From positions 20,047 through 84,046 of IMG/VR virus record IMGVR_UViG_3300037483_000925: a DNA stretch of 64,000 bases. One strand, given 5' to 3'. Positions 1 through 64,000 of the stretch are shown one piece after another. Both the position numbers and the translations under genes were made by a program. Below the pieces are notes generated by a model, which saw only the letters and a program-made list of their open reading frames with translations, did no database searches and was not told the DNA's origin. This DNA comes from a virus (taxonomy: Duplodnaviria > Caudoviricetes). How positions within the stretch are numbered: position 1 is the first letter of the stretch; each line of letters opens with the position of its first letter.

Positions 1-234
1 GTTGATCTTGCTGGCGGTGGGGGAATGCTCGCACCAGGCATCGTCCCCGATCTCCAGGGCTTTCACCCCCCTGTACTCGTAGGGGAAATTGGTTACCAGC
101 CAGATATCATCCCTGACCCATCCCAGTCTGATGCTATTGTCTATCTGGACCCTGGCCAGGATGTCGGCCTCGTTCCCCCAGTCCAGGCCGGTGAACGCCT
201 TCTTGGGGCTGATGTAGATCATCAGGTTCTTCAT
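1..234 (-). CDS. Partial glycosyltransferase-like protein, paralog of 2412..3122, runs off the window edge
   Basis: Not in the ORF track. Manual translation MKNLMIYISPKKAFTGLDWGNEADILARVQIDNSIRLGW...LVTNFPYEY...SKIN aligns closely with 2412..3122. ATGA overlap with the upstream gene. Confidence 0.8.
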   Translation of the reverse strand, partial: MKNLMIYISPKKAFTGLDWGNEADILARVQIDNSIRLGWVRDDIWLVTNFPYEYRGVKALEIGDDAWCEHSPTASKIN

Positions 235-1142
235 ACCCGTCTCACAAATATGTCCTGGTGACCCAGGTGAACCCACATGGAGTAGCGGTGGTTCCCATCC
301 AGTATCCGGCCAGCGGCATCGACTATGATCGTCCTCTTGAGACCGTTGTCCTTGACATCCTGGTACAGGGCCACCTTCCTCTCCACCCACCGGTTGAGGT
401 AATCCTCGGTCCACTTGGCTCGGTATTTCTTCAATATCCGGTAGTAGCCAGTGTCCTTGTAATTCATACCGGAGTCGAGCTGCCCGTAGAACCGATCCTG
501 GACATGGTTGCTGGAATCCAGGGAATCGACCGCCGCCCTGGCCACGGACCCGGACCTAAAGCACAGGCTCCGCAGCTTGCGGGCATGCGGCCCAGCCTGG
601 GGTAGGGCATCGATGAACCCGACCTCCTCCCAGTCCCGAAAGAAGCCCCTGATATCGTCTATGTCGGATGAGGGGTGGCATCGGTTGAGAAATTTCTTCT
701 CATCAGTCACGACGATGCAATAGGCGGTCTTGCGCCGGAGCCCGTCCAGGTAGTCCAGCCAGTCCTCAATCCTAAAATAATAATGGCTGTTGGCCAGAAC
801 GGTGTAGTCGGCCACGGGCAGGGAGTCAAGGGAATCCTCCATCCTGGCCTTGATGATCCGGTAATTGCCGCCGTTCCTATCCCGCCATTCGATGCCCCGG
901 GCCACGGCCTCGGAGCTGGAATCCACACCCACGGCGTCGAAGCCCCGGTCCTCGGCTAGCTTGAGAAACAGGCCGGCATTACAGCCCATATCCACCAGGA
1001 TCAGACCGGAGGCATCCCCAGACAGAAACGGGGCCACGAAATTATTCCACTTGCCCTCATTCCAGAACGGGGACCCGAGCTCCTGGAAATCACGCTCAGT
1101 TTGAGGCACGTCCAGGCACTGGTATGTGGAGTATGCCTTCAT
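231..1142 (-). CDS. Class I SAM methyltransferase fused to a C-terminal ParB/Srx-like domain
   Basis: LVDMGCNAGLF SAM-binding motif; C-terminal IIVDAAGRILDGNHRY ParB-like motif. Start moved to MKAYS (ATGA overlap). Confidence 0.7.
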   Translation of the reverse strand: MKAYSTYQCLDVPQTERDFQELGSPFWNEGKWNNFVAPFLSGDASGLILVDMGCNAGLFLKLAEDRGFDAVGVDSSSEAVARGIEWRDRNGGNYRIIKARMEDSLDSLPVADYTVLANSHYYFRIEDWLDYLDGLRRKTAYCIVVTDEKKFLNRCHPSSDIDDIRGFFRDWEEVGFIDALPQAGPHARKLRSLCFRSGSVARAAVDSLDSSNHVQDRFYGQLDSGMNYKDTGYYRILKKYRAKWTEDYLNRWVERKVALYQDVKDNGLKRTIIVDAAGRILDGNHRYSMWVHLGHQDIFVRRV

Positions 1143-1753
1143 TCCTCCTCCAGGAAATCGGTCACGAAATGCCACTCGGCATCGGTCGGGACATTGAACA
1201 AATTGGCCAAGCACCGGCCCAAGTCATTGGAGGTGCCGTAGACGTGGCCGTGGAGCTTTAATAAATCAGCGGATAAGACAAAGGGCATATCAATGTTGTG
1301 CGAATACCGGTAGAATCTCCCGGTCCTTTCCATATGGGGCTTCGCCGGATCAACCGCTCCCCACCAGCCCGCCTCATCCAGGGCCTGGACCGTGCCGCTG
1401 GACCATTTCCAATGCGGGGCGCAGAATCCCCTCTCGAACGGCAGGCCGTCCCTGCCAAATGCCTCCTCGATGGCCGGCATGATCTTCAGCTTCATGGTAC
1501 CGTAGTCACAATTCCTGAACTCCGCCCCGTGGTGGTCGAAGCCGTGGGGGATGATCTGAATCCAGTCTAGATTCTCCTTCACCCTGGCGAGCAGTTCATC
1601 CCTGATGAGGTACAGCCCAAAGTCCGCCCTCCTGTCCATCGGCACGGTAAACAGGGAGACCTTGAACCCGGGATAGCGGTCCTTGAGCGTCAGCAGCAGG
1701 TCCAGCCTGCTATTGACGACGCTGAAGTCGTGCAGGTCCAGACTGACCTTCAT
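1139..1753 (-). CDS. Polysaccharide deacetylase-like (NodB-fold) protein
   Basis: SLDLHDF, PHGFDH and FCAPHW motifs; lies in the glycan cassette. Confidence 0.6.
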   Translation of the reverse strand: MKVSLDLHDFSVVNSRLDLLLTLKDRYPGFKVSLFTVPMDRRADFGLYLIRDELLARVKENLDWIQIIPHGFDHHGAEFRNCDYGTMKLKIMPAIEEAFGRDGLPFERGFCAPHWKWSSGTVQALDEAGWWGAVDPAKPHMERTGRFYRYSHNIDMPFVLSADLLKLHGHVYGTSNDLGRCLANLFNVPTDAEWHFVTDFLEEE

Positions 1754-2424
1754 ATCCTCTTCCTCATGGCGAACACCCGATGGCGCTTAGGATCGGTCTT
1801 TTCCTCGTTAAACCATTTGGCTAGCTTGGCCCTTATCCTTCCCCTCGGCCCGTGGATCTCGATGGAAACCTGGCCTATCCTTGACACCAGGCTGTCGTCC
1901 AGGTCCTTGACTATCCGGTGCTCGGCGCCCTCGCAATCCAACTTGAGGAGATCGCAATGGCCCGGGCAGTGGTCCCGGAACACCTCGTGGATGGAGATGG
2001 ACTTGACAACCTGGAAGCTCCCCGGGTCCAGCCCCTCGATCAGGTCCGGGTATGCCGACGTGGCTCCGGAATTATGGGGATGGACAAAGAGCCTGGTCTC
2101 CCCGGGCTCGCCCACGGCCAAGTTCAGGCAATGAATCCGGTCCTTGAATCCGTTGACCTCCACATTATAGCACAGGACCTCGTAGTTGTAGGCCTCGGGC
2201 TCGAATGCCCAGACCTCGGCCCCGGCCCAGGCCGCCAGGATGGAAAAGGCCCCGATATTGGCCCCAATATCAACCACCACCTTGGGGTTCTCCGGCAAAC
2301 GGTAGTAATCCTCCCCGCCCAAAATCTCCTTGATGATCTTCTCGTCATGGTACCGGTACCGGGTCCGGAACTGGAACCCGAAGAAGCCCGTATCGTCATT
2401 CAGCGACCTGTCTACCCGATACAT
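1750..2424 (-). CDS. FkbM-family methyltransferase
   Basis: VVDIGANIG, AFEP and LLKLDCEGAE motifs. Confidence 0.9.
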   Translation of the reverse strand: MYRVDRSLNDDTGFFGFQFRTRYRYHDEKIIKEILGGEDYYRLPENPKVVVDIGANIGAFSILAAWAGAEVWAFEPEAYNYEVLCYNVEVNGFKDRIHCLNLAVGEPGETRLFVHPHNSGATSAYPDLIEGLDPGSFQVVKSISIHEVFRDHCPGHCDLLKLDCEGAEHRIVKDLDDSLVSRIGQVSIEIHGPRGRIRAKLAKWFNEEKTDPKRHRVFAMRKRI

Positions 2425-3122
2425 GATATCCCCGCCTCGGCAAATGCCTGCCTCAATCCCGGATTCATGGCCGCCGAAAACTTGCTCATGAGATAACCGC
2501 CCCGCTTCGTAGGATGAAAATGGAGCACTTTAATGGGTTTTTCCGCCTTCCTGAGATTAGACTCTACCCGGTGCATATTGATGTTATAGGCCACATCCAG
2601 GACCTTGTACCGACCGGGGGCGAGTCCTCCTTCCATCATCATCTCCAGGGCCGTCTCCTCCAGTACCTTCTTCTCATAGATGATTTCCCTCATGGACCCG
2701 AAGATGTCAGCGGCGCCTATCCCAAAAAACATGCTGCCGGTATTCAGCTTCCTGGACCAGCCAAGATCGGTCACCCCCAGGTCGCACATACCCAAGCCCA
2801 GGACATCCTTCGTGATGGGGCCGACCTGGAAGGCGTCAAAATCATGGTACCAATAGATTCTGCCATCCTCCACCAATCCTCTCCTGAACAGGTCCACGAT
2901 AACATTGATCTTGCTCATCCTACGGTCGAAAGTGCAGAAATTATCGTCATCCGCCCTCATGGCCCTAACCCTGCTGTACTCGTAGGGGAAATTGGTCACC
3001 AGCATGATATCCCCAGGCTCCCAGCCGAGGGTTAGGCTATTGTCTATCTGGACCCTGACAAGTTGGCTGTACTCACCCTCGAAGGCCCATCTGGGATTGA
3101 TGTAGATCATCAGGTTCTTCAT
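2412..3122 (-). CDS. Putative GT-A fold glycosyltransferase
   Basis: WYHDFDAF DxD-like motif, LNTGSMF, late VLHFH; cassette context. Confidence 0.6.
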   Translation of the reverse strand: MKNLMIYINPRWAFEGEYSQLVRVQIDNSLTLGWEPGDIMLVTNFPYEYSRVRAMRADDDNFCTFDRRMSKINVIVDLFRRGLVEDGRIYWYHDFDAFQVGPITKDVLGLGMCDLGVTDLGWSRKLNTGSMFFGIGAADIFGSMREIIYEKKVLEETALEMMMEGGLAPGRYKVLDVAYNINMHRVESNLRKAEKPIKVLHFHPTKRGGYLMSKFSAAMNPGLRQAFAEAGISCIG

Positions 3123-3736
3123 GTCCTATGCCTCACCACAATCAGGCAATCGTTCCTACGGCTCGGGGCGGTGAAGTTGATCCTCTCGCAGTCATAGTCC
3201 CCGTCCAGGCGTTCCAAAATGTACTCTGGAGTCCTCACATCCTCGATGATGTAGGTGACCGATTTCCAAAGCAGAGGCATCAGGGTCCGGCAGGCAAATA
3301 CCTGGTTCCTCTTGAGGTGGCTGGCGTCATCCACCAGGAGGTCGATGTCCGGGCCGGTCTGGCCAATGAGCATCTCCAAGTCCTCGGCCTTCCTCTCATC
3401 CACGACGAATGTCCTGATCCGCTCGGCCTCCAGCATGGACGCTGGCTGAATGTCGGCCCCGTAGACCAGGGCATTGGAGAAGAAATCCCGCCACATCAGG
3501 AGGCTGGCCCCTTTCTGGTAGTATCTCTTCAAGTGTTTGTCATAGATGATTGATACGTGGTCCATGGTCTCGTCATAGCCGATGCCCAGCTCCAGGATCT
3601 TCCTAATGGACTCCCGCCGGCTGCTGAACATTTTATAATAGAACGGGGTGTAGCTATGCACCAGTTGGGGGCACTTGTCGGTCCCGTACTTGTAGGCGAT
3701 GTCGCAGAGCTCGGTGGTCTGGATGTCGGCCTGCAT
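3119..3736 (-). CDS. SAM-dependent (sugar O-)methyltransferase-like protein
   Basis: TDK..HSY, ILELGIG, GASL.MW, YGADI and LLVDDASH motifs. Start moved to MQADI (ATGA overlap). Confidence 0.75.
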   Translation of the reverse strand: MQADIQTTELCDIAYKYGTDKCPQLVHSYTPFYYKMFSSRRESIRKILELGIGYDETMDHVSIIYDKHLKRYYQKGASLLMWRDFFSNALVYGADIQPASMLEAERIRTFVVDERKAEDLEMLIGQTGPDIDLLVDDASHLKRNQVFACRTLMPLLWKSVTYIIEDVRTPEYILERLDGDYDCERINFTAPSRRNDCLIVVRHRT

Positions 3737-4593
3737 CAGCAGTTCCCCCAAGTGGGCACGGGCGAGAACCTCTCTACCAGCCAGGACAGGGGATGGAGCA
3801 TGCCCGGATCCCCGCCGTTGGTCCAGTGCCTCGCCGCCCACTCGTTCCCGGCCAGGGCCTGGGCATCCCCTTTGTGACGCCTGGAGAAGCCCCCTCCCAG
3901 GTAGTGGTGCCTGCGTTTGGACAGGTGGGCGTACCAAGTGTTCTTATTGACCTTGATCTCGCCGCCGCCCAGCCAGTACCTGAGCCCGATCTCCAGCTGG
4001 TCCCCGGAGAAGGGGCCGTAGGTCTCCGGCCTGTCGTCCAGGAGGCCCACCTGCTCAAGGAAATATCTTCGGTGGGCCAGCCAGAACGAACCCTGGAAGG
4101 CCATGGTCTCGTCCACGGCGATCCCCCGCCTGGCCCGGTCCCGGCTCTTCCATTCTCCCACGAACATGCCATATCCGGACTCGGATTCGACCGGGGCCGA
4201 GAAATAATGGTAGTCCCGGAAATACCTGGTGATCCTGGCCGGCTCCCAGGAATCCTCGTCCAGGGAATAGCGCCTGGGGATGATCAGGTGGCTGGGGGCC
4301 ATGTCCCTGGTCAGGATGAAGTCGAACCCGGGGGCGAAGGCCACATGGGCATCGACCTTGGCCACGAACTCCCCCTTGGCCGCCTCCAGGCCAGCATTGA
4401 TGGCTCCCCTCATACCCCGGTTCCTTTTGAGGACGACGGGTTGGACCCTGGAGTCCTTGGGTAGGGGGCCGGGGTCATAGCCGTCGATCACCGGGATGAC
4501 CTCGACCTCGCCAGCGGCGTTGGCCAGCAGGGAGTCAATGGTCCGGTTCAGGTAGGGCTCCTCGAAGGCCGGTATGATGATGCTGAGCTTCAT
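3736..4593 (-). CDS. Glycosyltransferase family 2
   Basis: MKLSIIIP...VIPVIDG...NRGMRGAINAG...KVDAH. Confidence 0.9.
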   Translation of the reverse strand: MKLSIIIPAFEEPYLNRTIDSLLANAAGEVEVIPVIDGYDPGPLPKDSRVQPVVLKRNRGMRGAINAGLEAAKGEFVAKVDAHVAFAPGFDFILTRDMAPSHLIIPRRYSLDEDSWEPARITRYFRDYHYFSAPVESESGYGMFVGEWKSRDRARRGIAVDETMAFQGSFWLAHRRYFLEQVGLLDDRPETYGPFSGDQLEIGLRYWLGGGEIKVNKNTWYAHLSKRRHHYLGGGFSRRHKGDAQALAGNEWAARHWTNGGDPGMLHPLSWLVERFSPVPTWGNC

Positions 4594-4820
4594 TTGGGCC
4601 ACTCCGTACAGACCAGTTCAATATCCCTGATCTCAGAAATCAAAGGAAAGGCCATTAGGATTTTTCCATCTTTAGAATCGTATTTGATTATCTGACCGAA
4701 GGAGTCATCAGCGGCAATAATATGCTCATTGATAATCTCTCGTCCCGTAACCCTGTCAAATACCGTCCATGCCCAAGGATTAGGAATTCTGCCGCTTTCA
4801 TCTCTCATATCTACTCTCAT
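4590..4820 (-). CDS. Small AT-rich hypothetical protein between the GT2 paralogs
   Basis: ATGA overlaps at both ends; lower GC than the flanks. Confidence 0.6.
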   Translation of the reverse strand: MRVDMRDESGRIPNPWAWTVFDRVTGREIINEHIIAADDSFGQIIKYDSKDGKILMAFPLISEIRDIELVCTEWPK

Positions 4821-5623
4821 AATCCCCACCTTGGCCTGATCACGGCCTCGTAATAGTCCCGCCACACTTTCAAACAATATGCCCCGCTGTCCACGGTATT
4901 GGCCGGGTTCTCCTTGGTTCCATTGTTATGGGTCCGGGAGAAGGAACGATGCTTATGGGCAAACCAAGTATTCTTGTTAAGCACCAGCTTGCCCCCGGCC
5001 TGCCAGGTCTTGAAAACCATCTCGTGTGAGTCCTGGGTCAGGGGTCCGTAGCCCTCGGTCTGGAGCTCCCCGATCACGTCCAGCCACCACTGCCAGGGCA
5101 TGACCCAACAGGACCCCTGCATGGCCATGGTTTGGTCTATCATCTTATGGGCATTGGCCTTGTCTCGGGCAGGCCACCTGACTCCGGAGAACTTCTGAGG
5201 TCCGCCCTCGGGACCCTGGATGGCCAGCCTCTCGTAATCGACGTGGGGGTGATCCTGCATCACCTCCCACCTGACCGGATCCAGGAAGAATCTCCGGGCG
5301 GTCATGATCCAATTATGACGGCAGGACTCGACCATGATGCGGTCGAAACCCTGGGCAAACATGCAGTGCTCATCAGTTCGACAAATAAACTCGCCACGGG
5401 CCACGGAAACCCCGGCATTGATAGCAGCCCTCATGCCCCGGTTCCGGCCCAGGTGGACGTACCGGACCCGGGGGTCCTGCACTAAATCAAACTCTGGCCA
5501 GTAGCCATCGAGCACAGCAATGACCTCAAGTCGATCCCCGAGCTCGGAGGTGGCCAAGATAGAATCAATGGTCCTGGCCAGCAATGGGTCCTTATAACTC
5601 GGGATGATGACTGACAGTTTCAT
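4817..5623 (-). CDS. Glycosyltransferase family 2, paralog of 3736..4593
   Basis: MKLSVIIPSY...VLDG...NRGMRAAINAG...RTDEH. RBS precedes the ATG at 5623. Confidence 0.9.
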   Translation of the reverse strand: MKLSVIIPSYKDPLLARTIDSILATSELGDRLEVIAVLDGYWPEFDLVQDPRVRYVHLGRNRGMRAAINAGVSVARGEFICRTDEHCMFAQGFDRIMVESCRHNWIMTARRFFLDPVRWEVMQDHPHVDYERLAIQGPEGGPQKFSGVRWPARDKANAHKMIDQTMAMQGSCWVMPWQWWLDVIGELQTEGYGPLTQDSHEMVFKTWQAGGKLVLNKNTWFAHKHRSFSRTHNNGTKENPANTVDSGAYCLKVWRDYYEAVIRPRWGL

Positions 5624-5712
5624 ATAATTTTCCTTCCTTCCTTCCGGCTCTCCTTGCTGGAGATCAGGTAGGAGGCGCGGCCGTCCCGGGTCTGGGGGTG
5701 CTGACGGCTCAT

Positions 5713-6975
5713 TTAGTATCTCGCACTCACAGCCTGGCCGTCGATGGCGGAGCAGGACTGGCCGTCGATGATGATGCCGGTTATCCCCATAAAACCACAA
5801 ATAGAGGCATTTCCAATCCTAACTGTTGGGGTTCCTGCCGGGGTGCATTGCACAGCCAAAAGCGATCCGGCAGCGACAGATACGTTCTCGACATGATTCC
5901 CGGACACATCAGACGCCCCAGAGATAGCCACAGATTCGGCGGTAGACACCCCATCGTCATATAATGCAAAGGTGTAGCTCTTCCCCGCCCCTGGTGCACC
6001 ACTCAGGACAGCATAGATGCTCTTGGCAGTGAAGGCATTTGCGGCCACTTGGTAAGCATTGGCCACCGTAGCCCATGATACTCCTGGGTCGCCAGTTGTT
6101 ACCGGGGAATATTTCACATTGGCCGTATCCAGATTGCGGCCACTGGACATCGGAATGATGAAATCTCCGTCAACATCAGCGACAAACGTCAAGCCTATCC
6201 GGGAAGCGCTAGCTGCCGGGGCATTGGCAAGCGTGCTCATTATGGTTATTTTTTCCCCAGCAGCGGCGTGATAGCTATTTGTTAAGTCGTTCCCGCTGGT
6301 GGCGGTCTCTGAAATGGTTACGGAGACATTTCCAGGGGCACCAACCGATCCGGCGTTCGACCTTAATGTAAATGTCCTGGTTTTCCCACTCGCCGCAGCA
6401 CCAGGGGCGATACTAAGATAGACATACAAATTCTTAAATGTCCCGGCACAGGGGACGGTGAATTGGCAATCCGTCTCTGTTGTACTTGCATATGCAGCAC
6501 CGGTCAATGACGCATATTGGGTATCTGTGGTGGACAAGTTGACAAGAGCGTTTCCAAACAGCATGCTCTCTGCTGCTGTCGTGGAATCAAATTGAAACCC
6601 CCAATAGACAACGGCTGCGCCAGGGGTATTCGCAGCATCGACCTTCAAGCCAATTGTCTGAGTGGCAGAAACAGCGGCGGTATGAACCAGATCGGAGTTT
6701 TCTACCTGGGCGGCTCCTGAAATTGACGTGGTTATTGCAGTCGGGGTTCCGTTCACGACTAGCGTGAACGTCCAACTTTTTACGGGGTCACCTGCCCCCG
6801 GAGCGGCGGACACGATTACCCAAAGTCTGCTAAGAGTTCCCCCGGTAGAGGCCCGCTGCTGCCTTAATGATTCAACTCCACTGCTAGCCGCTGAACCTAT
6901 AGGAAGGAAATAGACAGTCCCTGTAGTCGGCAGGGCATTAGCACCGCTTGACCCGAAATAGAGAGAGGATGACAT
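5713..6975 (-). CDS. Probable virion protein with three tandem ~135-aa beta-sandwich repeats
   Basis: Ala/Thr/Ser/Gly-rich; (S)xAPGAG..K(S/T)xTFxL recurs three times. Confidence 0.6.
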   Translation of the reverse strand: MSSSLYFGSSGANALPTTGTVYFLPIGSAASSGVESLRQQRASTGGTLSRLWVIVSAAPGAGDPVKSWTFTLVVNGTPTAITTSISGAAQVENSDLVHTAAVSATQTIGLKVDAANTPGAAVVYWGFQFDSTTAAESMLFGNALVNLSTTDTQYASLTGAAYASTTETDCQFTVPCAGTFKNLYVYLSIAPGAAASGKTRTFTLRSNAGSVGAPGNVSVTISETATSGNDLTNSYHAAAGEKITIMSTLANAPAASASRIGLTFVADVDGDFIIPMSSGRNLDTANVKYSPVTTGDPGVSWATVANAYQVAANAFTAKSIYAVLSGAPGAGKSYTFALYDDGVSTAESVAISGASDVSGNHVENVSVAAGSLLAVQCTPAGTPTVRIGNASICGFMGITGIIIDGQSCSAIDGQAVSARY

Positions 6976-6987
6976 GATGTGTATCTC

Positions 6988-9123
6988 CTATTGAGCCGTC
7001 CATACACCATCGTGCTCGGCAGAACTGGATTCATCATAGTATGCAGTTTGTGTACAATCGTACTTTGCCCCATTGCCGTTATCGCACTGGTATTCATCGA
7101 CATCGCCAAACTGAATGCCGTGGGTGTTAACCCCTGGGGCATCGTTATCTCCCTCGGGTGCCCTGACAATCCGCTGTCCTGTGAAGGTTAGGTAGCTGGT
7201 GGCGGCGTAATGGAACCCCCAATGAGTAGAATGGATCACGTTAGCAGCCTTGCTAACAATCACGCTTGTGTGGTTCAGGGTTCCGCCAGAGGCAATAGTT
7301 ACTCTCATATACTGCCCCGAATCTATGGTCATGTTAGCCAAGGTTAAAGTAGATGCTAATGTAGTAGCCTGGGTCCGCCACTCAAAATGATAGCCCCCTG
7401 CCTTATCACATTGGCTATCCGTGCCGTCGATAGAAATAATGGGGAGTCCCATAACCGGGGAGGCAGCAAGACCCAAGAAATACTTGAGCCGGTTAGTTAC
7501 AGTCCCTCCAGTTATAGACAAAGTATTGTTATTGGTGTTAAGTTCTTGGAAATCCGAATAAATAGCACAGGTATAATCCGTACTGGCCGCAAGGCTGTCA
7601 ACTGTGGTAAATGTACAAGTTGCAAAAGTTAGCGTCTTATTACTTATGGCATCGCCAGAAGGGTGATTCCATCTAACGTTTACACAGCCACGGGGGGTCG
7701 TTCCATCAGCATTAGGAGTCACTTTTACAGTGACATTAGTGAAAGTCACATCGGACGGCATCACCACCAAATTGCCAGCATCCTTGCTCAACAAAGTAGA
7801 ATCATCAACGGTGACAACTGCATTTTTGACAACAAAGTCCCATCCGCCATAACCAGTGCGTTCAACTTGAGTTAGGCCGTCAATATTAATTACACTTCCA
7901 TCTGCGTCATCTTCATCAGTAACGCCCCAAGCTAAGTCGAATTGCGCCTCAACTGTGGTGCTTGCGATTGTCCAGTCGCAACGGCGGGAGTTATTATATC
8001 CTTCCTGTCCAGTGGAAAATTCAGCTTGTAAAGATGCGACATCAACAATTTGGGTTCTATCTCTAGGGGATTCGATTACACTACTGCTCACATCAACCAC
8101 CGAGTATCCACCGCCACTGGTCAGACCGCCACGATAACAATTCTGAGTCAGGATATTATTCGCCCGAACATCTACGTTTTGGAGAATAGTAGCCCCATCA
8201 GAAAGGGTATCTTTCAAGGTTACATTGTCAAGGATGAATAACAATCTCCCGGCATTTTCCTTAGTTGCTCCCCGGTTAGCCATTAAACAAAATGTGTAAC
8301 ATTGTTCCCTGGCTACATTACCCCAATTTACTTGATTAGGGCCATTGCCATCAATGGTGATGTTTTCCAAAACAAAACCAGGAGAAGCATCGGTTAAATG
8401 GGTCCAATAATAGGTAGAAGTAACCTGGGCAGTATTAGCAGTAAAGAAGTGAAATGCGTCGTCGTATTGAAGGATTTTAATACTGGCTGTCTTCGTATAC
8501 CCATCACTTGCATCGCCGCAGATGGTTACTTGCTGATTGCATGGCATCTTGACGGTGGCGTATCCGTTAGGCAGGATAGCCACAGTCCTTCCAGCCGGAA
8601 CCTTAACTACGCCGTTGTTAAAATTATCCTTAACATAATCGAGAATAGCCTGAAAATTTACCCTATCATTGGTTACTCCATCAACAGCGCACGCAGAGAG
8701 GCCATAACCTGGGTTGGTCACGTCTATCAGGGCTTCCCGAGCATCGTCGACGATGTTAACTTTTAGGGTGGATTTGACAAAACCAATTCCATCCTCGTTA
8801 GACAGAGTAATAGTTACCAGTTTGTCCTGGCCCACATATGTCCGATTAACCACTGTCAATGTAACCGGCGTTGCTGGAGTCTTAGCTCCATCAAGGATCA
8901 CGCAAGAGGTAGCAGAAAGTGTGTAATCCTGCCCCACCCCCTTGGTGGAGGTATGCGGAGCCGGAGAAGCGGACAGCGTAACAGTCGTCCCCCCTGCCGG
9001 AGCGTTCTCGGTCAGAGAGATGGGGAGTTGGAACACCTGGGCCTCGGTCTTATTCGCCGAGACAGACCAGATGCCAGCGCCAGCCAGGGGGTTGCTACCG
9101 CCTCTATACGCCAAAATAGTCAT
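6988..9123 (-). CDS. Spike or depolymerase-like protein (Ig/Calx-like N-terminus plus beta-helix)
   Basis: GVTNDRVNFQAILD...VKVPAG and LENITIDGN beta-helix-like motifs. Confidence 0.6.
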   Translation of the reverse strand: MTILAYRGGSNPLAGAGIWSVSANKTEAQVFQLPISLTENAPAGGTTVTLSASPAPHTSTKGVGQDYTLSATSCVILDGAKTPATPVTLTVVNRTYVGQDKLVTITLSNEDGIGFVKSTLKVNIVDDAREALIDVTNPGYGLSACAVDGVTNDRVNFQAILDYVKDNFNNGVVKVPAGRTVAILPNGYATVKMPCNQQVTICGDASDGYTKTASIKILQYDDAFHFFTANTAQVTSTYYWTHLTDASPGFVLENITIDGNGPNQVNWGNVAREQCYTFCLMANRGATKENAGRLLFILDNVTLKDTLSDGATILQNVDVRANNILTQNCYRGGLTSGGGYSVVDVSSSVIESPRDRTQIVDVASLQAEFSTGQEGYNNSRRCDWTIASTTVEAQFDLAWGVTDEDDADGSVINIDGLTQVERTGYGGWDFVVKNAVVTVDDSTLLSKDAGNLVVMPSDVTFTNVTVKVTPNADGTTPRGCVNVRWNHPSGDAISNKTLTFATCTFTTVDSLAASTDYTCAIYSDFQELNTNNNTLSITGGTVTNRLKYFLGLAASPVMGLPIISIDGTDSQCDKAGGYHFEWRTQATTLASTLTLANMTIDSGQYMRVTIASGGTLNHTSVIVSKAANVIHSTHWGFHYAATSYLTFTGQRIVRAPEGDNDAPGVNTHGIQFGDVDEYQCDNGNGAKYDCTQTAYYDESSSAEHDGVWTAQ

Positions 9124-9124
9124 T

Positions 9125-10174
9125 TTAGGCCACTATCCCAATGGACCTTTCGGGCCGGAAAAAGATGGTGTCTGCGGTGATAACATCCGCCACATTTTGA
9201 ATAACCTGAGTAGATACTGCCGGAACCGTCTGCTGCATAGCACCAGCGGTAGTTACACTCAGCCAGAGTTGGGTTAACAGACCGGACCCGGCTACGCCCC
9301 AATTCCACCCAGCTACGTTCGTAACATGGCCGGAGTAGATGAAATCTCCAGAGGCATCAGCCAGAATCCCGCCAGCGTTTACGCACATAACGATGGCTGG
9401 GCAGGTAGTCGTGGCTCCAGCATCCCCGATAGCCTTCTTAAATTTTCTCACCCCACCGCTGAACCAAGCGTAACAAATTTCGCCAAAAGCCAGGTTCTCC
9501 CCAGCCACTCCAGTAAAGGGAGGGTCGCTAGTAGTCTGGTCAGCAGGAGCAATGTCAATGGCGATGTCTAACTTTGCGTCAAGCTGGGTCTGGATGGCAG
9601 AAGTAACGCCATTGCTATAGCCTATCTCTGTGGCATCAGGCGCACTTGCCCCACCCAACCGTCCCTCAAGGCTGGGATTAATCAACACCCAGGCGGTGCC
9701 GTTGTATTCCAGGTAGCAGAGATAATTAGCAGCGGGAATATCCCCGGCCACTAGAGCGGTGCTGGCATACTTGACAATGGCCTTGGTAGTCAGACCGTTA
9801 GGGGTGAAGGTCACAGCCCCGGTATTGGCCCCTGCCGCCACCAGAGTTACCCGGGTGCCGTTGGTAAGGGTGACTGCCGGGGAATAAGTCGCGGTGATCG
9901 CATCGACCGTGCCGCCCGCCGCCGCGGTAGGAAGGCCGGGGGCGTAGTCGGTCCAGGGAGTTGCCGCAGTACCATTTCCTGCCCCATCACCCTTAAGTAT
10001 GGCCGAGGTAGAAGAAATAGTGGCCCCGCCAAGGACTGTTAGAAGATTGGTCAAGGTAACTATCTTGGGTTCGTAATCTGACTCCGAGTCCCATACAAGA
10101 AACAGATCATTGCCAATGGGTGTCACCTTGGCCGTATATTTGGAATAACTCTTCGGCAGTGGCTTGGGATACAT
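9125..10174 (-). CDS. Fibre-like or structural protein
   Basis: Ala/Gly/Thr-rich; GANTGAVTFTPNG...GDI...YNGT.WVL fibre-type segment. Confidence 0.55.
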   Translation of the reverse strand: MYPKPLPKSYSKYTAKVTPIGNDLFLVWDSESDYEPKIVTLTNLLTVLGGATISSTSAILKGDGAGNGTAATPWTDYAPGLPTAAAGGTVDAITATYSPAVTLTNGTRVTLVAAGANTGAVTFTPNGLTTKAIVKYASTALVAGDIPAANYLCYLEYNGTAWVLINPSLEGRLGGASAPDATEIGYSNGVTSAIQTQLDAKLDIAIDIAPADQTTSDPPFTGVAGENLAFGEICYAWFSGGVRKFKKAIGDAGATTTCPAIVMCVNAGGILADASGDFIYSGHVTNVAGWNWGVAGSGLLTQLWLSVTTAGAMQQTVPAVSTQVIQNVADVITADTIFFRPERSIGIVA

Positions 10175-10185
10175 GATCTTCCTCC

Positions 10186-10677
10186 TTACCAGGGACTGAA
10201 GCCGAACATGAACTTCAGATCGGAGACCCCGGCATAGGTCGGCGTGCCTGTGGTCTTAACCAAGGCATACACAGTGCTCTTGTCATCGGCCTTGACTACC
10301 TTATCGATGCCGGTCAAAGTAGCCACTGCGCTGTCGGCGGAATCCACGTAGTCCCCGGCATCGACCTCGATCACGCCCAGGCAATCGAGCATGTCCGTGT
10401 CATGGATGTCCAATGCCGAGTTGTCGGTATAGGTCCCAGCATCGGGATCGGCCTTAAAGAAGAATATCTTGAGAGCGGCCTTCTGGGCAGCAAGGTCCTG
10501 GACGGTAATAGACAACAACTTGCCCATGCCTTCCCTGATGGATGCCAGGGCCAAGGCCAGGGTCAATTTGCCGCCGATGCAGTCATTGGCGGAATAGGCT
10601 CCAGCGGTGATTGCCGGGGTGACTTCAATGAGGGTGGGTCTTAATTCGAGAAGTTGATTGATTCTTTGCAGGCTCAT
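10186..10677 (-). CDS. Hypothetical structural-module protein
   Basis: GGAGG RBS upstream; located downstream of the capsid genes. Confidence 0.6.
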   Translation of the reverse strand: MSLQRINQLLELRPTLIEVTPAITAGAYSANDCIGGKLTLALALASIREGMGKLLSITVQDLAAQKAALKIFFFKADPDAGTYTDNSALDIHDTDMLDCLGVIEVDAGDYVDSADSAVATLTGIDKVVKADDKSTVYALVKTTGTPTYAGVSDLKFMFGFSPW

Positions 10678-10752
10678 TTCGTAGACCTCCATTCAGACCC
10701 CAAGAGGGGTCAGTGGTTGAAGTCCTTGGGTGTCTGAATATAGGCCACGGCT

Positions 10753-11016
10753 TTAAGCTCCGGCCTTGGGCACCGCCTGGGGGACCCGGGGCGGGGCAGA
10801 AATCGGGGGAGGCGGCGGCCCGGGGGCCGGGGGAACCTCCTCGTCATAGTCCATCTCCCTCAGTAACTCAATGGCCTCGGGGTCGTCGGTCTCGCACTCC
10901 AGGAAGCCGGATGGCCCCCGGGCGAACTCGAACAGTGCTCGCTCGTCCTTCCAGATGACTGCCGGCAGCATGTGCTTTGGATGGGTCCTGTTGGTGGCCT
11001 TATAGAATTTGGCCAT
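10753..11016 (-). CDS. Small protein with a Pro-rich tail
   Basis: RBS present; late-operon position. Confidence 0.6.
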   Translation of the reverse strand: MAKFYKATNRTHPKHMLPAVIWKDERALFEFARGPSGFLECETDDPEAIELLREMDYDEEVPPAPGPPPPPISAPPRVPQAVPKAGA

Positions 11017-11074
11017 GATAACCTTCCTTTCTTGGTGCTGCGGCGGGGCCGGGTTTCCCAGGCCCCGGAAAAGG

Positions 11075-11905
11075 TTAGGCCGAAGGGCTCGCGCTCGGGC
11101 TGACCGAAGGGCTCAGGCTCGGGCTTTCGCTCGGGCTTATACTTGGTGAAATTGAGGGGCTCAGGCTTGGGCTCAAACTCGGGCTGGGCGAGGGACTCAA
11201 GCTCGGGCTTGGACTTGGGCTTTCGCTTGGGCTTATACTCGGCGATATCGAGGGACTCAATGACGGACTAGCCGAGGGCGATGTACTCGGACTTGCGCTT
11301 GGACTGAAGCTCGGACTCAGGCTTGGGCTGGGCGATGGGCTCAGGCTTGGCGAGGCCGAAGGCGATGCACTCGGGCTTATGCTCGGAGAGATCGACGGGC
11401 TCAAGCTGGGGCTGGGTGACGGGCTCAGGCTCTGACTCACGCTCTGCGCACTCGTGGCCGCAGTGGTGATGCTGATGACGCAGGTCTTCTGCGACGCCGT
11501 ATAGCCCAGGATGGTGGCCTGGGCGATGGTCAGGGTCACAGCCTCGCCATTAAGCCAGGATGCTGCGTCACCGGATACCACCACTGAGGCCACACCCTCG
11601 ACAAAGGTCAATGTCGTGGACGGGATGGTTGCGGTCCCGGCAGTGCTGGTATCCGCCACGGAGACGCCAGTGGCGATGGCCTTGTTGAACCAGGTATGGA
11701 CCTTCCCGGCAGCGGTCTGGAGCTCTATGAAGACGGTCTTGGTCCAAGCTGCCTCGGTGGCCACGTGATTGTACAAAGCCGGGGACACCACGAACAGCAG
11801 ATCCCCCGACAGCGCCTTGGCAAACAGGGCCAGCTGATCCCGACTGGCAGGCTTCAGGCCCAGGTCCAGGCTGGGAGCGGGGGGCTTTTGCGTTCCTCTT
11901 GCCAT
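11075..11905 (-). CDS. Capsid-adjacent protein with a ~120-aa Ser/Pro (SPSx) tail
   Basis: N-terminal ~150 aa paralogous to 11918..12484; C-terminal SPSx repeats. Confidence 0.8.
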   Translation of the reverse strand: MARGTQKPPAPSLDLGLKPASRDQLALFAKALSGDLLFVVSPALYNHVATEAAWTKTVFIELQTAAGKVHTWFNKAIATGVSVADTSTAGTATIPSTTLTFVEGVASVVVSGDAASWLNGEAVTLTIAQATILGYTASQKTCVISITTAATSAQSVSQSLSPSPSPSLSPSISPSISPSASPSASPSLSPSPSPSLSPSFSPSASPSTSPSASPSLSPSISPSISPSESPSPSPSLSPSPSPSLSPSLSPSISPSISPSESPSLSPSVSPSASPSA

Positions 11906-11917
11906 GATCCCCCTCCT

Positions 11918-12484
11918 TTAGGCCGACGGGCTGGCGCTCGGGCTGGCCGAGGGGCTTTCCGACGGACTCTTGCTCGGACTGGCGCTCGGGCTCAGGCTGG
12001 GACTGGCACTCGGGCTCTTGGACGGACTCAGGCTATGGGTGACGACGGTGATCACGCCGGTGGAGGCCGCGGTCACGGTATAGCCCAGGATGGTGGCCGA
12101 GGCCACGGTTACGGTGACCTTCTCACCGACGAGCCAGGCTGCGGCGTCGCCGGATACCACCACAGCAGCAACGCCGTTGACAAAGGTCAGGGTGGTCGAA
12201 TCCAGGGAAGCCGTACCCGCATCACTGGTATCGCCTATGGACACCCCGGAGGCAATGGCCTTGTTGAACCAGGTATGGACCTCGCCTTCGGCGGTCTGCA
12301 ATTCAACGTAGAATGTCTCGGTCCAGGCGGCGGCCGTGGCCACCAGCACGTCGGTGGCCGGGTAGATCACCAGGGACATGTCACCGGCCATGGCCTTGGA
12401 GTACAGGGTGAGCTGATCCCTCAGCGCGGGCTTGAGCCCAAGATCAATGTCCGGGCTCGGGGGGGTCTGGGTTCCTCTTGCCAT
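11918..12484 (-). CDS. Capsid-adjacent protein with a short Ser/Pro tail, possibly a decoration protein
   Basis: First gene after the major capsid gene; shares the MARGTQ start and core with 11075..11905. Confidence 0.8.
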   Translation of the reverse strand: MARGTQTPPSPDIDLGLKPALRDQLTLYSKAMAGDMSLVIYPATDVLVATAAAWTETFYVELQTAEGEVHTWFNKAIASGVSIGDTSDAGTASLDSTTLTFVNGVAAVVVSGDAAAWLVGEKVTVTVASATILGYTVTAASTGVITVVTHSLSPSKSPSASPSLSPSASPSKSPSESPSASPSASPSA

Positions 12485-12551
12485 GATACCTACCTCCTCA
12501 GGCTGCGGGCGGGGCCTGGGCTACCAGGCCCCCACCAAGCAGTAAGATATT

Positions 12552-13511
12552 TTAACTGGTGGTCAGGCCGGTGATGGTCCCGTGGTACTCCTCGGGGCCG
12601 TGGTCAAGGCCGATCTGGCCGTAGATCATCTCGGTGTCGGCGGCGCCGGTCTTGGACAGGACGTCCCGGAACAGGACCCCCTTGTTGGGCACCGGGCAGA
12701 ACACCGGCTTGCAGACGCTCAGCTCGGCCACTAGCATCGTGTCGGTGGGCATGAACGGAGCCCAGACGATGCCCAGCATACCGAAGTCCATCTCGATCTG
12801 CTTGATGTTCACCCCGCCCACGTTCCGATCGTCCGGGGCGTAGCCGTAGATGTTGGTCAGTTTCTGCTTCTGGAAGGCGTTGACGAAAATGACCGCGTTC
12901 TGGAACAGGGAACCGTTGCCCGCCATGGTCCGGAATAGCTGGTCGCACAGGTCCTTGGTCAGGGGGGCGGTGCCTGCGGCCACGGTGTTCGTGGTGCAGG
13001 CGGAGACCATGCCCCGGCTCTTGGCCGCTACTGCGGCGGAGGTGGCCTGCTGGTAGGTGCCCTGGAGGAAGGTATACTCGATATCTACGGCCACCTGCTG
13101 GAGCGTGGCCGCGGCCTGCCAGTCCATCTCGTTTCCCACGGGCTGGGGTCCCAGCATCACGTTCCCGGCCCCGGACACGTACACGGTCCCGGTCACGGAC
13201 TGTTTGGCGTAGGACGCGCTGATGGTCTTCTCGAAGATTTGGACGGTGTTGACGTCCTGGCCCCTCACGTAGGACTTGAGGTAGGTGGAGGCCGTCAGAG
13301 ACGCGGTCTCGGTGATGGCCGGCTGGGCCGCCGTCTCCAAGGACCAGGGCTGGGCCACGGGGAACTCGAATGCCTGGACGGTGGCGATGGCCCCACCCTG
13401 GAGCCCGCCGATCATGTTTAGGAACGGGGTCTTGATGGCCCCGATCAAATACAATTCCCCGACAAAGTTGGGGACATTCCATACGGTCGCGGCAGCGCTT
13501 ACATTTGCCAT
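12552..13511 (-). CDS. Major capsid protein (SU10/DUF5309-like, HK97 fold)
   Basis: 319 aa, follows the scaffold gene; KTPFL, NTVQIF and DIEYTFL.G motifs. Confidence 0.85.
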   Translation of the reverse strand: MANVSAAATVWNVPNFVGELYLIGAIKTPFLNMIGGLQGGAIATVQAFEFPVAQPWSLETAAQPAITETASLTASTYLKSYVRGQDVNTVQIFEKTISASYAKQSVTGTVYVSGAGNVMLGPQPVGNEMDWQAAATLQQVAVDIEYTFLQGTYQQATSAAVAAKSRGMVSACTTNTVAAGTAPLTKDLCDQLFRTMAGNGSLFQNAVIFVNAFQKQKLTNIYGYAPDDRNVGGVNIKQIEMDFGMLGIVWAPFMPTDTMLVAELSVCKPVFCPVPNKGVLFRDVLSKTGAADTEMIYGQIGLDHGPEEYHGTITGLTTS

Positions 13512-13554
13512 AATTTATTTTCTCCTTTTATCTGCCCGACCATTGGAGCGGTCA

Positions 13555-14424
13555 TCAACCGGTGAAGGTCGGGTCCTCCTTGAAGATCGCGTTCTTGAGG
13601 GCGACCATGGCCACCGTATTACCCCTGGTCTTGGCCTCGGTATACTGGTCCTTCATGGTCTGGAGGGCGTTCCTCGGCCCCGAGGCGGCTCCGCCTCCGG
13701 CACCGCTGCCCGAGGCCTGGGAGCCTTTAAGCATCAGCTTGCTATTCGGGTGCGAGCGGATCAGCACCTCGATGGCCTCCTCTGGGGAGGCAAGCACCCT
13801 GGGATTGGAGGGGGAGTAGATCTCCTCGCCGTTGACCTTGGCCACCACCACGGGGTCGCCGCCGTTCTCGGCAGGCACGACCTCGAAGGCGTTCCCGAAC
13901 ATGGTATAGAGCACCTCCGGGAAATAGTTCTCGGCCACGGACTCCTTGATGAACTGGGAGGCTTCGAAGGCGCCCCGGACCATCAGGTTGCGGATGACCC
14001 GGTCCTGGTTCCCGGTCCGGGCCTCGAAGTCCACCAGCTTAGTCTTGTAGTCGGCGTCCAGGTTCCCGTACTTGGTCTCCCAGGCCTTGTTGACCTCGTC
14101 AATGGCCTTCTGCTTGAGCTGCTCCACCTTGCCCGCCTCCACGAATTGCTTGTCCTCGTAGTTGGCGACGGTGGCCAGCGCCTCCTTGGCCTTCTCGGCA
14201 TCCAGCCCCTCGAACGGGGTGGCGGCCTCCTCCAATTCCTTGATCCGGATGCGGTACTTCCCGGCCTCGTTGTTGGCCTCGGTGATCTGCGCACGCAGCC
14301 TCACCACGTCCTGGCCGGTCTCCATCCCCTTGTCGTCGACCCATACGGGGTTCCCCGCCTGGTCCAGGACCGCCAAGCTGACCTTGGCCCCCTCGATCTC
14401 GATCTCCTGTAGTTTCCAAGGCAT
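13555..14424 (-). CDS. Capsid scaffolding protein (DUF6651-like)
   Basis: N-terminal coiled coil, IYS...P..LA..EEAIE motif, Gly-rich linker; directly upstream of the major capsid gene. Confidence 0.75.
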   Translation of the reverse strand: MPWKLQEIEIEGAKVSLAVLDQAGNPVWVDDKGMETGQDVVRLRAQITEANNEAGKYRIRIKELEEAATPFEGLDAEKAKEALATVANYEDKQFVEAGKVEQLKQKAIDEVNKAWETKYGNLDADYKTKLVDFEARTGNQDRVIRNLMVRGAFEASQFIKESVAENYFPEVLYTMFGNAFEVVPAENGGDPVVVAKVNGEEIYSPSNPRVLASPEEAIEVLIRSHPNSKLMLKGSQASGSGAGGGAASGPRNALQTMKDQYTEAKTRGNTVAMVALKNAIFKEDPTFTG

Positions 14425-14484
14425 CTTCGTTCTCCTCCGGGGTCATCCCCGGTTGTCTCATCCGGCCTCCAGGGCCGGGGCCAC

Positions 14485-14535
14485 AATAAAAAAGCCCCGG
14501 GGAGCCAGGAAATGTCCACTGGCTCACCCGGGGCT
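14485..14535 (-). terminator. Rho-independent terminator-like hairpin
   Basis: AGCCCCGGG(T)GAGCCAG pairs with CTGGCTCCCCGGGGCT (16 bp, one bulge), followed by TTTTTATT on the minus strand. Confidence 0.7.
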
Positions 14536-14575
14536 GAATCAGAATCTTTAGTTTAAAGGCTGATCAAGAATCCCG

Positions 14576-14734
14576 TCAGACAACCTGTCTTTGGATGGTC
14601 ACTTGTGCATCCCTGATCCCTCCCTGATGAAGTTTAACGGAAACAGCAATTTCCCCATTGGTTTTGGCCTCACGGCCAGCCTCCAGGGCCTTCTGAAACT
14701 GCTCAATGATTTTTGCCTGTTTCTCATTCGGCAT
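14576..14734 (-). CDS. Small protein, 52 aa
   Basis: Manual translation MPNEKQAKIIEQFQKALEAGREAKTNGEIAVSVKLHQGGIRDAQVTIQRQVV; below the ORF-track cutoff. Confidence 0.55.
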   Translation of the reverse strand: MPNEKQAKIIEQFQKALEAGREAKTNGEIAVSVKLHQGGIRDAQVTIQRQVV

Positions 14735-14782
14735 TTCCCTTATAATAAATTACTTTTTAGAAAATACCTAAGATAATTTTTA

Positions 14783-14968
14783 TTAATGGTAAAAAAATAA
14801 TTTATTTTTTTCAGTCCAGACATATTTTCCCGTTTGGCCCTCGAGTGCTTTATCATGCAAAAATTGACCAGAGGTAAAAGGGACAGGAATCCCCTCGGGG
14901 AAGGCCCTACACTTTGGAATCAAGTCCTCTCCGAATTGAAAATATTTACAATTTATGCATCCTTTCAT
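14783..14968 (-). CDS. Small Cys/His protein downstream of the MuF-toxin gene, candidate immunity protein
   Basis: CxxC...C.AFP.GIP...G...H; ATGA-coupled to the toxin stop and shares its low GC. Confidence 0.6.
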   Translation of the reverse strand: MKGCINCKYFQFGEDLIPKCRAFPEGIPVPFTSGQFLHDKALEGQTGKYVWTEKNKLFFYH

Positions 14969-16764
14969 TTCTTTATCACCACTACTTTCTTAGGATTAAA
15001 AACAATGATTTGGTTACCACCAACAACTGCCGTTAAGGAACGCTCTTTAATTATTATAGAATCATATCCCATTTCCTTAATCGCTTGAGTCATTGCAGCG
15101 ATCCTTGTATCCCAAGTAAATCCATTTTCTTCTTTAAATTTTCTTTGATTAATCATCCAATTTTCACTTCCTTGAGGAAACTTTTCATTTACTTGTTCAA
15201 GTAAATTTAAATTTTTATCTATCATTTTTCTTTCTATTGGGTCGGCGACATCTCTAATTTTTAATCTAAATTCTCTTGCGATTTCATCTTGTCCGCCAGT
15301 AAGTATTAAAGGATTATCTAATTTAAGTTTTAATGTCATTGTTGTTTGTTTAAAATCTTCTAAGTTACGATAAAGAGCTACTGTCTCTTTATCAATAGCA
15401 ACATAAACTCCATCTCCCCAGACCCTGCCAAATGCTTTTATCGAAAGATCAAAACCTTCCTTTTCAATAGCCTTAGCAGAATCTAAACTGGTCACATGAT
15501 ATACATCTTTAGTATATTGACTGCCTTCAATAAATTTCTCTGCTTCTATTCTAGTCATAGCTGATTTCCATTCTATCTTTCCAGCTCCAAGCCCGGGCAA
15601 TTCCCCCATCCCCAGCCCCCCGACCCCCTCCGGGCCGCCGTACCCCCGGAGCCCGGTCCAGGCCCCGGGCTTGCCCTCCAGGAGCCGGAGCCTGCCCGTG
15701 GCCGGGTCCACCAGACCGGAGAAGGAGACCTTGCCCTCGTCGATGAGGCCAAGGCGCCCCGGACCCACTATGGCCAGTCGGTCCTCATGGAGCAGCTTGG
15801 GGAACAGGTCCGAGAACGAGCCCTGGTGGAATCCTTGCATCTCGGGCGGTCTATAGGCCCGGCCGATGTCGATGACATCCTCGGATTTGGTCCAGGGTCT
15901 GTACGCCTTGTCCATCTCGTCGATGTCCAGGCCTAGCTCCCGCCAGGTTGCCGTCACGGGCAACAAAACACATCGTCAGCGATGATGCAAGGGACAAGCC
16001 GGAGGTTTTTCTGGATAAATATACTCATTCCCGTCCAAGGCGGCGCATTGTAGACAGGTGCCCCGACCCCTTTTGCCCCCAACTTCCAGCGTGGCGCACC
16101 ATCTTTCACCCTTGACGATATCCCGATTAGCGGCATAAACAGATTGCATGGCCCCGACATTGGCGCTCTGCACGTAGGTCCTGGCCAGGGTCACGGCCTC
16201 GGTCCGGGTCATGTCCCAGCCCTGCATGATCCTATCCACCAGGTCCGGGTAGCCCTCGCCCTTGAGCATCCCGGCCATGATCTCGTTCTTGATGCCCGAG
16301 ACCATGTTCCGGTCGAAGGTCCGGCCCACCCAGTCCTGGAGCAGCCTGCCCCCGACCGGGGTCTCGATGGCGAGGGACCGGACCTGGGCGGCGGTCAGGG
16401 CCAGGGCCTGAAAGGGGACCCTGCCATCCCAGGACAGGATATCCCCGTGCATAGCCAGGGAGGCGGAGCCGGCGTGCCCCGCCATGTCCGCAATATGGCC
16501 GGTGAGATAGTTCTCGATGCCCTGGGTCATAGAGCCGAGCTCGTCCAGCAGGGCCATGGACCTCTCCTCGTCCCAGGTAGATGGAACAAAAAGAGCACCC
16601 TTGGCCCTGGCCTCCAGCTCGGCCATGATCTCGTTCTGGGCCTGGCCCACGGCCTTGAGCAGGGGTTTGAGCGAGGCCTCAGTGAAGCCGTCGAGCTGGT
16701 CCTGCCAGGCCGCCATCCTGGCAAGGCGGATCAATTCCTCAGTTTTTTTGGTAGAGATGGGCAC
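14965..16764 (-). CDS. MuF/SPP1 gp7 head morphogenesis protein fused to an ART-like toxin domain, with one in-frame UGA (putative Sec263)
   Basis: ORFs 15976..16764 and 14965..15966 are in the same frame, separated only by a TGA inside C..C..LDG...PLHHR*RC. The C-terminal domain has YHVT, GDGVY, LDNPL, GYDSII and QIIVFNP motifs. Confidence 0.8.
15947..15978 (-). promoter_or_regulatory. Bacterial SECIS-like element
   Basis: UGA, 11-nt spacer CGAUGUGUUUU, then stem-loop GUUGCC-CGUGAC-GGCAAC with GU at loop positions 2-3. Confidence 0.65.
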
Positions 16765-17060
16765 TAATTATTTCCCATGCAACTCAAGGCCCATTCTTTT
16801 GCCTTGATAAAGGAAATGACCCCTTTTAACTCCTTATAACCGGATGGCCCCTCTAAGGTCCACCTTCTCAATCTTGCAGCTGGCCACCAAGTCAGCTTAT
16901 GTCCCAGAATCTCCCAAGAGACGGAAATCAACAGGACTGGCTCATTGCAATCGCAATTAAAGACACCGATCTCAAAACTCATATTGCCCCTGGACAAATG
17001 GTATTGCGTTATAAGTCCCTTGGGGAAATCATTCATGGTAATTTCGGGAACTTCGGCCAT
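16764..17060 (-). CDS. Hypothetical protein
   Basis: RBS and a promoter-motif variant upstream; stop overlaps the MuF GTG start. Confidence 0.6.
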   Translation of the reverse strand: MAEVPEITMNDFPKGLITQYHLSRGNMSFEIGVFNCDCNEPVLLISVSWEILGHKLTWWPAARLRRWTLEGPSGYKELKGVISFIKAKEWALSCMGNN

Positions 17061-17084
17061 TTTATATCTCCATTATCGCAAATC

Positions 17085-17390
17085 TCATTTCCCCTCCAGC
17101 CTCCGGACCCGGTCCCTCTGCTCATCAACCGTGGTCCTTAATTCCTTCATATGCTGGCGCACGGTGGGGTCGGTGGCATAACTGGCATCGACCCCATACC
17201 TGTCCTCCAGCTTCCAAAGGCGGTCCTGGGAGGTCGACAGCTTGTCCGACTCGATCTTGTAGTCCAGGCGCCGCTCGATGGCCTTGACATCCTGGCACTT
17301 GGCGTAGTTGGCATCCAGGAAAAAGTAGATGCCGAAGGCCATGCCGACGATCGTCAGGACCGTCACAATGGCACCGATCTTGTCTTTCAT
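17085..17390 (-). CDS. Single-TM coiled-coil protein, holin-like candidate
   Basis: N-terminal hydrophobic helix; next to the 3D-domain gene. Confidence 0.5.
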   Translation of the reverse strand: MKDKIGAIVTVLTIVGMAFGIYFFLDANYAKCQDVKAIERRLDYKIESDKLSTSQDRLWKLEDRYGVDASYATDPTVRQHMKELRTTVDEQRDRVRRLEGK

Positions 17391-17833
17391 TGTTCCCCCT
17401 CCCTAACCACCCTGACCATAGCCTTCCTGATCCCGAACGCCAGGGCCTTTCCGTGGCTTGGGATCCAAATGTCGACGCGATACCCTCTCCATTGAGTAGG
17501 CATTAAATCGGCGAAAACAAACCTCCCTACTCCGGTGACCTCGATGGTGCAGCCAAACCGGTAGTCGTACTGTCCTGGACCCCTGTAGAGGCCCAGGTCC
17601 TTCGCCAGCTTCCGGGAAAGGGCAATGGGCGGCCTGCCATGCTGCTCTTGGATTTCGGCCGTTCTTGGCCCTGATGTCGTTCTTCCCTTCAGGCAATAGG
17701 CTGTGATCGTGGCTTGGCGAGCAGATGATGATTGTGTCATTGTCTGCTCCATTGCCTGAATAGGTAATGGTTGGCACTGTTCCGGAAGTGGATTTGGGAT
17801 TAGAAGAAGGATAGCAGTTAACCATAATCTCAC
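17387..17833 (-). CDS. 3D-domain (MltA-like) cell-wall hydrolase with a signal peptide
   Basis: ITAYC..G.T.SG, IA..., ADL..., RVDIW motifs; hydrophobic N-terminus. Confidence 0.75.
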   Translation of the reverse strand: MRLWLTAILLLIPNPLPEQCQPLPIQAMEQTMTQSSSARQATITAYCLKGRTTSGPRTAEIQEQHGRPPIALSRKLAKDLGLYRGPGQYDYRFGCTIEVTGVGRFVFADLMPTQWRGYRVDIWIPSHGKALAFGIRKAMVRVVREGEQ

Positions 17834-18255
17834 TCGTGCTGGCGATTGGGTGCCAACCCGTTATGTCCATGATCCATGATGACTACCTCCCGTGTCATTC
17901 GCCCCATATCATCGTACAGATGACGGAGCAATAGCTATTCCATAGAAACATAAGAAAAATCAGGACAATGATAGCGGCCTTGGCCGGAACAGTCATTTCT
18001 CCAGGCCCGGGGGCTGGTCCCACTCCCCTTCATCCGTGGGCTCATAGCCGGAGCCTATCCTGACTCCCAAGCCCCGGTACTCGGGATCGGGGCCGGGATC
18101 ATCCGCCCCTGCCTCGTCCCAGAGCCTGACCTTAGCCTTCCCGTCCGTCTTACCACAGCATCTTCCCAAGCCCAGGAACTTCCTCATGGCTCCTCCAGGA
18201 AAATCCCCGGGACCTGGCCTCACCCCCCGGTGTTGGCCGGACCCGGGGCCTGCTA

Positions 18256-18573
18256 CTAATCATTCGGTCCGACTCTTTCTCCTGCAATGAATTCGGCTAT
18301 CTTGTCCTCCAATTCCTTGATCCTGACGGCCTTGGAGTCCAGGTTGCAGAGCAGCAATTTGATTGTTGCGTCCTTGTCCTCGATGACCTTCTCCATGCCC
18401 TGGACGAAGGCCTTGACCTGGAGTCTGTTCCTGTTGAACTGCTGCTCCATCTCCTGAAGCCTTTTGTTGGCCTCCTGGGCAGCGTAGTACATCTTGACCT
18501 CGGGATAGGTCCAGGTGGGGAGCTCGGGGAGTTGGTTCTTTTGAAGACTGGATTCATCAAGTTTGCCCATCAT
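18256..18573 (-). CDS. Hypothetical coiled-coil protein
   Basis: ORF with RBS and heptad pattern. Confidence 0.55.
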   Translation of the reverse strand: MMGKLDESSLQKNQLPELPTWTYPEVKMYYAAQEANKRLQEMEQQFNRNRLQVKAFVQGMEKVIEDKDATIKLLLCNLDSKAVRIKELEDKIAEFIAGERVGPND

Positions 18574-18853
18574 CCCTTCCCTTTCTTTTTCTTGGCATGC
18601 TCCCGGTTCTTGATCCCTGCGCTGATCTCGGCGTCCCTTCTGGTATCGGATTCGCCCTCGACCTTGCCCGTAGGCCCCACGATCTTCCAGGGCTTGCCAC
18701 CCTCACCCTTCCTCCTGGCCCTGACATGGACCGGCATCATTGGCCTCCTATCCTAATATTTTTCCCAGCCACTTGGACCATTCCACGAGGCCGGTCCACC
18801 AGACCCAGCACATCCAACCCAAGAACAGGTAGCTCATTAGATTGCCCATGGTC

Positions 18854-19087
18854 TCAGCCTCCGACAGTGGGATTGTATTCGATGACGACCCTGCCCTGCC
18901 TGGCCTTTCTGATCTTGAGGCAATAGACAGGATGAAAGAATGGGAAGACCGGGGCCTCATCCCTGATCGTATTCGAGAGGTAATCATATTCCCAGGGGGC
19001 CACGTACCCAGTCTCGTTATACCTCATGGAGGCTACACTGGCCTGCGTAGGGCCGGGGCTGTCGATGATCCTCTCCACTTCAGCCAT
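18854..19087 (-). CDS. Hypothetical protein
   Basis: Preceded by the GCTATAATA motif and a GGAGG RBS. Confidence 0.6.
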   Translation of the reverse strand: MAEVERIIDSPGPTQASVASMRYNETGYVAPWEYDYLSNTIRDEAPVFPFFHPVYCLKIRKARQGRVVIEYNPTVGG

Positions 19088-19108
19088 TGGTTTTTCTCCC
19101 TCCTTCCC

Positions 19109-19124
19109 ATATTATAGCCGATTC
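19109..19124 (-). promoter_or_regulatory. Phage promoter motif copy (GAATCGGCTATAATAT)
   Basis: Identical core to the copy at 47128; followed by an RBS and ATG. Confidence 0.7.
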
Positions 19125-19132
19125 CGGGAAAA

Positions 19133-20686
19133 TCATTGGACGGTAGCTCCCGGAACAGGGGCGGCCGTGCCAGGGGCGGCGGGCGGTCTCAGGAACGAGC
19201 CGGCCAGGCCCCCGACCGCGGACGACTGCAACGCCTGGTTCTGGAGGGCGGCCTCCACCTCGACCGGGTCGATGTCCTCGTTGAGCCAGCCCTTGTCCTG
19301 GAGCACGGTGATGGCTGTCTTGGTATCCAGCAGGATCTTCTGGGGGCAGCCTGCGGCCTTGAGCACCTGGTCGATGTCCTGGAGGGACAGGGTGATGCCC
19401 CTCAAATCCACCTTCACGGACCCGCCGGCGTCCTTGCCCTTGCCCAGCCACCTGGCGGTGTAGGCCAGTGCTGTCTCCAGGCAGTCCCGGAGGCGAAGGG
19501 CGGCCACCTGGAGCTGGCTGGTGGTCTTGGCCTCGTTGATGGCCTCGCCCGTGGCCGTGGGTGCCTGCCCGGTCCGGGGCATGAGCATCCTGAGCCCATA
19601 CTTGGCCATGTCCTCCTTCAGGTCCTGGAGGTCAGTCCTGGCGGAAGTTATGGCTGCCCCGGAATGCTCGGCGTAATAGAATTTGGCATTCTCACTGGTC
19701 GACTTGCAGACAGTCAAGGGACCGAGCGTGATCTCAGTCTCGTCGGTGATTATGCCCGTGGCACAGAAGATGGGGAAGCAGGCCACAGTCATGACGTTGT
19801 CATAGTCCGACTGCTTCTGGAAATGCCGGATGCTCTGGTAGGCCAGGTCCAGGAGCGGGGGTATGGCAGTCATGAAGCCGTTGTCCTCGTCGGCGTAGAA
19901 TGTCACCAGGGGAATGTAATTCAGGGGCTTGCCATCGTACCCGACTATGGGGCCGCCGCCGTTGCCCGAGGGGTCGCCCTCCTTGATTTCCTTCCACTGG
20001 CCGTCCTCGTCCTTGCGGAAGATGCGGAACCTGCCCGGCTCCAGGACTCGGATCTGTTCCTCGGCGGTGGTCCCGAATTCCCCGTCCTCCTCCTCGACCG
20101 CCTCCCTGATCCGGACCTGGGAGAGGACCGGCCTGCCGCCCTCCATCTTGTACCTCCAGGCGAAGACCTGGGAGGCCCGGTACATCACCCAGTAGGGGCG
20201 ATGCCCAGCGGCCTTTTTCTCGGCCTCAGTCCCGATCCCGGGCGGGATGGGGGTGGAGTCCACCAGGAGATGGACCAGGCCGGACCTGAGCCCCTGCTTG
20301 AACAGGTTCTGGGCGAATACCTGGAAGTGGTTGCCCTCCCGGTCGATGTCCTCCATCAGTCCGGGCTCTGCGTCTGTGCCCAGGATTTCCACGGGCACGT
20401 CCTCGTCCAGGGCCGGGGGTTTGGAGAAGACCTTGCCGGTGAGCATGCCCACGGTATCCTCAAAGGCGTCGTAGAGGGTGGCCTGCATCCAGCGCCGCTT
20501 GTAGTTCTCTGGCTTCTCGTCGGCGAACTTGGGCAGGTAGGCGTCGTGCTCCTCCCGGAGCCGGGCGGTACCCTGACGGAGGTCGTCCACCAGCTTGAGC
20601 CAGGGCTCCATTATCAGATATTGGTCGTGCTTCTGATCGACGCCCTTGGCGGGATTGGCGAGCAGCTCGACGGTATTGGCCATCAC
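19133..20686 (-). CDS. Portal protein (DUF4055-type)
   Basis: 517 aa; YLP...E...Y..R...A..Y, PPLLDLA..SI.H.Q..SD, TATGE motifs. Confidence 0.88.
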   Translation of the reverse strand: MMANTVELLANPAKGVDQKHDQYLIMEPWLKLVDDLRQGTARLREEHDAYLPKFADEKPENYKRRWMQATLYDAFEDTVGMLTGKVFSKPPALDEDVPVEILGTDAEPGLMEDIDREGNHFQVFAQNLFKQGLRSGLVHLLVDSTPIPPGIGTEAEKKAAGHRPYWVMYRASQVFAWRYKMEGGRPVLSQVRIREAVEEEDGEFGTTAEEQIRVLEPGRFRIFRKDEDGQWKEIKEGDPSGNGGGPIVGYDGKPLNYIPLVTFYADEDNGFMTAIPPLLDLAYQSIRHFQKQSDYDNVMTVACFPIFCATGIITDETEITLGPLTVCKSTSENAKFYYAEHSGAAITSARTDLQDLKEDMAKYGLRMLMPRTGQAPTATGEAINEAKTTSQLQVAALRLRDCLETALAYTARWLGKGKDAGGSVKVDLRGITLSLQDIDQVLKAAGCPQKILLDTKTAITVLQDKGWLNEDIDPVEVEAALQNQALQSSAVGGLAGSFLRPPAAPGTAAPVPGATVQ

Positions 20687-20949
20687 TTGACCCCCTTCTT
20701 GGATTTGGTCGGTTTCCTAACTACCGGCTTAGCCTGGGACATGTCGGGAGCCTTGGCCGCCACCTTGGCCATGGCCTTGGCCTCCTTAGCCTGCTTATCC
20801 GCCATGACCTGGGCTTCCTTTGCGGCCGCGGCCAGCCTCTTGGGATCCTTCATGATTACCTGGGACTCTGCCAAAGTCCGGGCATCGGACTCCGCTTGCC
20901 ACTTCCTGTCCTGAGCCGTCATCTTGGGCTGCGATGCTGTAATTGCCAT
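20683..20949 (-). CDS. Small basic protein upstream of portal
   Basis: KWQAESDARTL...; GTGA-coupled to portal. Confidence 0.65.
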   Translation of the reverse strand: MAITASQPKMTAQDRKWQAESDARTLAESQVIMKDPKRLAAAAKEAQVMADKQAKEAKAMAKVAAKAPDMSQAKPVVRKPTKSKKGVK

Positions 20950-20952
20950 AGA

Positions 20953-21589
20953 TTATTCCTCCTTGATCTCTCCCCTGAAATCCAGGTTGTTGTCGACGAA
21001 TACCTGGTAAAGGCCCTGGGCCATAGCCTCGGTCACCGTCTCCTTATCCTCCAGGCCGGGACAGAAGCAGAGATGGATGGCATGGTTGATCTCATGCAGC
21101 AGAATGGCCCACTTCTTGGACTCGCAGATGGCCACCCCGCCGGCGTCGACGCCGGCAACATGGATTTCGTTCACATGATTGTGGCAACGACCATAGAGAT
21201 CTTCCCGATCGTTGAACAGGTAAGGGAACCTGACATTCATGTCATGGCCCCCGACCCTGATCCTTTTCGGGAACCGGTCTCCGATCAGAAAAGCGGGATT
21301 GTCCAACAAAACCTGGGTCCAACCGCGGCCCAAACCCGGAGCGACATTTTCCGGGACCTCATCGATGTCGTAGTAGACATGAAGAACATAACAAAGAATC
21401 TCGGCAATGAGATAACCCTTGATCCTGGAATCCGCATACCTGACCCCCGGACTGATTGAACCCGGAAATCCTGATTTGGCAAGCGGCCGTATCCCCCTGG
21501 CTACAATAGCCACCCCCTTCCCTGAACTGGTAGGGAAACAGCACCTCCACCCTGTGGCCGCCGATCTTCAGCTCCTTGGGGAAGACCAT
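20953..21589 (-). pseudogene. Tandem zincin-like two-domain protein interrupted by a +1 frameshift
   Basis: Two repeats of FPK.(I/L)(K/R)(I/V)GGH..V.FPY.F; HEINH in domain 2; frame changes at a G5 run (21444-21448). Confidence 0.6.
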
Positions 21590-21897
21590 CAGCAGCTCCC
21601 CTGGACCAAGAATCCGGTAATCAGGTAGGCATGGACCTCGTTGTCTAGCATGTACTCGACATTGGCCCCGCTGAGGCGGCCCACGATGAAGAGCCAACCG
21701 GACCAATGCCATTTATCGCTCATCATCGCCATCATTGTCCTCCGACATGACCCTGATCAGGGGGATCATGGCCTCGAACTCCCCGGCCCTGGCCAGGCAG
21801 CCGTCCAGGTACTCGTCGGAGATGGGACCAATGTCCGGCTTCATGGTAAATTGCCACAGGCCAAACTCACAGCAGGGACCGGACATGGGATTCTCCT

Positions 21898-22278
21898 TTA
21901 CCATGGCGAGATGTCGGACTTGAACAGCCCGTGCTCGTCCAGGTTCTCGAGGGGCTTGGCCCCTCCTTTTATTATAGCGAATTTCCCGAATTCCCTAACA
22001 ACGGCATGGGGCTTCTCCCCGGCACAGGGTCTGCCCCCATCCCTGATCCTCTTGACTTCGGCCCACCCGGGCCAAGCATCGATGAAATCGCCCAGGGCCA
22101 TGACCAGCCAGGCCGAGAAATCATCCTCCATGTCCTTGGGCAGGAGCCCGGGCTGAGTCTCCAGCTGGATCTCGCCGGCGTCCTCGGCCACCCTGATATG
22201 GGCCTTGAAGATGCGGCCGCACCTGGCCCTGCCGAAGTTCCACCACTCGCACTTGAGGCACCGCTCGGGCGTGGTCAT
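21898..22278 (-). CDS. Hypothetical protein with an N-terminal CxxC
   Basis: RBS present; lies between terL and portal. Confidence 0.55.
   Translation of the reverse strand: MTTPERCLKCEWWNFGRARCGRIFKAHIRVAEDAGEIQLETQPGLLPKDMEDDFSAWLVMALGDFIDAWPGWAEVKRIRDGGRPCAGEKPHAVVREFGKFAIIKGGAKPLENLDEHGLFKSDISPW
21969..21984 (-). promoter_or_regulatory. Phage promoter motif copy (AAATTCGCTATAATAA)
   Basis: Matches the consensus; followed by GGAGG. Confidence 0.6.
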
Positions 22279-22297
22279 GGATTGTCCCCCTCTGTTA

Positions 22298-23764
22298 TCA
22301 ATAGCTCGCCTGCTGGACCGTGGTCACCTGAACTGGGGTCATGATCTCGTATCTGGAATCGTCGTAAACATGGTCCTCGGCATTGGTATCGACGTCATCC
22401 AGCTTCTTGGGGTCCCTGGGTAGGACCGGCACTGTCCTGATGAAATGGCGGCAGGTGTCGAACGTGAAGAGCCCCGGCTCCTCCATGGGAACCTTGGTGG
22501 CCGCCCTGAGCATCATCCTGAACCTCTCCAAACCCGTCTGCCTGGACCCGGGGCGCTTGTCGGCGGCGACCCAGCGGACCCCCACCCGGGCCATGTCCGC
22601 GGCTATGGTGCTGTCAGAATCGAAGATGGAGGCGTCGGCCGGGCCTGGCCTGATCTGGGTCCTGTAGGGCAAAAACTTCTCGATCTCCATAATCCCCCGG
22701 GCAATCTCCGGGGCCAGCATCTTGCAGCCCACGTCCGGGTCCTTGCCATTCCACCCGTACCATTCCGCCAGCCTGATCCGGGAGCCGGAGTAGAAGGTCC
22801 TGACCTTGTCCCCCGCCTGGACCTGGGAGCCGTCGGCGATCCCCCACCAGCCCACGGAGAAGGGCTTGCTGCTGCCCCAGTCGAAGGACCTGGACACCCT
22901 CCAGGTATGCGGGATCTTGAATGGAGGCAGGATGTGCACGGCCGGGTCCCAGACGTCGTCTATGGCCCCGCCGGCCACGATGTCCCAGATGCCCCACCTG
23001 AGGGCCTTGACCATGGACGCCGACCCTGCCCCGGACAGCCTGTCCTCGTAGGTGGGGTCGTTCCGGAGCTGGGTAGGGTTGTCCTCCAGCAAGGACAGGA
23101 TATACTGCCGCCTCATGCCCCCGTCCTCGGGCGGCATCTGGGTTATCCTACCCATGGGGGCAATGTCCACGAAATCGGCCTTGACCCAGTTGTGGCCGAT
23201 GCCCCCGGGGTTGGCGCTGGTCAGGATGCGGGGGAACAGGCCCCTGAATTGCCCGGAGAGCTCGAGGCCGCCGAGCCTGACCTGGGCACGCAGGAACTTG
23301 TAGACGTCCTTGCTCCACTGCTCCAGCTGGTCGATCATGAGGACGTGGATCTCGGCCCCCTGGTAGTTGTTCATGTCCGTATCGTGCTGGCAGTGGCAGA
23401 GGTGGATCTTGCTCCCGTTCCAGAACTGGAACGAGTTCTTGCCCGTGAACTTGACATCGCCCCACACCATCAAGGGGCGAAGCAGGGAGAACAGTGAGCT
23501 GGGGCCGTCCATGTGGTTCCGCCAAAGATCGGGGAAGATGCGACGGAAGAGGTAGACCTGAAGGCCGGGGATTGCGTAGCACCAGCTTATGGCGGCGGCC
23601 CTCATCAGGTGGCTCTTGCCCCCGCCCTTGGCCCCGCCGAACATGATCTCGGTGGCCTCGGACTGGAAGGCAAAGGCCTGCTTGGGATGGAGGCCGAGGT
23701 TGACATCGCCCTCGACGGGGGTGAAGGATTCCGCCGAATGGTATTGGAGGTCGGCGTTAATCAA
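22298..23764 (-). CDS. terL: Terminase large subunit
   Basis: GGAKGGGKS Walker A, SANPGG, FDWG RNase H-like motif, EDHVYDDSRY C-terminal motif. Confidence 0.95.
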   Translation of the reverse strand: MINADLQYHSAESFTPVEGDVNLGLHPKQAFAFQSEATEIMFGGAKGGGKSHLMRAAAISWCYAIPGLQVYLFRRIFPDLWRNHMDGPSSLFSLLRPLMVWGDVKFTGKNSFQFWNGSKIHLCHCQHDTDMNNYQGAEIHVLMIDQLEQWSKDVYKFLRAQVRLGGLELSGQFRGLFPRILTSANPGGIGHNWVKADFVDIAPMGRITQMPPEDGGMRRQYILSLLEDNPTQLRNDPTYEDRLSGAGSASMVKALRWGIWDIVAGGAIDDVWDPAVHILPPFKIPHTWRVSRSFDWGSSKPFSVGWWGIADGSQVQAGDKVRTFYSGSRIRLAEWYGWNGKDPDVGCKMLAPEIARGIMEIEKFLPYRTQIRPGPADASIFDSDSTIAADMARVGVRWVAADKRPGSRQTGLERFRMMLRAATKVPMEEPGLFTFDTCRHFIRTVPVLPRDPKKLDDVDTNAEDHVYDDSRYEIMTPVQVTTVQQASY

Positions 23765-24330
23765 TCCCCCTCCCCATACCCATTGGCCTCCACAGGCAGT
23801 TGCCCCTGGGCCAGGACCTTAACATCCCCCTGCTCCAGGTACAGGTTGATCTGGGGCCTCTGGTCACCGCCCCTCTGCCTGTTGTCCTGCTCGTACAGGC
23901 CCAGGTGCTTGGACAGCCTCTCCAGGGCGGCGCCCTTGGGCCAGAGGGTGAACTTGGTACGGCGCCTGACCACCTGGAGGTCACTGTCCTCGCTCAGACT
24001 CTTGATCACATCCTCTTCTATCTGGAAGGATTGTATGGCGTAGGCTATCTCGTCAGGGATGTCGGCAGGGCACCCGGGTATGAGCCTGATATCGCTGAAG
24101 GCCAGGTGCATCTCCTCCTGGAGGATGTTCTCCACCAAGGTCTTTGCCCTAAGCTCAAGTAGCTGCCTGCATTCCTTGGAGACAGCATCTCCCACCTTTG
24201 CCTTCCTACCTTTAGTGCCTGGTGGCCTGCCCCCGTTCGGGTTCCTTGTGCCCGGAGGTCTCCCCCTTGGACGTTTGCCGTTTCCATTGCCTGGGGTGGG
24301 GTAGGCTACTCTCTTGATGCCATCGTCCAA
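23761..24330 (-). CDS. terS: Terminase small subunit
   Basis: GRPPG repeats, AFSDI, K..ALE.L.KHLGL; ATGA-coupled to terL. Confidence 0.8.
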   Translation of the reverse strand: MDDGIKRVAYPTPGNGNGKRPRGRPPGTRNPNGGRPPGTKGRKAKVGDAVSKECRQLLELRAKTLVENILQEEMHLAFSDIRLIPGCPADIPDEIAYAIQSFQIEEDVIKSLSEDSDLQVVRRRTKFTLWPKGAALERLSKHLGLYEQDNRQRGGDQRPQINLYLEQGDVKVLAQGQLPVEANGYGEGD

Positions 24331-24472
24331 AATTAATTAATTCCCCTAAAATTAAATTTTAAATCTATTATAAATAAAAAAATTAATTTTACCTAAGATA
24401 AAAATTAAATTAATTAATTCTCTTTATCTTTTTCCCAAAATATTATATAATCCAAAATAAGGGAGAAAGCTT
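24331..24472. promoter_or_regulatory. Very AT-rich divergent control region between the two genome arms
   Basis: Almost purely A/T, with several AT palindromes; separates the minus and plus operons. Confidence 0.65.
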
Positions 24473-25108
24473 ATGAATGAATATTACGTCTACATTCTAA
24501 GGCGTCCAGACCGAACCGACCAATTCGATCAGGATAAGGGCGAACCATTCTGGGTGGGCAAGGGGCAGGGTGACAGAATAGATCGGCACCGCCAAGAGGC
24601 CGAAAAAACTTATAAAAGACCCGGAGTTAAATCTATCAAAGATAGGATAATCCATAAATTATGGGATGCCGGTCTTGACTATACAGAGGATTATTTCATT
24701 ATCAATTGCTCGGAAGAGGATGCCTTTTTATATGAGGGACAGGTCATAGAAGCATATGGCCGAATTGATTTAGGGACTGGCTGCTTAGCCAATAGGACCA
24801 ACGGCAGCGAGATAATAATCCCTGGTGACGAGCCGTTATCCATCCAAGAACTCCTCAAACCTCTTCCCCGTATAAACAAAGCATCTCAAGGAACCCCCCA
24901 TCCACTAAAGGCTTTCTTTAGGAGTCACGGAATCGGCCAAGTACACCTCTGTAATTTGTTAAAAATATACGGGCTTCACCAATCATCCCTGTCAAAATGG
25001 CTATCCGGAGTAGCGCCTATGCCTCCAGAAATCGAAGAAAGGCTCCAAGCCGTTGCCGACGCCATCACTATCGAGGAATCAAAAAAAATTAAACACAGGG
25101 CAAAATAA
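24473..25108 (+). CDS. GIY-YIG-like domain fused to a C-terminal XRE-like HTH
   Basis: YVYIL...PFWVGKG.G.R..H; C-terminal LHQSSLSKWLSG..P. N-domain is homologous to 47764..48489. Confidence 0.7.
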   Translation: MNEYYVYILRRPDRTDQFDQDKGEPFWVGKGQGDRIDRHRQEAEKTYKRPGVKSIKDRIIHKLWDAGLDYTEDYFIINCSEEDAFLYEGQVIEAYGRIDLGTGCLANRTNGSEIIIPGDEPLSIQELLKPLPRINKASQGTPHPLKAFFRSHGIGQVHLCNLLKIYGLHQSSLSKWLSGVAPMPPEIEERLQAVADAITIEESKKIKHRAK

Positions 25109-25111
25109 TTC

Positions 25112-25144
25112 TTGACTTTTCTAATAATTAATATATTATATAAT
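25112..25144 (+). promoter_or_regulatory. Sigma70-like early promoter
   Basis: TTGACT followed by TATTAT (16-nt spacer) or TATAAT (21-nt spacer) in an AT-rich intergenic region. Confidence 0.5.
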
Positions 25145-25287
25145 CAAGATTAAGGATTAAGGCCCTTTGACAATCGAATAAAGGCTGGCCGGGTGCAACA
25201 GAGAGATTAGGGCTCCAGGCACCAAAGGTAAACGGGCAGCAGGCAGCCGGGACAAGCGCCGCCGGACAAAGACCAAAGGAGAGGAAA

Positions 25288-25569
25288 ATGACACCCCAAG
25301 AATTCAACAAGATGGTAGGCAAAGAGGTCACTGACAAAGAGCACAACATCATCCAGACGGTCTATACCTTCCATCCCGCCATTAACGATGTAGACGGCAA
25401 AGGGCAAATCGCCAAGCTGTACCTGGAATTCGGCATGACCATCATCGAGGACATGCTGCCCAGGGCAGAAAAGATGATGCTCCTGGAGCGGGAGTTGTTC
25501 AAGGCCCAAACGGAGCTGGACCGGATCAAGAACGAGATAGTCAAAAATTCACAGTGCAAATATTCTTAA
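25288..25569 (+). CDS. Hypothetical early protein
   Basis: Strong RBS; first gene after the early promoter. Confidence 0.65.
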   Translation: MTPQEFNKMVGKEVTDKEHNIIQTVYTFHPAINDVDGKGQIAKLYLEFGMTIIEDMLPRAEKMMLLERELFKAQTELDRIKNEIVKNSQCKYS

Positions 25570-25701
25570 TCAACTTTGACCCACACCAAGGCCGGGAGCC
25601 CAGGTTGCCGGTCTTGGATGTTGGCCAAAATTACCTTAATGAAGAAGCCACCAAATAAAGAACTTCTAACCCCCAACCCAAATTTTAGAGGAGACCAAGC
25701 C

Positions 25702-25983
25702 ATGAGCGAGATCGACAACCGGAGCTTCATTCACGTCAGGATGAACCTGTTGATCCCCAAGGGGGAGCGGCGGCACTACTCCCTGACCCCCGTCAAGGGC
25801 GGCACAATGATCCACAACGGGGCAGACAGCACGGGCAAGCGCCCTCCCCACAGTCTGCGGAGCCTGTATGAGAAGCTGTCCCAGGACGGGGACACCATCG
25901 AGCGGTACACCCTGGCCTGGGATGCCGAGGCCAACGAGATCCGCCTGGGGTTCAGGCCCCTGGGTCAGGAAGTGTTGAGATGA
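25702..25983 (+). CDS. Hypothetical early protein
   Basis: GAGGAG RBS before the ATG at 25702. Confidence 0.6.
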   Translation: MSEIDNRSFIHVRMNLLIPKGERRHYSLTPVKGGTMIHNGADSTGKRPPHSLRSLYEKLSQDGDTIERYTLAWDAEANEIRLGFRPLGQEVLR

Positions 25984-26827
25984 GAACCATCATAACGGAC
26001 AAGCCACCAGTCAAGCCAGGGCCGAGGGCCGGGAAATGACCCTCTGGAAGGGCAAGTTCAACTGGTTCGGGGAGGTCCTGGTCCTCCATACCCATGCCCC
26101 CACCCGGGCCAGGGCCTTCCTCAACTTCTGCACCCAGGTGGGAAAGAGAGTAGGATATTCGGCCTACAGAATCAAGAACCATTTCCGGGACTCGGTCCGT
26201 TACGAGCTGGCTGAGATTAAGGAGGATTGAGATGAAATACAATGAATTTCTGGTTGATATGGGGTTAGAAACCATATGCCATCACTGTAACGGGAATGAA
26301 AACGGGTGCGGAGAATGTAATGGCCATGGATGGGTTCCAACAGAATTAGGCAAGGCAATTATCCTACTAATCAAAAGGTGGATAAATATAAAATGAGATC
26401 CTTCCTCTACAGACTGGCCCGGCTCCTGGGGGATATCAATGCCGTCTCCCGGGGATCGGCGGCCATCGGCAGGCGCATCGGGCGCAGGATCGCCGGCAAG
26501 GTCACCGGCAGGTTCCTATGGAGGATATTCAGATGACCAACGCCGAGAGGGGCCGGGTGATCCAGGAGGCCCAGGCCAAGTTCTACGCCTGGGAGCCGGG
26601 GGGGATCGACAATCCGTTCCAGCAGTTCAAGTGCTGGCACATCGAGCCCTATCCCCGGATGTCGAATGACCGCTGCCGGGCCAGGGCCAAGAAACCGGAG
26701 CTCTACGAAGGGGCTGGCTGCTCCCTGGCCTGCCCCCGATGGAAGCACTACCGGAAATTGTTCAAGAAGGAAGCCAAGGACGATGGAATCATAAGGAGGG
26801 CATATCCTCCGGACAGGAGCCAACCCA

Positions 26828-27334
26828 ATGTCTGACCACTTCCTGCAATACCAGAACCTGATCCGGCAGAAGGCCTGGGCCAGGGTCCGGAGCAACCCGG
26901 CCCTGGACTTCCAGGAACTCTGTTCCGAGGGGAACTTGGCCTACTGCGAGGCCCTCCAAACCCATGACCCGGCCAGGGGCCAGTTCTCCACGCACCTGAC
27001 CTGGAGGCTGAAGCACCGCTTGGGTAGGGCCAATTCCAGGGCCATCGACCAAGACAACCATACCACGGCCCTGGATGAGGCCTTCCAGGTCCCGGACCCC
27101 TCCTGCTCTCTGGAGGCCGGGAGCTTCCGGGCCGGGGTTGAGGGGCTCGGGGCCGAGGCCCGGGAGGTGGTGGACCTGATCCTGGGCAGTGCCGGGGAAC
27201 TGGCCGACTTCACCGCCTCAAGTGTAAAAGCCACCAGGGGCCACATCCGGGACTACCTCAAGTCCCTGAAGTGGCCGGGTAGGAAGATTGACGAGGTCAT
27301 CGGCGAGATCAAGAATATGCTCAGGAATCTGTAG
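26828..27334 (+). CDS. Sigma70 region 2-like phage sigma factor or transcription regulator
   Basis: QELCSEGNLAYCEALQTHDPARGQFSTHLTW resembles the region 2 pattern DL.QEG..A...A...YDP.RG.FSTY..W. Confidence 0.7.
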   Translation: MSDHFLQYQNLIRQKAWARVRSNPALDFQELCSEGNLAYCEALQTHDPARGQFSTHLTWRLKHRLGRANSRAIDQDNHTTALDEAFQVPDPSCSLEAGSFRAGVEGLGAEAREVVDLILGSAGELADFTASSVKATRGHIRDYLKSLKWPGRKIDEVIGEIKNMLRNL

Positions 27335-27348
27335 ACTGGCTATAATAT
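27333..27348 (+). promoter_or_regulatory. Phage promoter motif copy (AGACTGGCTATAATAT)
   Basis: Upstream of the SF2 helicase RBS. Confidence 0.7.
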
Positions 27349-27364
27349 AGGTAAAGGAAAACCA

Positions 27365-28792
27365 ATGATCATCACCATCTCCAATAATATCCACCTCCCC
27401 ATGACTGGAATTCGGCCAGGGGTAGCGCACGAAATCAAGCGGCGGCTCACCTTCAAAAACCCAGCCTATGGCGAGGCCCTGGGCAGACTCAGGGCCATGG
27501 GCAGGGACGGCAGGCCCTACAACATCCCCGAGGAGATCAGGGGCTGGCGAGAATCCAATGGCCACCTGATCCTTCCTCGGGGATGTGCCGCCGACATCCA
27601 GAACTTGCTGACGGCCATGGATATCGAATACGAAATCCAGAACCGGACCAGGAAATTGCCCGAGGTTAATTTCTTATTCTTGAGCTATCTCAGGGCCGCC
27701 CAAGAACCAGCCGTAAGCGCTATCCTTTCCCGGAGATTCGGTACCATCTGCTCCCCCACGGGCTCCGGCAAGACGGTCATGGGCCTGTACTGCATCGCCC
27801 AGAGGCGGCAACCGGCCTTGGTAGTGGTCCATACCACCGCCCTGTTAAAACAATGGATAGATCGGGCGGTCCAGTTCCTGGGACTGGACCCGGGCAAAAT
27901 CGGCATCATCGGCCAGGGATCCAGGACCGTGGGCAAGCGGCTGACCGTGGCCCTGGTCCAAACCCTGAGGAAATGTGCCGCCGACATTGCCCCCAGGATC
28001 GGGCACCTGATTGTGGATGAATGCCACCACCAGGCAGCATCCACCTATACCGAAGCAGTGGCCCCATTTGATGCCGCCTACGCCCTGGGCCTGAGCGCCA
28101 CCCATAAGCGCAGGGATGGCCTGACCCTGCTCATCTACTGGTACGTGGGGCCTCTGGTGTATGAGGTGGCCCGGAGCACCCTGGTCAGGGACGGCGACAT
28201 CATCCAGGTGGAGCCAGTGATCAGGGAGACGGAATTTTCGCCCAGCCCGGAGATCGACCCCACCTGGCAGAGGGCAGCGTTGATGAAGGAGCTATGTGAG
28301 GATGATAATAGAACAGCTAGAATAGCCAACGACGTTATCATGGAAGTTGTCTCTGGAGGCTCCTGCATAGTTCTCAGTGACAGAAAATCTCACTGTTATA
28401 GAATAGCCGAAATGATAAGCTGGTTTCCGTCTAACAATATTCAGGCTGAAGTCTGTACAGGGGATACTCCTAAACCGGAGCAGGAGGCCATGATCCAGGC
28501 CATGAATGACGGCAGGCTCCAGGTCCTGGTAGCCACGGGCCAGCTCCTGGGCGAGGGCTTCGACTGCAAGGGGCTGACGGCCCTGTTCCTGGCTACGCCC
28601 ATCAAGTGGGAAGGCAGGTTAGTCCAGTTTTTGGGAAGAGTGGCAAGAAGTGCAGAGGGAAAGACAACGGCCAAGGTTTACGACTACGTGGATTCAAAAG
28701 TCCCCGTATTAATGAAGGCATACCGCTCCAGGGCCAGGACCTACAAGAAACTGGCCAAACTGGCCCAGGGGCCGACGCCAAAGGAGAAATGA
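27365..28792 (+). CDS. Superfamily 2 helicase (UvsW/XPB-like)
   Basis: SPTGSGKT, DECHH, LSAT, EGFD and QFLGR motifs. Confidence 0.92.
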   Translation: MIITISNNIHLPMTGIRPGVAHEIKRRLTFKNPAYGEALGRLRAMGRDGRPYNIPEEIRGWRESNGHLILPRGCAADIQNLLTAMDIEYEIQNRTRKLPEVNFLFLSYLRAAQEPAVSAILSRRFGTICSPTGSGKTVMGLYCIAQRRQPALVVVHTTALLKQWIDRAVQFLGLDPGKIGIIGQGSRTVGKRLTVALVQTLRKCAADIAPRIGHLIVDECHHQAASTYTEAVAPFDAAYALGLSATHKRRDGLTLLIYWYVGPLVYEVARSTLVRDGDIIQVEPVIRETEFSPSPEIDPTWQRAALMKELCEDDNRTARIANDVIMEVVSGGSCIVLSDRKSHCYRIAEMISWFPSNNIQAEVCTGDTPKPEQEAMIQAMNDGRLQVLVATGQLLGEGFDCKGLTALFLATPIKWEGRLVQFLGRVARSAEGKTTAKVYDYVDSKVPVLMKAYRSRARTYKKLAKLAQGPTPKEK

Positions 28793-28924
28793 AATGAAGA
28801 ACTCATGGTCGGATATCCGCAAGGCCCGCCGTGGTCCAGAACATTGGACTGCTGCCTGGTATATCTGGCTTGGATGGATCACAATCGGAGCCATAATTGG
28901 ATATGGCTTGGGAAGGGCTTTCTG

Positions 28925-29239
28925 ATGGTCTTCTATCGGTATGACCAGATCGAATTTGAAGACGGTCCACGATTAAGCGAAACGACTTTCGGGCTTATTA
29001 AGGAAACCCCCTATGGCTGGTGGATCGGACATAGCCCAGACGAATGTGTCCCTGTGGGGCCAGGCAAGTGGTGGGTTAGTAAGACAGCCCGTAAACGGTT
29101 CGCATACCCCACCAAAAAAGAGGCCTTGGAAAACTTCATGGCCCGTAAGCGCAGACAAATCGCAATCCTCAACTACAAACTAGAACGTGCCGCCGAGGCC
29201 TGGGATTTGGCCGAAGCAAAACTAAAGGAGCTATCCTGA
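28925..29239 (+). CDS. Hypothetical phage protein
   Basis: LIKETPYGWWI...KRFAYPTKKEALENF. Confidence 0.6.
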   Translation: MVFYRYDQIEFEDGPRLSETTFGLIKETPYGWWIGHSPDECVPVGPGKWWVSKTARKRFAYPTKKEALENFMARKRRQIAILNYKLERAAEAWDLAEAKLKELS

Positions 29240-29487
29240 TGGCCACCAAGGAGCAGGTCCACCTGGCCCTGGCCATCGTCGAGGGCCGGCAGGAGCCGAA
29301 GCCTGGACAGGGAGCGATCATGACCATAGTCTGCGGCTGTGATGTATGCAATAGCCCCAGGGCCATAGTCGACGGCAAGACCAAATCCGGCCTCTGGGCC
29401 AACATGTGCACAGCCTGCTTCTCGGAATACGGCGTGGGCATCGGCACGGGCCTGGGACAGGTACTGATCTGGAAACCGGATGTTTAA
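29239..29487 (+). CDS. Small Zn-finger protein
   Basis: CDVC...WANMCTAC. Confidence 0.65.
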   Translation: MATKEQVHLALAIVEGRQEPKPGQGAIMTIVCGCDVCNSPRAIVDGKTKSGLWANMCTACFSEYGVGIGTGLGQVLIWKPDV

Positions 29488-30379
29488 TGCTCCCACCTAC
29501 TTCCGGGACCACAGGATCGGCTTCACGGACCACGGAGCCAAGTCCTCCGTCGGCTGGATCAACCTCCATTGCCCGTTCTGCCGGTCCCACAAAGAGCATC
29601 TCGGATTCAATCTTGAGGAGGGGCATTTCCATTGCTGGAAGTGCGGGTTCCACCCGGTCGAGGACGTGGTCATGGCCCTGGAAAGGTGCGAGTACCACGA
29701 GGCCTGCCGGATCGTTCAGGAGTACGAGGCCGACTTCGAGTACCGACCCCCTCCAGGTACCCATACCCAGGCCCAGGGCACGCAGGGCCCCCTGGAATGG
29801 CCCCCGGGCACCGTCCCCCTCCAGGAAGTCCACAAGAACTACCTGGCCTCCCGGGGCTTCGACCCGGACTACCTGGAAGCCAAGTACGGGCTCATGGGCA
29901 CGGTCAATGCCGGACCCTATGCCGCCCGGGTCATGGTCCCCATCATCTGGCAGGGGCAGATGGTCTCCTACCAGGGGCGGCTCATGGTCAGGGGCGAGCC
30001 CAAGTACAAGGCGTGCGTAAAGGACAAGGAACTGATCCACCACAAGCACGTCCTCTACAACCTGGACAATGCCGGGAACTCGGGGGTGGTGGTGGAGGGC
30101 GTGTTCGATGCCTGGCGCCTGGGGGATGGGGCCGTGGCCACGTTCGGGACAAGTATGGACCGGTCCTCCCCACAGATCCTGCACCTGGCCGGGAAGTTCA
30201 GGAGGGTCTTCGTCATGTTCGACGCCGAGGCCCCGGCCCAGAGGCGGGCCAGGTGGCTCCGGGACCAACTTTCGGCCCTGGGGGTCGAGGCCGTGAACGT
30301 AGCCCTGGACAAGGGCGACCCCGGGGACATGGGGAAGGAGGAGGCCCAGGAAATGAAAAGGAGATTATTAAATGCTTGA
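29480..30379 (+). CDS. DNA primase (Zn-finger plus TOPRIM)
   Basis: CPFC..H..CWKC; VVVEGVFDA; MFDAE; DPGD. Confidence 0.9.
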   Translation: MFNAPTYFRDHRIGFTDHGAKSSVGWINLHCPFCRSHKEHLGFNLEEGHFHCWKCGFHPVEDVVMALERCEYHEACRIVQEYEADFEYRPPPGTHTQAQGTQGPLEWPPGTVPLQEVHKNYLASRGFDPDYLEAKYGLMGTVNAGPYAARVMVPIIWQGQMVSYQGRLMVRGEPKYKACVKDKELIHHKHVLYNLDNAGNSGVVVEGVFDAWRLGDGAVATFGTSMDRSSPQILHLAGKFRRVFVMFDAEAPAQRRARWLRDQLSALGVEAVNVALDKGDPGDMGKEEAQEMKRRLLNA

Positions 30380-30710
30380 CCAGTTGCTGATGGACATGCT
30401 CCAGAACAAGGAAAAGGTCCTGGCCCAGATACTGGCTGATGCCGATCAGACCCAAACCATAATCCAGGGCCTGGGAAAGGTGGTAGATCGCATTGAGGAC
30501 TCGAGTGAGGCCGATTTGCGTAAACAATTCCAGACCCTGCTCAAGATCACTGCCCGCCAAAACCAAACGCTGCGGCGCCTCCTGGTAGTGGCCTTCGTCT
30601 ATATCCAAAGTAATGACTTTGATGGAAGTCTAGGCCAAGCACTCAGTAAGATGGGACGAGGGAAAGAAGCTCTACAAGCCATGTTTAAAAATAAAATGGG
30701 AGGAAAATGA
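30372..30710 (+). CDS. Hypothetical protein
   Basis: Coupled to the primase stop. Confidence 0.6.
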   Translation: MLDQLLMDMLQNKEKVLAQILADADQTQTIIQGLGKVVDRIEDSSEADLRKQFQTLLKITARQNQTLRRLLVVAFVYIQSNDFDGSLGQALSKMGRGKEALQAMFKNKMGGK

Positions 30711-30997
30711 TTATGAAGCAACTTATCGGAATCGCATTGCTGCTGTTCTGGCTCCCAAGCTGCGTGCCGGTGGCCATCATGTACGGGGCTCATAAGCTGA
30801 GCGAGGCCAAGACCGAATCGGCCCAGAAGGCCCAGCGCTCAGCCGACCTACGGACCTACTCGGAATACCGACTCGGAATGGAGAAGGTGAATCTTGATCG
30901 GGAGAAGGCCAAGCTAAAAGTTACCCCAATCATGTCCCAGGAAGAATGGATTTCTGCCCAGACCGCAGGCCGGCCGGCTATCGCCCCTGCCAAATGA
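30707..30997 (+). CDS. Putative lipoprotein
   Basis: Signal peptide ending in a lipobox-like LPSC. Confidence 0.6.
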   Translation: MIMKQLIGIALLLFWLPSCVPVAIMYGAHKLSEAKTESAQKAQRSADLRTYSEYRLGMEKVNLDREKAKLKVTPIMSQEEWISAQTAGRPAIAPAK

Positions 30998-31365
30998 GGC
31001 CCAAAAAGTCCAGGCCCCACACCCCGCAGGGGGCCAGGACCGGGGAACGCCGGCCAACTTACGACAGCTTTGGCCGGATCATAGACCCGGGCTGCCCCCT
31101 GTGGGAGATCTGCCTTGAGGACGCAGCCCGGGATAACCGGCCCTGCGTCCCATGCCGGGTGTGTGATAAGAAAATATAATAGTAAAAAATTTATTCATTA
31201 GAAAAATTAATAAAAAATATATTAGGTAATTCTTAGGTTTTGGCCTATAATAAAATTACCTTTTTCGGCTAAAGTAATTTCAGTTTTTCCCATCAGCCTG
31301 GGGTCCCTGATCAGGCCCCAGGCTCCTACCCCCGAAAGAGGCAAGAAGTCGGAAAAGGAAACAGA

Positions 31366-31971
31366 ATGTCAAATGTAAGATCATTTCCTATAAAATATTT
31401 TCCCATCACTAAAGAAGCAAAAGAACTTGCAGAAGAATACTATGGCGATAGTTATCTCGAGCCCTTATCTGCTATAATCCTTTCCTTTATTCAGCTATAC
31501 AACCTTCCCTGGACAATAACCCAGCTAATCTCCTTAACATTAAAAAACAAAAAACTAATAGTTCTTTATATAGAAGATGAAGAGCCAGCGGTTTTGAACT
31601 GGTATAGTTTTTCTACCGACCTAAAAGAAATGGCGGCAAGCCATGCGCTTAGCAGTTTTTTGCTCGAAGAAGATTTTCCCCATTTTGACAGGGAGTTATT
31701 TATAAGATATTACAAATATTTGATGGAGATCGAAGAAACAGACTGGTGGGATCTTATGGAATATGTGCAATTTGCATATCAAGTAAACTTCATGGAATCT
31801 GGTATCTTCGAATTAATAAAATCAATGGCCGAGGACGGCCTCCTAACCGACATTCTGGGGGTAGATCAATGGCTCAAAAAAACATCGATCAAACTGCGAC
31901 AACAATGGAAGAAACCTCCACTGAAAACACCAAGACCACCAATTATCCAACATGGTGGCCAAGAAACCTAA
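31366..31971 (+). CDS. AT-rich hypothetical protein
   Basis: 201-aa ORF after an AT-rich promoter region; overlaps the next gene. Confidence 0.55.
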   Translation: MSNVRSFPIKYFPITKEAKELAEEYYGDSYLEPLSAIILSFIQLYNLPWTITQLISLTLKNKKLIVLYIEDEEPAVLNWYSFSTDLKEMAASHALSSFLLEEDFPHFDRELFIRYYKYLMEIEETDWWDLMEYVQFAYQVNFMESGIFELIKSMAEDGLLTDILGVDQWLKKTSIKLRQQWKKPPLKTPRPPIIQHGGQET

Positions 31972-33716
31972 AAAACTATCTGGAAAAAGTCAAGCCTCCT
32001 CCCTGGGACGACAATACCTTTATCTCCCTCCCCAACGAGATATTGGAAATCAATTTAGGGTTACCAGAAAAGATCACCATCGGTGATACCTGGGTATTGA
32101 TGTTCCTTGCAAGAAAGGCAGCCCAAGACCCAGAATGCAATTGCCGACTATCCATCAAGGAAATAAGCGCTGCCATGGGGCCGTCGACCGGCAATGATAA
32201 TAAACCCCAAGCTCGGGTAATCAGAAGATTAAGGAAATTTGAGCGATGTAAACTAATAGGGATAGAGCGGGTTCATGGGCAGGGGAGAAAAAATATCATC
32301 CAAGTATCCTCTGATCTTATAGAAATAGCTCTCCGGGCTGACAGAAGAGAAACCAAATCCATTCTAATAGGCCCGGAGATTTTTCTCTTAAATCTCCCCC
32401 TCTCAACCAAAACCGCCCTGGGAATCAAAAAGGCCTTGCCAAGAGTGAAGGCCACCACCCTAGCAAAGAAACTGAGGATCACATTCCAACAGGCCCAAAA
32501 CCATCTCAATTTCATCGGACAAACAGACTTCTCTATCCATTCTAAAAACCCCCCCAAAACTTTAATGAAACCCCCCCAAAACTTTAATGAAACCCCCCCA
32601 AAACTTGAAAAAGGTATAGATCAGGGTATAGACCTTGGGTTTAGCTTCAATATCCTAGGGGATATTGAAGGGGGCTTCGCCCCCCAAGCAATCGAAAACC
32701 TTCCCCATATGAAGGAGAGTAATTACATGCAAACTGTCCAGGCTGACCATAGGTACCCAACACCAAAAGTAAGACCAAAAGACCTTTATAATAAAGCCTA
32801 TCCGAAACCCCCCCCCACAGTGAGAATGACACGGGAGATCAAAGACGAATTGGAGCATGAAATTTTCCAGCACGATTTCATCACCCGGAACAAAAAACCG
32901 GATGCCCTGAGAAAATCAGCAAAAGTGGTTCAGGCCCTGAGCAGTCCCGGGGGGCTGTCGAATATCCTGGACAAAACAGAAATCGACCATATTGTACATA
33001 CCATGTCTGGGAACAAGATCAAGCCCCTGTCCCCAGACCAAATCATGGGAATCATCCAAAAGCAGTTTACAGACACAGAAAGGGTAAGGCTATATGAACT
33101 GCTTTCCCTGAATAATTCCCCGGCCTATGGGGGAAGAGGAAGGCAATCTCTATCAAAAATGGCCTATGACAACAGGGCTAATCCGGGGTGGAGCGATATT
33201 GTCTGGGTATGGCTCAGGCCGCCCCAGTTCCAGGGCAAACCCACCATCAAGTGTCCCCCTGATCTCGAGAGGCCCCTGGCCATCGTCCAGGAGTTCATGC
33301 CCCAGGCCAACCGGAACGTCGCCATCAACCTCCTGAAGGAGGCCAAGGTCCACTACGACAAGGACATCCTGCCCCTGGAGGAGAGACTCCGGGCCTCGAC
33401 CGGATTCATTGCCTTCCTGAGGAATTTTTTAAAGTGGGGCTATAATAAGGCAACGGAAAGATGGCCCCTGAACCCGGCCTGGCTCAAGACCAATAACGGG
33501 TTCTTCCTGGAGTGGGAGGCCGAATACAGGGAGGAGCTCCAGAAGGACGCCGACATCAGGGCGGCCGGTGCCAGGAAGCGGGCCGACGGGGAAAGGCAGG
33601 ACCTGATGAAGAGGATCATCGATGACCTGGACAACTACGACGAGGAGCACTGCCGGGAGAGGTACCCGGCCAAGATGGTGGACGAGGCGGTGAGATACAT
33701 GGAAAGCATGGTGTGA
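31869..33716 (+). CDS. Replication initiator-like protein with an N-terminal HTH and internal 22-bp repeats
   Basis: LSIKEISAAMG...VIRRLRKFE..KLI winged-HTH pattern; GGAGG RBS before 31869; lies upstream of the helicase. Confidence 0.55.
   Translation: MAQKNIDQTATTMEETSTENTKTTNYPTWWPRNLKNYLEKVKPPPWDDNTFISLPNEILEINLGLPEKITIGDTWVLMFLARKAAQDPECNCRLSIKEISAAMGPSTGNDNKPQARVIRRLRKFERCKLIGIERVHGQGRKNIIQVSSDLIEIALRADRRETKSILIGPEIFLLNLPLSTKTALGIKKALPRVKATTLAKKLRITFQQAQNHLNFIGQTDFSIHSKNPPKTLMKPPQNFNETPPKLEKGIDQGIDLGFSFNILGDIEGGFAPQAIENLPHMKESNYMQTVQADHRYPTPKVRPKDLYNKAYPKPPPTVRMTREIKDELEHEIFQHDFITRNKKPDALRKSAKVVQALSSPGGLSNILDKTEIDHIVHTMSGNKIKPLSPDQIMGIIQKQFTDTERVRLYELLSLNNSPAYGGRGRQSLSKMAYDNRANPGWSDIVWVWLRPPQFQGKPTIKCPPDLERPLAIVQEFMPQANRNVAINLLKEAKVHYDKDILPLEERLRASTGFIAFLRNFLKWGYNKATERWPLNPAWLKTNNGFFLEWEAEYREELQKDADIRAAGARKRADGERQDLMKRIIDDLDNYDEEHCRERYPAKMVDEAVRYMESMV
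32546..32606 (+). repeat. 2.8 tandem copies of the 22-bp unit AAACCCCCCCAAAACTTTAATG (iteron-like)
   Basis: Exact copies start at 32546, 32568 and 32590; the unit length is not a multiple of 3. Confidence 0.85.
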
Positions 33717-34513
33717 TGATGATTACCTGCCATATCAAAGTACGGACCCTGGAGCAGGCATGGCTCCAAGTCATAGCCGAGATCATGGACCGGGGCCGGG
33801 AGTACCGTAAGGACGGCGGGTCCCGAGCAGGGATGCTGCGCAAGGCCCTGGATCTGATGGTCGTAGAAATCAGCCATCCGGAGGAGCGGCCCCTGGTGCC
33901 CCTGGCAAGGCCCGGTCTCATCGGGACCATTACCGAGGACGACGCCGAAGGCTATCTCCGGGAATACCTGTACAACACCGAGGATCCGGCCGAGCACGAG
34001 TCATACACCTACGCCCAATACCTGACCCCTGCCATCCACGCCACGGCCAGGCACTACGCCCAGGCCGGATTCTACGTCCAGCAGGCGATCATGCCCGTGG
34101 GTATGCCGGACGACGTCGTGCGCTACGTCGAGCCCCATGACCGGGATACGATCTCCATCCCCTGCCTGAGGATGATCGACACCAGGATAATCAAGGCACC
34201 TTGTGAAAAGTGTTTCGGTGGCGGCACTGTTCCTGTTGGCAGACCTATCGAAATTAAGGATTGTGAGATATGTCAAGGAACAGGTCAAGGAGAAGATTAT
34301 CTTTATTACTACGTCTATTTCCGGGCATGGAACCACTTCGGGGCCTTCCCCCTGAACATGGCCGGCATCCAACTTCTTAAGGAGATCCACTGCGCCGTCA
34401 TTGGACACGAATCCGGGAAGCAGGTATTCCCCGGCCCCACCGTGGCCATGAGCAAGGACAGCCACATCAATGACATCGAGTGGGACGCCGCCAACGCCTG
34501 GCTGGGAAGATGA
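33713..34513 (+). CDS. thyA: Thymidylate synthase of the short archaeal/deltaproteobacterial type, with a DnaJ-like Zn-finger insert
   Basis: IPCLRMIDTR with the catalytic Cys; YFRAWNHFGAFPLNMAGIQLLKE; CxxCxGxG occurs twice. Confidence 0.75.
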   Translation: MMMITCHIKVRTLEQAWLQVIAEIMDRGREYRKDGGSRAGMLRKALDLMVVEISHPEERPLVPLARPGLIGTITEDDAEGYLREYLYNTEDPAEHESYTYAQYLTPAIHATARHYAQAGFYVQQAIMPVGMPDDVVRYVEPHDRDTISIPCLRMIDTRIIKAPCEKCFGGGTVPVGRPIEIKDCEICQGTGQGEDYLYYYVYFRAWNHFGAFPLNMAGIQLLKEIHCAVIGHESGKQVFPGPTVAMSKDSHINDIEWDAANAWLGR

Positions 34514-35223
34514 TCTACCATCATTCCTCGACATCGATGCCGGAGCTGGCCGATGGCTCGGTCCATTGCATCATAACCTCCCCGCCCTATCCCATGATCG
34601 AGAAATGGGATGGCTTGTTTGCCGGATTCAACTGCAAGGATTGGTCTGACCAGGTAGGCATGATCTGGCGGGTGTTCAGGGAGGGGATTAGGGCGCTGGC
34701 CCCGGGCGGGATCATCTGCCTGAACATTGGAGATGCCACAAGGTCGCTGAACGGTAACTTCACCTGCTATCCGAATTATGCCTACCTGGCCACCCTGCTG
34801 GCCCTGCAAAGGGATATCTGGCCCCTGATCCCCATCCTTTGGAAGAAGATCAGCAACCGACCCAATGCCTTCCTCGGCTCGGGATTCCTGCCGGTCAATG
34901 CCTATGTCTCCCAGGACCACGAGTATATCGGCATCTTCCGCAAGGGGAAGCTGCGGCAATTCCATGGAGAAGAGAAGGAAAGAAGGGAACGATCCTCGTT
35001 CACCAAGGACGAGCGGGATCTGTGGTTCAGGCAGGTTTGGGAGATCAAGGGTAAGCCCGGGGCTGGAAAAGATTCCGGCTGGCCCGAGGAGGTCCCCTAC
35101 CGCCTGATGCGGATGTTCTCCATAATCGGGGACACCATCCTTGATCCGTTCTGCGGCAAGGGCGAAGGGGGGCTGTATGCAGGCTGGGGGCGCAGGTTTG
35201 TGGGCTATGAGATAAATCCATAA
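34510..35223 (+). CDS. N4-C/N6-A DNA methyltransferase
   Basis: ITSPPY motif IV; ILDPFCGKG motif I. Confidence 0.9.
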   Translation: MIYHHSSTSMPELADGSVHCIITSPPYPMIEKWDGLFAGFNCKDWSDQVGMIWRVFREGIRALAPGGIICLNIGDATRSLNGNFTCYPNYAYLATLLALQRDIWPLIPILWKKISNRPNAFLGSGFLPVNAYVSQDHEYIGIFRKGKLRQFHGEEKERRERSSFTKDERDLWFRQVWEIKGKPGAGKDSGWPEEVPYRLMRMFSIIGDTILDPFCGKGEGGLYAGWGRRFVGYEINP

Positions 35224-36737
35224 TGTCCATCCCCGCCTTCACCCTTCAGCAGAGCTCGGCCTTCGTGGAGCGGACCATAGCCACGGCCATGATCGTCAGT
35301 GACCGGGCGCTCAGGGCCATCGGCCTCCAGCTCAAGCCCAGGTACTTCACTGCCGCCTTCGCAGCCCGGGTCTCTGAGTGGTGCCTGGGTTACCAGGACA
35401 AGTACGGCAAGGCCCCGGGAGCGGACATCCAGGTGCTGTTCGAAAGCCACAGGCGCAACGGCATGCCCCAGGACGAGGCCCAGATCATCGGCCAGTTCCT
35501 GTCGTCCATCAGCCATGAGTTCGAGAAGACAGAAAAATTTAATGAACAGCTTGCCATTGACGAGGCCCTGAAATACTTCCATGAGCGGGCCTTGACCCTG
35601 CTCAGGGACGACCTGGACTATCACCTGTCCGGGGGCAACGTCGTCCAGGCCCACGCCGCCGTGTCCCAGTTTGTGGCCCCGGCCGAGAGGATCGCCTTGG
35701 GGTTCGAGCCCCTCGATGACATGGAGGGGATGAGGGCCGCCTTCGAGGATAAGTCCCAACTATTCGACCTGCCCGGGGACCTGGGCAAGATGATCAGCAG
35801 TCTGGAGAGGGACAACAGCGTGGCCGTGGTGGGCAAATTCAAGGCCACCAAGAGTTTCACATCACAGTACCTGGGCTTCCATGCCCTGTACTCGGGCCTG
35901 GATGTGGCCTGGTTCGACTTTGAGATGGGGGGCAGGAGGATCAGGCGCCGGATAGCCCAGGCGATTTGCGCCATGCCCCTGAGACCCCCGGACGGGGACC
36001 GGCTCCTGATCCCGGTCTGGGACTGCAAGAAGAACCAGTCCGGGGAATGCTCCCGGCCGGGGAGGACCGGCTCCGTGTCCCTATTGAAGGATAACCAGAG
36101 ACCCAAGTGGACGGAGGCAGCCCCGGGCTACCGGCCCTGCGACGTCTGTTTGGAACGGGAGCTGGACACCTGGTTCATGGAGCTGGGCTTCTCCGTCCTG
36201 GACTGGCGCGGGGCCTGGCAAAAGGCCCAGCAGGTGGCTGGGTCGGTGATGGGGGCCAAACTCAAGGTCCAGAGCTGGCCCAAGTTCAGCGCCGGGCTCC
36301 AGGACGTGAGAGCCACCTTGGACGTATGGCGGCATTTGGAGGGTTTCAATCCGGACATCATCATCGTGGACCAGCCCAGTGGCATGAGATTGGAGGGCCG
36401 GGGCCGGGATGACCGCAGGAAGATCGACGACCTTTGGAAGGGGCTCTGCGCCCTGCCCCAGGAACTCCACTGCCTGGGCATCTACCCCTCCCAGGCCGGG
36501 GGCAAGGACGCCCAGGAACGGAAGAGGCTCCGGGACAGCGACGTGGCCGAGCACGTGGGGATACTCGGGCATGTGGACTGCACCATCAAGATAGACCAGG
36601 ACGACGTGGACAAGGCCGCGGGCCGGGCCTGGTTCAGCGTGGGGGTAGAGAGGGACAGCGCTTCGCCCGAGCAGTATTGCTGCGTGCTCCAGTGCCTGGA
36701 CTTGGGCCAGCCCGTGCTTGACAGTCGTTTTCGGTAA
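35223..36737 (+). CDS. Replicative DnaB/gp41-like helicase
   Basis: Degenerate Walker A GKFKATKS, DFEM, IIVDQ, SQA, D.AEH..ILGHVD; Cys-rich insert. Confidence 0.75.
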   Translation: MSIPAFTLQQSSAFVERTIATAMIVSDRALRAIGLQLKPRYFTAAFAARVSEWCLGYQDKYGKAPGADIQVLFESHRRNGMPQDEAQIIGQFLSSISHEFEKTEKFNEQLAIDEALKYFHERALTLLRDDLDYHLSGGNVVQAHAAVSQFVAPAERIALGFEPLDDMEGMRAAFEDKSQLFDLPGDLGKMISSLERDNSVAVVGKFKATKSFTSQYLGFHALYSGLDVAWFDFEMGGRRIRRRIAQAICAMPLRPPDGDRLLIPVWDCKKNQSGECSRPGRTGSVSLLKDNQRPKWTEAAPGYRPCDVCLERELDTWFMELGFSVLDWRGAWQKAQQVAGSVMGAKLKVQSWPKFSAGLQDVRATLDVWRHLEGFNPDIIIVDQPSGMRLEGRGRDDRRKIDDLWKGLCALPQELHCLGIYPSQAGGKDAQERKRLRDSDVAEHVGILGHVDCTIKIDQDDVDKAAGRAWFSVGVERDSASPEQYCCVLQCLDLGQPVLDSRFR

Positions 36738-36751
36738 AATTGCTATAATAT
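36736..36751 (+). promoter_or_regulatory. Phage promoter motif copy (AAAATTGCTATAATAT)
   Basis: Upstream of the queD RBS. Confidence 0.7.
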
Positions 36752-36767
36752 AGGCAAGGAGAGACCA

Positions 36768-37145
36768 ATGCCACTGACCATCGTCAAGAGATTCGAATTC
36801 GGAGCCGCCCACCGGCTCCCCAACTACAAAGGCCCTTGTCAGAACCTCCACGGCCATAATTGGACCTTGGAGGTGGGGGTTACTGGTCCTGTGGATCGGA
36901 TTACCGGAATGATCGCCGACTTCAAGCAACTCAAGGATCTGGTCAACGACCATATCATTTCCCTTGTGGACCACCAATGCCTTAACGAGGCAGGTATCCC
37001 GGGGGTATCCCCCAATCCCACGGCCGAGAACATGGTCCAGTGGATGGTCCAGGTCCTGACCCATTACCTGAAGAAGACCGGATGCGAATTGGCCCTGATC
37101 CGACTCTGGGAAACCAGTACCAGCTATGCGGAGTGGAGACCATGA
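36768..37145 (+). CDS. queD: 6-carboxy-5,6,7,8-tetrahydropterin synthase
   Basis: F.AAHRL, C.NLHGHN, DH..LN, PTAEN and WET motifs. Confidence 0.95.
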   Translation: MPLTIVKRFEFGAAHRLPNYKGPCQNLHGHNWTLEVGVTGPVDRITGMIADFKQLKDLVNDHIISLVDHQCLNEAGIPGVSPNPTAENMVQWMVQVLTHYLKKTGCELALIRLWETSTSYAEWRP

Positions 37146-37789
37146 GAATCCATTCCCATTTTTTAAGCATCGACGGCGAGGTCAACTTCATGGGCCAAGG
37201 GATTCCCAGCATCTTCCTCCGGCTCCAGGGTTGTAATATAAGACCATTTTGCTCCTATTGCGACGTACCCGAGGCCCAGGACCCGAAGGGCGGTCAGGAG
37301 ATGTCTGTTCAGGAGGTCTTCGACATTATCCGCGGTTATGAATGCCCCAAGATTACTATAACCGGTGGTGAGCCCCTGCTCCAGGACAAAGAAATCCACA
37401 AGCTCCTGAACAGACTCTTTCCATACAAATATAAGATCAGTATCGAAACCAACGGCACCATATCCACGGCCCGGTTCCGGGAATGTAGGAAACCAGACCC
37501 GGACGTGGCCCTGGTGGTGGATTACAAATTTTCTGGTCATAATCCCGAAGCATTCAAGTATCTCCGGGAATGGGACTGGGTCAAGGTGGTGGTCGCGGGC
37601 AGGGATGATTTTGAAGCAGCCAGGGATGTCCTTAAATGGTCCCGGGCCTGCGGCTCCAAGGCTCGCTTTGCCCTGAGCCCGGTCCACGGGGTGCTCCCGG
37701 GCAAGGTCCTGGCCGAGTGGATCCTCGATGCCAAGATGTGGGATGTGACCTTGAACTGCCAGATTCACAAATTTTTATCCTTGCCGTAA
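37142..37789 (+). CDS. queE: 7-carboxy-7-deazaguanine synthase (radical SAM)
   Basis: F.SIDGE, RLQGCN..CSYCD (Cx5Cx2C variant), ITGGEP, IETNG, QIHK. Confidence 0.92.
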   Translation: MRIHSHFLSIDGEVNFMGQGIPSIFLRLQGCNIRPFCSYCDVPEAQDPKGGQEMSVQEVFDIIRGYECPKITITGGEPLLQDKEIHKLLNRLFPYKYKISIETNGTISTARFRECRKPDPDVALVVDYKFSGHNPEAFKYLREWDWVKVVVAGRDDFEAARDVLKWSRACGSKARFALSPVHGVLPGKVLAEWILDAKMWDVTLNCQIHKFLSLP

Positions 37790-37810
37790 GAAAAATCCAA
37801 AAAATTGACC

Positions 37811-37827
37811 AGAACTCGCTATAATAT
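37811..37827 (+). promoter_or_regulatory. Phage promoter motif copy (AGAACTCGCTATAATAT)
   Basis: Matches the consensus; intergenic. Confidence 0.65.
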
Positions 37828-37829
37828 AA

Positions 37830-38741
37830 ATGACAGATAAAAATGAATTTCCAATAACCAAACCAAAGGAGCAGAGCATGGACACCGGCAGTTTCACCAC
37901 CAACAAGGACGGCGGCGACGGCTACAAGGCCTGCCGCAAGGCCCTCCAGGAGGCATTCAAGGACATCAACGAGGTATTGCAGCCCAAGCCCAAGCTGAAC
38001 ATCATGATGGGCACGGACAAGATGGCCGAGGTCGTCGTTGCCCAGATCGCCGCCTGCATCGGCCAGGATGCCGTAGGCAACCCCACCTGGACCAATCCCG
38101 CGGCCGTGAACCTGAGCCCGGACACCATCAAGCTGTACGAATGGTGCGTGGGTCAGCGGACTCAGGAATCAATCCAAGACCCGAATTCAGTGGCTCAGAC
38201 CGTAGGTAAAGAGCAAATGGCCTTTACCAATGCAGAAGGAGAGGAGATAGTTGTCACTACGGCCCAGGACGCCGCCCAGGCCGCCGAGGACATCTACCTG
38301 GCCGACGGCGAGGAGTGCCCGGGCTGGGTCAAGAAAGCCGGACCCACCAACCCCAAATACGAGGCCATCTGCTTGGTCTGTTCCCGGCTGGCGGCTTGCG
38401 CCGATCGGGCTGGGGCGGCCAAGCCCAAGGCCGGGGCCAAGAAGACCGCCGGGGAGAAGGCAGTGGAGAAGGTCCAAAAAGACGCCGACAAGGCTGCGGC
38501 CAAGGAGGCCAAGAAAGCGGAGCGGGCAGCGGCCAAGGCCGCGGGTAAACTTGCGACTCGGGTCCGGACCGATGGCCCCTCTAATAAACAAAAGGTTTTC
38601 GTCTCCTGGAAAGCCAATCAGACCAAAACGGCCGACATTCTCGGTTCCGAAGTGGATGGTGCCATTAAGACCCAGACCATTAAATCCTGGATCGGTTCTT
38701 GGAAACATGGCAAAAATCTGCCAGCTGGGTCTACGGTCTAA
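37830..38741 (+). CDS. Hypothetical protein with a 4-Cys motif and a Lys/Ala-rich histone-like segment
   Basis: CPGW...CLVCSRLAAC; KAAAKEAKKAERAAAKAA. The true start may be 37878. Confidence 0.65.
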   Translation: MTDKNEFPITKPKEQSMDTGSFTTNKDGGDGYKACRKALQEAFKDINEVLQPKPKLNIMMGTDKMAEVVVAQIAACIGQDAVGNPTWTNPAAVNLSPDTIKLYEWCVGQRTQESIQDPNSVAQTVGKEQMAFTNAEGEEIVVTTAQDAAQAAEDIYLADGEECPGWVKKAGPTNPKYEAICLVCSRLAACADRAGAAKPKAGAKKTAGEKAVEKVQKDADKAAAKEAKKAERAAAKAAGKLATRVRTDGPSNKQKVFVSWKANQTKTADILGSEVDGAIKTQTIKSWIGSWKHGKNLPAGSTV

Positions 38742-38745
38742 TCTC

Positions 38746-39201
38746 ATGATCTCCACCAATTCCCCTGGGGGAGATTATCCCCCAGGGGCCATTGCTTTTA
38801 TCGGTTGTAGTAAATCCAAGAGGAATCACTCTTGTTCTGCTAAAGATATGTATTTGGGAGAGTTATTTAAAAAAGCTTTCAAATATTGTCTCGTCAATAA
38901 TTTTACTATTTATGTTCTCTCTGCCAAATATGGATTATTATCGCCAAATCAGATTATTGATCCTTATGACCAAACTTTAAATACTATGTCACAAGCCGAA
39001 AGGAGAATTTGGTACGATCTAGTAAGAACTCAACTCTACCATTTGCAAGTTCCCGACTTTCTTTTTTATTTCTTTTGTGGAGAGAAATACCATCTACCCT
39101 TTCAGGGAAATAAACCCCTACAAGGATTATCCATTGGTCGGCAACTTCAATGGTTTAATCAAAGAACCACTATAATAAAATCAAAAGGATTCGATTTATG
39201 A
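38746..39201 (+). CDS. DUF6884-like protein within the que cluster
   Basis: IGCSKSK...A.DMYLG..F...VLSAKYGL...I.PYD.L. Confidence 0.7.
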   Translation: MISTNSPGGDYPPGAIAFIGCSKSKRNHSCSAKDMYLGELFKKAFKYCLVNNFTIYVLSAKYGLLSPNQIIDPYDQTLNTMSQAERRIWYDLVRTQLYHLQVPDFLFYFFCGEKYHLPFQGNKPLQGLSIGRQLQWFNQRTTIIKSKGFDL

Positions 39202-39881
39202 GTTCAAAATGTATTGTCCTTCTCTCTGGTGGTATGGACTCGGCCACTCTTTTAGGACTTGCCGTTCAACAATACAAACAAGTCATGGCCCTGTCCGTGG
39301 ATTACGCCCAGCGCCACAAGGTGGAATTGCAATCGGCCAAGGCCGTGGCCGAGCATTTCGGTATCGAACACGAAATTCTGGACATTACCAATATCAATCA
39401 CCTGCTGGCCGGGTCATCCCTGACTTCGGATATGGCCGTACCCCATGGTCATTACGAAGACGAATCCATGAAGCAGACTGTGGTTCCAGCCCGCAATACC
39501 ATCTTACTGAGCCTTGCCGCTGGCTGGGCCATCAGTCGAGAATTCGATACCGTGGCCTACGCCGCCCATGCCGGAGATCACGCCATTTACCCAGATTGCA
39601 GAGCCGAGTTCGTTCTGGCCATGCAAAAGGTCTTTGATGTTTTCGATTACAATCCCCTTGATCTCTGGGTTCCGTTTTTGGGCCTGGACAAGGCGGGGAT
39701 CCTCAAAATAGGCATGCCTCTGGGAGTGCCTTACGAAAAGACATGGACCTGTTATGATCCACAGAGGGAATTTAAACGAGACCTTTATAAAGCTTGCGGC
39801 AAATGTGGGTCTTGCCAAGAACGTCTTGAGGCCTTTGTCCAGCTCGGTATCAAAGACCCGATTCAATATGTGGAGAAATAA
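39198..39881 (+). CDS. queC: 7-cyano-7-deazaguanine synthase
   Basis: LLSGGMDS, YAQRH..E, VPARN, YPDCR, TWTCY and CGKCGSC motifs. Confidence 0.97.
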   Translation: MSSKCIVLLSGGMDSATLLGLAVQQYKQVMALSVDYAQRHKVELQSAKAVAEHFGIEHEILDITNINHLLAGSSLTSDMAVPHGHYEDESMKQTVVPARNTILLSLAAGWAISREFDTVAYAAHAGDHAIYPDCRAEFVLAMQKVFDVFDYNPLDLWVPFLGLDKAGILKIGMPLGVPYEKTWTCYDPQREFKRDLYKACGKCGSCQERLEAFVQLGIKDPIQYVEK

Positions 39882-40801
39882 TGATTTATTACAGGATTCA
39901 AGAATTTAAAACCGATTGTCAAAAGCTGGCCGACAAAATCAAAGCCAGTGGAAAAGAATTCAAAGCCATTCGTGGCATTCCCCAAGGCGGTACAGCCGTG
40001 GCCCTGGAGCTTGGTTATCTTCTGAGGCTGCCGGTAATTGAAGAAAATGAACTTGTCATATGGAAGGCAGAATCGGTTCTGATTGTCGATGACTTGGTCG
40101 ACTCCGGAGCCACCCTGCTTCGATACAAAGGCCATGATTCGGCCACCATCCACGTCAAAACTCATACCCCAAAAGAAAACTATCCCACCTTTTGGTGTTC
40201 CAAGGTCTCTGACTGGATTACTTACTGGTGGGAGGCATCAGAAGAAAAATCTATCCGGGATAATGTCATTCGTATCCTGCAATTCATTGGCGAGGACCCG
40301 ACCCGGGAAGGTTTACTTAAAACTCCGGACCGAGTAGTCAAGTCCTGGGGGGAGATCTTCGGGGGCTATAAACAAGACCCTGCCTCGGTTTTTACTACTT
40401 TTGAACCTGATGGCTATACCCAGTTAGTCTTGCTCAAGGGAATTGAATTTTACAGTACATGTGAACATCACATGCTTTCGTTCTCCGGCAAGGCCCATAT
40501 CGGTTATATTGCCCAAGATCGGATCATAGGCATTTCCAAGCTAGCTCGTCTCCTGGATGTCTATGCCCGTCGCCTCCAAGTACAAGAACGCATTGGTCAG
40601 CAAGTGACCCAGGCCATTATGAAATACCTTCAACCGGCTGGGGCTGCCTGTATCATCGAGGCTGAACACCTCTGTATGCGTTGCCGGGGAGTAGAGAAAC
40701 AGAACTCGATCATGGTTACCAGTTCTTTGACTGGTCGTTTTTTGGAAGATTCTGATGCTGGAAGGGCGGCCAGGGCGGAGTTTATGGGGCTAATAAAATG
40801 A
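39881..40801 (+). CDS. folE: Phosphoribosyltransferase fused to GTP cyclohydrolase I
   Basis: N-terminal IPQGG and LIVDDLVDSGAT; C-terminal REGLLKTP.RV, CEHH, GISKLAR, QVQER, HLCM..RG. Confidence 0.92.
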   Translation: MIYYRIQEFKTDCQKLADKIKASGKEFKAIRGIPQGGTAVALELGYLLRLPVIEENELVIWKAESVLIVDDLVDSGATLLRYKGHDSATIHVKTHTPKENYPTFWCSKVSDWITYWWEASEEKSIRDNVIRILQFIGEDPTREGLLKTPDRVVKSWGEIFGGYKQDPASVFTTFEPDGYTQLVLLKGIEFYSTCEHHMLSFSGKAHIGYIAQDRIIGISKLARLLDVYARRLQVQERIGQQVTQAIMKYLQPAGAACIIEAEHLCMRCRGVEKQNSIMVTSSLTGRFLEDSDAGRAARAEFMGLIK

Positions 40802-41685
40802 ACAAAATCAATCTCTTTCTGGACTCCGGCGCCTTCTCCGCTTTCACCAAAAATATAACCATTGATATCCAGGAGTACATCGCCTTCATCAAAGAAAACC
40901 AAGATGTAATCGAAGTCTACGCCAATCTGGACGTTATTGGCGATCCTGCCGGGACCCTGGAAAACCAGAACATTATGGAAGCTGCCGCACTTAATCCCTT
41001 GCCTTGTTTCCATTATGGCGAGGATATTCAATATCTGAAATATTATCTTTCCAAATATGACTACTTGGCTCTGGGTGGCATGGTCCCCATCTCCACCGCC
41101 GATCTGATCCCCTGGCTCGATACTCTTTTCTCGGAACATATCTGTGGTGCGGATGGTTTACCCAAAGTCAAAATCCATGGCTTTGGTCTAACTTCTCTAA
41201 AGCTCATGCTCCGCTATCCCTGGTACAGTGTTGATTCCACTTCTTGGGTCATGACCGGGCGCATGGGCTCGGTCCTGGTCCCCAAACGAGGTGATTATCT
41301 GACCGATCCCTGGAAGGTGGCCGTGTCTGACCGCTCCCCATCCAAGGGCGAGGCCGGGAAACATTTCAAGACTTTCTCGCCCATGGAACAGGAAATCATT
41401 ATCCAATACCTGGATTCCAAGGGCTATAAGATAGGCTCATCCGAATTCCGGTTCGAGAACAAGAACTACAAGCCCATAGCCGGGGAACGTTGGCACGGCC
41501 CGGCCCGGGGCGATGGTTCCCGGGAAGTGGAATTGGTCACTGAACCGGGCTTGAGCAATGACTATATGCAAAGGGATGAGTTGAATATTATCTATTTTCT
41601 TGATCTTGAGGCTGCGCTGCCGGCTTGGCCTTGGGCCTTCAAACTCAAGACCAATCATGCGGTCAAGGGCGGGTTTGATCTGTGA
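40798..41685 (+). CDS. TGT-fold DpdA-like deazaguanine transglycosylase, N-terminally short
   Basis: LFLDSGAFS, ALGGMV, IHGFG and SVDSTSW, giving the two TGT-type Asp motifs; follows queC and folE. Confidence 0.75.
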   Translation: MNKINLFLDSGAFSAFTKNITIDIQEYIAFIKENQDVIEVYANLDVIGDPAGTLENQNIMEAAALNPLPCFHYGEDIQYLKYYLSKYDYLALGGMVPISTADLIPWLDTLFSEHICGADGLPKVKIHGFGLTSLKLMLRYPWYSVDSTSWVMTGRMGSVLVPKRGDYLTDPWKVAVSDRSPSKGEAGKHFKTFSPMEQEIIIQYLDSKGYKIGSSEFRFENKNYKPIAGERWHGPARGDGSREVELVTEPGLSNDYMQRDELNIIYFLDLEAALPAWPWAFKLKTNHAVKGGFDL

Positions 41686-41870
41686 GAATTTATCTGGCCA
41701 GTAATAATCCCGGACCGAGAGAGAGAGAGTTAGAAAAATATAATCGACTCTATGTTCCTAACCGACTCATTTCCTATTGGCAAATAGTCAACAAAGAAAT
41801 GGATTGTGAAAATCTTTTTGAATGGTGTAAAGGGGCAAATCTTGCAAGTATTTCTCGCCACTTGGACTGA
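41682..41870 (+). CDS. MKIYLA-family mini-protein 1
   Basis: MRIYLAS...NRLISYW; GTGA-coupled to the DpdA-like stop. Confidence 0.7.
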   Translation: MRIYLASNNPGPRERELEKYNRLYVPNRLISYWQIVNKEMDCENLFEWCKGANLASISRHLD

Positions 41871-41970
41871 ACTGAGCCAGAAAATTTCCCTGGATAAACT
41901 CAGGCAAAAAACCGCTTATTGTCCTATTTCTTCATAAAAAACGAATCACAGGAGTGGTTAAAAAACTATG
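41842..41970 (+). pseudogene. MKIYLA-family mini-protein 2, frameshifted at an A6 run
   Basis: TTG-QVFLATW...LRQK in one frame; NRLLSYFFIKNESQEWLKNY in the -1 frame after the run at 41906-41911. Confidence 0.55.
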
Positions 41971-42960
41971 CTAATTCAACGTCAAACACTGGTCAATGCC
42001 CTGGGCCTTCTCAAACCCGGCTTGAGTAACAAAGATATCATCGAGCAGGGCCTATGCTTTAACTTCAACAAGGACACCATCACCACCTTCAATGACCTCA
42101 TCTCCGTCTCCATTCCCCTGGAGACCGGGATTGAGGGCGCGGTCAGGGCTGAGGAACTGCACAAGCTCTTGGACCGGATCACCGCCGATGAAATTGAACT
42201 GACTCAAACCGAATCCGAGCTCCGGATCAAGGCCGGAAAAATCAAGGCCGGACTCTCACTCAAAGCTGAACTGCTCCCGCCTCTGGCTGTGGAAAATGAA
42301 TGGCAAGAATTGCCCAAACAATTCAAGGAGGCCATTGGCTTTTGCCAATTCTCCACCTCCAAGGACATGACCAGGCCCCACCTGACCTGCATCCATTTCG
42401 AAGGAGTCAAGGTTTCCAGCTCTGATCGCTGGCGCATCACCCAGTTCGCCATGACCGAGGCCATTCCGGTGAATTTCCTGCTCCCGGCCTCGGCCGCCAA
42501 CATTCTCCTGAAATACAACATTACTCACATGGCCTTGGACAATGCCTGGGTTCATTTTGCAGACGCAGAATCGGGCCTGGTATTCAGCACTCGGCTTATC
42601 CTGGCCGATTTGATGCAGCCGGATCAGTACTTCGATGTCCAGGGTCAGGTGGTTAGGCTGCCAGATTTGGACAAAACCCTGGAGCGGGCTAAAATAATGG
42701 TAGAGGGGGACTCTGATCTGGACCTGACCATCAAATTGATCCTGGAGCCGGGCAAGTTGATTTGCCGGGGCCAGAAAGAAATCGGTTGGGTGGAGGAGGT
42801 CGTGGACCTGGATTACAATGGTTCTCCCATTACCATGATGGTCAATCCCCTATTCTTGGCCGATATCCTGTCCAGGACCAAGGAAATGATCGTGTCGGAG
42901 AACATGTGCCTGTTCTGGGGTGAGAATTTCCGACACGTGATGATGTTGGTAAAGGAGTAG
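41968..42960 (+). CDS. DNA polymerase sliding clamp (beta-like)
   Basis: 330 aa; QFSTSKDMTRPHLTCIH, SSDRWRI, FLLPA and NPLFLADIL resemble DnaN motifs. Confidence 0.75.
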   Translation: MLIQRQTLVNALGLLKPGLSNKDIIEQGLCFNFNKDTITTFNDLISVSIPLETGIEGAVRAEELHKLLDRITADEIELTQTESELRIKAGKIKAGLSLKAELLPPLAVENEWQELPKQFKEAIGFCQFSTSKDMTRPHLTCIHFEGVKVSSSDRWRITQFAMTEAIPVNFLLPASAANILLKYNITHMALDNAWVHFADAESGLVFSTRLILADLMQPDQYFDVQGQVVRLPDLDKTLERAKIMVEGDSDLDLTIKLILEPGKLICRGQKEIGWVEEVVDLDYNGSPITMMVNPLFLADILSRTKEMIVSENMCLFWGENFRHVMMLVKE

Positions 42961-42962
42961 TC

Positions 42963-43124
42963 GTGAAGATTTATTTGGCCGGAATGCCTGGGGGGGGATT
43001 AAAAGGAAGAAAAAATATGACCAAAATTCCTTTTCTAAAAATCCTGATAAGCTATTTTCAATTTATAGATGGACTATGGGATCACAAACAAGATACTTTG
43101 TTTCTACTTGAAAAATCAAAATGA
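42963..43124 (+). CDS. MKIYLA-family mini-protein 3 (G8 tract)
   Basis: Manual translation MKIYLAGMPGGGLKGRKNMTKIPFLKILISYFQF...; GGAG RBS; ATGA-coupled to the next copy. Confidence 0.7.
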   Translation: MKIYLAGMPGGGLKGRKNMTKIPFLKILISYFQFIDGLWDHKQDTLFLLEKSK

Positions 43125-43324
43125 AAATATATCTTGCTGGTCACGGGGGGGGCTTGGAAAAGGAAGAAATCAAATTGATAGCAGTTGGAATCAAGAATCG
43201 GCTCCTTTCCTTCTTTTCTATCTCATGCCCGGAATTTTATTCCGAAAAAGGAATATTCAAATTATATGAAAATCTACTTGGCCCACAACGCCCCTTGGAG
43301 AGCAAGAGAAATGTTTTTAATTGA
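43121..43324 (+). CDS. MKIYLA-family mini-protein 4 (G8 tract)
   Basis: MKIYLAGHGGG...NRLLSFF. Confidence 0.7.
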   Translation: MKIYLAGHGGGLEKEEIKLIAVGIKNRLLSFFSISCPEFYSEKGIFKLYENLLGPQRPLESKRNVFN

Positions 43325-43448
43325 GCGGGGGGGGATTAAATCAAGATTAATTTCTTATTTTTATGCAATTCGAGAAGGAGCAGCATCATTTCAATATCTC
43401 AAGGAAATCAATGAAAATCTACTTGGCCGGGACTCCGGGAATAATTAG
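43266..43448 (+). CDS. MKIYLA-family mini-protein 5 (G8 tract)
   Basis: MKIYLAHNAPW...SRLISYFY. Confidence 0.7.
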   Translation: MKIYLAHNAPWRAREMFLIERGGIKSRLISYFYAIREGAASFQYLKEINENLLGRDSGNN

Positions 43449-43587
43449 CAGGGAGGGGGGGTGGATAAAGTTATATGTTCATCGTCTGCTCTCGTTCTGG
43501 GATATTCAACAAGATCAATTTCAGGTACCTCAAGCCTTTAATTTGATCAAGGAAAGAAATGAATTTCGTACACCTCCACCTGCATGA
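43411..43587 (+). CDS. MKIYLA-family mini-protein 6 (G7 tract)
   Basis: MKIYLAGTPG...HRLLSFW; first 18 nt identical to copy 5. Confidence 0.7.
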   Translation: MKIYLAGTPGIISREGGWIKLYVHRLLSFWDIQQDQFQVPQAFNLIKERNEFRTPPPA

Positions 43588-46500
43588 TCAGTTCTCCCTT
43601 CTGGATGGGCTCGGGACCGCTGACCAATATGCCGCCAGGGCCAAGGAATTGGATCAGGGCATCCTGACCCTCACGAATCACGGCAACATCGACGGCCTGA
43701 TCAAGTTCCAACGCGCCTGCACCAAGGCCGGGATTAAGCCCGTCCTTGGCTGCGAGCTATACATGGTCCCTGACCTCAGGAAGAAGGAAGCCAAGGAAAA
43801 GCGGCACCACATGACTGTCCTGATCCGGGACGAGGCCGGGTTCCGGAACCTGCTCCAGATGCTGTCCATCGCCAACCTGGAGGGGCACCATTACCGGCCC
43901 CGGGTGGACCCGGCCACGGTCCTGGGGCACCGGGAGGGGCTCGTTTTCATGTCCGCTTGCGTCAATTCCTTCGTCCTCATGGACGGGGGGCTGGACCTGC
44001 TCCTGGAGCTAAGAAGGACCAACCCCGTGGCCCTGGAAATCATGCCCCACGACATCCAGGCCCAGAAGGATATCAACTTGGTCAAGCTGGACATCGCCTG
44101 CCGATACCAGATCCCCCTCGTGGCCACCAACGATTGCCACTACCCCTTGGCCCACCAATGGCGGACCCAGGAGATGCTCCTGGCCATCCAGAGGAAGGCC
44201 AAGTGGTCCGACCCCGACCGCTGGAGGTTCGGGTTCGACGGCCTCCACCTGAGGTCAGCGGAGGAGATGGTCCAGGCATTTGCAAGGCAAAGGGTCCTGG
44301 ACCCTCCAACCGTGATCCAGGCCATGGAGAATACAGTGGCCATAGCATCCCTCTGTGATTTCAGGATAGAAAGACGGCCTGTGGAGCTGCCCAAGGCCCA
44401 CGGCTATGAGGACCGGGATGAGACGGAGCTGCTCTGGGAGATAATTGAGCATGGCTGGAGCCAAAGATTGGAGATTAACACCCCTCCGGGAGCAGACCTG
44501 AACATCTACAGGGTCAGGCTCGAAGAGGAAATGACCCAGATCATCCAGATGGGATTTCAGCGATATTTCCTTATCGTCTGGGAGCTGGTCAACTGGTGCC
44601 ATGAAAACGGCATAATGACGGGTCCAGGCCGTGGGTCGGTCGGGGGTAGTTTGGTGGCCTATCTCATGTACCTGACCGACGTGGACCCGATTAGGTACGG
44701 TCTTATCTTCGCCAGGTTCATATCTCCCGAAAGGAGCGACTTCCCGGACATCGACATGGACTTTCCCCAGGACCGGAGGGAGGAGGTCAGGAGGCACCTG
44801 GACGACTGCTATGGCAGGTACAATGTGGCCAGCATCACCACCTTCCTGACCATGAAGGGGTCCATGGCCCTCCGGGACGTGGCCAGGGTCTTCGACCTGC
44901 CGGGCGGGCAGGGCTCCGAAACGGACAAGGCCGCCAAGTCCATCATCGACAAGCCGGACGGGGACCCACGGGCTGGACATACCATCGAGGATTCCCTGAC
45001 CCAGTCCCCGGAGCTCCAGCAATTCAGGATCAGATACCCGGAGGCGGTGGCCCTGGCCATGGAACTGGAGGGCCAGGCTCGGGGCTATGGCAAACATGCG
45101 GCCGCCGCCTGCATCTCCGCAGAGGACCTCCGGGATGGGGCCAGGTGCAACCTGGCTTTCCGGGAAGGGACCCTGGTCGCCAACTGGGACAAGGGTGACG
45201 CCGAGTACATGGGCCTGATGAAGCTCGATGTCCTGGGGCTCTCCACCCTGTCCGTGCTTAATTACGCCAGGGAGCTGATCAAGGGGACCGAGATCGAATT
45301 CGACAAGATTCCCCTGGATGACCCGGACGTCTACCGGGAGTTCGCCGCCGGCCACTGCGTCGGGGCCTTCCAGCTCGGTACCAACCTGTTGATCAGGCTC
45401 TGCAAGGAGCTCGGGGTCAGGGAGTTCAACGACCTGGTGCTGATCAATGCCCTATCCCGGCCCGGACCCCTGGGGGCGGGCATGACCGATGAGTTCATTG
45501 CCCGGAGGAAGGGGCAGAAGTCGGTTACGTTCATCCATCCCCGGCTGGAGCCCTATACCCGGGAGACCCTGGGCATAGTCGTCTACCAGGAGCAGGTCAT
45601 GTGGTCCATGTTCGAGCTGGCCGGCCTGTCCTGGGGGGAGTGCGACAAGGTCCGGAAGGTGATGGGCAAGAGCAAGGGTGCAGTAGAGTTCGAGCGGTTC
45701 AAGGATCGGTTCGTCCGGGGCTGCTCCTCCCAGGGGACCCTGCCCCCCGGGGAAGCCGCCCACGTCTGGGACCAGCTGTCGTCCTTCGGAAGCTACGGAT
45801 TTAACAAGGCCCATGCCGTGGAATACTCCCTGATCGGCTACTGGACCATGTATCTCAAGCACCACCACCCAAAAGAGTTCATGGCTGCCCTGCTGACCCA
45901 TGGCGGGGAAAAGTATAAGGCTTCCTATGTGGCCGAGGCCCAGCGCCTGGGGATGATCATATCAATTCCTAGAATCGGGACCTCGCTTGCGAACAGGTGG
46001 GTGCCGGGGGCGGGCAATTCCCTCCTGGCCCCGTTTACTGAGATCAAGGGCGTGGGCCAGGCCCAGGCCGAGAAGATCGTGAATCCGGCGAGACCGAAGC
46101 CTAAGACCAAGAAAAAGAAAGTCAAGAAGGCCCAGAAGGGGTTCTTCGATACCGCCCCTGCCATAATAGAAGAGCCGATCACCCAGCCCCGGAATGGCAA
46201 TCATATCGATGAGGTCCTACGTAAGGTCGGGGCCGACGGCAGGGTTATGACCGAGGCCGAGCTCCAGGAGGCCCAGCAGTATTTCTCGTTCAATATCATG
46301 GACAAGGGCGGCAGATTCAAGAGATTGATTACCCTGGACCCGTCCCTGGCCCAAATCCCGGAACATGACCTACTTTCTTGCAACATCACCGCCAACCTGC
46401 TCAGGATCAGGAAATATGTCAGGAAGATCGAGGAGTTCCTGCCATGTGACTGGTGCGAGCTGAGGAAGCAATGCCGGGGGCCGGTCAATCCCTCCTTCGG

Positions 46501-47140
46501 TAGGTACAACGTCATGGTCGACGGCGAGGCCCCCGGCCCTGACGAGGATCAGCAGGGAATGGGGTTCGTGGGTAAGGCCGGGGTCGACGTCCTCTGGCCG
46601 GAACTGAGGAAGTACGGCCTGTCCCCGCTCATGTTTCACATCACCAACGCGGTCAAGTGCTTCCCGGGCAAGATCAGGACCCCGGGAAAAAAGCATATCG
46701 AGGCCTGCCGGCCCATCCTGGAGGACGAGATCCGGGTCCTGGAGCCGGTCGTCATCCTGGCCTTCGGCAACACCAACCTGAAGTTGTTCAAGGGCCAGGA
46801 CTCGGGAATCTCGGACCTGAGCGGAACCACCGAGTGGTCAGACCGATATCAATGTTGGATATGCTGGTGCACCCACCCGGCCTCGGTGCTCCATGGCGGG
46901 AGCAGGGCCGACTTCGAGCGGGGGATCGGGAACTTCGCCGGGGTCCTGGGGAGGCTGGAGGGCGGGAGGACAAGATGGAACTATGGCAATGCCAAGGGGC
47001 CATGCCCCTACGGGGGCCACTTCGGAGCGGGAAACAACAATTACCTGGAATGCGAAAGCTGCGGAATCTGGGACCAGTGTGCCATAATGGCATCGCAGAA
47101 TGACTGGGCAGGGCTAAGGAATTTGGGGAATCGGCTATAA
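43559..47140 (+). CDS. dnaE: DNA polymerase III alpha (DnaE) fused to a C-terminal family-4 uracil-DNA glycosylase
   Basis: PHP HLHLH..FSLLDG, GRGSVGGS, PDIDMDF, KLDVLGL, FNKAHA; then CDWC, GEAPG..ED, NAVKC and HPA. Confidence 0.95.
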   Translation: MNFVHLHLHDQFSLLDGLGTADQYAARAKELDQGILTLTNHGNIDGLIKFQRACTKAGIKPVLGCELYMVPDLRKKEAKEKRHHMTVLIRDEAGFRNLLQMLSIANLEGHHYRPRVDPATVLGHREGLVFMSACVNSFVLMDGGLDLLLELRRTNPVALEIMPHDIQAQKDINLVKLDIACRYQIPLVATNDCHYPLAHQWRTQEMLLAIQRKAKWSDPDRWRFGFDGLHLRSAEEMVQAFARQRVLDPPTVIQAMENTVAIASLCDFRIERRPVELPKAHGYEDRDETELLWEIIEHGWSQRLEINTPPGADLNIYRVRLEEEMTQIIQMGFQRYFLIVWELVNWCHENGIMTGPGRGSVGGSLVAYLMYLTDVDPIRYGLIFARFISPERSDFPDIDMDFPQDRREEVRRHLDDCYGRYNVASITTFLTMKGSMALRDVARVFDLPGGQGSETDKAAKSIIDKPDGDPRAGHTIEDSLTQSPELQQFRIRYPEAVALAMELEGQARGYGKHAAAACISAEDLRDGARCNLAFREGTLVANWDKGDAEYMGLMKLDVLGLSTLSVLNYARELIKGTEIEFDKIPLDDPDVYREFAAGHCVGAFQLGTNLLIRLCKELGVREFNDLVLINALSRPGPLGAGMTDEFIARRKGQKSVTFIHPRLEPYTRETLGIVVYQEQVMWSMFELAGLSWGECDKVRKVMGKSKGAVEFERFKDRFVRGCSSQGTLPPGEAAHVWDQLSSFGSYGFNKAHAVEYSLIGYWTMYLKHHHPKEFMAALLTHGGEKYKASYVAEAQRLGMIISIPRIGTSLANRWVPGAGNSLLAPFTEIKGVGQAQAEKIVNPARPKPKTKKKKVKKAQKGFFDTAPAIIEEPITQPRNGNHIDEVLRKVGADGRVMTEAELQEAQQYFSFNIMDKGGRFKRLITLDPSLAQIPEHDLLSCNITANLLRIRKYVRKIEEFLPCDWCELRKQCRGPVNPSFGRYNVMVDGEAPGPDEDQQGMGFVGKAGVDVLWPELRKYGLSPLMFHITNAVKCFPGKIRTPGKKHIEACRPILEDEIRVLEPVVILAFGNTNLKLFKGQDSGISDLSGTTEWSDRYQCWICWCTHPASVLHGGSRADFERGIGNFAGVLGRLEGGRTRWNYGNAKGPCPYGGHFGAGNNNYLECESCGIWDQCAIMASQNDWAGLRNLGNRL

Positions 47141-47143
47141 TAT
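47128..47143 (+). promoter_or_regulatory. Phage promoter motif copy (GAATCGGCTATAATAT)
   Basis: At the dnaE stop, upstream of an RBS. Confidence 0.7.
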
Positions 47144-47162
47144 AGACAAGGAGAGAAAGAAA

Positions 47163-47537
47163 ATGTTAGACCTAACCGATTTCATCACCACCCTCCACGA
47201 GAGGGCCAGGAAGTTGGCTGCCGACTGCCCCGAAGCCCGGAAGTATATGGAGGGGCTGCTGCCGGAGGCGTTTGTGGAAAGAGAAGGCAAATTCCCCGAA
47301 TATAAAAGGGGTATGATTTTCATTGGGAAAAGAAGTTTCTATGCGGGCCAGCCATATATTTCAACCTGTTATCAAGATGGAGACAAACCCTTTTGCCAAG
47401 CCTTATGGCACGGAGGGACTTGGTTCCCTTACGAAAAGGCAAAAGAAAGCGCAGCCCGTCCCATGCGCTCCGGCACCATCCTCTTGACCGTGGATGATGC
47501 TGGAATGATTACCGGGTCTGAGGTAAAGGAGGATTAG
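47163..47537 (+). CDS. Hypothetical protein
   Basis: Promoter motif and RBS upstream. Confidence 0.6.
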   Translation: MLDLTDFITTLHERARKLAADCPEARKYMEGLLPEAFVEREGKFPEYKRGMIFIGKRSFYAGQPYISTCYQDGDKPFCQALWHGGTWFPYEKAKESAARPMRSGTILLTVDDAGMITGSEVKED

Positions 47538-47540
47538 GCC

Positions 47541-47762
47541 ATGGACTTCGAAATCTGGAAAGTGAACCACGGTTCCCAGGATGGCCTCACCCGGTACACC
47601 TACTCGCTGAGACAGGGGCCGGATTCCATACCCGTGGTCCTGGGCCTGGACGTATTCAAGAGACTGTTCCCGGGCATCGATCCGGAATCCGTGCCGACGG
47701 CCCCGGCCACGGGCCTCGCCAGGATCAAGACTAGGCTGGTGGAGCCGATCAAGGATATCTGA
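47541..47762 (+). CDS. Hypothetical protein
   Basis: GGAGG RBS. Confidence 0.55.
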   Translation: MDFEIWKVNHGSQDGLTRYTYSLRQGPDSIPVVLGLDVFKRLFPGIDPESVPTAPATGLARIKTRLVEPIKDI

Positions 47763-47763
47763 G

Positions 47764-48489
47764 ATGAAAAAATTCTATGTCTATTTTCTAAGAAGACCAG
47801 ATAAGGTAGATCCTATTGAACCATGGAAGAACTGTCCTTTCTATGTGGGCAAGGGACAGAATCATAGATATAAAAAACACAGAAAAGAAGCAAAAATTCT
47901 CATGACTGATCCTGGAAGAAAGCTACAAAGAATCGTTATTATCCATAAACTTTGGAAGAAAAAATTAGATTTTGAAATAGATATTGTTTTTGATAATCTT
48001 ACTGAACAAGAAGCATTTGAATTAGAAGCTATGGCTATTGAGGCTTACGGTAGGATAGATTTAGGCACAGGAATATTAACAAATTTAACTAATGGAGGAG
48101 AAGGGGCAAGTGGATTAATTCAATCAGAAGAAAAGAAAAATAAATTAAGTAAAAAGGCAATTGGAAATAAAAGATGGGTTGGAAGAAAGCATTCTGAAGA
48201 AGCTAAAATAAAAATAGGATTGGCAAATAGTGGAAAAAATCACTATATGTTTGGTAAGCATTGTACAGAAGAACAGCGCAGAATAAATAGCAATTCCCAT
48301 AAAGGAAAAAAGCTATCAGAAATTACTAAAAAAAGAATATCAGAGGCTAAAACTGGTAAGATATCTAAACTAAAGGGAATTCCTCGTACCAAAGAAGATA
48401 AACAGAAAATAAAACAAGGATTATTAAAATTTTATGAAAATAAAAGAATAATTTTAGAACCATTAAAGGGATTAACAAATGACCAATAA
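47764..48489 (+). CDS. Free-standing GIY-YIG/NUMOD3 homing endonuclease
   Basis: YVYFL...FYVGKG..R..H, LTNGGEG, repeated G.KHSEE.K.KI NUMOD3 motifs; very AT-rich. Confidence 0.85.
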   Translation: MKKFYVYFLRRPDKVDPIEPWKNCPFYVGKGQNHRYKKHRKEAKILMTDPGRKLQRIVIIHKLWKKKLDFEIDIVFDNLTEQEAFELEAMAIEAYGRIDLGTGILTNLTNGGEGASGLIQSEEKKNKLSKKAIGNKRWVGRKHSEEAKIKIGLANSGKNHYMFGKHCTEEQRRINSNSHKGKKLSEITKKRISEAKTGKISKLKGIPRTKEDKQKIKQGLLKFYENKRIILEPLKGLTNDQ

Positions 48490-48757
48490 CAAGAGGAAGC
48501 TCCACGTCGCCCAGCCCCAGGCCCCAGCCAACGTCACGGCCCAGGTCGTGATCACCGCCTTCACGGACCGGAACCCGGTCTTTCAATGCTCCGGGGACCC
48601 GGCCGTGGCCCTGGAACTCTTGTCCGTAGGACTCCAGGCCGTGGCCAACGCCCTGAGACAGCAGTTTGCAGCCAAGGCCCAGGCCGATCCTGTGGACAGG
48701 AAGAGGGAGTTCCTGGGACCGAGGGAGACGATCATATATGACAAGGGAGAGAAATGA
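48479..48757 (+). CDS. Hypothetical protein
   Basis: GC-rich backbone codon usage. Confidence 0.55.
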   Translation: MTNNKRKLHVAQPQAPANVTAQVVITAFTDRNPVFQCSGDPAVALELLSVGLQAVANALRQQFAAKAQADPVDRKREFLGPRETIIYDKGEK

Positions 48758-49056
48758 TGGCCCTTACATGGATTAGTTCTTTATTTAAGAATAAAATAAA
48801 TAAGACTGATTCTGATTTTAATAAAATAATGAAAGAAATGCTGCAAAAAGAATGGAGACTTCTTTTGGAGCCAGTAATTCTTGATCCTGATGGAGAAAAT
48901 ATTAGTGCTTGGGAAGCATCAATCACTAAGGCAATTCTTATTTGGCAAATAGACTTGGCTGATGGCGGCGAAAGGCCAATAGGAATAGGATGTTCATGTG
49001 ATCCGTTATTAGCTATTAAAGAAGCTGTAAAATCAGTACACCGGCGAAACAGATAA
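48754..49056 (+). CDS. AT-rich hypothetical protein
   Basis: ATGA-coupled to the upstream gene. Confidence 0.5.
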   Translation: MMALTWISSLFKNKINKTDSDFNKIMKEMLQKEWRLLLEPVILDPDGENISAWEASITKAILIWQIDLADGGERPIGIGCSCDPLLAIKEAVKSVHRRNR

Positions 49057-49062
49057 AGGAAA

Positions 49063-49995
49063 ATGATTAATATGAGCCCTCTTCATTTAATCCGTCCCCA
49101 GACCCTGGACCAGTTCCATGGCAATGCCAGCCTGAAGGCAGCCCTGGCCACGAAGTTCTCCATCTCGGACAGGCCCCGGACCTACCTGCTGTTCGGGCAG
49201 GCGGGCTGCGGCAAGACCACCTTGGCCCGGATCATCGCCCGGGCCTACGGCTGCGACATGGAGCGGGACTACCAGGAACTGGACATCGGCGACGCCCGGG
49301 GCATAGAGGATGCCCGTAAGATCAAGCAAAACCTCCATTACGCCCCCATGGCCGGACCGGTCAAGGTCTACTGCCTGGACGAGGTACATAAGTCAAATGA
49401 CTTCTTCCAGGATGCCATGCTCAAGGCCCTGGAAGAGCCCCCCAGGCATGTGGTCTTCATTCTCTGCACCACCAATCCGGAGAAGCTGAAGCCCACGGTC
49501 AAAAGGCGCTGCACCCAGTTCGAGGTCCGGCCTTTGGCCGATGGCGAGATGCAGAGACTCATCGAACAGGTCTTGGCCACCCAGGGGATAGAGTCCGGAT
49601 ATCCCCAGGAAATTGTCAGGGAAATCATCAAGGCCGCCCATGGCTCCCCAGGCATTGCCCTGAATATTCTCGACCAGATCATCGACATGGAGGACCAGGC
49701 CCAAATCCTCCAGGTGGTAAGGCGAACCGAAGTCACCGAGGCCTCGGTCATCGACCTGTGCCGGGGGCTGCTGGCCCGGGACTGGGATGGGTGTGCCAGG
49801 CAGCTCCGGCTCATGCCCGAGAAGGCAGAGGTGGAGCCGGTGCGCAGGGCCATTGTCAAGTACATGAGGAAGATCCTGCTCGGGGACCGGCCAAGCCCCC
49901 AGGCCGGAGTAGTGATCCTGGCCTTCGAGCAGCCGTTCTTTGACGGGGGACTGGACGGGCTGGTGGCCCGGGTCTATGCGGTGACGAGGGGGTAG
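49063..49995 (+). CDS. Clamp loader AAA+ subunit (DnaX-like)
   Basis: RPQTLD, GQAGCGKTTLARI, LDEVH, LKALEEPP, FILCTT.PEKL. Confidence 0.9.
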   Translation: MINMSPLHLIRPQTLDQFHGNASLKAALATKFSISDRPRTYLLFGQAGCGKTTLARIIARAYGCDMERDYQELDIGDARGIEDARKIKQNLHYAPMAGPVKVYCLDEVHKSNDFFQDAMLKALEEPPRHVVFILCTTNPEKLKPTVKRRCTQFEVRPLADGEMQRLIEQVLATQGIESGYPQEIVREIIKAAHGSPGIALNILDQIIDMEDQAQILQVVRRTEVTEASVIDLCRGLLARDWDGCARQLRLMPEKAEVEPVRRAIVKYMRKILLGDRPSPQAGVVILAFEQPFFDGGLDGLVARVYAVTRG

Positions 49996-50249
49996 GGAAA
50001 TATGAATTATTGTCCCAACAAAAAGAAAATTTCTATGATCCAAAATAAGATCAAAAATCATATTAGCTCATTCGGCAAGTCTTTGTTCTCGTTTTTTATT
50101 TATAATTGCGCGATCCGAAAAAGAGGTGATTGGATTGATTTGATTCAAGAAAGGAAATGGAATGGAGCTAAGATTTATTGGATTTGTGCAATCTATGTCG
50201 GAGATTAAGAAAATCCCTAAATTCGCCATAATAATACAGGAGGCCAACC

Positions 50250-50843
50250 ATGGCATTCAATTTTGAGCAGGAACTCGCCATAAACAAAAACAAATTGGAC
50301 GATGAGCTTCTGACCCAGGCCCAGAAAATGATGAGGTACAACTCGGCCCATGCCCAGGCGATGTATGACCGGGACCGGGCCAAGCAGGCCCTGGACGTAA
50401 CCAAGGCCAATCTTGACGCCTCCATCAGGGCCGAGCTGACTGCCTCCGGGGCCAAATTTACCGAGGCAGTGGTCGACGGCAAGATCAGGACTTCGTCCAC
50501 CTACATCGAGGCCCAGGACAAGTACCAGAAAGCAGAACATGAGGTCAACCTGCTCTTGGGTGCTGTCATGGCCATGAACGCCAGGAAGGGGATGCTGGAG
50601 TCCCTGGTCAAGCTCTTCCTTTCCGGTTACTGGTCTGAGCCCCGGGTCCCGGGCGGGGAGGCCATGAAGGCCGGGGCGGTGGTCAATGCCGTGGAGGAGT
50701 CCGTGGCCAGGGGCACGGGGGCTCCCGGCTTCCAGCCTACGGACTGGCCCAAGGAGGCCCCGGTCGTGGCCCCGCCTCCGGCACCTGGGACCGCCCCGCC
50801 GAGAATGACACCCACACCCAGGCCCGTGCCCAAGAAGGATTAG
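50250..50843 (+). CDS. UvsY-like recombination mediator with a Pro-rich tail
   Basis: Helical pattern EL.INK..LD.E...Q...KFTEA.V..RKGML..L; upstream of the SSB and RecA genes. Confidence 0.6.
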   Translation: MAFNFEQELAINKNKLDDELLTQAQKMMRYNSAHAQAMYDRDRAKQALDVTKANLDASIRAELTASGAKFTEAVVDGKIRTSSTYIEAQDKYQKAEHEVNLLLGAVMAMNARKGMLESLVKLFLSGYWSEPRVPGGEAMKAGAVVNAVEESVARGTGAPGFQPTDWPKEAPVVAPPPAPGTAPPRMTPTPRPVPKKD

Positions 50844-50997
50844 CAGATGTGGCAATACGTCACCAATCCAATAGCCTGGATAGCCGTCTTCGTGGTCAGC
50901 TTGCCGTTCTGGTACCTGATATTCCGGCTGCTGTTCCGGGCCTATTACAAATCCAGGATGGAGTATTACAACGCCGTCCAGCAAAGGAGAAGAGAGC

Positions 50998-52251
50998 ATG
51001 AGTCCGACACCGAAAGGGACAGTGGCCCCGCCGCCGATTAACCAGCCCCCGGGCCAGCAGTTCGACTACAGCCAGTATACCGGAGAATCCTCCCAGGCCG
51101 TGGCCCAGACGTCCTACGGGATGAAGGATGGGACCGGAGGCAGCGACATCTTCATCCCCGAGGTCATCGCCGGCTTCCCGCAGTTCGAGCCCAAGGCCGG
51201 GACAGTGGTGGTCTTCGACATCGTCATGGCCCCCGCCGGGAGCAAGCATCCCATGGTGGTCAACGGCAGGATCAAGCCCGAGGCCCCGGTACACGTGTGC
51301 TGGGCTTACGTCCATAAGAGCCTGGGTCTGAACCAGGGCTGGTTCATCTGTCCCTCCCGGACCTACGGCAAGCGGTGTCCGGCCTGTGAGGAGCGGGCCA
51401 GGATCATGGCCAGCCCCAATCTCAGCGATGAACAAGTCAGCACCAGAATCAAGCCCTACGCCTCCGGCAAAGGGCCGCTGGGCATCTACAACGTCTTGGT
51501 CCACTCCAACCCCCAGGCCATGACTTGGGCCGAGCCGGTCATGTGGTGGCCCATCACCTTCGCCTATATGGAGGCCGTACTCCAAGGCAAGTCCAAGAGC
51601 GATGCAGTCATGGAGGGGACCGGGGTCATCAACTACTTCTGGCCCACGGCCGGACCCCAGGGTGGGCGCCACATCAAGGTCGACGTCATCCAGGAGGGCA
51701 AGTACAACAAGTTCACCGGCCATACCTTCTACCAGAGGCAGCAGCCGATCCCGCCGCACGTGATGCAGCAGGCCCGGGCGCTGAGCGAGTTCCTCTACAT
51801 CGGCGCCGACTGGGATTCCTACTATGACGAGATCAAGCAGGCCGTGGACATCGTGGTCGAGAGCCAGGGCACGGACGGTGTCAGCCAGCCCACGGGCATG
51901 GACTCTGTCGGATATGGAGCTGGCCCCCGACCACCAGGATCTGAAGTCTTCGGCACCCCGCCCCCGCAGCAGGGGCTGTTCCCCGAATGCGAGCCCTTCG
52001 GGACCCGGCACGGGGATTTCGAGGAGTGCAACGGATGCACGGTCAAGGTCCAATGCTACAACTCCGCCCCGGCCGGCAGGCAGGAGGCATTGCCGGCCCC
52101 CGGCATGGCTCCCGGGCCTGCGGCAGTGGCCCCGCCTCCGGTTGTGGCCCCGGTCAATGTGGCTCCGCCGCCCGGACCTCCCAATCCCGGTACCCCGGCA
52201 GTGGGTACTACTCCTCCCGGGGCGCCGATCCCGAGACGGAATGTGACGTAA
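50998..52251 (+). CDS. gp32-like single-stranded DNA-binding protein
   Basis: VHK.LG...FICPSRTYGKRCPACE, IYNV; C-terminal 4-Cys motif and Pro-rich tail. Confidence 0.65.
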   Translation: MSPTPKGTVAPPPINQPPGQQFDYSQYTGESSQAVAQTSYGMKDGTGGSDIFIPEVIAGFPQFEPKAGTVVVFDIVMAPAGSKHPMVVNGRIKPEAPVHVCWAYVHKSLGLNQGWFICPSRTYGKRCPACEERARIMASPNLSDEQVSTRIKPYASGKGPLGIYNVLVHSNPQAMTWAEPVMWWPITFAYMEAVLQGKSKSDAVMEGTGVINYFWPTAGPQGGRHIKVDVIQEGKYNKFTGHTFYQRQQPIPPHVMQQARALSEFLYIGADWDSYYDEIKQAVDIVVESQGTDGVSQPTGMDSVGYGAGPRPPGSEVFGTPPPQQGLFPECEPFGTRHGDFEECNGCTVKVQCYNSAPAGRQEALPAPGMAPGPAAVAPPPVVAPVNVAPPPGPPNPGTPAVGTTPPGAPIPRRNVT

Positions 52252-52597
52252 ACCTTAATCCTGGGGCGGCCCGGCGGGAACCGGGATGGACTGGGCAGGC
52301 AGCCTGCATACGGACGTATCATGCAAAAGCATAGATTGGGAGCAGGTCAGCCAGCGTTCGGGAAAAGGCCAATTCCGAAACACAAAGCCCCTAAAAACGT
52401 CTAAGGGAGCGGATGTGGCGAAACCACCAGAGCGCAAGAACGCAAGCCGGATACCAGATAACTTCAGAACTCCGGCCCCCAGGAACTTTTACTGCATGGT
52501 TGAGGGTAGATGGCCATGGGAGGTACCATCTGGCAAACGGCCCCGTTAACAGACTCCGGACTCCGTAACCAGAATACCTTTTACGAGGGAGAAATAA

Positions 52598-52906
52598 ATG
52601 AACAGTATTATGGAAGCGTTAATAGTTATTGGTACTATTTTTTTAGGAGTTGCCTTGGGCCTTCTTCTTCTTTTCTGGCCCATACACTATGCTACAGAAA
52701 AAGGACAGATAGCCTCGTTCAAGTCTGTCCAAGAAACTATGGATAGAGCCAGAGCAAATTCTAAGATTTCTAAATACGAGATTGCAGCTATTCAGCAAAA
52801 GGCTGTTGATTCCAATAAATGGCTAGCTGAGGCCCAATACTGGAATCATACTATTTTTGAGTGGGCTTGGCCTGACGAGGTTGATGATTTAAGGCCAATA
52901 CAATGA
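52598..52906 (+). CDS. Single-TM membrane protein
   Basis: N-terminal hydrophobic helix; AT-rich. Confidence 0.6.
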   Translation: MNSIMEALIVIGTIFLGVALGLLLLFWPIHYATEKGQIASFKSVQETMDRARANSKISKYEIAAIQQKAVDSNKWLAEAQYWNHTIFEWAWPDEVDDLRPIQ

Positions 52907-53997
52907 CCAAGACCCTCCCGGACCAGGTCAGGGATGCCGCCCAGGCCCCGCCCCAGCAGCACGAAAGGCCGATAGTCTTCGACCAGCTGGTGTCCACCGG
53001 CTCCCTGCTCCTGGACCTGGCCATATCCGGGGGAGTATCTCGGTACGGGGGCATCCCGGGCCGGATCATCGTCCAGGTCTATGGCCCCAACTCCACAGGC
53101 AAGACTACGCTCATGGCCGAGGTCCTGGGGCATGTGCAGCGGGCCGGGGGCGCCTGGCGGGTCCGGGACCCTGAGGCCCGGCTCAACGCTTCCTACTGCC
53201 GGACCTTCGGGGTGAAGTTGGATCAGGATGACATCGAGAGGACCGGGACCATCACGGACATGTTCGAGGGTCTGATCGGACCTCTGGAGACCAAGGAAAA
53301 GAAGACTGTCAGGGCCAAGGACAAGGCCTGGGTCCCGGACCCAAAAAAGGTCAACATCTATGCTGTGGATTCCCTGGCCTCCCTGGCCTCCAGGATGGAG
53401 ATGGAGCAGGGAGATAAGCTAGGCCAGAAGCGGGCCAAGGACTTCTCCGAGGGCTTCCGCATGATCTCCGACCACGTCTATAATCACAACATCATCATGT
53501 TCTGCACCGACCAGGTCCGTGACAATGTCGGGGGCTACGGAGAGGCCCAGAAGCCGGGGGGCGGCAATGCCGTGGGCTATTACTCCAGCCTCCGCATCAG
53601 GCTGAAGAAGGTCAAGGACCTAGTCAAGGAGGTCCAGCTCGAGGGCATGGCCAAGGTCGAGAAGCACGTCTACGGGATTGAGGTCGAGGCGTTCATCAGG
53701 AAGTCATCCTTGGACCGGGGCTACCGGACTGCCTCCATCCGCATCCTATTTAATTACGGCCTGGACGATATCGGGGCAAATCTCCAATGGCTCAAGGAGC
53801 ATGGCTATTTCAGCGAGCCCGGGTACAGACTGGGCGACCAATATTTCCCGGCCAATACCAAGGGCGGCGCCCTGGATGCTGCCATTGCCCACGTCGAGGC
53901 CGAGGGTCTGGAGGATGCCGTGAGGGAGGCCGTGGTCGAGGTCTGGAACCAGATAGAGGCCCAGGTGAGGCCCCAGAGAAAGCCCAAGGAGAGATAA
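52903..53997 (+). CDS. recA: RecA/UvsX-like recombinase
   Basis: STGSLLLDLAI, YGPNSTGKTT, VDSLA, QVRD and GGNA motifs. Confidence 0.9.
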   Translation: MTKTLPDQVRDAAQAPPQQHERPIVFDQLVSTGSLLLDLAISGGVSRYGGIPGRIIVQVYGPNSTGKTTLMAEVLGHVQRAGGAWRVRDPEARLNASYCRTFGVKLDQDDIERTGTITDMFEGLIGPLETKEKKTVRAKDKAWVPDPKKVNIYAVDSLASLASRMEMEQGDKLGQKRAKDFSEGFRMISDHVYNHNIIMFCTDQVRDNVGGYGEAQKPGGGNAVGYYSSLRIRLKKVKDLVKEVQLEGMAKVEKHVYGIEVEAFIRKSSLDRGYRTASIRILFNYGLDDIGANLQWLKEHGYFSEPGYRLGDQYFPANTKGGALDAAIAHVEAEGLEDAVREAVVEVWNQIEAQVRPQRKPKER

Positions 53998-54222
53998 GAT
54001 GTTCTATAAAAATAAAATGGGGGAGTATTTTCTTAGAGTAGGAACCATTCCCGAATATAAAGGAATGGCTCTATTAGCAGTTTTCCCCAAAACCTCTACT
54101 AAGGGTCAAGAGACCCTCCCATTAACCAAATCAGAACTTGATCAACTTATATCCAGATTAAAGGAGATTTCTAATCAATTGACAATTTCAAGGGAGGCAG
54201 AGCCTCTTGGGTCAGATTGGTA

Positions 54223-54771
54223 ATGGCCAAAACCAAGAAATCTCCCAAGCCCAAGAAAGAGGACCTGATCCGAATCCTGGCTGCCGAGCTAACGGATACG
54301 GCCTGGGAAATAATCTCCCAACTCCGGGGTCTGCCTGATCCCGGGACCCGGGCCAAAAGGGAGAACCTGCTCAATTCCCTGTTTAAGAAGTCCATCACCA
54401 GGGGCAGGGCCAAGGATAAGAGCCGGGAGCTCCAGCAGTGGCTTGAGGCCAGGATCGGGGAACTGCTTGGCGAGCCCCATGGCAAGGACACCGAGATATG
54501 CTCCAGGGCCGGGTCCCAGAGCGGCCCGGACGTGGGCATGAGCCCTAGGATCTGCGCCCTGTTCCCGTTGACGGCCGAGTGCAAGTCCGGGGATTCCTGG
54601 TCCATACCCGCCGCCATCAGGCAGTGCCAAGCTAATTTGTACCCAAACACGGATTGGGTGCTGGTGCTGGATAGGCCCAGTCCCGTCAAGGAAAAGCGGA
54701 TACCGGCTATAATATGCATAGATGGAGAAGTATTCTTCAGAATTCTGAGGGAGGGCTTATGTCAAAAATAA
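54223..54771 (+). CDS. PD-(D/E)xK nuclease, Holliday junction resolvase-like
   Basis: KSR.LQQW, GPDV, TAECK...W..PAAIRQ. Confidence 0.7.
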   Translation: MAKTKKSPKPKKEDLIRILAAELTDTAWEIISQLRGLPDPGTRAKRENLLNSLFKKSITRGRAKDKSRELQQWLEARIGELLGEPHGKDTEICSRAGSQSGPDVGMSPRICALFPLTAECKSGDSWSIPAAIRQCQANLYPNTDWVLVLDRPSPVKEKRIPAIICIDGEVFFRILREGLCQK

Positions 54772-54952
54772 GGGTAGATGAAGAACAGGAACAGAACCTT
54801 GCCGAAGAAATAGGAGATTTAGTCAACAGAATAAATTCTCTGATGATGACCGCAGCAGATTTCGAGCTTGACATCATTGCCTCCATCTCCATGCGGAATC
54901 CGCCATTTGATCAAATTCCACATCTACATATCAGAATTCTCAAGGAAGTTAA

Positions 54953-55144
54953 GTGACCCTGTCCAAGAAACTGACCCCACTCAAGGCCATACGCTTCTGG
55001 TGCCTCGAGTGCCAGTCCCAGAGCTATAAGGAAGTCAGGGAATGCCCTGATGAATTTTGTCCCTTCCATCAATACCGAATGGGCCATAATCCAAACAGAA
55101 AAAATATAGGTGGTAATCCTTCGTTTAAATCTTCCAACTCCTAA
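54953..55144 (+). CDS. Small Zn-finger protein
   Basis: AIR..CLEC...EV..C...CP...YR.G. Confidence 0.65.
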   Translation: MTLSKKLTPLKAIRFWCLECQSQSYKEVRECPDEFCPFHQYRMGHNPNRKNIGGNPSFKSSNS

Positions 55145-55187
55145 CTTAAGTAGGGTAAAACTGCCTTAGAATCGCCTGGAATCTAAT

Positions 55188-56246
55188 ATGGCTATAAAGT
55201 CCCTTCATATCCAAAACCTCCAAAGTCATAAGGATAGCTTCCTGGAATTCTCCCCGGGAGTCAACATCATCGTGGGCCAGTCCCGGAACGGGAAGTCCGC
55301 CATCTTCCGGGGCCTGGAGAAGCTGGCCAGGAACCGGCCCATCATCGGTCTGGAATCCTGGATCCATAGACACGATCCCAAGAATGCCATCGCCGTGGAG
55401 CTAGCCACCACCGACGGTCACATCATATCCTGGGAGGGGCCAAAGGACCAGAGGTACGTCCTGGACGGGGAGGAATTCAGGGGCTTCGGCACGGAGGTTC
55501 CCCAGCCCGTGGCCGAGGCCCTGAACCTGGATCCCATCAACACCCAGTTTCAATTTGATGCCCCCTACCTCCTCTTCGACTCCCCTGGCCAAGTGGCCAA
55601 GACCCTGAACAAGATCGTCCATCTGGATGCCATAGACAAGGGCCTGGGCAACGCTTCAGCCCTGAAGCGGACCAATGACAGGGATATCCAGGCCCAGGAG
55701 ACCAGGTTGGAGGAACTCCAGGCTCTGGAGGATTCGTTCCCGGACCTGGAGGCGGCAGAGGAGTTCATAGCCGAGCTCGAGGACAAGGAAAAGGAAAGGC
55801 TGGATAAGGAGGATAAGTGCAGCAGACTTCAAACTCTTCAAAATGCTTTAGCAGCAAGAAGAATTTGGCTAAAAGAAGAGCAAATCCCGGCCGGGGTGGA
55901 GCAGCAGGTCCAGGTCCTGTTCTCCAGCTTGGAGAAGAAGGATCGTCTGAAATACACCTTGGACCTGTTGGTCAATCTCCAAGCTAATCTCGCTCGGCTC
56001 CGGGCCAGAAAGGCGGATCTGGGCAAGGTGCTCGGGCAGGATGCCTGGGTGTCCGAGCTCCTGACCAAGAACTCCCTGCTGGGGATGAAGAGGAAGAACC
56101 TGACCAGGATGAAGGCCCTGCAAGGGCAGATCGCCCAGGCCAGGACGGGGCTTTTGGCAAAAACCGCTATAATAAGACAAGAAGAAGAAAAATTCAAAAA
56201 AATGTTTCCGGACATATGCCCGTTGTGTGAAAGGATAATGGAATGA
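55188..56246 (+). CDS. SbcC/Rad50-like ATPase, N-terminal half
   Basis: IQNLQSH, GQSRNGKS Walker A, Q-loop QFQFD, coiled coil, terminal CPLC hook. Confidence 0.88.
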   Translation: MAIKSLHIQNLQSHKDSFLEFSPGVNIIVGQSRNGKSAIFRGLEKLARNRPIIGLESWIHRHDPKNAIAVELATTDGHIISWEGPKDQRYVLDGEEFRGFGTEVPQPVAEALNLDPINTQFQFDAPYLLFDSPGQVAKTLNKIVHLDAIDKGLGNASALKRTNDRDIQAQETRLEELQALEDSFPDLEAAEEFIAELEDKEKERLDKEDKCSRLQTLQNALAARRIWLKEEQIPAGVEQQVQVLFSSLEKKDRLKYTLDLLVNLQANLARLRARKADLGKVLGQDAWVSELLTKNSLLGMKRKNLTRMKALQGQIAQARTGLLAKTAIIRQEEEKFKKMFPDICPLCERIME

Positions 56247-57199
56247 TCCTTTGCGCTGACACCCACCTCCGCTCCACCAGGCCCCGGGCCAGGATAGACG
56301 ACTACTTTGCCGCCCAGGAGCGAAAATTCAGGTTCATTCTGGAGCAGGCCCAGGCCAGTCCTCCGCTCCTGATCGCAGGCGATCTGCTGAATGCGGCCAG
56401 GCCCGGGGAGGGGCTGCTGCGCTGGCTCATAGACCTGCTTCATGAATACGAAGTGGTCCCCGTGGTGGTGCCGGGTCAGCACGATCTCCCGGGCCATTCC
56501 CTTGACCAGATCAAGAATTCCGGCCTGGGGGTCTTGGCTGCGGCAGGGGTGATTTGGTTAGCCTCCGACCCGACCCAGATATGGTGGGTTGGGAGCGAAT
56601 TCTTCATGAATTGGTGTGATAGAACAGCTGTGGTCGGGGTCCCATATGGAATGGACCCTCCCCAGATAGATTGGTGCGGAGCCACGATTCCTAAAATCCT
56701 CCTCTGGCACCATATGGTGATCAATGAGCCCCTGTGGCCGGGCCAGGAGGCGGATAATGTTCATTCTATCCTTAAAAAATACCCTCAATTTGATTTAATC
56801 GTAACGGGAGATAATCATCAAACCATAATCTGTATTCCAGGTCAGAATTCAACAGTAGGCAGAAGATTCGTCCATCATCAAAACTCGATACTTGTCAACC
56901 CTGGATCCACTATGCGCATGACCGCATCCCAGGTCGAGCATCAGCCCTGCGTATTCAGATACCAGCCAGAAACCGGACATCTAAGCCAACTCTTCCTTCC
57001 CATCGAGCCAGACGTCTTCGACCTATCCGAGCTCGAGGCAGCCAAGGATAAGGACTCCCGGGTCACAGCCTTCGTCGAGGGCCTGGATTCCCGATGGGAG
57101 GCAGGGCTCAGCTTCGAGAAGGGTCTCGAGGAATTCTTCAAGGCCAACGACACAGACCCCGAGGTCCAGAAACTGATTTGGAGGTGTTTGGATGCCTGA
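56243..57199 (+). CDS. SbcD/Mre11-like metallophosphoesterase nuclease
   Basis: ADTH, AGDL, PGQHD, GDNH and NPGS motifs. Confidence 0.9.
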   Translation: MILCADTHLRSTRPRARIDDYFAAQERKFRFILEQAQASPPLLIAGDLLNAARPGEGLLRWLIDLLHEYEVVPVVVPGQHDLPGHSLDQIKNSGLGVLAAAGVIWLASDPTQIWWVGSEFFMNWCDRTAVVGVPYGMDPPQIDWCGATIPKILLWHHMVINEPLWPGQEADNVHSILKKYPQFDLIVTGDNHQTIICIPGQNSTVGRRFVHHQNSILVNPGSTMRMTASQVEHQPCVFRYQPETGHLSQLFLPIEPDVFDLSELEAAKDKDSRVTAFVEGLDSRWEAGLSFEKGLEEFFKANDTDPEVQKLIWRCLDA

Positions 57200-57431
57200 C
57201 CCCACCCAAGACCTTATGAAACTGAAAGCCCACATCGACTCTGGCAAGGCCGAAGCCAACCGGATCGAGGGCCAGATCACCCAGCTGGAGCAGCAGCGGG
57301 CCACGGACTTCGCCTGCTCCGATGACCAGCAGGCCGAGGACTACATCAGGGAACTGGAAACAGACGTGGCTGCCCTGGAGCGGGAGATAACCGAGGGTGT
57401 GGCCGCGGTCAAGGGAGAACTGGGATGGTAA
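57192..57431 (+). CDS. Small coiled-coil protein, possibly a third Rad50 fragment
   Basis: Heptad pattern; lies between the nuclease and the C-terminal half. Confidence 0.55.
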   Translation: MPDPTQDLMKLKAHIDSGKAEANRIEGQITQLEQQRATDFACSDDQQAEDYIRELETDVAALEREITEGVAAVKGELGW

Positions 57432-57645
57432 GAAAAGCCGAGTCATGGGAGATTCCCAAGACTGCCGAGCAGGCAGAATGGTTTTGGCGTGGTCGGAGGT
57501 ATTACGATTGGTATAGCGAGATTTGTTCCTTTCCAGTTGGGAAGAAAAGAGACCATCAATGTTGTAATCGTCCTGGCTATGGTCCGGATGAATTATATTG
57601 CAAACAACATGCTAAAATAATTCAAAAAGGAAATTTTCCAGATTT

Positions 57646-58302
57646 ATGATCCAATCCCTCCGCCACCGGCTTGAGCAAGAGAAAGGGCGCCTGACCCAGG
57701 TACTTGCTGACAAGGATCAGGCCCAAAATAGGCTTGATACCCTGGCCCAGGACAGGCTCCGAATCGAGCAGGGGATACTCATTCTTCAGACCGTGGCCGA
57801 GGCTGTCCAGGGCCGGCTGTCATACTTCATCAACGACAATGTCACGGCCGCCATCGAGGCCGTATTCCCGGACGACGACTGGGCCTTCCTTTTGGAGTTC
57901 GTCCAGCGCCGGGGTTCCACGGAAGCGGACTTGTGGCTGGTGGATCCCAAAGGCAACAGGATCAGGCCCAAGGACGCCGAAGGCGGGGGCCTGGTCAACG
58001 TCGTGGCCTTCGCCCTGCGGGTGGCCCTCTGGTCTTTGTCCAAGTCCAGCAGGCCCGTATTCTTGCTGGACGAGCCGTTCCATTTCCTTCATGGCCGGGG
58101 TGACCATGCTCGGGTGGCGGAACTGCTCAGGACCATATCTGAAGGACTTGGACTCCAGATTATCATGGTAACGGGCGAGGACGAGTCCGAAGAGATCGTG
58201 GCCGGGGCTGACAAGGTGTTCGAGGTCAGGAAGATCAAGGGTGTATCCCAAGTCAGGAAAAGGCAAAAGTCCCCCGCCCCCGGCCCGTTGAACCGGGGGT
58301 AA
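57646..58302 (+). CDS. SbcC/Rad50-like ATPase, C-terminal half
   Basis: AEGGG signature, FALRVALW, FLLDEPF Walker B, IIMVT. Confidence 0.88.
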   Translation: MIQSLRHRLEQEKGRLTQVLADKDQAQNRLDTLAQDRLRIEQGILILQTVAEAVQGRLSYFINDNVTAAIEAVFPDDDWAFLLEFVQRRGSTEADLWLVDPKGNRIRPKDAEGGGLVNVVAFALRVALWSLSKSSRPVFLLDEPFHFLHGRGDHARVAELLRTISEGLGLQIIMVTGEDESEEIVAGADKVFEVRKIKGVSQVRKRQKSPAPGPLNRG

Positions 58303-58324
58303 GGCGGGAAGGTAGGAAAATCTA

Positions 58325-58741
58325 ATGGCAGAATTATATTGCGGTGCTTGCGGAGATTCATTTAGAAACGGGGCAGAGTTAATAACTCACCATAATTCAT
58401 GTAATGCAGCAAGGGTCTTGCTGCCAATGGTCTGGATGGTATGGGGTGGCAAGGATAATTTTCATGAAACCGCTGCCTTCATAGTCGCCATCAAGAAATC
58501 CATTTCTTTGATCAGGAAATATGCCCGGGCCATCGCCAATGATATGGATACTATTAAGCGGGCTGAAATTCATAGGGAACTTTGTGATAGTTTGGATCTC
58601 CCCCGGAAAGATTTCCAGCCTTTCGAGAGTTCTGAGATTAAAGAGATTCCAGATCAAGAACAAGCCGAATCTATAATCTGGAACGCCATAAGTCGTGTTC
58701 CATCAAGACTTGGCATGATTAAGAATCTGGCTTCCCCCTGA
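58325..58741 (+). CDS. Hypothetical protein with an N-terminal C2H2-like finger
   Basis: CGAC...F.....L..HH..C. Confidence 0.6.
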   Translation: MAELYCGACGDSFRNGAELITHHNSCNAARVLLPMVWMVWGGKDNFHETAAFIVAIKKSISLIRKYARAIANDMDTIKRAEIHRELCDSLDLPRKDFQPFESSEIKEIPDQEQAESIIWNAISRVPSRLGMIKNLASP

Positions 58742-58826
58742 GACCACTTGGTTCAGGTCAAGCCCCGCACTTAACCACAACCGCCCCGGAGCCTGATGCC
58801 GGGTTCCGGGGGGAGGGAGGGGTGAG

Positions 58827-61502
58827 ATGGTAACGTGGCAAAGTTTTTCCAGCCATAATTTTTCGTGGAAAGTCGAATGGGGGAGATGGACCATTGGGTT
58901 TCACTATTACTCTTACAAAGGAAAGTCTTTATGGAATAGGGGTTTTGAAATATTGATTCCTGTATTTTCGGTACTTTGGAGTCAACTGCTGCAAAATATA
59001 GATGACCCTGCCTTTGTTAAAGAACATCTTTTTGAAGAGGATGAATAATATGGAAAGAGAAGCCGAAAGTAAATCAAAAATCGTGATGGAAGAAAAGGAA
59101 GATTTGTGTGAACTCCAAGCCGAAAATGTTATATTGAGGGAAATCTTACATAAATATTTTGTTAGGTATGGCCCTTGGGATGGCCCAAACGGGAGAGCTC
59201 ATTGCCGCTTTTGTGGTAAATCTTACAACGATGTTGAAAGAGAAGAGGGTCATTACAAGGACTGTCTTTGGAATCAAACTCGGATAAAGTTATTTAAGGG
59301 GTAAGGAAATAAGGAGGAACGCCATGAAACTCAAAACCATCGGCACCATCAGTTTCACCCCAGACCCAGACACGTCCCCATCCCTCCGGGCCGCTCTCTC
59401 CGAATTCTCCGCCGCCCTCGGGGAGATGGAGGTGGAGATCGTGGAGGCGGTGTTGGGGATGGAGATTGGGAAGAGGTTGGACTTCGAGAAGGGAGGAAAA
59501 GATGGGAAGATCAATCATTTCAATCGTTCTTGATCTATTGGATATGGCTTACGATCTATTGCAACAGTATGTAACAGAGGATTATGTGGATTCTCTGATA
59601 ATGCTCAGGGATACTATGCAGCATATCCGGGATGGAATGAACGAGAAATAATCAAAAGGAGATAACATGGAAACCTGCCCGAAGTGCGGAGCGGTAATTT
59701 TTAGTCCTGGTCAATTTCGATGCAATTCGCTTCTTCTTGAGGATGGGAATATTATTCAGTCCATAACCTGCACCTATCGCCAGATCGCCGCCCTCACCAC
59801 CCAGCTTGAGACCCAGGGGAGGGAACTGGAGGTGGCAGCGAAATTACTCCTCCAAATTCCCCATTTCCTTGACGACAGTTTAGAGGAACTCGACGAAGAA
59901 ATAGTTACCTGGCTCAACCGTTACAACAAGGCGAAGAAGGTCAAGGAGGCCGGGGATGGGAGGTAATACTGGTAGAAAGAAAAACCAAGCAGCATTTTTC
60001 GCGGTGGCCACAATCTTTTTTTTAGGTTTTGTGTGTGGGTTAATCGTAGGGTATTTAATTTAAGGAGGCCCAAAATGCCAACACTTGAATTAATAGCCCA
60101 AATAGATTGGCTTGAGAAAGAGAATGCCGCCCTGGAGCAAAGGTTGGCGGTGGCGGAGAACCTATTCAGCCGATCTTTAGATTGTGGCGGTTTATGCGTT
60201 GATTGCAGAAGAGCCATAGATAAATGGCTTCTGCACCAGCCCGGAGAATGGGTGGCGGTGAGGAGGGCAGACTTGGAATTAATTACAGGTAGTTTAGATT
60301 TCTCCAAAATAAAAAATGGAGACAACCTTTTGGAGTTCCTTGAAGATCAGATAAGTGCTATAGGCCGCCTCAAAACCGCCCTCGAAACCGGGGAGGAGCC
60401 CAAATGACCCAATGCGCCAACCCTAACGCTCCCATCGAAAAGTGTGTAATTTGCGGGATAGAAGTCCATACTTGCGAGCGCGATATTCCGTTAGATGATG
60501 TTGATTATCTCTGCCCAGTCCACCCTGATGGCTGTGAACTTTATGGTGGTGGATGGGTTTGTTCTGATGAGTGCTGGGATATAAAAGTTGAGGAGGCTGA
60601 ATCCAAATGACCCCCACCATCGAAGAGAAGCGCAGAGCGTTGGCCGAGTGGTTTGGGTGGAGCATGAAACCCGCCCATTCCTTTGACTATGGGTGGAGAA
60701 AGCCATACCACATTCCAGATCAATATTGGTCAGGTGATAAACTAATCTGCGATGTCAAGGATTGGACCCCCGACCTGGAAATCAAACAAGCCATCGGAAA
60801 TAAACCCGGAACGATAGTAGGAGAATTGCACCGGAAAGGATACTGGTTCTCCCTAAACCTTAATTCCTGCATGGAGGATGACAAGCCGACAGATGATGGA
60901 TATTTCTTCGCTGAGTTTTACAAAGGGGAAGTGGGATGGAGCGGCTATGGCGACACTCCCGAGATGGCTACTTTCAACGCAGCTTGGGCGGTGAAGGAAG
61001 GGGAGGGGAAATGAACCAAGATAACGAGTTAATTCCTATTGTTGAAGACGATCAAGGTGAAGGGTTTAAAGACCCTATTGAACATGAAGAAGCTCTGATT
61101 GCTTGGGGAAAAACAAATGCAGAAATTGCAGCAGGCGCAAACAAGAAAGCGTCATACAAGGAAACCCAAATGACCCCCGAAGAGAAACTCCAGATCGACC
61201 GCCAACTGGCAGAATGGCCGATGGGGTATCACCTGGTCTGCTCACCAGATTGTGATAAGCATCCTCTTCCTTATGTCGAAGATAAAAATGGCAAACGATT
61301 TAGTTTTAATCCCACCACCAACCCTGCCCAGGCGTTGCAGGTTGCGGAGTCGATGATAGAGAAGGGATTTGAGTTCGATCTATATGCAAGAGAACCTAAG
61401 TCATGGGTAGCTGGGTTTGGTTTTGATACGTGGAGTAATGCACCCACACCCGAACTTGCTACCTGCCTTGCGGCACTGGAGGCGGGGAAGGAGAAGAGAT
61501 GA
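58827..61502 (+). other. Run of about 10 small accessory ORFs (60-135 aa)
   Basis: Tightly packed ORFs with RBSs and ATGA overlaps (for example 59324, 59667, 60404, 60607, ~61012, ~61170); several have CxxC motifs; no family recognised. Confidence 0.55.
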
Positions 61503-61749
61503 AGAACCCTAAAGACTATAACTTGCAAACAGCCGTATTGTATTCTGTGTTATGTGGTTTTTGTTTTCTAGGTGCTTGTTTTACAAAATAAAACTGTCCC
61601 CCTAACCGGCGGCCTCCCCTCCCAGACGCAGCCGCTATGGTCCATCAACCGACAGGCCACACCCCCCAACCAGTACCAGCAGGGGACAGTCAGATCGGCT
61701 TTGGGCAGGGACAGGTAGGGATCAGGGCTGTATTCCTGGCAGATCCTCG

Positions 61750-61974
61750 TCACCGCCTCAGATAATCCCGGTAGATTCCGTTCCACTCTATCTCCCGCTT
61801 CTCTATAATCACTTGAACCCCAACCGGCAGTCCCCGGAACTGGGCCTCTGAGAGTTTGTGAGAAGGTTTGGGCAGGTGTTGCAGTGCCGGGCTACTTTCT
61901 ATCTTCTCCGGCCCTACTTGAATTCTTGGCTGGCACGATAAGACCGAGATCAGCGCAATGATTAACGCGCTCAT
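61750..61974 (-). CDS. o-spanin-like lipoprotein
   Basis: MSALIIALISVLSC lipobox, Pro-rich; overlaps the upstream TM gene. Confidence 0.6.
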   Translation of the reverse strand: MSALIIALISVLSCQPRIQVGPEKIESSPALQHLPKPSHKLSEAQFRGLPVGVQVIIEKREIEWNGIYRDYLRR

Positions 61975-62122
61975 CAGCAGTCTCGCTATCAACCCGGTCG
62001 ATTTCCGCCTGGGCCTCTTCGGTAATCTCATCCTGGGCCTCCTGCCGTTCCTGTTTGCGTTCCCTCCAGTAAGTTAGCAGAGCCGACCAGAGGGAGAGTA
62101 AGAACCTCCAGAGGGATTTCAC
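61892..62122 (-). CDS. i-spanin-like protein
   Basis: N-terminal hydrophobic segment followed by a charged coiled coil. Confidence 0.55.
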   Translation of the reverse strand: MKSLWRFLLSLWSALLTYWRERKQERQEAQDEITEEAQAEIDRVDSETADERVNHCADLGLIVPAKNSSRAGEDRK

Positions 62123-62324
62123 GCCCGTCTCCTCAACGGCTGTACCGCCTCATACTTAAACTGAACCCCAGTTGCCCGGACAAAATAAAGATTCCGGTGA
62201 TAAAACGGTTTAGACCTTATGGCAAGCCCATGGTAATGGCGCTGAGTGAAAAAGCATTGAGGGTTAAGACAGTAAATTTTATTCCCACTGCTTCGCCACC
62301 AGGTAGGCGCTGTGTAATCCCAGG

Positions 62325-62621
62325 TCAGCATATTTTTCCTGTTTTCTTCATAGCTTTTAAACCAATCGCAAAACATTTGGCTATGTCTGGATTTCCACTA
62401 TTAATTTCTTCAGCCATTTTATCTGCCGCCTCATCTAAGGCATGGCATCTTTCTATCAATTCCTTTATTCTGATTATCTCAGCCTCAAGACGAGCAGATA
62501 TTTCAGACAAAAGCTGAAATTCAGAATCTCGGCTAAACTCAGTACCGCCCTCAAGGGCTTTCCATTTTCTATCGCTTGGCCTACGCGATTGCAGATTTGG
62601 TTCGATGATTTCATAGATCAT
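62325..62621 (-). CDS. Hypothetical protein
   Basis: ATGA-coupled to the upstream ORF. Confidence 0.5.
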   Translation of the reverse strand: MIYEIIEPNLQSRRPSDRKWKALEGGTEFSRDSEFQLLSEISARLEAEIIRIKELIERCHALDEAADKMAEEINSGNPDIAKCFAIGLKAMKKTGKIC

Positions 62622-62727
62622 TTCATTCTCCTTATCATCCGTTCATGTTGCCAGCACTCCCACCACCAGCGCACCGGGAGCTTGGCAAGCAGGTAGCCGA
62701 GGCAGAGGCCGAGGAGGAAGTAGGTCA

Positions 62728-63525
62728 TCATTCCCCTATCCTCTTGAACGCCAGCCCTTTCAAACACTCCAGATGGGGGAATTGAGCGTAGTTGTTGACC
62801 CGGAGCCACTGCCGGGCAAAGTAGATGGTATCACTCCGGGTCCGCAGTTCCCCGTCCTTCCCCTTAATCGAATATAACAGGGCCGCAGTGAAGGCCCCCT
62901 GAAAACGTCCGTCAATGTAGGCATCGGCAGAGGTGGAGTCAGCATCGCACCCGGACCAAAGGACCGACTCAGGCAACCGGCCCTGGGGATTTCCCAAGAG
63001 CTTAGAGGGGGCTTTCCTGAAATCTGGGTTCGGGGGAAGCAGGATCTTGGCTCGGCCATAGGTCAACCCCATCTCCCGGAGCATAGTCTGAGAATGGCAA
63101 CTGTCGAAAAAACACTCCAGCCGAGTGTCCCCGGGAAGGCTGTAGGCGAATTTATATAGCCAGTCGTCGTCGATAAAGCCCTGGGACCAGGTTTCGCCAT
63201 TATCTCGGATATCAGTTGCGCATAAGATTTCGTCGAGCCCGTCAACCTCATCACCGTCTCTGTCTGGGACATTTGACCCATGAGATGAATGGCTGTAGAG
63301 GATGGCCTCCACGTCTCCCTGAAGGGCCTTCTCACGCATGTCCAGCAGGGTATCCTTGATGCGCTGTTCCTCTGCCTGGAAGTCAGTCAGGACCACGGGG
63401 GTCTCGGCACCTATCTCGTTATGGAAGAAGAGGCGCATCTTGGAGGCATCGTTAATACAACCCCTTAAGGTGCTGTCCGGGGAGAAGCGGTATTGGTTGA
63501 TGCCGACGCAGAGTGCTAATTTCAT
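62728..63525 (-). CDS. Caspase-like protease (peptidase C14, orthocaspase/metacaspase type)
   Basis: ALCVGINQY, LRGCINDA, SHSSHG (His), FDSCHS (Cys), GAFT.AL, Q.PHL. Confidence 0.9.
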   Translation of the reverse strand: MKLALCVGINQYRFSPDSTLRGCINDASKMRLFFHNEIGAETPVVLTDFQAEEQRIKDTLLDMREKALQGDVEAILYSHSSHGSNVPDRDGDEVDGLDEILCATDIRDNGETWSQGFIDDDWLYKFAYSLPGDTRLECFFDSCHSQTMLREMGLTYGRAKILLPPNPDFRKAPSKLLGNPQGRLPESVLWSGCDADSTSADAYIDGRFQGAFTAALLYSIKGKDGELRTRSDTIYFARQWLRVNNYAQFPHLECLKGLAFKRIGE

Positions 63526-63821
63526 GATATTTTCCTCTCATGTGGAACCTTTGGATTAAATTTGATAGAACAATTATTAAACCAGGGCAATCCACGTTCC
63601 ACCCTAAAAGTAACAACAATTTCGTAGTCTCTAAAACCATTGTTATAAAGTAGGTCATGCAGTCTTTTCAATTCCCCATCGAAAAGCAAATCTAACTCGA
63701 TTTCCATATCATGACCGCAGGAACAGGTAGTATTGAAGCCGTTATCTCGGAGCAATTTAACCGCGGGTCTGATCGGTTCTTCGATAAATTCTTCGATCCA
63801 ACTACTCATAGAACCCCCCAC
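63522..63821 (-). CDS. Hypothetical protein
   Basis: IRPAVKLLRDNGFNTTCSCGH; ATGA-coupled to the caspase-like gene. Confidence 0.6.
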   Translation of the reverse strand: MGGSMSSWIEEFIEEPIRPAVKLLRDNGFNTTCSCGHDMEIELDLLFDGELKRLHDLLYNNGFRDYEIVVTFRVERGLPWFNNCSIKFNPKVPHERKIS

Positions 63822-64000
63822 CTCACCATAGCAAACAAGATGCTATGTTGGCTTTTGGAGAATTTGATAGCGTTATGCGCCAAAGTCCGCCCCTGGTCTA
63901 TCTGCTCCCTGCGCCGGGGCCAAGGGACCGGGCGGTAGGGGCCGGACCATATCTGCCAGCAGTGCCATAGAAAGGTGGTCATATATCTATCTCCACCTTT

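Follow-up and report, generated by a model that had tools for sequence, protein, structure and literature searches.

Decoding of UGA as selenocysteine (Sec) in bacteria has, to our knowledge, been catalogued for cellular proteins. The minimal SECIS of Escherichia coli fdhF has a stem that starts 11 nt after the UGA. Among eukaryotic viruses, molluscum contagiosum virus and fowlpox virus encode selenoproteins of the glutathione peroxidase type, which are captured cellular redox enzymes with a eukaryotic SECIS in the 3'-UTR. UGA-Sec decoding in a few viruses is covered by one review (PMC8310308), and a 2026 review of the prokaryotic selenoproteome (PMC13188914) makes no mention of phages, viruses, capsids or PF04233. 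Our literature searches found no phage selenoprotein. An earlier reading made from the letters of this DNA (hereafter the sequence-only reading) knew of no described case of a phage MuF selenoprotein, and none was found in the literature searched.

Phage Mu F (gp30) and SPP1 gp7 are MuF proteins (PF04233), encoded in a characteristic order of head genes and carrying a C-x-x-C ... H-x-x-C-x-C cluster. MuF polymorphic toxins of temperate phages are said to have been described by Jamet et al. in 2017. Fusions in which MuF delivers a 'polyvalent' effector were reported in 2017 by Iyer, Burroughs, Anand, de Souza and Aravind (PMC5512222); they consist of MuF and a variable C-terminal enzymatic domain, with a small ORF directly behind.

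The gene described here lies in a 64,000-nt stretch (the window; positions 20,047 to 84,046 of IMG/VR record IMGVR_UViG_3300037483_000925) from a sediment metagenome. Translation of the minus strand from 16764 to 14965 gives a single 599-codon frame with one internal stop, a TGA at 15978..15976, where the frame reads ...CPLHHR, the stop, and then RCVLLPVTATWRELG... The sequence-only reading had joined the same two ORF pieces across a single TGA; the single frame stands, and the strand needed correcting, the 262-aa piece and its 336-codon continuation both belonging to the minus strand. The same TGA is present in a Logan contig (mean word depth 17.5) of a sediment-metagenome run, which confirms it in a separate assembly, though not by independent sampling because the run is probably the source sample. 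The full gene (14965..16764, minus strand) has a GTG start and an ordinary TGA end at 14967..14965, and encodes a MuF/gp7-like minor head protein. Residues 158-267 match Phage_Mu_F (PF04233) with 35.9 bits against a gathering score of 29.6, and the protein matches PHROG 241 (head morphogenesis) at 5.7e-36. The likeness to Mu F and gp7 extends to the order of the head module, all of it on the minus strand: terminase, portal (19133-20686), small ORFs, MuF, small ORF, scaffold (13555-14424) and major head protein (12552-13511).

As the Pfam match spans residues 158-267, the internal TGA at residue 263 falls inside the MuF domain. The 262 codons in front of it (15979..16764, minus strand) encode a helical N-terminal region and the greater part of the MuF core, to which C237-x-x-C240 and H260 belong. 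The proposed Sec codon itself (UGA, 15976..15978, minus strand) stands in place of the first Cys in H-x-x-C-R-C, and it is here that the protein differs from Mu F and gp7, the first Cys of C-x-C being encoded by UGA. Behind it lies the conserved MuF C-terminal region (15655..15975, minus strand; residues 264-370), which can be aligned with all 360-390-aa relatives and contains the motifs RC..WRELG..RPWT..GFHQG..VGPGR..LVD..TGRL. A Gly-rich linker follows (15580..15654, minus strand; residues 371-395), with G+C locally up to 73%, and then a C-terminal domain discussed below; all 336 codons behind the TGA remain open, even across DNA of 32% G+C. The AlphaFold model has a pLDDT of about 88-93 over residues 130-280 and a whole-protein mean of 66. 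Foldseek of the whole-protein model against the PDB gave no significant match, VIA-align matches were confined to the N-terminal helical hairpin, and no relative of solved structure turned up when a sequence profile was run against the PDB. Single-protein scans of viral and genome collections with the N-terminal piece found no close relatives.

Profile comparison places the UGA on an invariant residue. Every full-length representative has Cys in the TGA column, within CRC in 131 and as Cys followed by an intein in the remainder, which agrees with the assignment of the UGA to the first Cys of HxxCRC by the sequence-only reading; conserved homology extends over about 105 residues past the UGA. 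Nine of the best 150 profile matches are short representatives, and seven of these nine, the window's own among them, end exactly at the TGA column, with none ending at any of the three remaining conserved Cys codons. The six foreign short forms all have TGA at this column (6/6), followed in frame by RC...W[RK]ELG homology. Taking together the best 150 profile matches, P0015, a scan of viral sequences and a metagenome-contig pattern scan, ten more MuF genes carry TGA at the identical column, giving 11 distinct TGA forms with that of the window. TAA or TAG occurs there in none, and the frames downstream stay open for 95-336 codons of homologous sequence. The alternation of UGA and Cys among MuF homologues for which the sequence-only reading had proposed a test is seen, at one column. 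TGA forms are far outnumbered: the IMG/VR pattern scan, with the window's own record left out, returned 3 true TGA matches against more than 120 Cys-pattern matches. Chance matches made up 79/86 of the pattern matches in the viral and metagenome scans combined, and a second profile search against 90% clusters gave no new truncated forms. The inteins of this family insert at exactly the residue-263 Cys position.

A SECIS-like hairpin (15947..15964, minus strand) is situated directly downstream of the UGA within the ORF. An 11-nt spacer (15975..15965) separates it from the UGA; its arms GUUGCC (15964..15959) and GGCAAC (15952..15947) enclose the loop CGUGAC (15958..15953), and its 6-bp stem is perfect, as had been noted before. 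Under the bSECIS rules given in PMC13188914, an element has an apical loop of 3-9 nt, an upper stem of 4-16 bp, a G at loop position 1 or 2, a distance of 16-37 nt from the UGA to the loop, and an MFE of -7.5 kcal/mol or below. The window hairpin conforms, with a 6-nt loop that has G at position 2 and U at position 3, a 6-bp stem and a UGA-to-loop spacing of 17 nt, and the fit to the bSECIS model claimed by the sequence-only reading thus holds against these rules. The minimal hairpin has a dG of -7.6 kcal/mol. A 66-nt fold around it does not exceed shuffled sequence in stability (z = -0.24), so the evidence lies in comparison with relatives and not in energy alone. No SECIS family matched around the site when Rfam was searched with permissive E-values. 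A second small hairpin directly behind the first (15933..15946, minus strand; CUGGC/GCUAG, loop GGGA) lies within the conserved WRELG codons and is not specific to UGA, similar pairing being found in some Cys forms such as L015.

The locus resembles fdhF-type bacterial selenoprotein genes in that the UGA aligns with Cys of homologues, the stem starts 11 nt and the loop 17 nt behind it, and the 6-nt loop has GU at positions 2-3. It differs in that the window stem lacks a bulged U, in that the gene belongs to a phage with no Sec machinery of its own within the 84 kb seen, and in that its product is a virion head component rather than a cellular redox enzyme. With the viral glutathione peroxidases it shares the reliance of a viral gene on host Sec machinery, whereas here the product would be a phage structural protein and the SECIS a bacterial one within the ORF.

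Across the family, a hairpin following the bSECIS rules with dG <= -6 was found behind 7/11 TGA forms and behind none (0/145) of the Cys forms (Fisher 8.5e-10; Mann-Whitney 1.1e-6), the thresholds having been picked after inspection of the data. GU is present in all seven of these loops, which lie 17-23 nt after the UGA (allowed range 16-37). Only 2/8 Sec forms (and 0/56 Cys forms) pass a strict cut-off of -7.5 kcal/mol applied to the bare upper stem, and energy distributions are therefore reported instead. Four of the 11 TGA forms (L089, L152, L096 and L123) have no canonical bSECIS hairpin; L089 is one loop position short of the rule, L152 and L096 have large loops without G, and L123 is ambiguous. 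Two related TGA forms, L094 and L114, share 84.8% DNA identity over 372 codons and both keep the TGA and the hairpin, their sole difference within 36 nt being the change of a G.U pair to A-U. Conversely, L001 and the Cys form L110 have proteins that are 89% identical, and 12/24 hairpin nucleotides differ, the maximum of 286 sliding windows. No unusual divergence of the hairpin codons is seen between the gene in the window and the relative closest to it (72% identity). In a tree of 177 N-terminal domains, the eight Sec forms known at that stage need eight separate changes, which fits repeated switching between Cys and Sec at one site. This rarity and multiplicity of origin within the family is a further difference from bacterial selenoprotein genes.

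The region beyond the linker encodes an ART-PolyVal-like domain (14968..15579, minus strand), an ADP-ribosyltransferase-like domain of the H-Y-D type and a putative effector or toxin, with a G+C content of about 32%, the remainder of the gene having 63%. It matches PF18760 (ART-PolyVal) with E = 4.6e-4, but the 21.4 bits fall short of the 31.2-bit cut-off, and it is for that reason termed ART-PolyVal-like and not assigned to the family; an ESM Atlas score of 0.94 to ART-PolyVal clusters, with 201/256 shared features, is taken as a lead only. The active site of ART-PolyVal consists of H on strand 1, Y on strand 2 and D on strand 5 (PMC5512222). Candidate residues H423 (VYHVT) and Y454 (GDGVYVA) lie on predicted strands where the model has a low pLDDT of 25-70, and the D was not placed. 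Scans with this domain of viral contigs, cultured phages and a protein database found no close relatives. Overlapping the MuF stop (ATGA) is a 61-aa ORF (14783..14968, minus strand; 38% G+C) with a CxxC motif and one further Cys; it has no Pfam or PHROG match and may encode an immunity or partner protein. In the closest Cys-form relative a different ART domain, ADPrib_exo_Tox, is followed by a 68-aa ORF at the same place. The sequence-only reading had named an ART-like toxin with a small gene downstream: the small overlapping ORF is there and the domain is supported at the level of a lead, below the Pfam threshold. The arrangement of MuF, putative C-terminal enzymatic domain and small ORF resembles that of the MuF-effector fusions, with the differences that the putative effector here is downstream of a recoded UGA and that the ART match falls below the Pfam threshold. 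The phage also looks unlike the temperate ones from which MuF toxins are known, being apparently large and of virulent type (>84 kb, reportedly with its own dnaE and dnaN).

Whether the UGA is decoded as Sec has to be weighed against simpler origins. If TGA forms were defective or short-lived variants of Cys forms arising by recurrent nonsense mutation, with incidental hairpins, they would be expected to sit where they do in the tree: rare, and mostly as scattered single tips nested within Cys forms, a pattern that short-lived mutation would also yield. TGY becomes TGA by one substitution, so the fact that the codon is always TGA does not by itself exclude nonsense, and SPP1 gp7 was reportedly found to be non-essential by Vinga et al. 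in 2006. Against this, the truncations concentrate at one codon (7/9) and spare the other three conserved Cys codons, the frames behind stay open for 95 codons or more, hairpins accompany TGA forms and no Cys form, TGA and hairpin survive 15% DNA divergence, and identical TGA genotypes recur across separate samples. The sequence-only reading had held that relatives lacking both UGA and hairpin would indicate a private mutation, and ten further TGA lineages were found instead, with hairpins only in TGA forms. We regard recurrent nonsense as very unlikely. SECIS-independent readthrough, in which the hairpin would aid near-cognate decoding of a leaky UGA-C, predicts a fixed ratio between the 262-aa product and a full-length protein with Trp, Cys or Arg at residue 263. 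UGA-C is a weak terminator, downstream hairpins stimulate readthrough in viruses, and the base after the UGA is C or A in all forms seen; few MuF copies per virion suffice, and the four TGA forms without canonical SECIS features would be accommodated. A readthrough switch could sit anywhere, however, whereas this site is always the invariant Cys, at which Trp or Arg would destroy the motif; the 17-23 nt loop spacing and the apical GU fit a SelB-type model, and the stop product breaks off within the domain. We regard readthrough, too, as very unlikely. In-frame stops are found in some phages whose hosts are recoded, but the reading of every UGA through an alternative genetic code or a suppressor tRNA of the phage is effectively refuted. 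Only a single in-frame TGA interrupts the 599 codons of this gene, TGA is the ordinary stop of 8/15 head-module genes, including portal and terminase, and no tRNA was found in the 84-kb record, window included, so the genome is neither recoded nor supplied with its own suppressor.

The sequence-only reading had gone further and proposed that the UGA is an adaptive switch, dependent on selenium or SelB, that gates loading of the ART-like domain, and that the 262-aa product acts as a MuF free of toxin. The effector lies wholly behind the UGA and would therefore be made only after recoding; effector cassettes are swapped within the clade, as the ADPrib_exo_Tox domain and 68-aa ORF of the nearest relative illustrate, and the cassette here, low in G+C, was acquired recently. 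Among Sec forms with a known C-terminal end, however, only 2/9 have an extra domain, whereas many Cys forms (>500 aa) have one, so the UGA is not linked to effectors and a gate does not hold up as its general function. The 262-aa product ends five residues short of the end of the Pfam MuF match and is without Cys263 and Cys265, one predicted strand and the C-terminal region of about 105 aa found in all relatives. Cut inside the MuF domain in this way, it is unlikely to work as MuF, and the idea of a useful toxin-free product is not supported. Selection of the UGA as a toxin gate is accordingly unlikely in our view.

No tRNA-Sec, selB or selD was found in the phage record, so that Sec decoding would draw on the host. 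Two Desulfovibrionaceae MAGs with Cys-form relatives carry a tRNA-Sec above the cut-off, which, together with the sediment origin of the sample, speaks circumstantially for Sec decoding. The cultured-phage relatives of portal and MuF, whose hosts are Xanthomonas, Stenotrophomonas and Pseudomonas, have at most 36% identity and are therefore too distant for naming a host. Among 401 genomes of the phylum to which the Desulfovibrionaceae MAG belongs, only three family members were found, none with an internal stop, and no prophage-borne Sec form could be linked to host Sec genes. A tRNA-Sec match that seemed to lie near the MuF gene of a relative was dropped, as it sits on a different contig. No RNA datasets were listed among the sequencing runs searched.

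We therefore favour the reading of this gene as a phage MuF selenoprotein with Sec at residue 263, made by means of host SelB and tRNA-Sec, and on the comparative sequence evidence consider it probable. The Sec decoding at the first HxxCRC Cys that had first been suggested from the window alone now has strong comparative support, from the ten further TGA lineages and the restriction of the hairpin to TGA forms. Late in infection, host SelB-GTP-Sec-tRNA(Sec) would bind the hairpin 11 nt behind the UGA and bring Sec to the ribosome. Translation would then run on through the remainder of MuF, the Gly-rich linker and the ART-PolyVal-like domain, giving a 599-aa U-x-C protein that would be packaged into the head. 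Termination at the UGA would leave a 262-aa fragment cut within the MuF domain and probably non-functional; with such a stop product, the whole of MuF function, and not the effector only, would need Sec decoding. The Sec residue may serve as a metal ligand or as the redox or nucleophilic centre of the Cys/His cluster. More broadly, it seems likely that tailed phages of Sec-using anaerobes have repeatedly replaced Cys by Sec in MuF, each lineage with its own hairpin and with use of host SelB; in this phage, delivery of an injected ART-like effector would in addition be tied to host selenium.

If this is correct, MuF would be the first family of selenoproteins in bacterial viruses, the virion would have a component that contains selenium, and phages would be able to use the recoding system of the host for a structural protein. 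The cysteine of the MuF H-x-x-C-x-C motif would be marked as chemically active, beyond a structural role. Because only Sec-competent hosts could make the protein, the UGA would be a new determinant of host range and a marker for host prediction in uncultured phages. Gene callers split all TGA-form genes in two, and the family is therefore systematically mis-annotated. The many independent switches between Cys and Sec, each accompanied by a new SECIS, would provide a natural series on the origin of SECIS elements.

The minus strand from 16764 to 14965 is a single frame of 599 sense codons interrupted by one internal stop, a TGA at 15978-15976 (...TCLQCAALDG...PPACPLHHR*RCVLLPVTATWRELG...), which bears out the sequence-only reading that two ORF pieces form one frame. 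The product is a member of PF04233: Pfam Phage_Mu_F covers residues 158-267 with a score above the gathering threshold, and the gene matches PHROG 241 (head morphogenesis; 5.7e-36). It lies in a head module ordered terminase large subunit (22298-23764), portal (19133-20686), several small ORFs, the MuF gene, a 61-aa ORF, scaffold (13555-14424) and major head protein (12552-13511); the locus between portal and scaffold is the canonical MuF/gp7 position. The parent IMG/VR record is linear, 84 kb long and about 75% complete. Checked against sample data, the TGA was found again in a Logan contig of a sediment-metagenome run (mean word depth 17.5), which differs from the window by one base, not at the TGA, over the 1.1 kb compared. 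This run is probably the window's source sample, and hence not independent sampling; because its contig carries the identical TGA, an assembly slip there is ruled out. Elsewhere in the window, a mechanical scan found eight more sites where a single in-frame TGA separates two open stretches, each 100 codons or longer, among them 23495-23497 and 28790-28792 (plus strand) and 49395-49393 (minus strand); given the DNA's G+C, shadow frames or adjacent genes probably account for most of the eight.

An initial protein search returned 35 relatives. In all relatives of 360-390 aa the TGA column is Cys (alignment A1), the first of the H-x-x-C-R-C motif, where the UGA had been placed from sequence alone. 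P0015, a 264-aa relative, stops exactly one residue short of this column, and its contig reads ...PAHMK TGA RC QRDYVLVSWRELGIPMDEIDAAARPF, with homologous in-frame sequence up to the contig end. A profile (A2) of the N-terminal part, whose last residue lies just ahead of the Cys and which is therefore neutral between TGA and Cys forms, was searched against 1.84 billion representative proteins. Nine of the best 150 matches are shorter than 300 aa; seven of these terminate exactly at the Cys column (the window's product, P0044, P0074, P0098, P0118, P0122 and P0164), and the remaining two look like contig-end fragments. All six foreign contigs of column-ending proteins have TGA at the Cys column, followed by in-frame RC...[WY][RKE][ED]LG homology for 95-286 codons or to the contig end, and several TGA genotypes were recovered from two or three samples each without a DNA difference. 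The other three conserved Cys codons are not the end point of any truncated form found, and every full-length representative has Cys directly after H-x-x.

A degenerate DNA pattern (H-x-x-TGA-R-C-x8-[WYF]-x-[ED]-L-G) recovered from IMG/VR contigs L113 (the same gene as on L090) and L114/L117 (a relative of L094), and from metagenome contigs two new TGA lineages, L123 and L152, amid chance matches. L117 (also L166; IMGVR_UViG_3300014204_000113, Ga0172381_10000018) is a 187,988-bp jumbo-phage contig whose MuF protein is 88% identical to that of L094, with the same hairpin. The total is 11 distinct TGA forms, and the UGA/Cys alternation sought among homologues is thus present. The Cys version of the pattern has at least 120 matches in IMG/VR, so within the family TGA forms account for a small percentage. 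The eight TGA forms known at that stage, placed on a tree of 177 N-terminal domains, require eight changes, and each sits nested among Cys forms.

The same residue is also where inteins insert, in viral contigs L027, L034, L035, L038, L041 and L058 and in protein P0064 (L112:1501-5259), which has a Hint domain. These genes read ...PLHP[RN] | C-L-T-G-E-T-P-V... ...S-S-N | C-R-C, and the Cys replaced by UGA in the window is their +1 extein nucleophile; Cys followed by an intein-like start occurs in about 20 of about 160 full-length representatives. That both Sec and inteins would target this one residue argues that it is functionally critical.

Downstream of the TGA, after a spacer of 11 nt, the predicted perfect 6-bp hairpin is present (GUUGCC, loop CGUGAC, GGCAAC; 15964-15947, minus strand), with a second small hairpin directly adjoining. 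The bSECIS rules comprise an apical loop of 3-9 nt with G within its first two positions and, as a rule, G or U next, an upper stem of 4-16 bp, a UGA-to-loop distance of 16-37 nt and an MFE of at most -7.5 kcal/mol; a subset of bacterial selenoprotein genes falls outside this model (PMC13188914). As had been proposed, the window hairpin fits, satisfying every rule (stem 6 bp, spacing 17 nt, dG -7.6), and judged by sequence likeness it would work as the bacterial fdhF-type in-ORF SECIS does. When the best contiguous rule-conforming hairpin per distinct sequence was scored, at spacings of 16-29 nt only, seven of 11 TGA forms gave -6.1 to -11.9 kcal/mol, with loops CGUGAC, CGUGU, GUUA, GGU, CGUGA, AGUU and AGUU, each with a GU. 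Among the 145 distinct Cys forms, 129 lacked a qualifying hairpin altogether and not one reached -6 kcal/mol (Fisher 8.5e-10, Mann-Whitney 1.1e-6; thresholds were fixed after the first cases were known, which softens the exact p-values and not the group separation). An earlier, simpler test (at least 6 uninterrupted pairs, loop start 16-23 nt past the codon) had given 7/8 TGA versus 1/56 Cys forms. The one passing Cys form, L004 (IMGVR_UViG_3300045116_000080), carries at the SECIS position, some 16 nt beyond its TGT codon, a perfect 6-bp hairpin, ACUUAC/GUAAGU with loop CCGUAUUA, which may be left over from a former Sec form or may be chance. The four TGA forms off the canonical rules are L089 (G at loop position 3), L152 and L096 (6-bp-like stems, large loops) and L123.

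Stem sequences differ completely between lineages and the UGA-to-loop distance is about either 17 or 23 nt, which fits independent origins of the hairpins. Selection on the RNA shows in two close comparisons. The proteins of L001 (TGA) and L110 (TGC) are 89% identical, yet 12 of 24 hairpin nucleotides have changed, the maximum among 286 sliding windows; the changes include two amino-acid and five synonymous ones that jointly build the stem. L094 and L114, both TGA forms, share 84.8% DNA identity across 372 codons, and from the UGA through the hairpin end their single difference changes a G.U pair to A-U. Between the window and its nearest relative, Cys form L108 (72% identity), five of six hairpin codons differ, unexceptional at that distance.

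We therefore regard it as quite probable, on comparative grounds, that the MuF gene encodes a selenoprotein with Sec at the UGA. A private nonsense mutation, the outcome that would have told against this proposal, does not describe a TGA shared by 11 distinct forms with hairpins in seven of them. Recurrent nonsense mutation would yield the same scatter of TGA forms among Cys forms in the tree, but it accounts neither for the restriction to one codon nor for the long open homologous frames downstream, the confinement of hairpins to TGA forms or retention over 15% divergence. Readthrough stimulated by the hairpin and independent of SECIS function is harder to exclude; it gives no reason for the stop to sit at the invariant Cys in every case, a position at which inserting Trp or Arg would disrupt the motif. 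A reassigned code or phage suppressor is excluded, since TGA is an ordinary stop in 8 of 15 head-module genes, portal and terminase included, and the 84-kb record has no tRNA. Nor were tRNA-Sec, selB or selD found in that record, so the machinery for a selenoprotein must come from the host.

The conserved MuF C-terminal region, present in all relatives, spans residues 264-370. A Gly-rich linker (15580-15654, minus strand; up to 73% G+C) then marks the junction of a low-G+C cassette, beginning with a domain of about 200 residues at 32% G+C versus 63% in the module. At 30-39% G+C (14600-15560; gene parts 14783-15579, minus strand), this domain together with the 61-aa ORF and the spacer that follows has the look of a recently gained effector cassette. 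The proposed ART-like character of the domain holds in part: it matches ART-PolyVal (PF18760) at E = 4.6e-4 and its nearest ESM Atlas clusters are ART-PolyVal (0.94), while its score is under the gathering threshold. That family has an H-Y-D active site (PMC5512222); candidates H423 and Y454 lie on predicted strands in a low-confidence region of the model. A small downstream ORF (14783-14968, minus strand; 38% G+C) overlaps the MuF stop (ATGA) and matches no family in Pfam or PHROG. With two Cys in its start, MKGCINCKYF.., and a third at residue 20, the small product may bind metal. The nearest relative, P0039 (L108:3001-4919, a Logan contig; 571 aa, a Cys form seen on 11 contigs), is 72% identical in the N-terminal part. 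At the same position it carries a different ART domain, ADPrib_exo_Tox (2.1e-13), followed by a 68-aa overlapping ORF, an effector-cassette swap between sister phages; by sequence, the cassette is thus exchangeable and of the MuF-effector or polymorphic-toxin type.

That the ART-like domain is made only after UGA recoding is trivially true. The further suggestion that the UGA is an adaptive gate on toxin loading we consider very unlikely, because an extra C-terminal domain occurs in two of the nine Sec forms with a known C-end (the window and L092) versus many Cys forms, and because the 262-aa stop product ends inside the MuF domain, losing Cys263, Cys265, one predicted strand and the conserved C-terminal region. 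The L092 gene (L092:921-1778, an ENA contig; also in L093 and L190) has 286 codons past the UGA; its long extension has no Pfam match and is putatively an effector-like domain.

There is no close cultured relative: the portal reaches no more than 36% identity, with phages of Xanthomonas and Stenotrophomonas. The nearest genomic MuF relatives are in Desulfovibrionaceae and Dissulfurispiraceae MAGs, two of the former having tRNA-Sec above the Rfam cut-off, and the sample is sediment. This fits a Sec-using anaerobe as host, and the host link is the main gap in the selenoprotein argument. A review of the prokaryotic selenoproteome has no phage, virus, capsid or PF04233 entry (PMC13188914). No phage selenoprotein was found in the literature searched. 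The known viral selenoproteins are glutathione peroxidases of poxviruses, whose SECIS elements are eukaryotic. What is new here is the combination, a probable Sec/Cys family within a phage virion protein.

What the first reader, a model, noticed from the sequence alone, without database searches (positions are those of the whole stretch)
40798..43587. Split DpdA-like barrel with six interchangeable N-terminal modules
Seen in sequence: the TGT-fold protein starts almost directly at LFLDSGAFS. Six 45-67 aa paralogs follow (41682, 41842, 42963, 43121, 43266, 43411), all with M(K/R/Q)(I/V)(Y/F)LA...(R/I)L(L/I)S(Y/F)(F/W) and divergent spacers; the first is coupled to the DpdA-like stop codon. Established: in TGT barrels the DSGG strand is the third strand, after FMPVG-like and ILxNTY-like strands. 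Inference: each mini-protein is the missing beta1-alpha-beta2 module supplied in trans. Alternative modules could change the sequence or substrate specificity of 7-deazaguanine insertion, giving a combinatorial DNA-modification system.
Basis: partly seen in the sequence, partly recalled or inferred. Interest (0 to 1): 0.85.

Follow-up and report, generated by a model that had tools for sequence, protein, structure and literature searches.

The report
Split phage DpdA with spare N-terminal modules
A sediment phage encodes its DNA-modifying enzyme (DpdA, which swaps guanine for a 7-deazaguanine) without the first quarter of its barrel fold. That quarter is supplied by a family of five to six different mini-genes, an arrangement shared by many related phages and not described in the papers I could search.

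Summary
The window is part of an 84-kb uncultivated phage genome carrying queD, queE, queC, folE and a DpdA-family gene. The 295-aa DpdA begins five residues before the LFLDSG strand.

About a third of its closest relatives carry roughly 50 extra N-terminal residues (MKIYLAG...RLxSY). A confident AlphaFold model (pLDDT 94.7) folds these as beta1-alpha1-beta2-alpha2 of a TGT/DpdA barrel (Z 18.8 to solved DpdA 7ui4). The window protein therefore has six of the eight strands.

Five intact mini-ORFs and one frameshifted copy are homologous to that segment (hhalign 97.8%, E 1e-12).
- They evolve under purifying selection (dN/dS 0.05-0.27).
- They belong to distinct, old subtypes.
- The first overlaps the dpdA stop codon (GTGA).

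Among IMG/VR relatives, 19 of 20 short-core loci with adequate flanks carry free modules. N-terminally fused and C-terminally fused (circularly permuted) forms also occur.

The idea that different modules change DNA specificity remains inference. G7-G9 runs are about 26-fold enriched in module genes, which hints at phase variation. Other first readers of this scan noted this same stretch and its G-tracts.

The parts
36768..37145 (+). queD (6-carboxytetrahydropterin synthase)
   Evidence: PF01242 E 7e-36
37040..37789 (+). queE (radical SAM); true start probably downstream of 37040
   Evidence: PF04055 and PF13353 on 37184-37786
38740..39201 (+). DUF6884 protein inside the que cluster
   Evidence: PF21818 E 2e-34
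39198..39881 (+). queC (preQ0 synthase)
   Evidence: PF06508 E 6e-64
39881..40801 (+). folE (GTP cyclohydrolase I) with an N-terminal PRTase-like piece; its stop overlaps the dpdA start
   Evidence: PF01227 E 9e-66, PF00156 E 4e-5
40798..41685 (+). DpdA-family core holding beta3-beta8, the large beta8/alpha8 insertion and alpha8; lacks beta1-alpha1-beta2-alpha2
   Evidence: phrog_887 E 1e-55, matching profile positions 56-256 only. 85% identical to residues 56-350 of long form P0003. D9, D45, H72, H127 and D146 are invariant. Short cores show pN 0.14-0.17 against pS 0.74-0.82.
41682..41870 (+). module 1 (62 aa, GTG), start overlapping the dpdA stop as GTGA; 'LASxxPG...CxxxF' subtype
   Evidence: HMM E 2e-16; dN/dS 0.27 against L001; 85% identical to the ortholog in L032
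41842..42029 (+). module 2 ('LATW' subtype), frameshifted at an A6 run (about 41907-41912) and overlapping the dnaN start
   Evidence: Two-frame reading. The L001 ortholog is intact with A7. HMM hit on the second half, E 5e-4. The same subtype lies right after dpdA in many loci.
41968..42960 (+). sliding-clamp (dnaN-like) gene
   Evidence: PF02768 E 5e-6; same position in all syntenic relatives
42963..43124 (+). module 3 (53 aa, GTG, 'AGxPGGG' subtype), G8 run at 42990
   Evidence: HMM E 5e-12; dN/dS 0.05; run
43121..43324 (+). module 4 (67 aa), ATGA overlap with module 3, G8 run at 43145
   Evidence: HMM E 8e-15; dN/dS 0.21
43266..43448 (+). module 5 (60 aa), G8 run at 43327
   Evidence: HMM E 2e-13; dN/dS 0.10
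43411..43587 (+). module 6 (58 aa, 'AGTPGI...WDIQxxQF' subtype), G7 run at 43455, overlapping the dnaE start
   Evidence: HMM E 1e-19; dN/dS 0.09; 60-65% identical to free modules in six other phages
43559..47140 (+). DnaE-type polymerase with a C-terminal UDG-superfamily domain
   Evidence: PF02811, PF07733, PF17657, PF03167

Best explanation
The phage makes preQ0 (FolE, QueD, QueE, QueC) and inserts it into its DNA with a DpdA-family transglycosylase that is a naturally split (beta/alpha)8 barrel. The 295-aa gene product holds strands beta3-beta8, the catalytic residues and the large beta8/alpha8 insertion. The missing first quarter (beta1-alpha1-beta2-alpha2, about 45-55 residues) is made as separate mini-proteins. 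Module 1 is translated by termination-reinitiation at the dpdA stop (GTGA), and the others come from a tightly overlapping array after dnaN. One mini-protein at a time docks onto the core and closes the barrel.

Shown here:
- the modules are homologous to the barrel's first quarter;
- the core has six of the eight strands;
- both parts are under purifying selection;
- they co-occur across many phages;
- fused and circularly permuted forms exist.

Inferred:
- physical assembly of module and core;
- that the five to six old, distinct module subtypes, which differ mainly in the two loops that face DNA and the active site in solved DpdA, give holoenzymes with different DNA-context preferences and so widen protection from restriction;
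- that homopolymer runs in the module genes may switch individual modules on and off.
For: - **Short and long forms.** Of 118 close homologs with the motif, 83 start 5-11 residues before LFLDSGAF. Another 32 carry 38-74 extra residues with MKIYLAG...RLxSY, including P0003 at 85% identity.
- **Characterised DpdA1 is fused.** The Seuratvirus and Rhizobium phage enzymes have the fused N-terminus of about 58 aa.
- **Structure.** The AlphaFold2 model of long form P0087 with a 98-sequence alignment has pLDDT 94.7 and pTM 0.90. It shows E2-6, H18-27, E30-34, H35-40, then E51-55 (LFLDS). Its best structural match is the solved DpdA 7ui4_A (Z 18.8, rmsd 3.1, 259 aligned, model 1-326 on chain 4-409), then archaeal TGT (18.3) and bacterial TGT (16.7, starting at chain residue 40).
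- **Homology.** Free modules against long forms give hhalign probability 97.8%, E 1.3e-12, on residues 1-43.
- **Selection.** Module dN/dS is 0.05-0.27, against 0.08-0.25 for dpdA, dnaN, folE and queC. Short cores have saturated synonymous sites with pN 0.14-0.17.
- **Real ORFs.** 139 of 163 free modules start with ATG exactly at HMM position 1, with a median length of 57 aa. The module directly after dpdA is almost always in the -1 frame, the ATGA/GTGA overlap.
- **Co-occurrence.** 19 of 20 short-core loci with adequate flanks carry 1-5 free modules on the same strand; the exception has two weak hits.
- **Circular permutants.** Natural core-then-module fusions include P0219 (module E 2e-11), P0210, P0246 and P0268, plus six more with the motifs visible by eye. 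Two were confirmed as continuous ORFs next to queC and folE.
- **Old subtypes.** Window paralogs are at most 46% identical to each other, yet each has closer relatives in other phages.
- **Loops face DNA.** In solved bacterial DpdA the beta1/alpha1 and beta2/alpha2 insertions lie on the DNA-binding surface and flank the active site (PMC10164549).
Against:
- 24 of 31 phages with an N-terminally fused, presumably self-sufficient DpdA also keep free modules. Simple complementation does not explain this. It may relate to the Met retained just before the core in 60 of 93 long forms, against about 26% expected.
- Module 2 is frameshifted in this genome.
- The first AlphaFold model (P0003, shallower alignment) left the N-terminus at pLDDT below 50.
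- Nothing here bears on whether the specificity differs between modules.
Confidence: 0.62

Rival explanations
1. The mini-proteins complete the core in trans but are functionally redundant isoforms. Several copies would be kept for dosage, timing or robustness, for example against host factors or slippage-prone genes, and they would not alter DNA or substrate specificity.
For: The strands that build the barrel are the conserved parts (A2 and A3). Copy number varies freely between close relatives, from 1 to 7. One copy is frameshifted here without loss of the others.
Against: The subtypes are old and separately conserved across phages, at 60-85% identity within a subtype against 46% or less between window paralogs. 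That pattern argues for distinct, individually selected roles. Redundant copies would be expected to homogenise or decay.
Confidence: 0.17
2. The mini-proteins are not subunits of the phage enzyme. They would act as regulators or decoys derived from the DpdA N-terminus, for example by blocking or timing the phage core, or by poisoning a host TGT- or Dpd-type barrel. Alternatively they assemble among themselves.
For: Free modules persist in 24 of 31 phages whose DpdA is already complete. They sit in the replication operon beside dnaN and dnaE rather than only next to dpdA.
Against: Short cores would then lack two barrel strands, yet they are strongly conserved. Short cores nearly always co-occur with modules. 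The start/stop overlap with dpdA and the natural core-module fusions point to one functional unit.
Confidence: 0.12
3. The 295-aa protein works alone, for example by closing its barrel through dimerisation or strand swapping. The mini-ORFs would then be irrelevant to it.
For: Short forms are the majority of close homologs, so gene loss of the N-terminus is clearly tolerated.
Against: Characterised relatives and solved structures all use beta1 and beta2. The mini-ORFs are homologs of exactly the missing piece, are under selection, and accompany short cores.
Confidence: 0.06
4. The mini-ORFs are decaying leftovers of repeated 5'-end duplications, or DNA-level repeats (iterons or promoters) near the replication genes, with no protein function.
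For: They lie between replication genes. One copy is frameshifted, and L002 carries a decayed copy upstream of dpdA with an ATA start and TAATAA stops.
Against: dN/dS is 0.05-0.27, with synonymous variation in the conserved motifs. 148 of 163 have canonical starts at the homologous position. 210 separately called small proteins of this family exist in public data at E below 1e-3.
Confidence: 0.03

Closest known systems
Phage DpdA1 (Enterobacteria phage 9g / CAjan / Seuratvirus type 7-deazaguanine DNA transglycosylase)
   Same: 46% identity over core residues 5-210. Same LFLDSGAFS, HGFG and VDS(T/S)SW motifs. Same neighbourhood: folE, queD, dpdA, small genes, clamp, polymerase. The N-terminus has the same pattern (MNVFMAA...ILESYHY).
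   Different: DpdA1 is a single chain with the N-terminal quarter fused, and the two cultured-phage records examined have no free modules. Here the quarter is detached and present in five to six paralogous versions.
Bacterial DpdA of the Dpd restriction-modification system (PDB 7ui4; PMC10164549)
   Same: Best structural match of the long-form homolog (Z 18.8). Same barrel, with the acid/base Asp on beta3.
   Different: About 15% sequence identity and no sequence-level hit. Bacterial DpdA is one chain of 413 residues, needs DpdB and ATP, and has a Zn site that was not examined here.
tRNA-guanine transglycosylases (bacterial TGT, archaeal TGT, QTRT1/2)
   Same: Same fold (Z 16.7-18.3).
   Different: They act on tRNA, carry an N-terminal beta-sheet lid and are single chains. 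The Pfam TGT model PF01702 gave no match to the window protein at E up to 1.
Laboratory fragment complementation and quarter- or half-barrel evolution models of TIM barrels (HisF/HisA halves, designed four-fold barrels; from my own knowledge, and titles listed)
   Same: A (beta-alpha)2 unit acting as an exchangeable building block of a (beta/alpha)8 barrel.
   Different: Those are engineered or inferred ancestral states. Here the split is natural, is maintained by selection, and comes with several alternative quarters in one genome.
Phase-variable specificity subunits of restriction-modification systems (hsdS shufflons, phasevarions; from my own knowledge)
   Same: Several alternative specificity-bearing parts for one catalytic core, with homopolymer runs inside the variable genes.
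   Different: In those systems the parts are DNA-recognition domains of methyltransferases in bacteria. Here the part is a structural quarter of the catalytic barrel of a base-exchange enzyme in a phage, and switching was not shown.

Membership tests
TGT/DpdA superfamily | (beta/alpha)8 barrel of the TGT type | tested here: met
   The model of long-form homolog P0087 (pLDDT 94.7) matches DpdA 7ui4 at Z 18.8, archaeal TGT at 18.3, and QTRT2 and bacterial TGT at 16.7. The next unrelated barrels score 11.7 or less. The window protein is 62% identical to P0087 over 96% of its length.
TGT/DpdA superfamily | Invariant Asp after beta3 (DSG motif) and a nucleophile Asp after beta8 | tested here: met
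   D9 (LFLDSG) and D146 (SVDSTSW) are invariant in 82 short forms, as are D45, H72 and H127. Their equivalence to Asp95, Asp130, His181 and Asp256 of bacterial DpdA is inferred from order and spacing, not from a residue-level superposition.
TGT/DpdA superfamily | All eight strands in one polypeptide | tested here: not met
   The window ORF starts 5 residues before beta3 and nothing upstream can be added. phrog_887 matches from profile position 56 only.
TGT/DpdA superfamily | Match to the curated sequence model (Pfam PF01702 TGT) | tested here: not met
   No Pfam family above threshold, although PHROG 887 'queuine tRNA-ribosyltransferase' scores E 1e-55. Distant DpdA subfamilies are known to escape simple searches (PMC6884629, PMC10516641).
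TGT/DpdA superfamily | Structural Zn site (CXCX2CX22H in bacterial DpdA and TGT) | not tested
   Not examined residue by residue.
Phage DpdA (7-deazaguanine DNA insertase) | Encoded next to preQ0 synthesis genes | tested here: met
   queD, queE, queC and folE lie directly upstream; the order is the same in relatives.
Phage DpdA (7-deazaguanine DNA insertase) | Inserts a 7-deazaguanine into DNA | not testable with these tools
   Needs LC-MS of phage or plasmid DNA.
Obligate two-part (split) enzyme | Both parts bind each other and are needed for activity | not testable with these tools
Only comparative evidence is available.
Phase-variable gene (slipped-strand) | Homopolymer run inside the coding sequence | tested here: met
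   G8, G8, G8 and G7 runs in modules 3-6. These three are the only G runs of 8 or more in the 64-kb window (a C9 lies at 32808). The runs are kept in the L001 orthologs despite dS of about 0.7-3. G runs of 7 or more number 15 in 22.7 kb of module DNA against 21 in 839 kb of flanks.
Phase-variable gene (slipped-strand) | Run length varies within a population | tested here: inconclusive
   Only assembled contigs of the probable source sample were available. They show no variant but cannot show rare ones. Between genomes, A6 against A7 shifts module 2, and a G8 run splits a module upstream of dpdA in L001.

The most novel reading that the evidence does not exclude
A phage reprogrammes the DNA-sequence (or base) specificity of a DNA base-exchange enzyme by swapping alternative quarter-barrel subunits onto one catalytic three-quarter barrel. 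Homopolymer slippage (G7-G9, A6/A7) would switch individual subunit genes on and off. That would make it a combinatorial, phase-variable DNA hypermodification system, and a living example of TIM-barrel assembly from exchangeable (beta-alpha)2 units.
Probability: 0.25. Interest if true: 0.92.

Novelty: new variant of a known kind. Interest (0 to 1): 0.8.

Why it matters
DpdA enzymes decide which guanines in a phage genome are replaced by 7-deazaguanines, and so which restriction and CRISPR systems the phage escapes. Known DpdAs are single chains with fixed target motifs (PMC10484667 and PMC7544227, abstracts).

A natural DpdA whose first quarter is a separate, exchangeable mini-protein, present in several old subtypes per genome and in dozens of environmental phage contigs sampled here, would matter in three ways:
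1. It would be a new way for phages to diversify DNA modification.
2. It is a rare natural case of a TIM barrel built from separately encoded pieces, with split, N-fused and circularly permuted states all sampled by evolution. That bears directly on the long-standing idea that (beta/alpha)8 barrels grew from (beta-alpha)2 or (beta-alpha)4 units.
3. It could serve as a scaffold for engineering DNA-modifying enzymes with selectable specificity.

It also matters for annotation. The roughly 297-aa 'hypothetical proteins' and the 50-60-aa 'hypothetical proteins' beside them are two halves of one enzyme.

Tried and rejected
- **Pfam** gave no hit for the core or for any module. PHROGs gave no hit for the modules.
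- **PDB sequence searches** with the core, and with the long-form profile, found nothing.
- **The first AlphaFold model** (P0003, 46-sequence alignment) left residues 1-56 at pLDDT below 50, and Foldseek gave only weak barrel hits. It was replaced by the P0087 model with 98 long forms.
- **Searching with the circular permutant P0219** for close permuted relatives found none; all hits covered the core only. That particular fusion is therefore rare, although nine other permuted representatives exist.
- **Seuratvirus and Rhizobium phage small genes** next to dpdA are not module homologs.
- **Sequencing runs:** only one run was found, the likely source, and it is kept as contigs. No length variants of the runs are visible, which says nothing about rare variants.
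- **Readthrough or frameshift fusion** of dpdA to module 1 was considered. The -1 frame overlap is the ordinary ATGA/GTGA coupling arrangement seen throughout, so no recoding is needed.
- **Literature searches** for a split, truncated or permuted DpdA found nothing in the held library.

Full report
**Setting**

The window is bases 20047-84046 of an 84,046-bp IMG/VR virus record, about 75% complete by CheckV. Its only public holder is a sediment metagenome run.

Around the finding the + strand carries these genes, in order:
- queD (36768-37145);
- queE (to 37789);
- an unassigned Lys/Ala-rich protein;
- a DUF6884 protein;
- queC (39198-39881);
- a PRTase-like/FolE fusion (39881-40801);
- the DpdA-like gene (40798-41685);
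- two mini-ORFs;
- a clamp gene (41968-42960);
- four mini-ORFs;
- a DnaE-type polymerase with a C-terminal UDG domain (43559-47140).

This is the familiar preQ0 pathway plus DNA transglycosylase arrangement of phages with 7-deazaguanine-modified DNA (PMC6884629, PMC10516641). It has the same gene order as Seuratvirus and Rhizobium phages.

**Observation**

The 295-aa protein starts MNKINLFLDSGAFS. Its reading frame holds only 19 codons before LFLDSG, and folE ends in an ATGA overlap with its start.

Five mini-ORFs (41682, 42963, 43121, 43266, 43411; 53-67 aa) carry M(K/R)IYLA and (R/I)L(L/I)S(Y/F)(F/W) in one frame. The second motif is written with different codons in each copy (CGA/CGC/CGG/AGA/CGT for Arg; TCC/AGC/TCT/TCG for Ser). 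The conservation is therefore at the protein level.

The sixth copy (41842, TTG) is broken. After an A6 run the NRLLSYFF motif continues in the next frame. Its ortholog in the close relative L001 has A7 and is intact.

The first mini-ORF starts with the GTG of GTGA, where TGA is the dpdA stop.

**The missing piece is real, and the mini-ORFs are its homologs**

Of 118 motif-bearing proteins among the best 120 homologs, 83 begin 5-11 residues before LFLDSGAF. Another 32 carry 38-74 extra N-terminal residues reading MKIYLAG...RLxSY(F/Y/W), including P0003 (85% identical) and P0087. The characterised DpdA1 type also has this segment fused (MNVFMAA...ILESYHY...VFLDSGAFS).

An HMM made only from those fused N-termini finds the six window copies (E 5e-12 to 9e-3) and nothing else in the window. 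A profile-profile comparison of 118 free modules with 98 long forms gives 97.8% probability, E 1.3e-12, on residues 1-43.

**Structure**

A first model (P0003, 46 sequences) left the N-terminus unplaced at pLDDT below 50.

A second model (P0087, 98 long forms) is confident throughout: pLDDT 94.7 and pTM 0.90, with N-terminal blocks at 84-94. Its elements are:
- beta1, residues 2-6;
- helix, 18-27;
- beta2, 30-34;
- short helix, 35-40;
- beta3, 51-55 (LFLDS);
- five further barrel strands (86-88, 116-118, 136-140, 172-175, 191-194);
- a large insertion and a closing helix, 306-323.

It superposes from residue 1 on solved DpdA 7ui4 (Z 18.8, rmsd 3.1, 259 residues), archaeal TGT (18.3), and QTRT2 and bacterial TGT (16.7). 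Unrelated barrels score 11.7 or less.

The window protein therefore encodes six of the eight strands.

**The mini-ORFs are genes**

| Comparison, window vs L001 | dN/dS |
|---|---|
| Five orthologous module pairs | 0.05-0.27 |
| dpdA core | 0.10 |
| dnaN | 0.12 |
| folE | 0.08 |
| queC | 0.25 |

Short cores compared with each other have saturated synonymous sites (pS 0.74-0.82) and pN of only 0.14-0.17. The truncated enzyme gene is therefore maintained.

In the large protein collection, 210 separately called proteins of 48-94 aa match the module profile at E below 1e-3. All are 'hypothetical' and none has a Pfam family.

**Comparative genomics**

Eighty IMG/VR loci holding relatives of the core were scanned, with these results:
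- Free modules lie on the same strand, directly upstream of dpdA, directly after it, or after the clamp gene, at one to six per locus.
- 139 of 163 start with ATG exactly at profile position 1, and the median length is 57 aa.
- The module directly after dpdA is almost always in the -1 frame, the start/stop overlap typical of coupled translation of subunits.
- Of 20 non-redundant short-core loci with adequate flanks, 19 have at least one strong module hit. The remaining locus has two weak hits.
- L002 shows an intermediate state: a decayed module (ATA start, TAATAA stops) sits in frame just upstream of a short core, with two intact modules after dnaN.
- At least four database proteins carry a significant module after the core, and six more show the motifs by eye. 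These are natural circular permutants. Two were checked as continuous ORFs beside queC and folE in other phage types.

Split, N-fused and C-fused states of the same two parts are what one expects for pieces of one folding unit whose ends meet, as they do in a (beta/alpha)8 barrel.

**Why several modules?**

The window paralogs are at most 46% identical to each other, or undetectable by BLAST. Each nevertheless has closer relatives in other phages:
- module 6 is 60-65% identical to free modules in six loci, and similar to the fused N-termini of P0057, P0100 and P0102;
- module 1 is 85% identical to its counterpart in L032;
- module 2 belongs to the 'LATW' subtype found after dpdA in many loci.

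The subtypes therefore predate these phages and are kept separately. The conserved positions are the two strands. The variable parts are the beta1/alpha1 stretch and the segment after beta2. In solved bacterial DpdA the insertions at these two places lie on the DNA-binding surface and beside the active site, and the authors proposed that the second contributes to sequence recognition (PMC10164549).

One observation does not fit a simple split: 24 of 31 phages with a fused, complete DpdA also keep free modules. A possible link is that 60 of 93 long forms retain a Met 2-12 residues before beta3, against about 26% expected from composition. This could be a relic start or an internal start that also yields a free core. 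The sequences are related, so this count is only suggestive.

**Homopolymer runs**

The three G runs of 8 in the window, and the G7 run of module 6, all lie in modules 3-6; outside the array the longest G runs are two G7 (12459, 26598), and a C9 lies at 32808. The L001 orthologs keep them (G9, G8, G8, G7) although synonymous sites are near saturation.

Across all loci, G runs of 7 or more occur 15 times in 22.7 kb of module DNA and 21 times in 839 kb of flanks, about 26-fold denser. GGG accounts for 27% of Gly codons in the window.

Two frameshifted modules sit exactly at such runs: A6 against A7 here, and a G8 in L001. This fits slipped-strand switching. Only contigs of the source sample were available, so variation within a population could not be examined. 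Other first readers of this scan flagged the same runs.

**Comparison with what is known**

The enzyme belongs to the phage DpdA branch of the TGT/DpdA superfamily and is closest to the DpdA1 type. It fails one ordinary property of every described member, a complete barrel in one chain.

The papers that define bacterial DpdA and subfamilies DpdA1 to DpdA4 do not mention split, truncated or permuted forms or accessory mini-proteins. Full-text searches of the held library found none. I therefore rate it a new variant of a known kind.

**Verdict**

| Claim | Status | Estimate |
|---|---|---|
| The observation | Correct, with one copy frameshifted | - |
| Structural and homology parts of the interpretation | Supported by direct tests | - |
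| Supply of the modules in trans | Strongly supported by comparison; not tested physically | about 0.8 that the modules are subunits of the enzyme in some form |
| Full best explanation as stated | - | 0.62 |
| Module-dependent specificity and phase variation | Open | about 0.25 |

Noticed in passing
window 32545-32610 and 32808: Three 22-bp direct repeats (AAACCCCCCCAAAACTTTAATG-like), each with a C7 run, plus a C9 run 200 bp downstream, ahead of a gene start. They look like iterons or operator sites.
   Followed up: no
window 43559-47140: The DnaE-type polymerase has a C-terminal uracil-DNA-glycosylase superfamily domain (PF03167, residues 984-1114). The L001 ortholog also contains an intein.
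   Followed up: partly
window 39881-40801: GTP cyclohydrolase I is fused to an N-terminal piece of about 120 aa with a weak phosphoribosyltransferase signature (PF00156, E 4e-5). The fusion is conserved in relatives.
   Followed up: no
window 37830-39201: Two unassigned genes sit inside the que cluster: a 303-aa Lys/Ala-rich protein with no family and a DUF6884 protein (PF21818, E 2e-34). They may act on the 7-deazaguanine base.
   Followed up: no
P0131, P0137, P0166, P0227: DpdA-core homologs of 630-720 aa match in two separated stretches. They are probably intein-bearing dpdA genes.
   Followed up: no
L001 7381-7500: A further module upstream of the fused dpdA is split between two frames exactly at a G8 run (MKIYLGG... 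then ...KYRLFSYELI).
   Followed up: partly
L004/L005 7666-8004: A T4 endonuclease V-like gene (PF03013, Pyr_excise) lies between folE and the short dpdA in one relative, where others have an N-terminal module.
   Followed up: no
long-form DpdA homologs (alignment A5): 60 of 93 fused forms keep a Met 2-12 residues before the LFLDSG strand (about 26% expected). This is either a relic of gene fusion or an internal start.
   Followed up: partly
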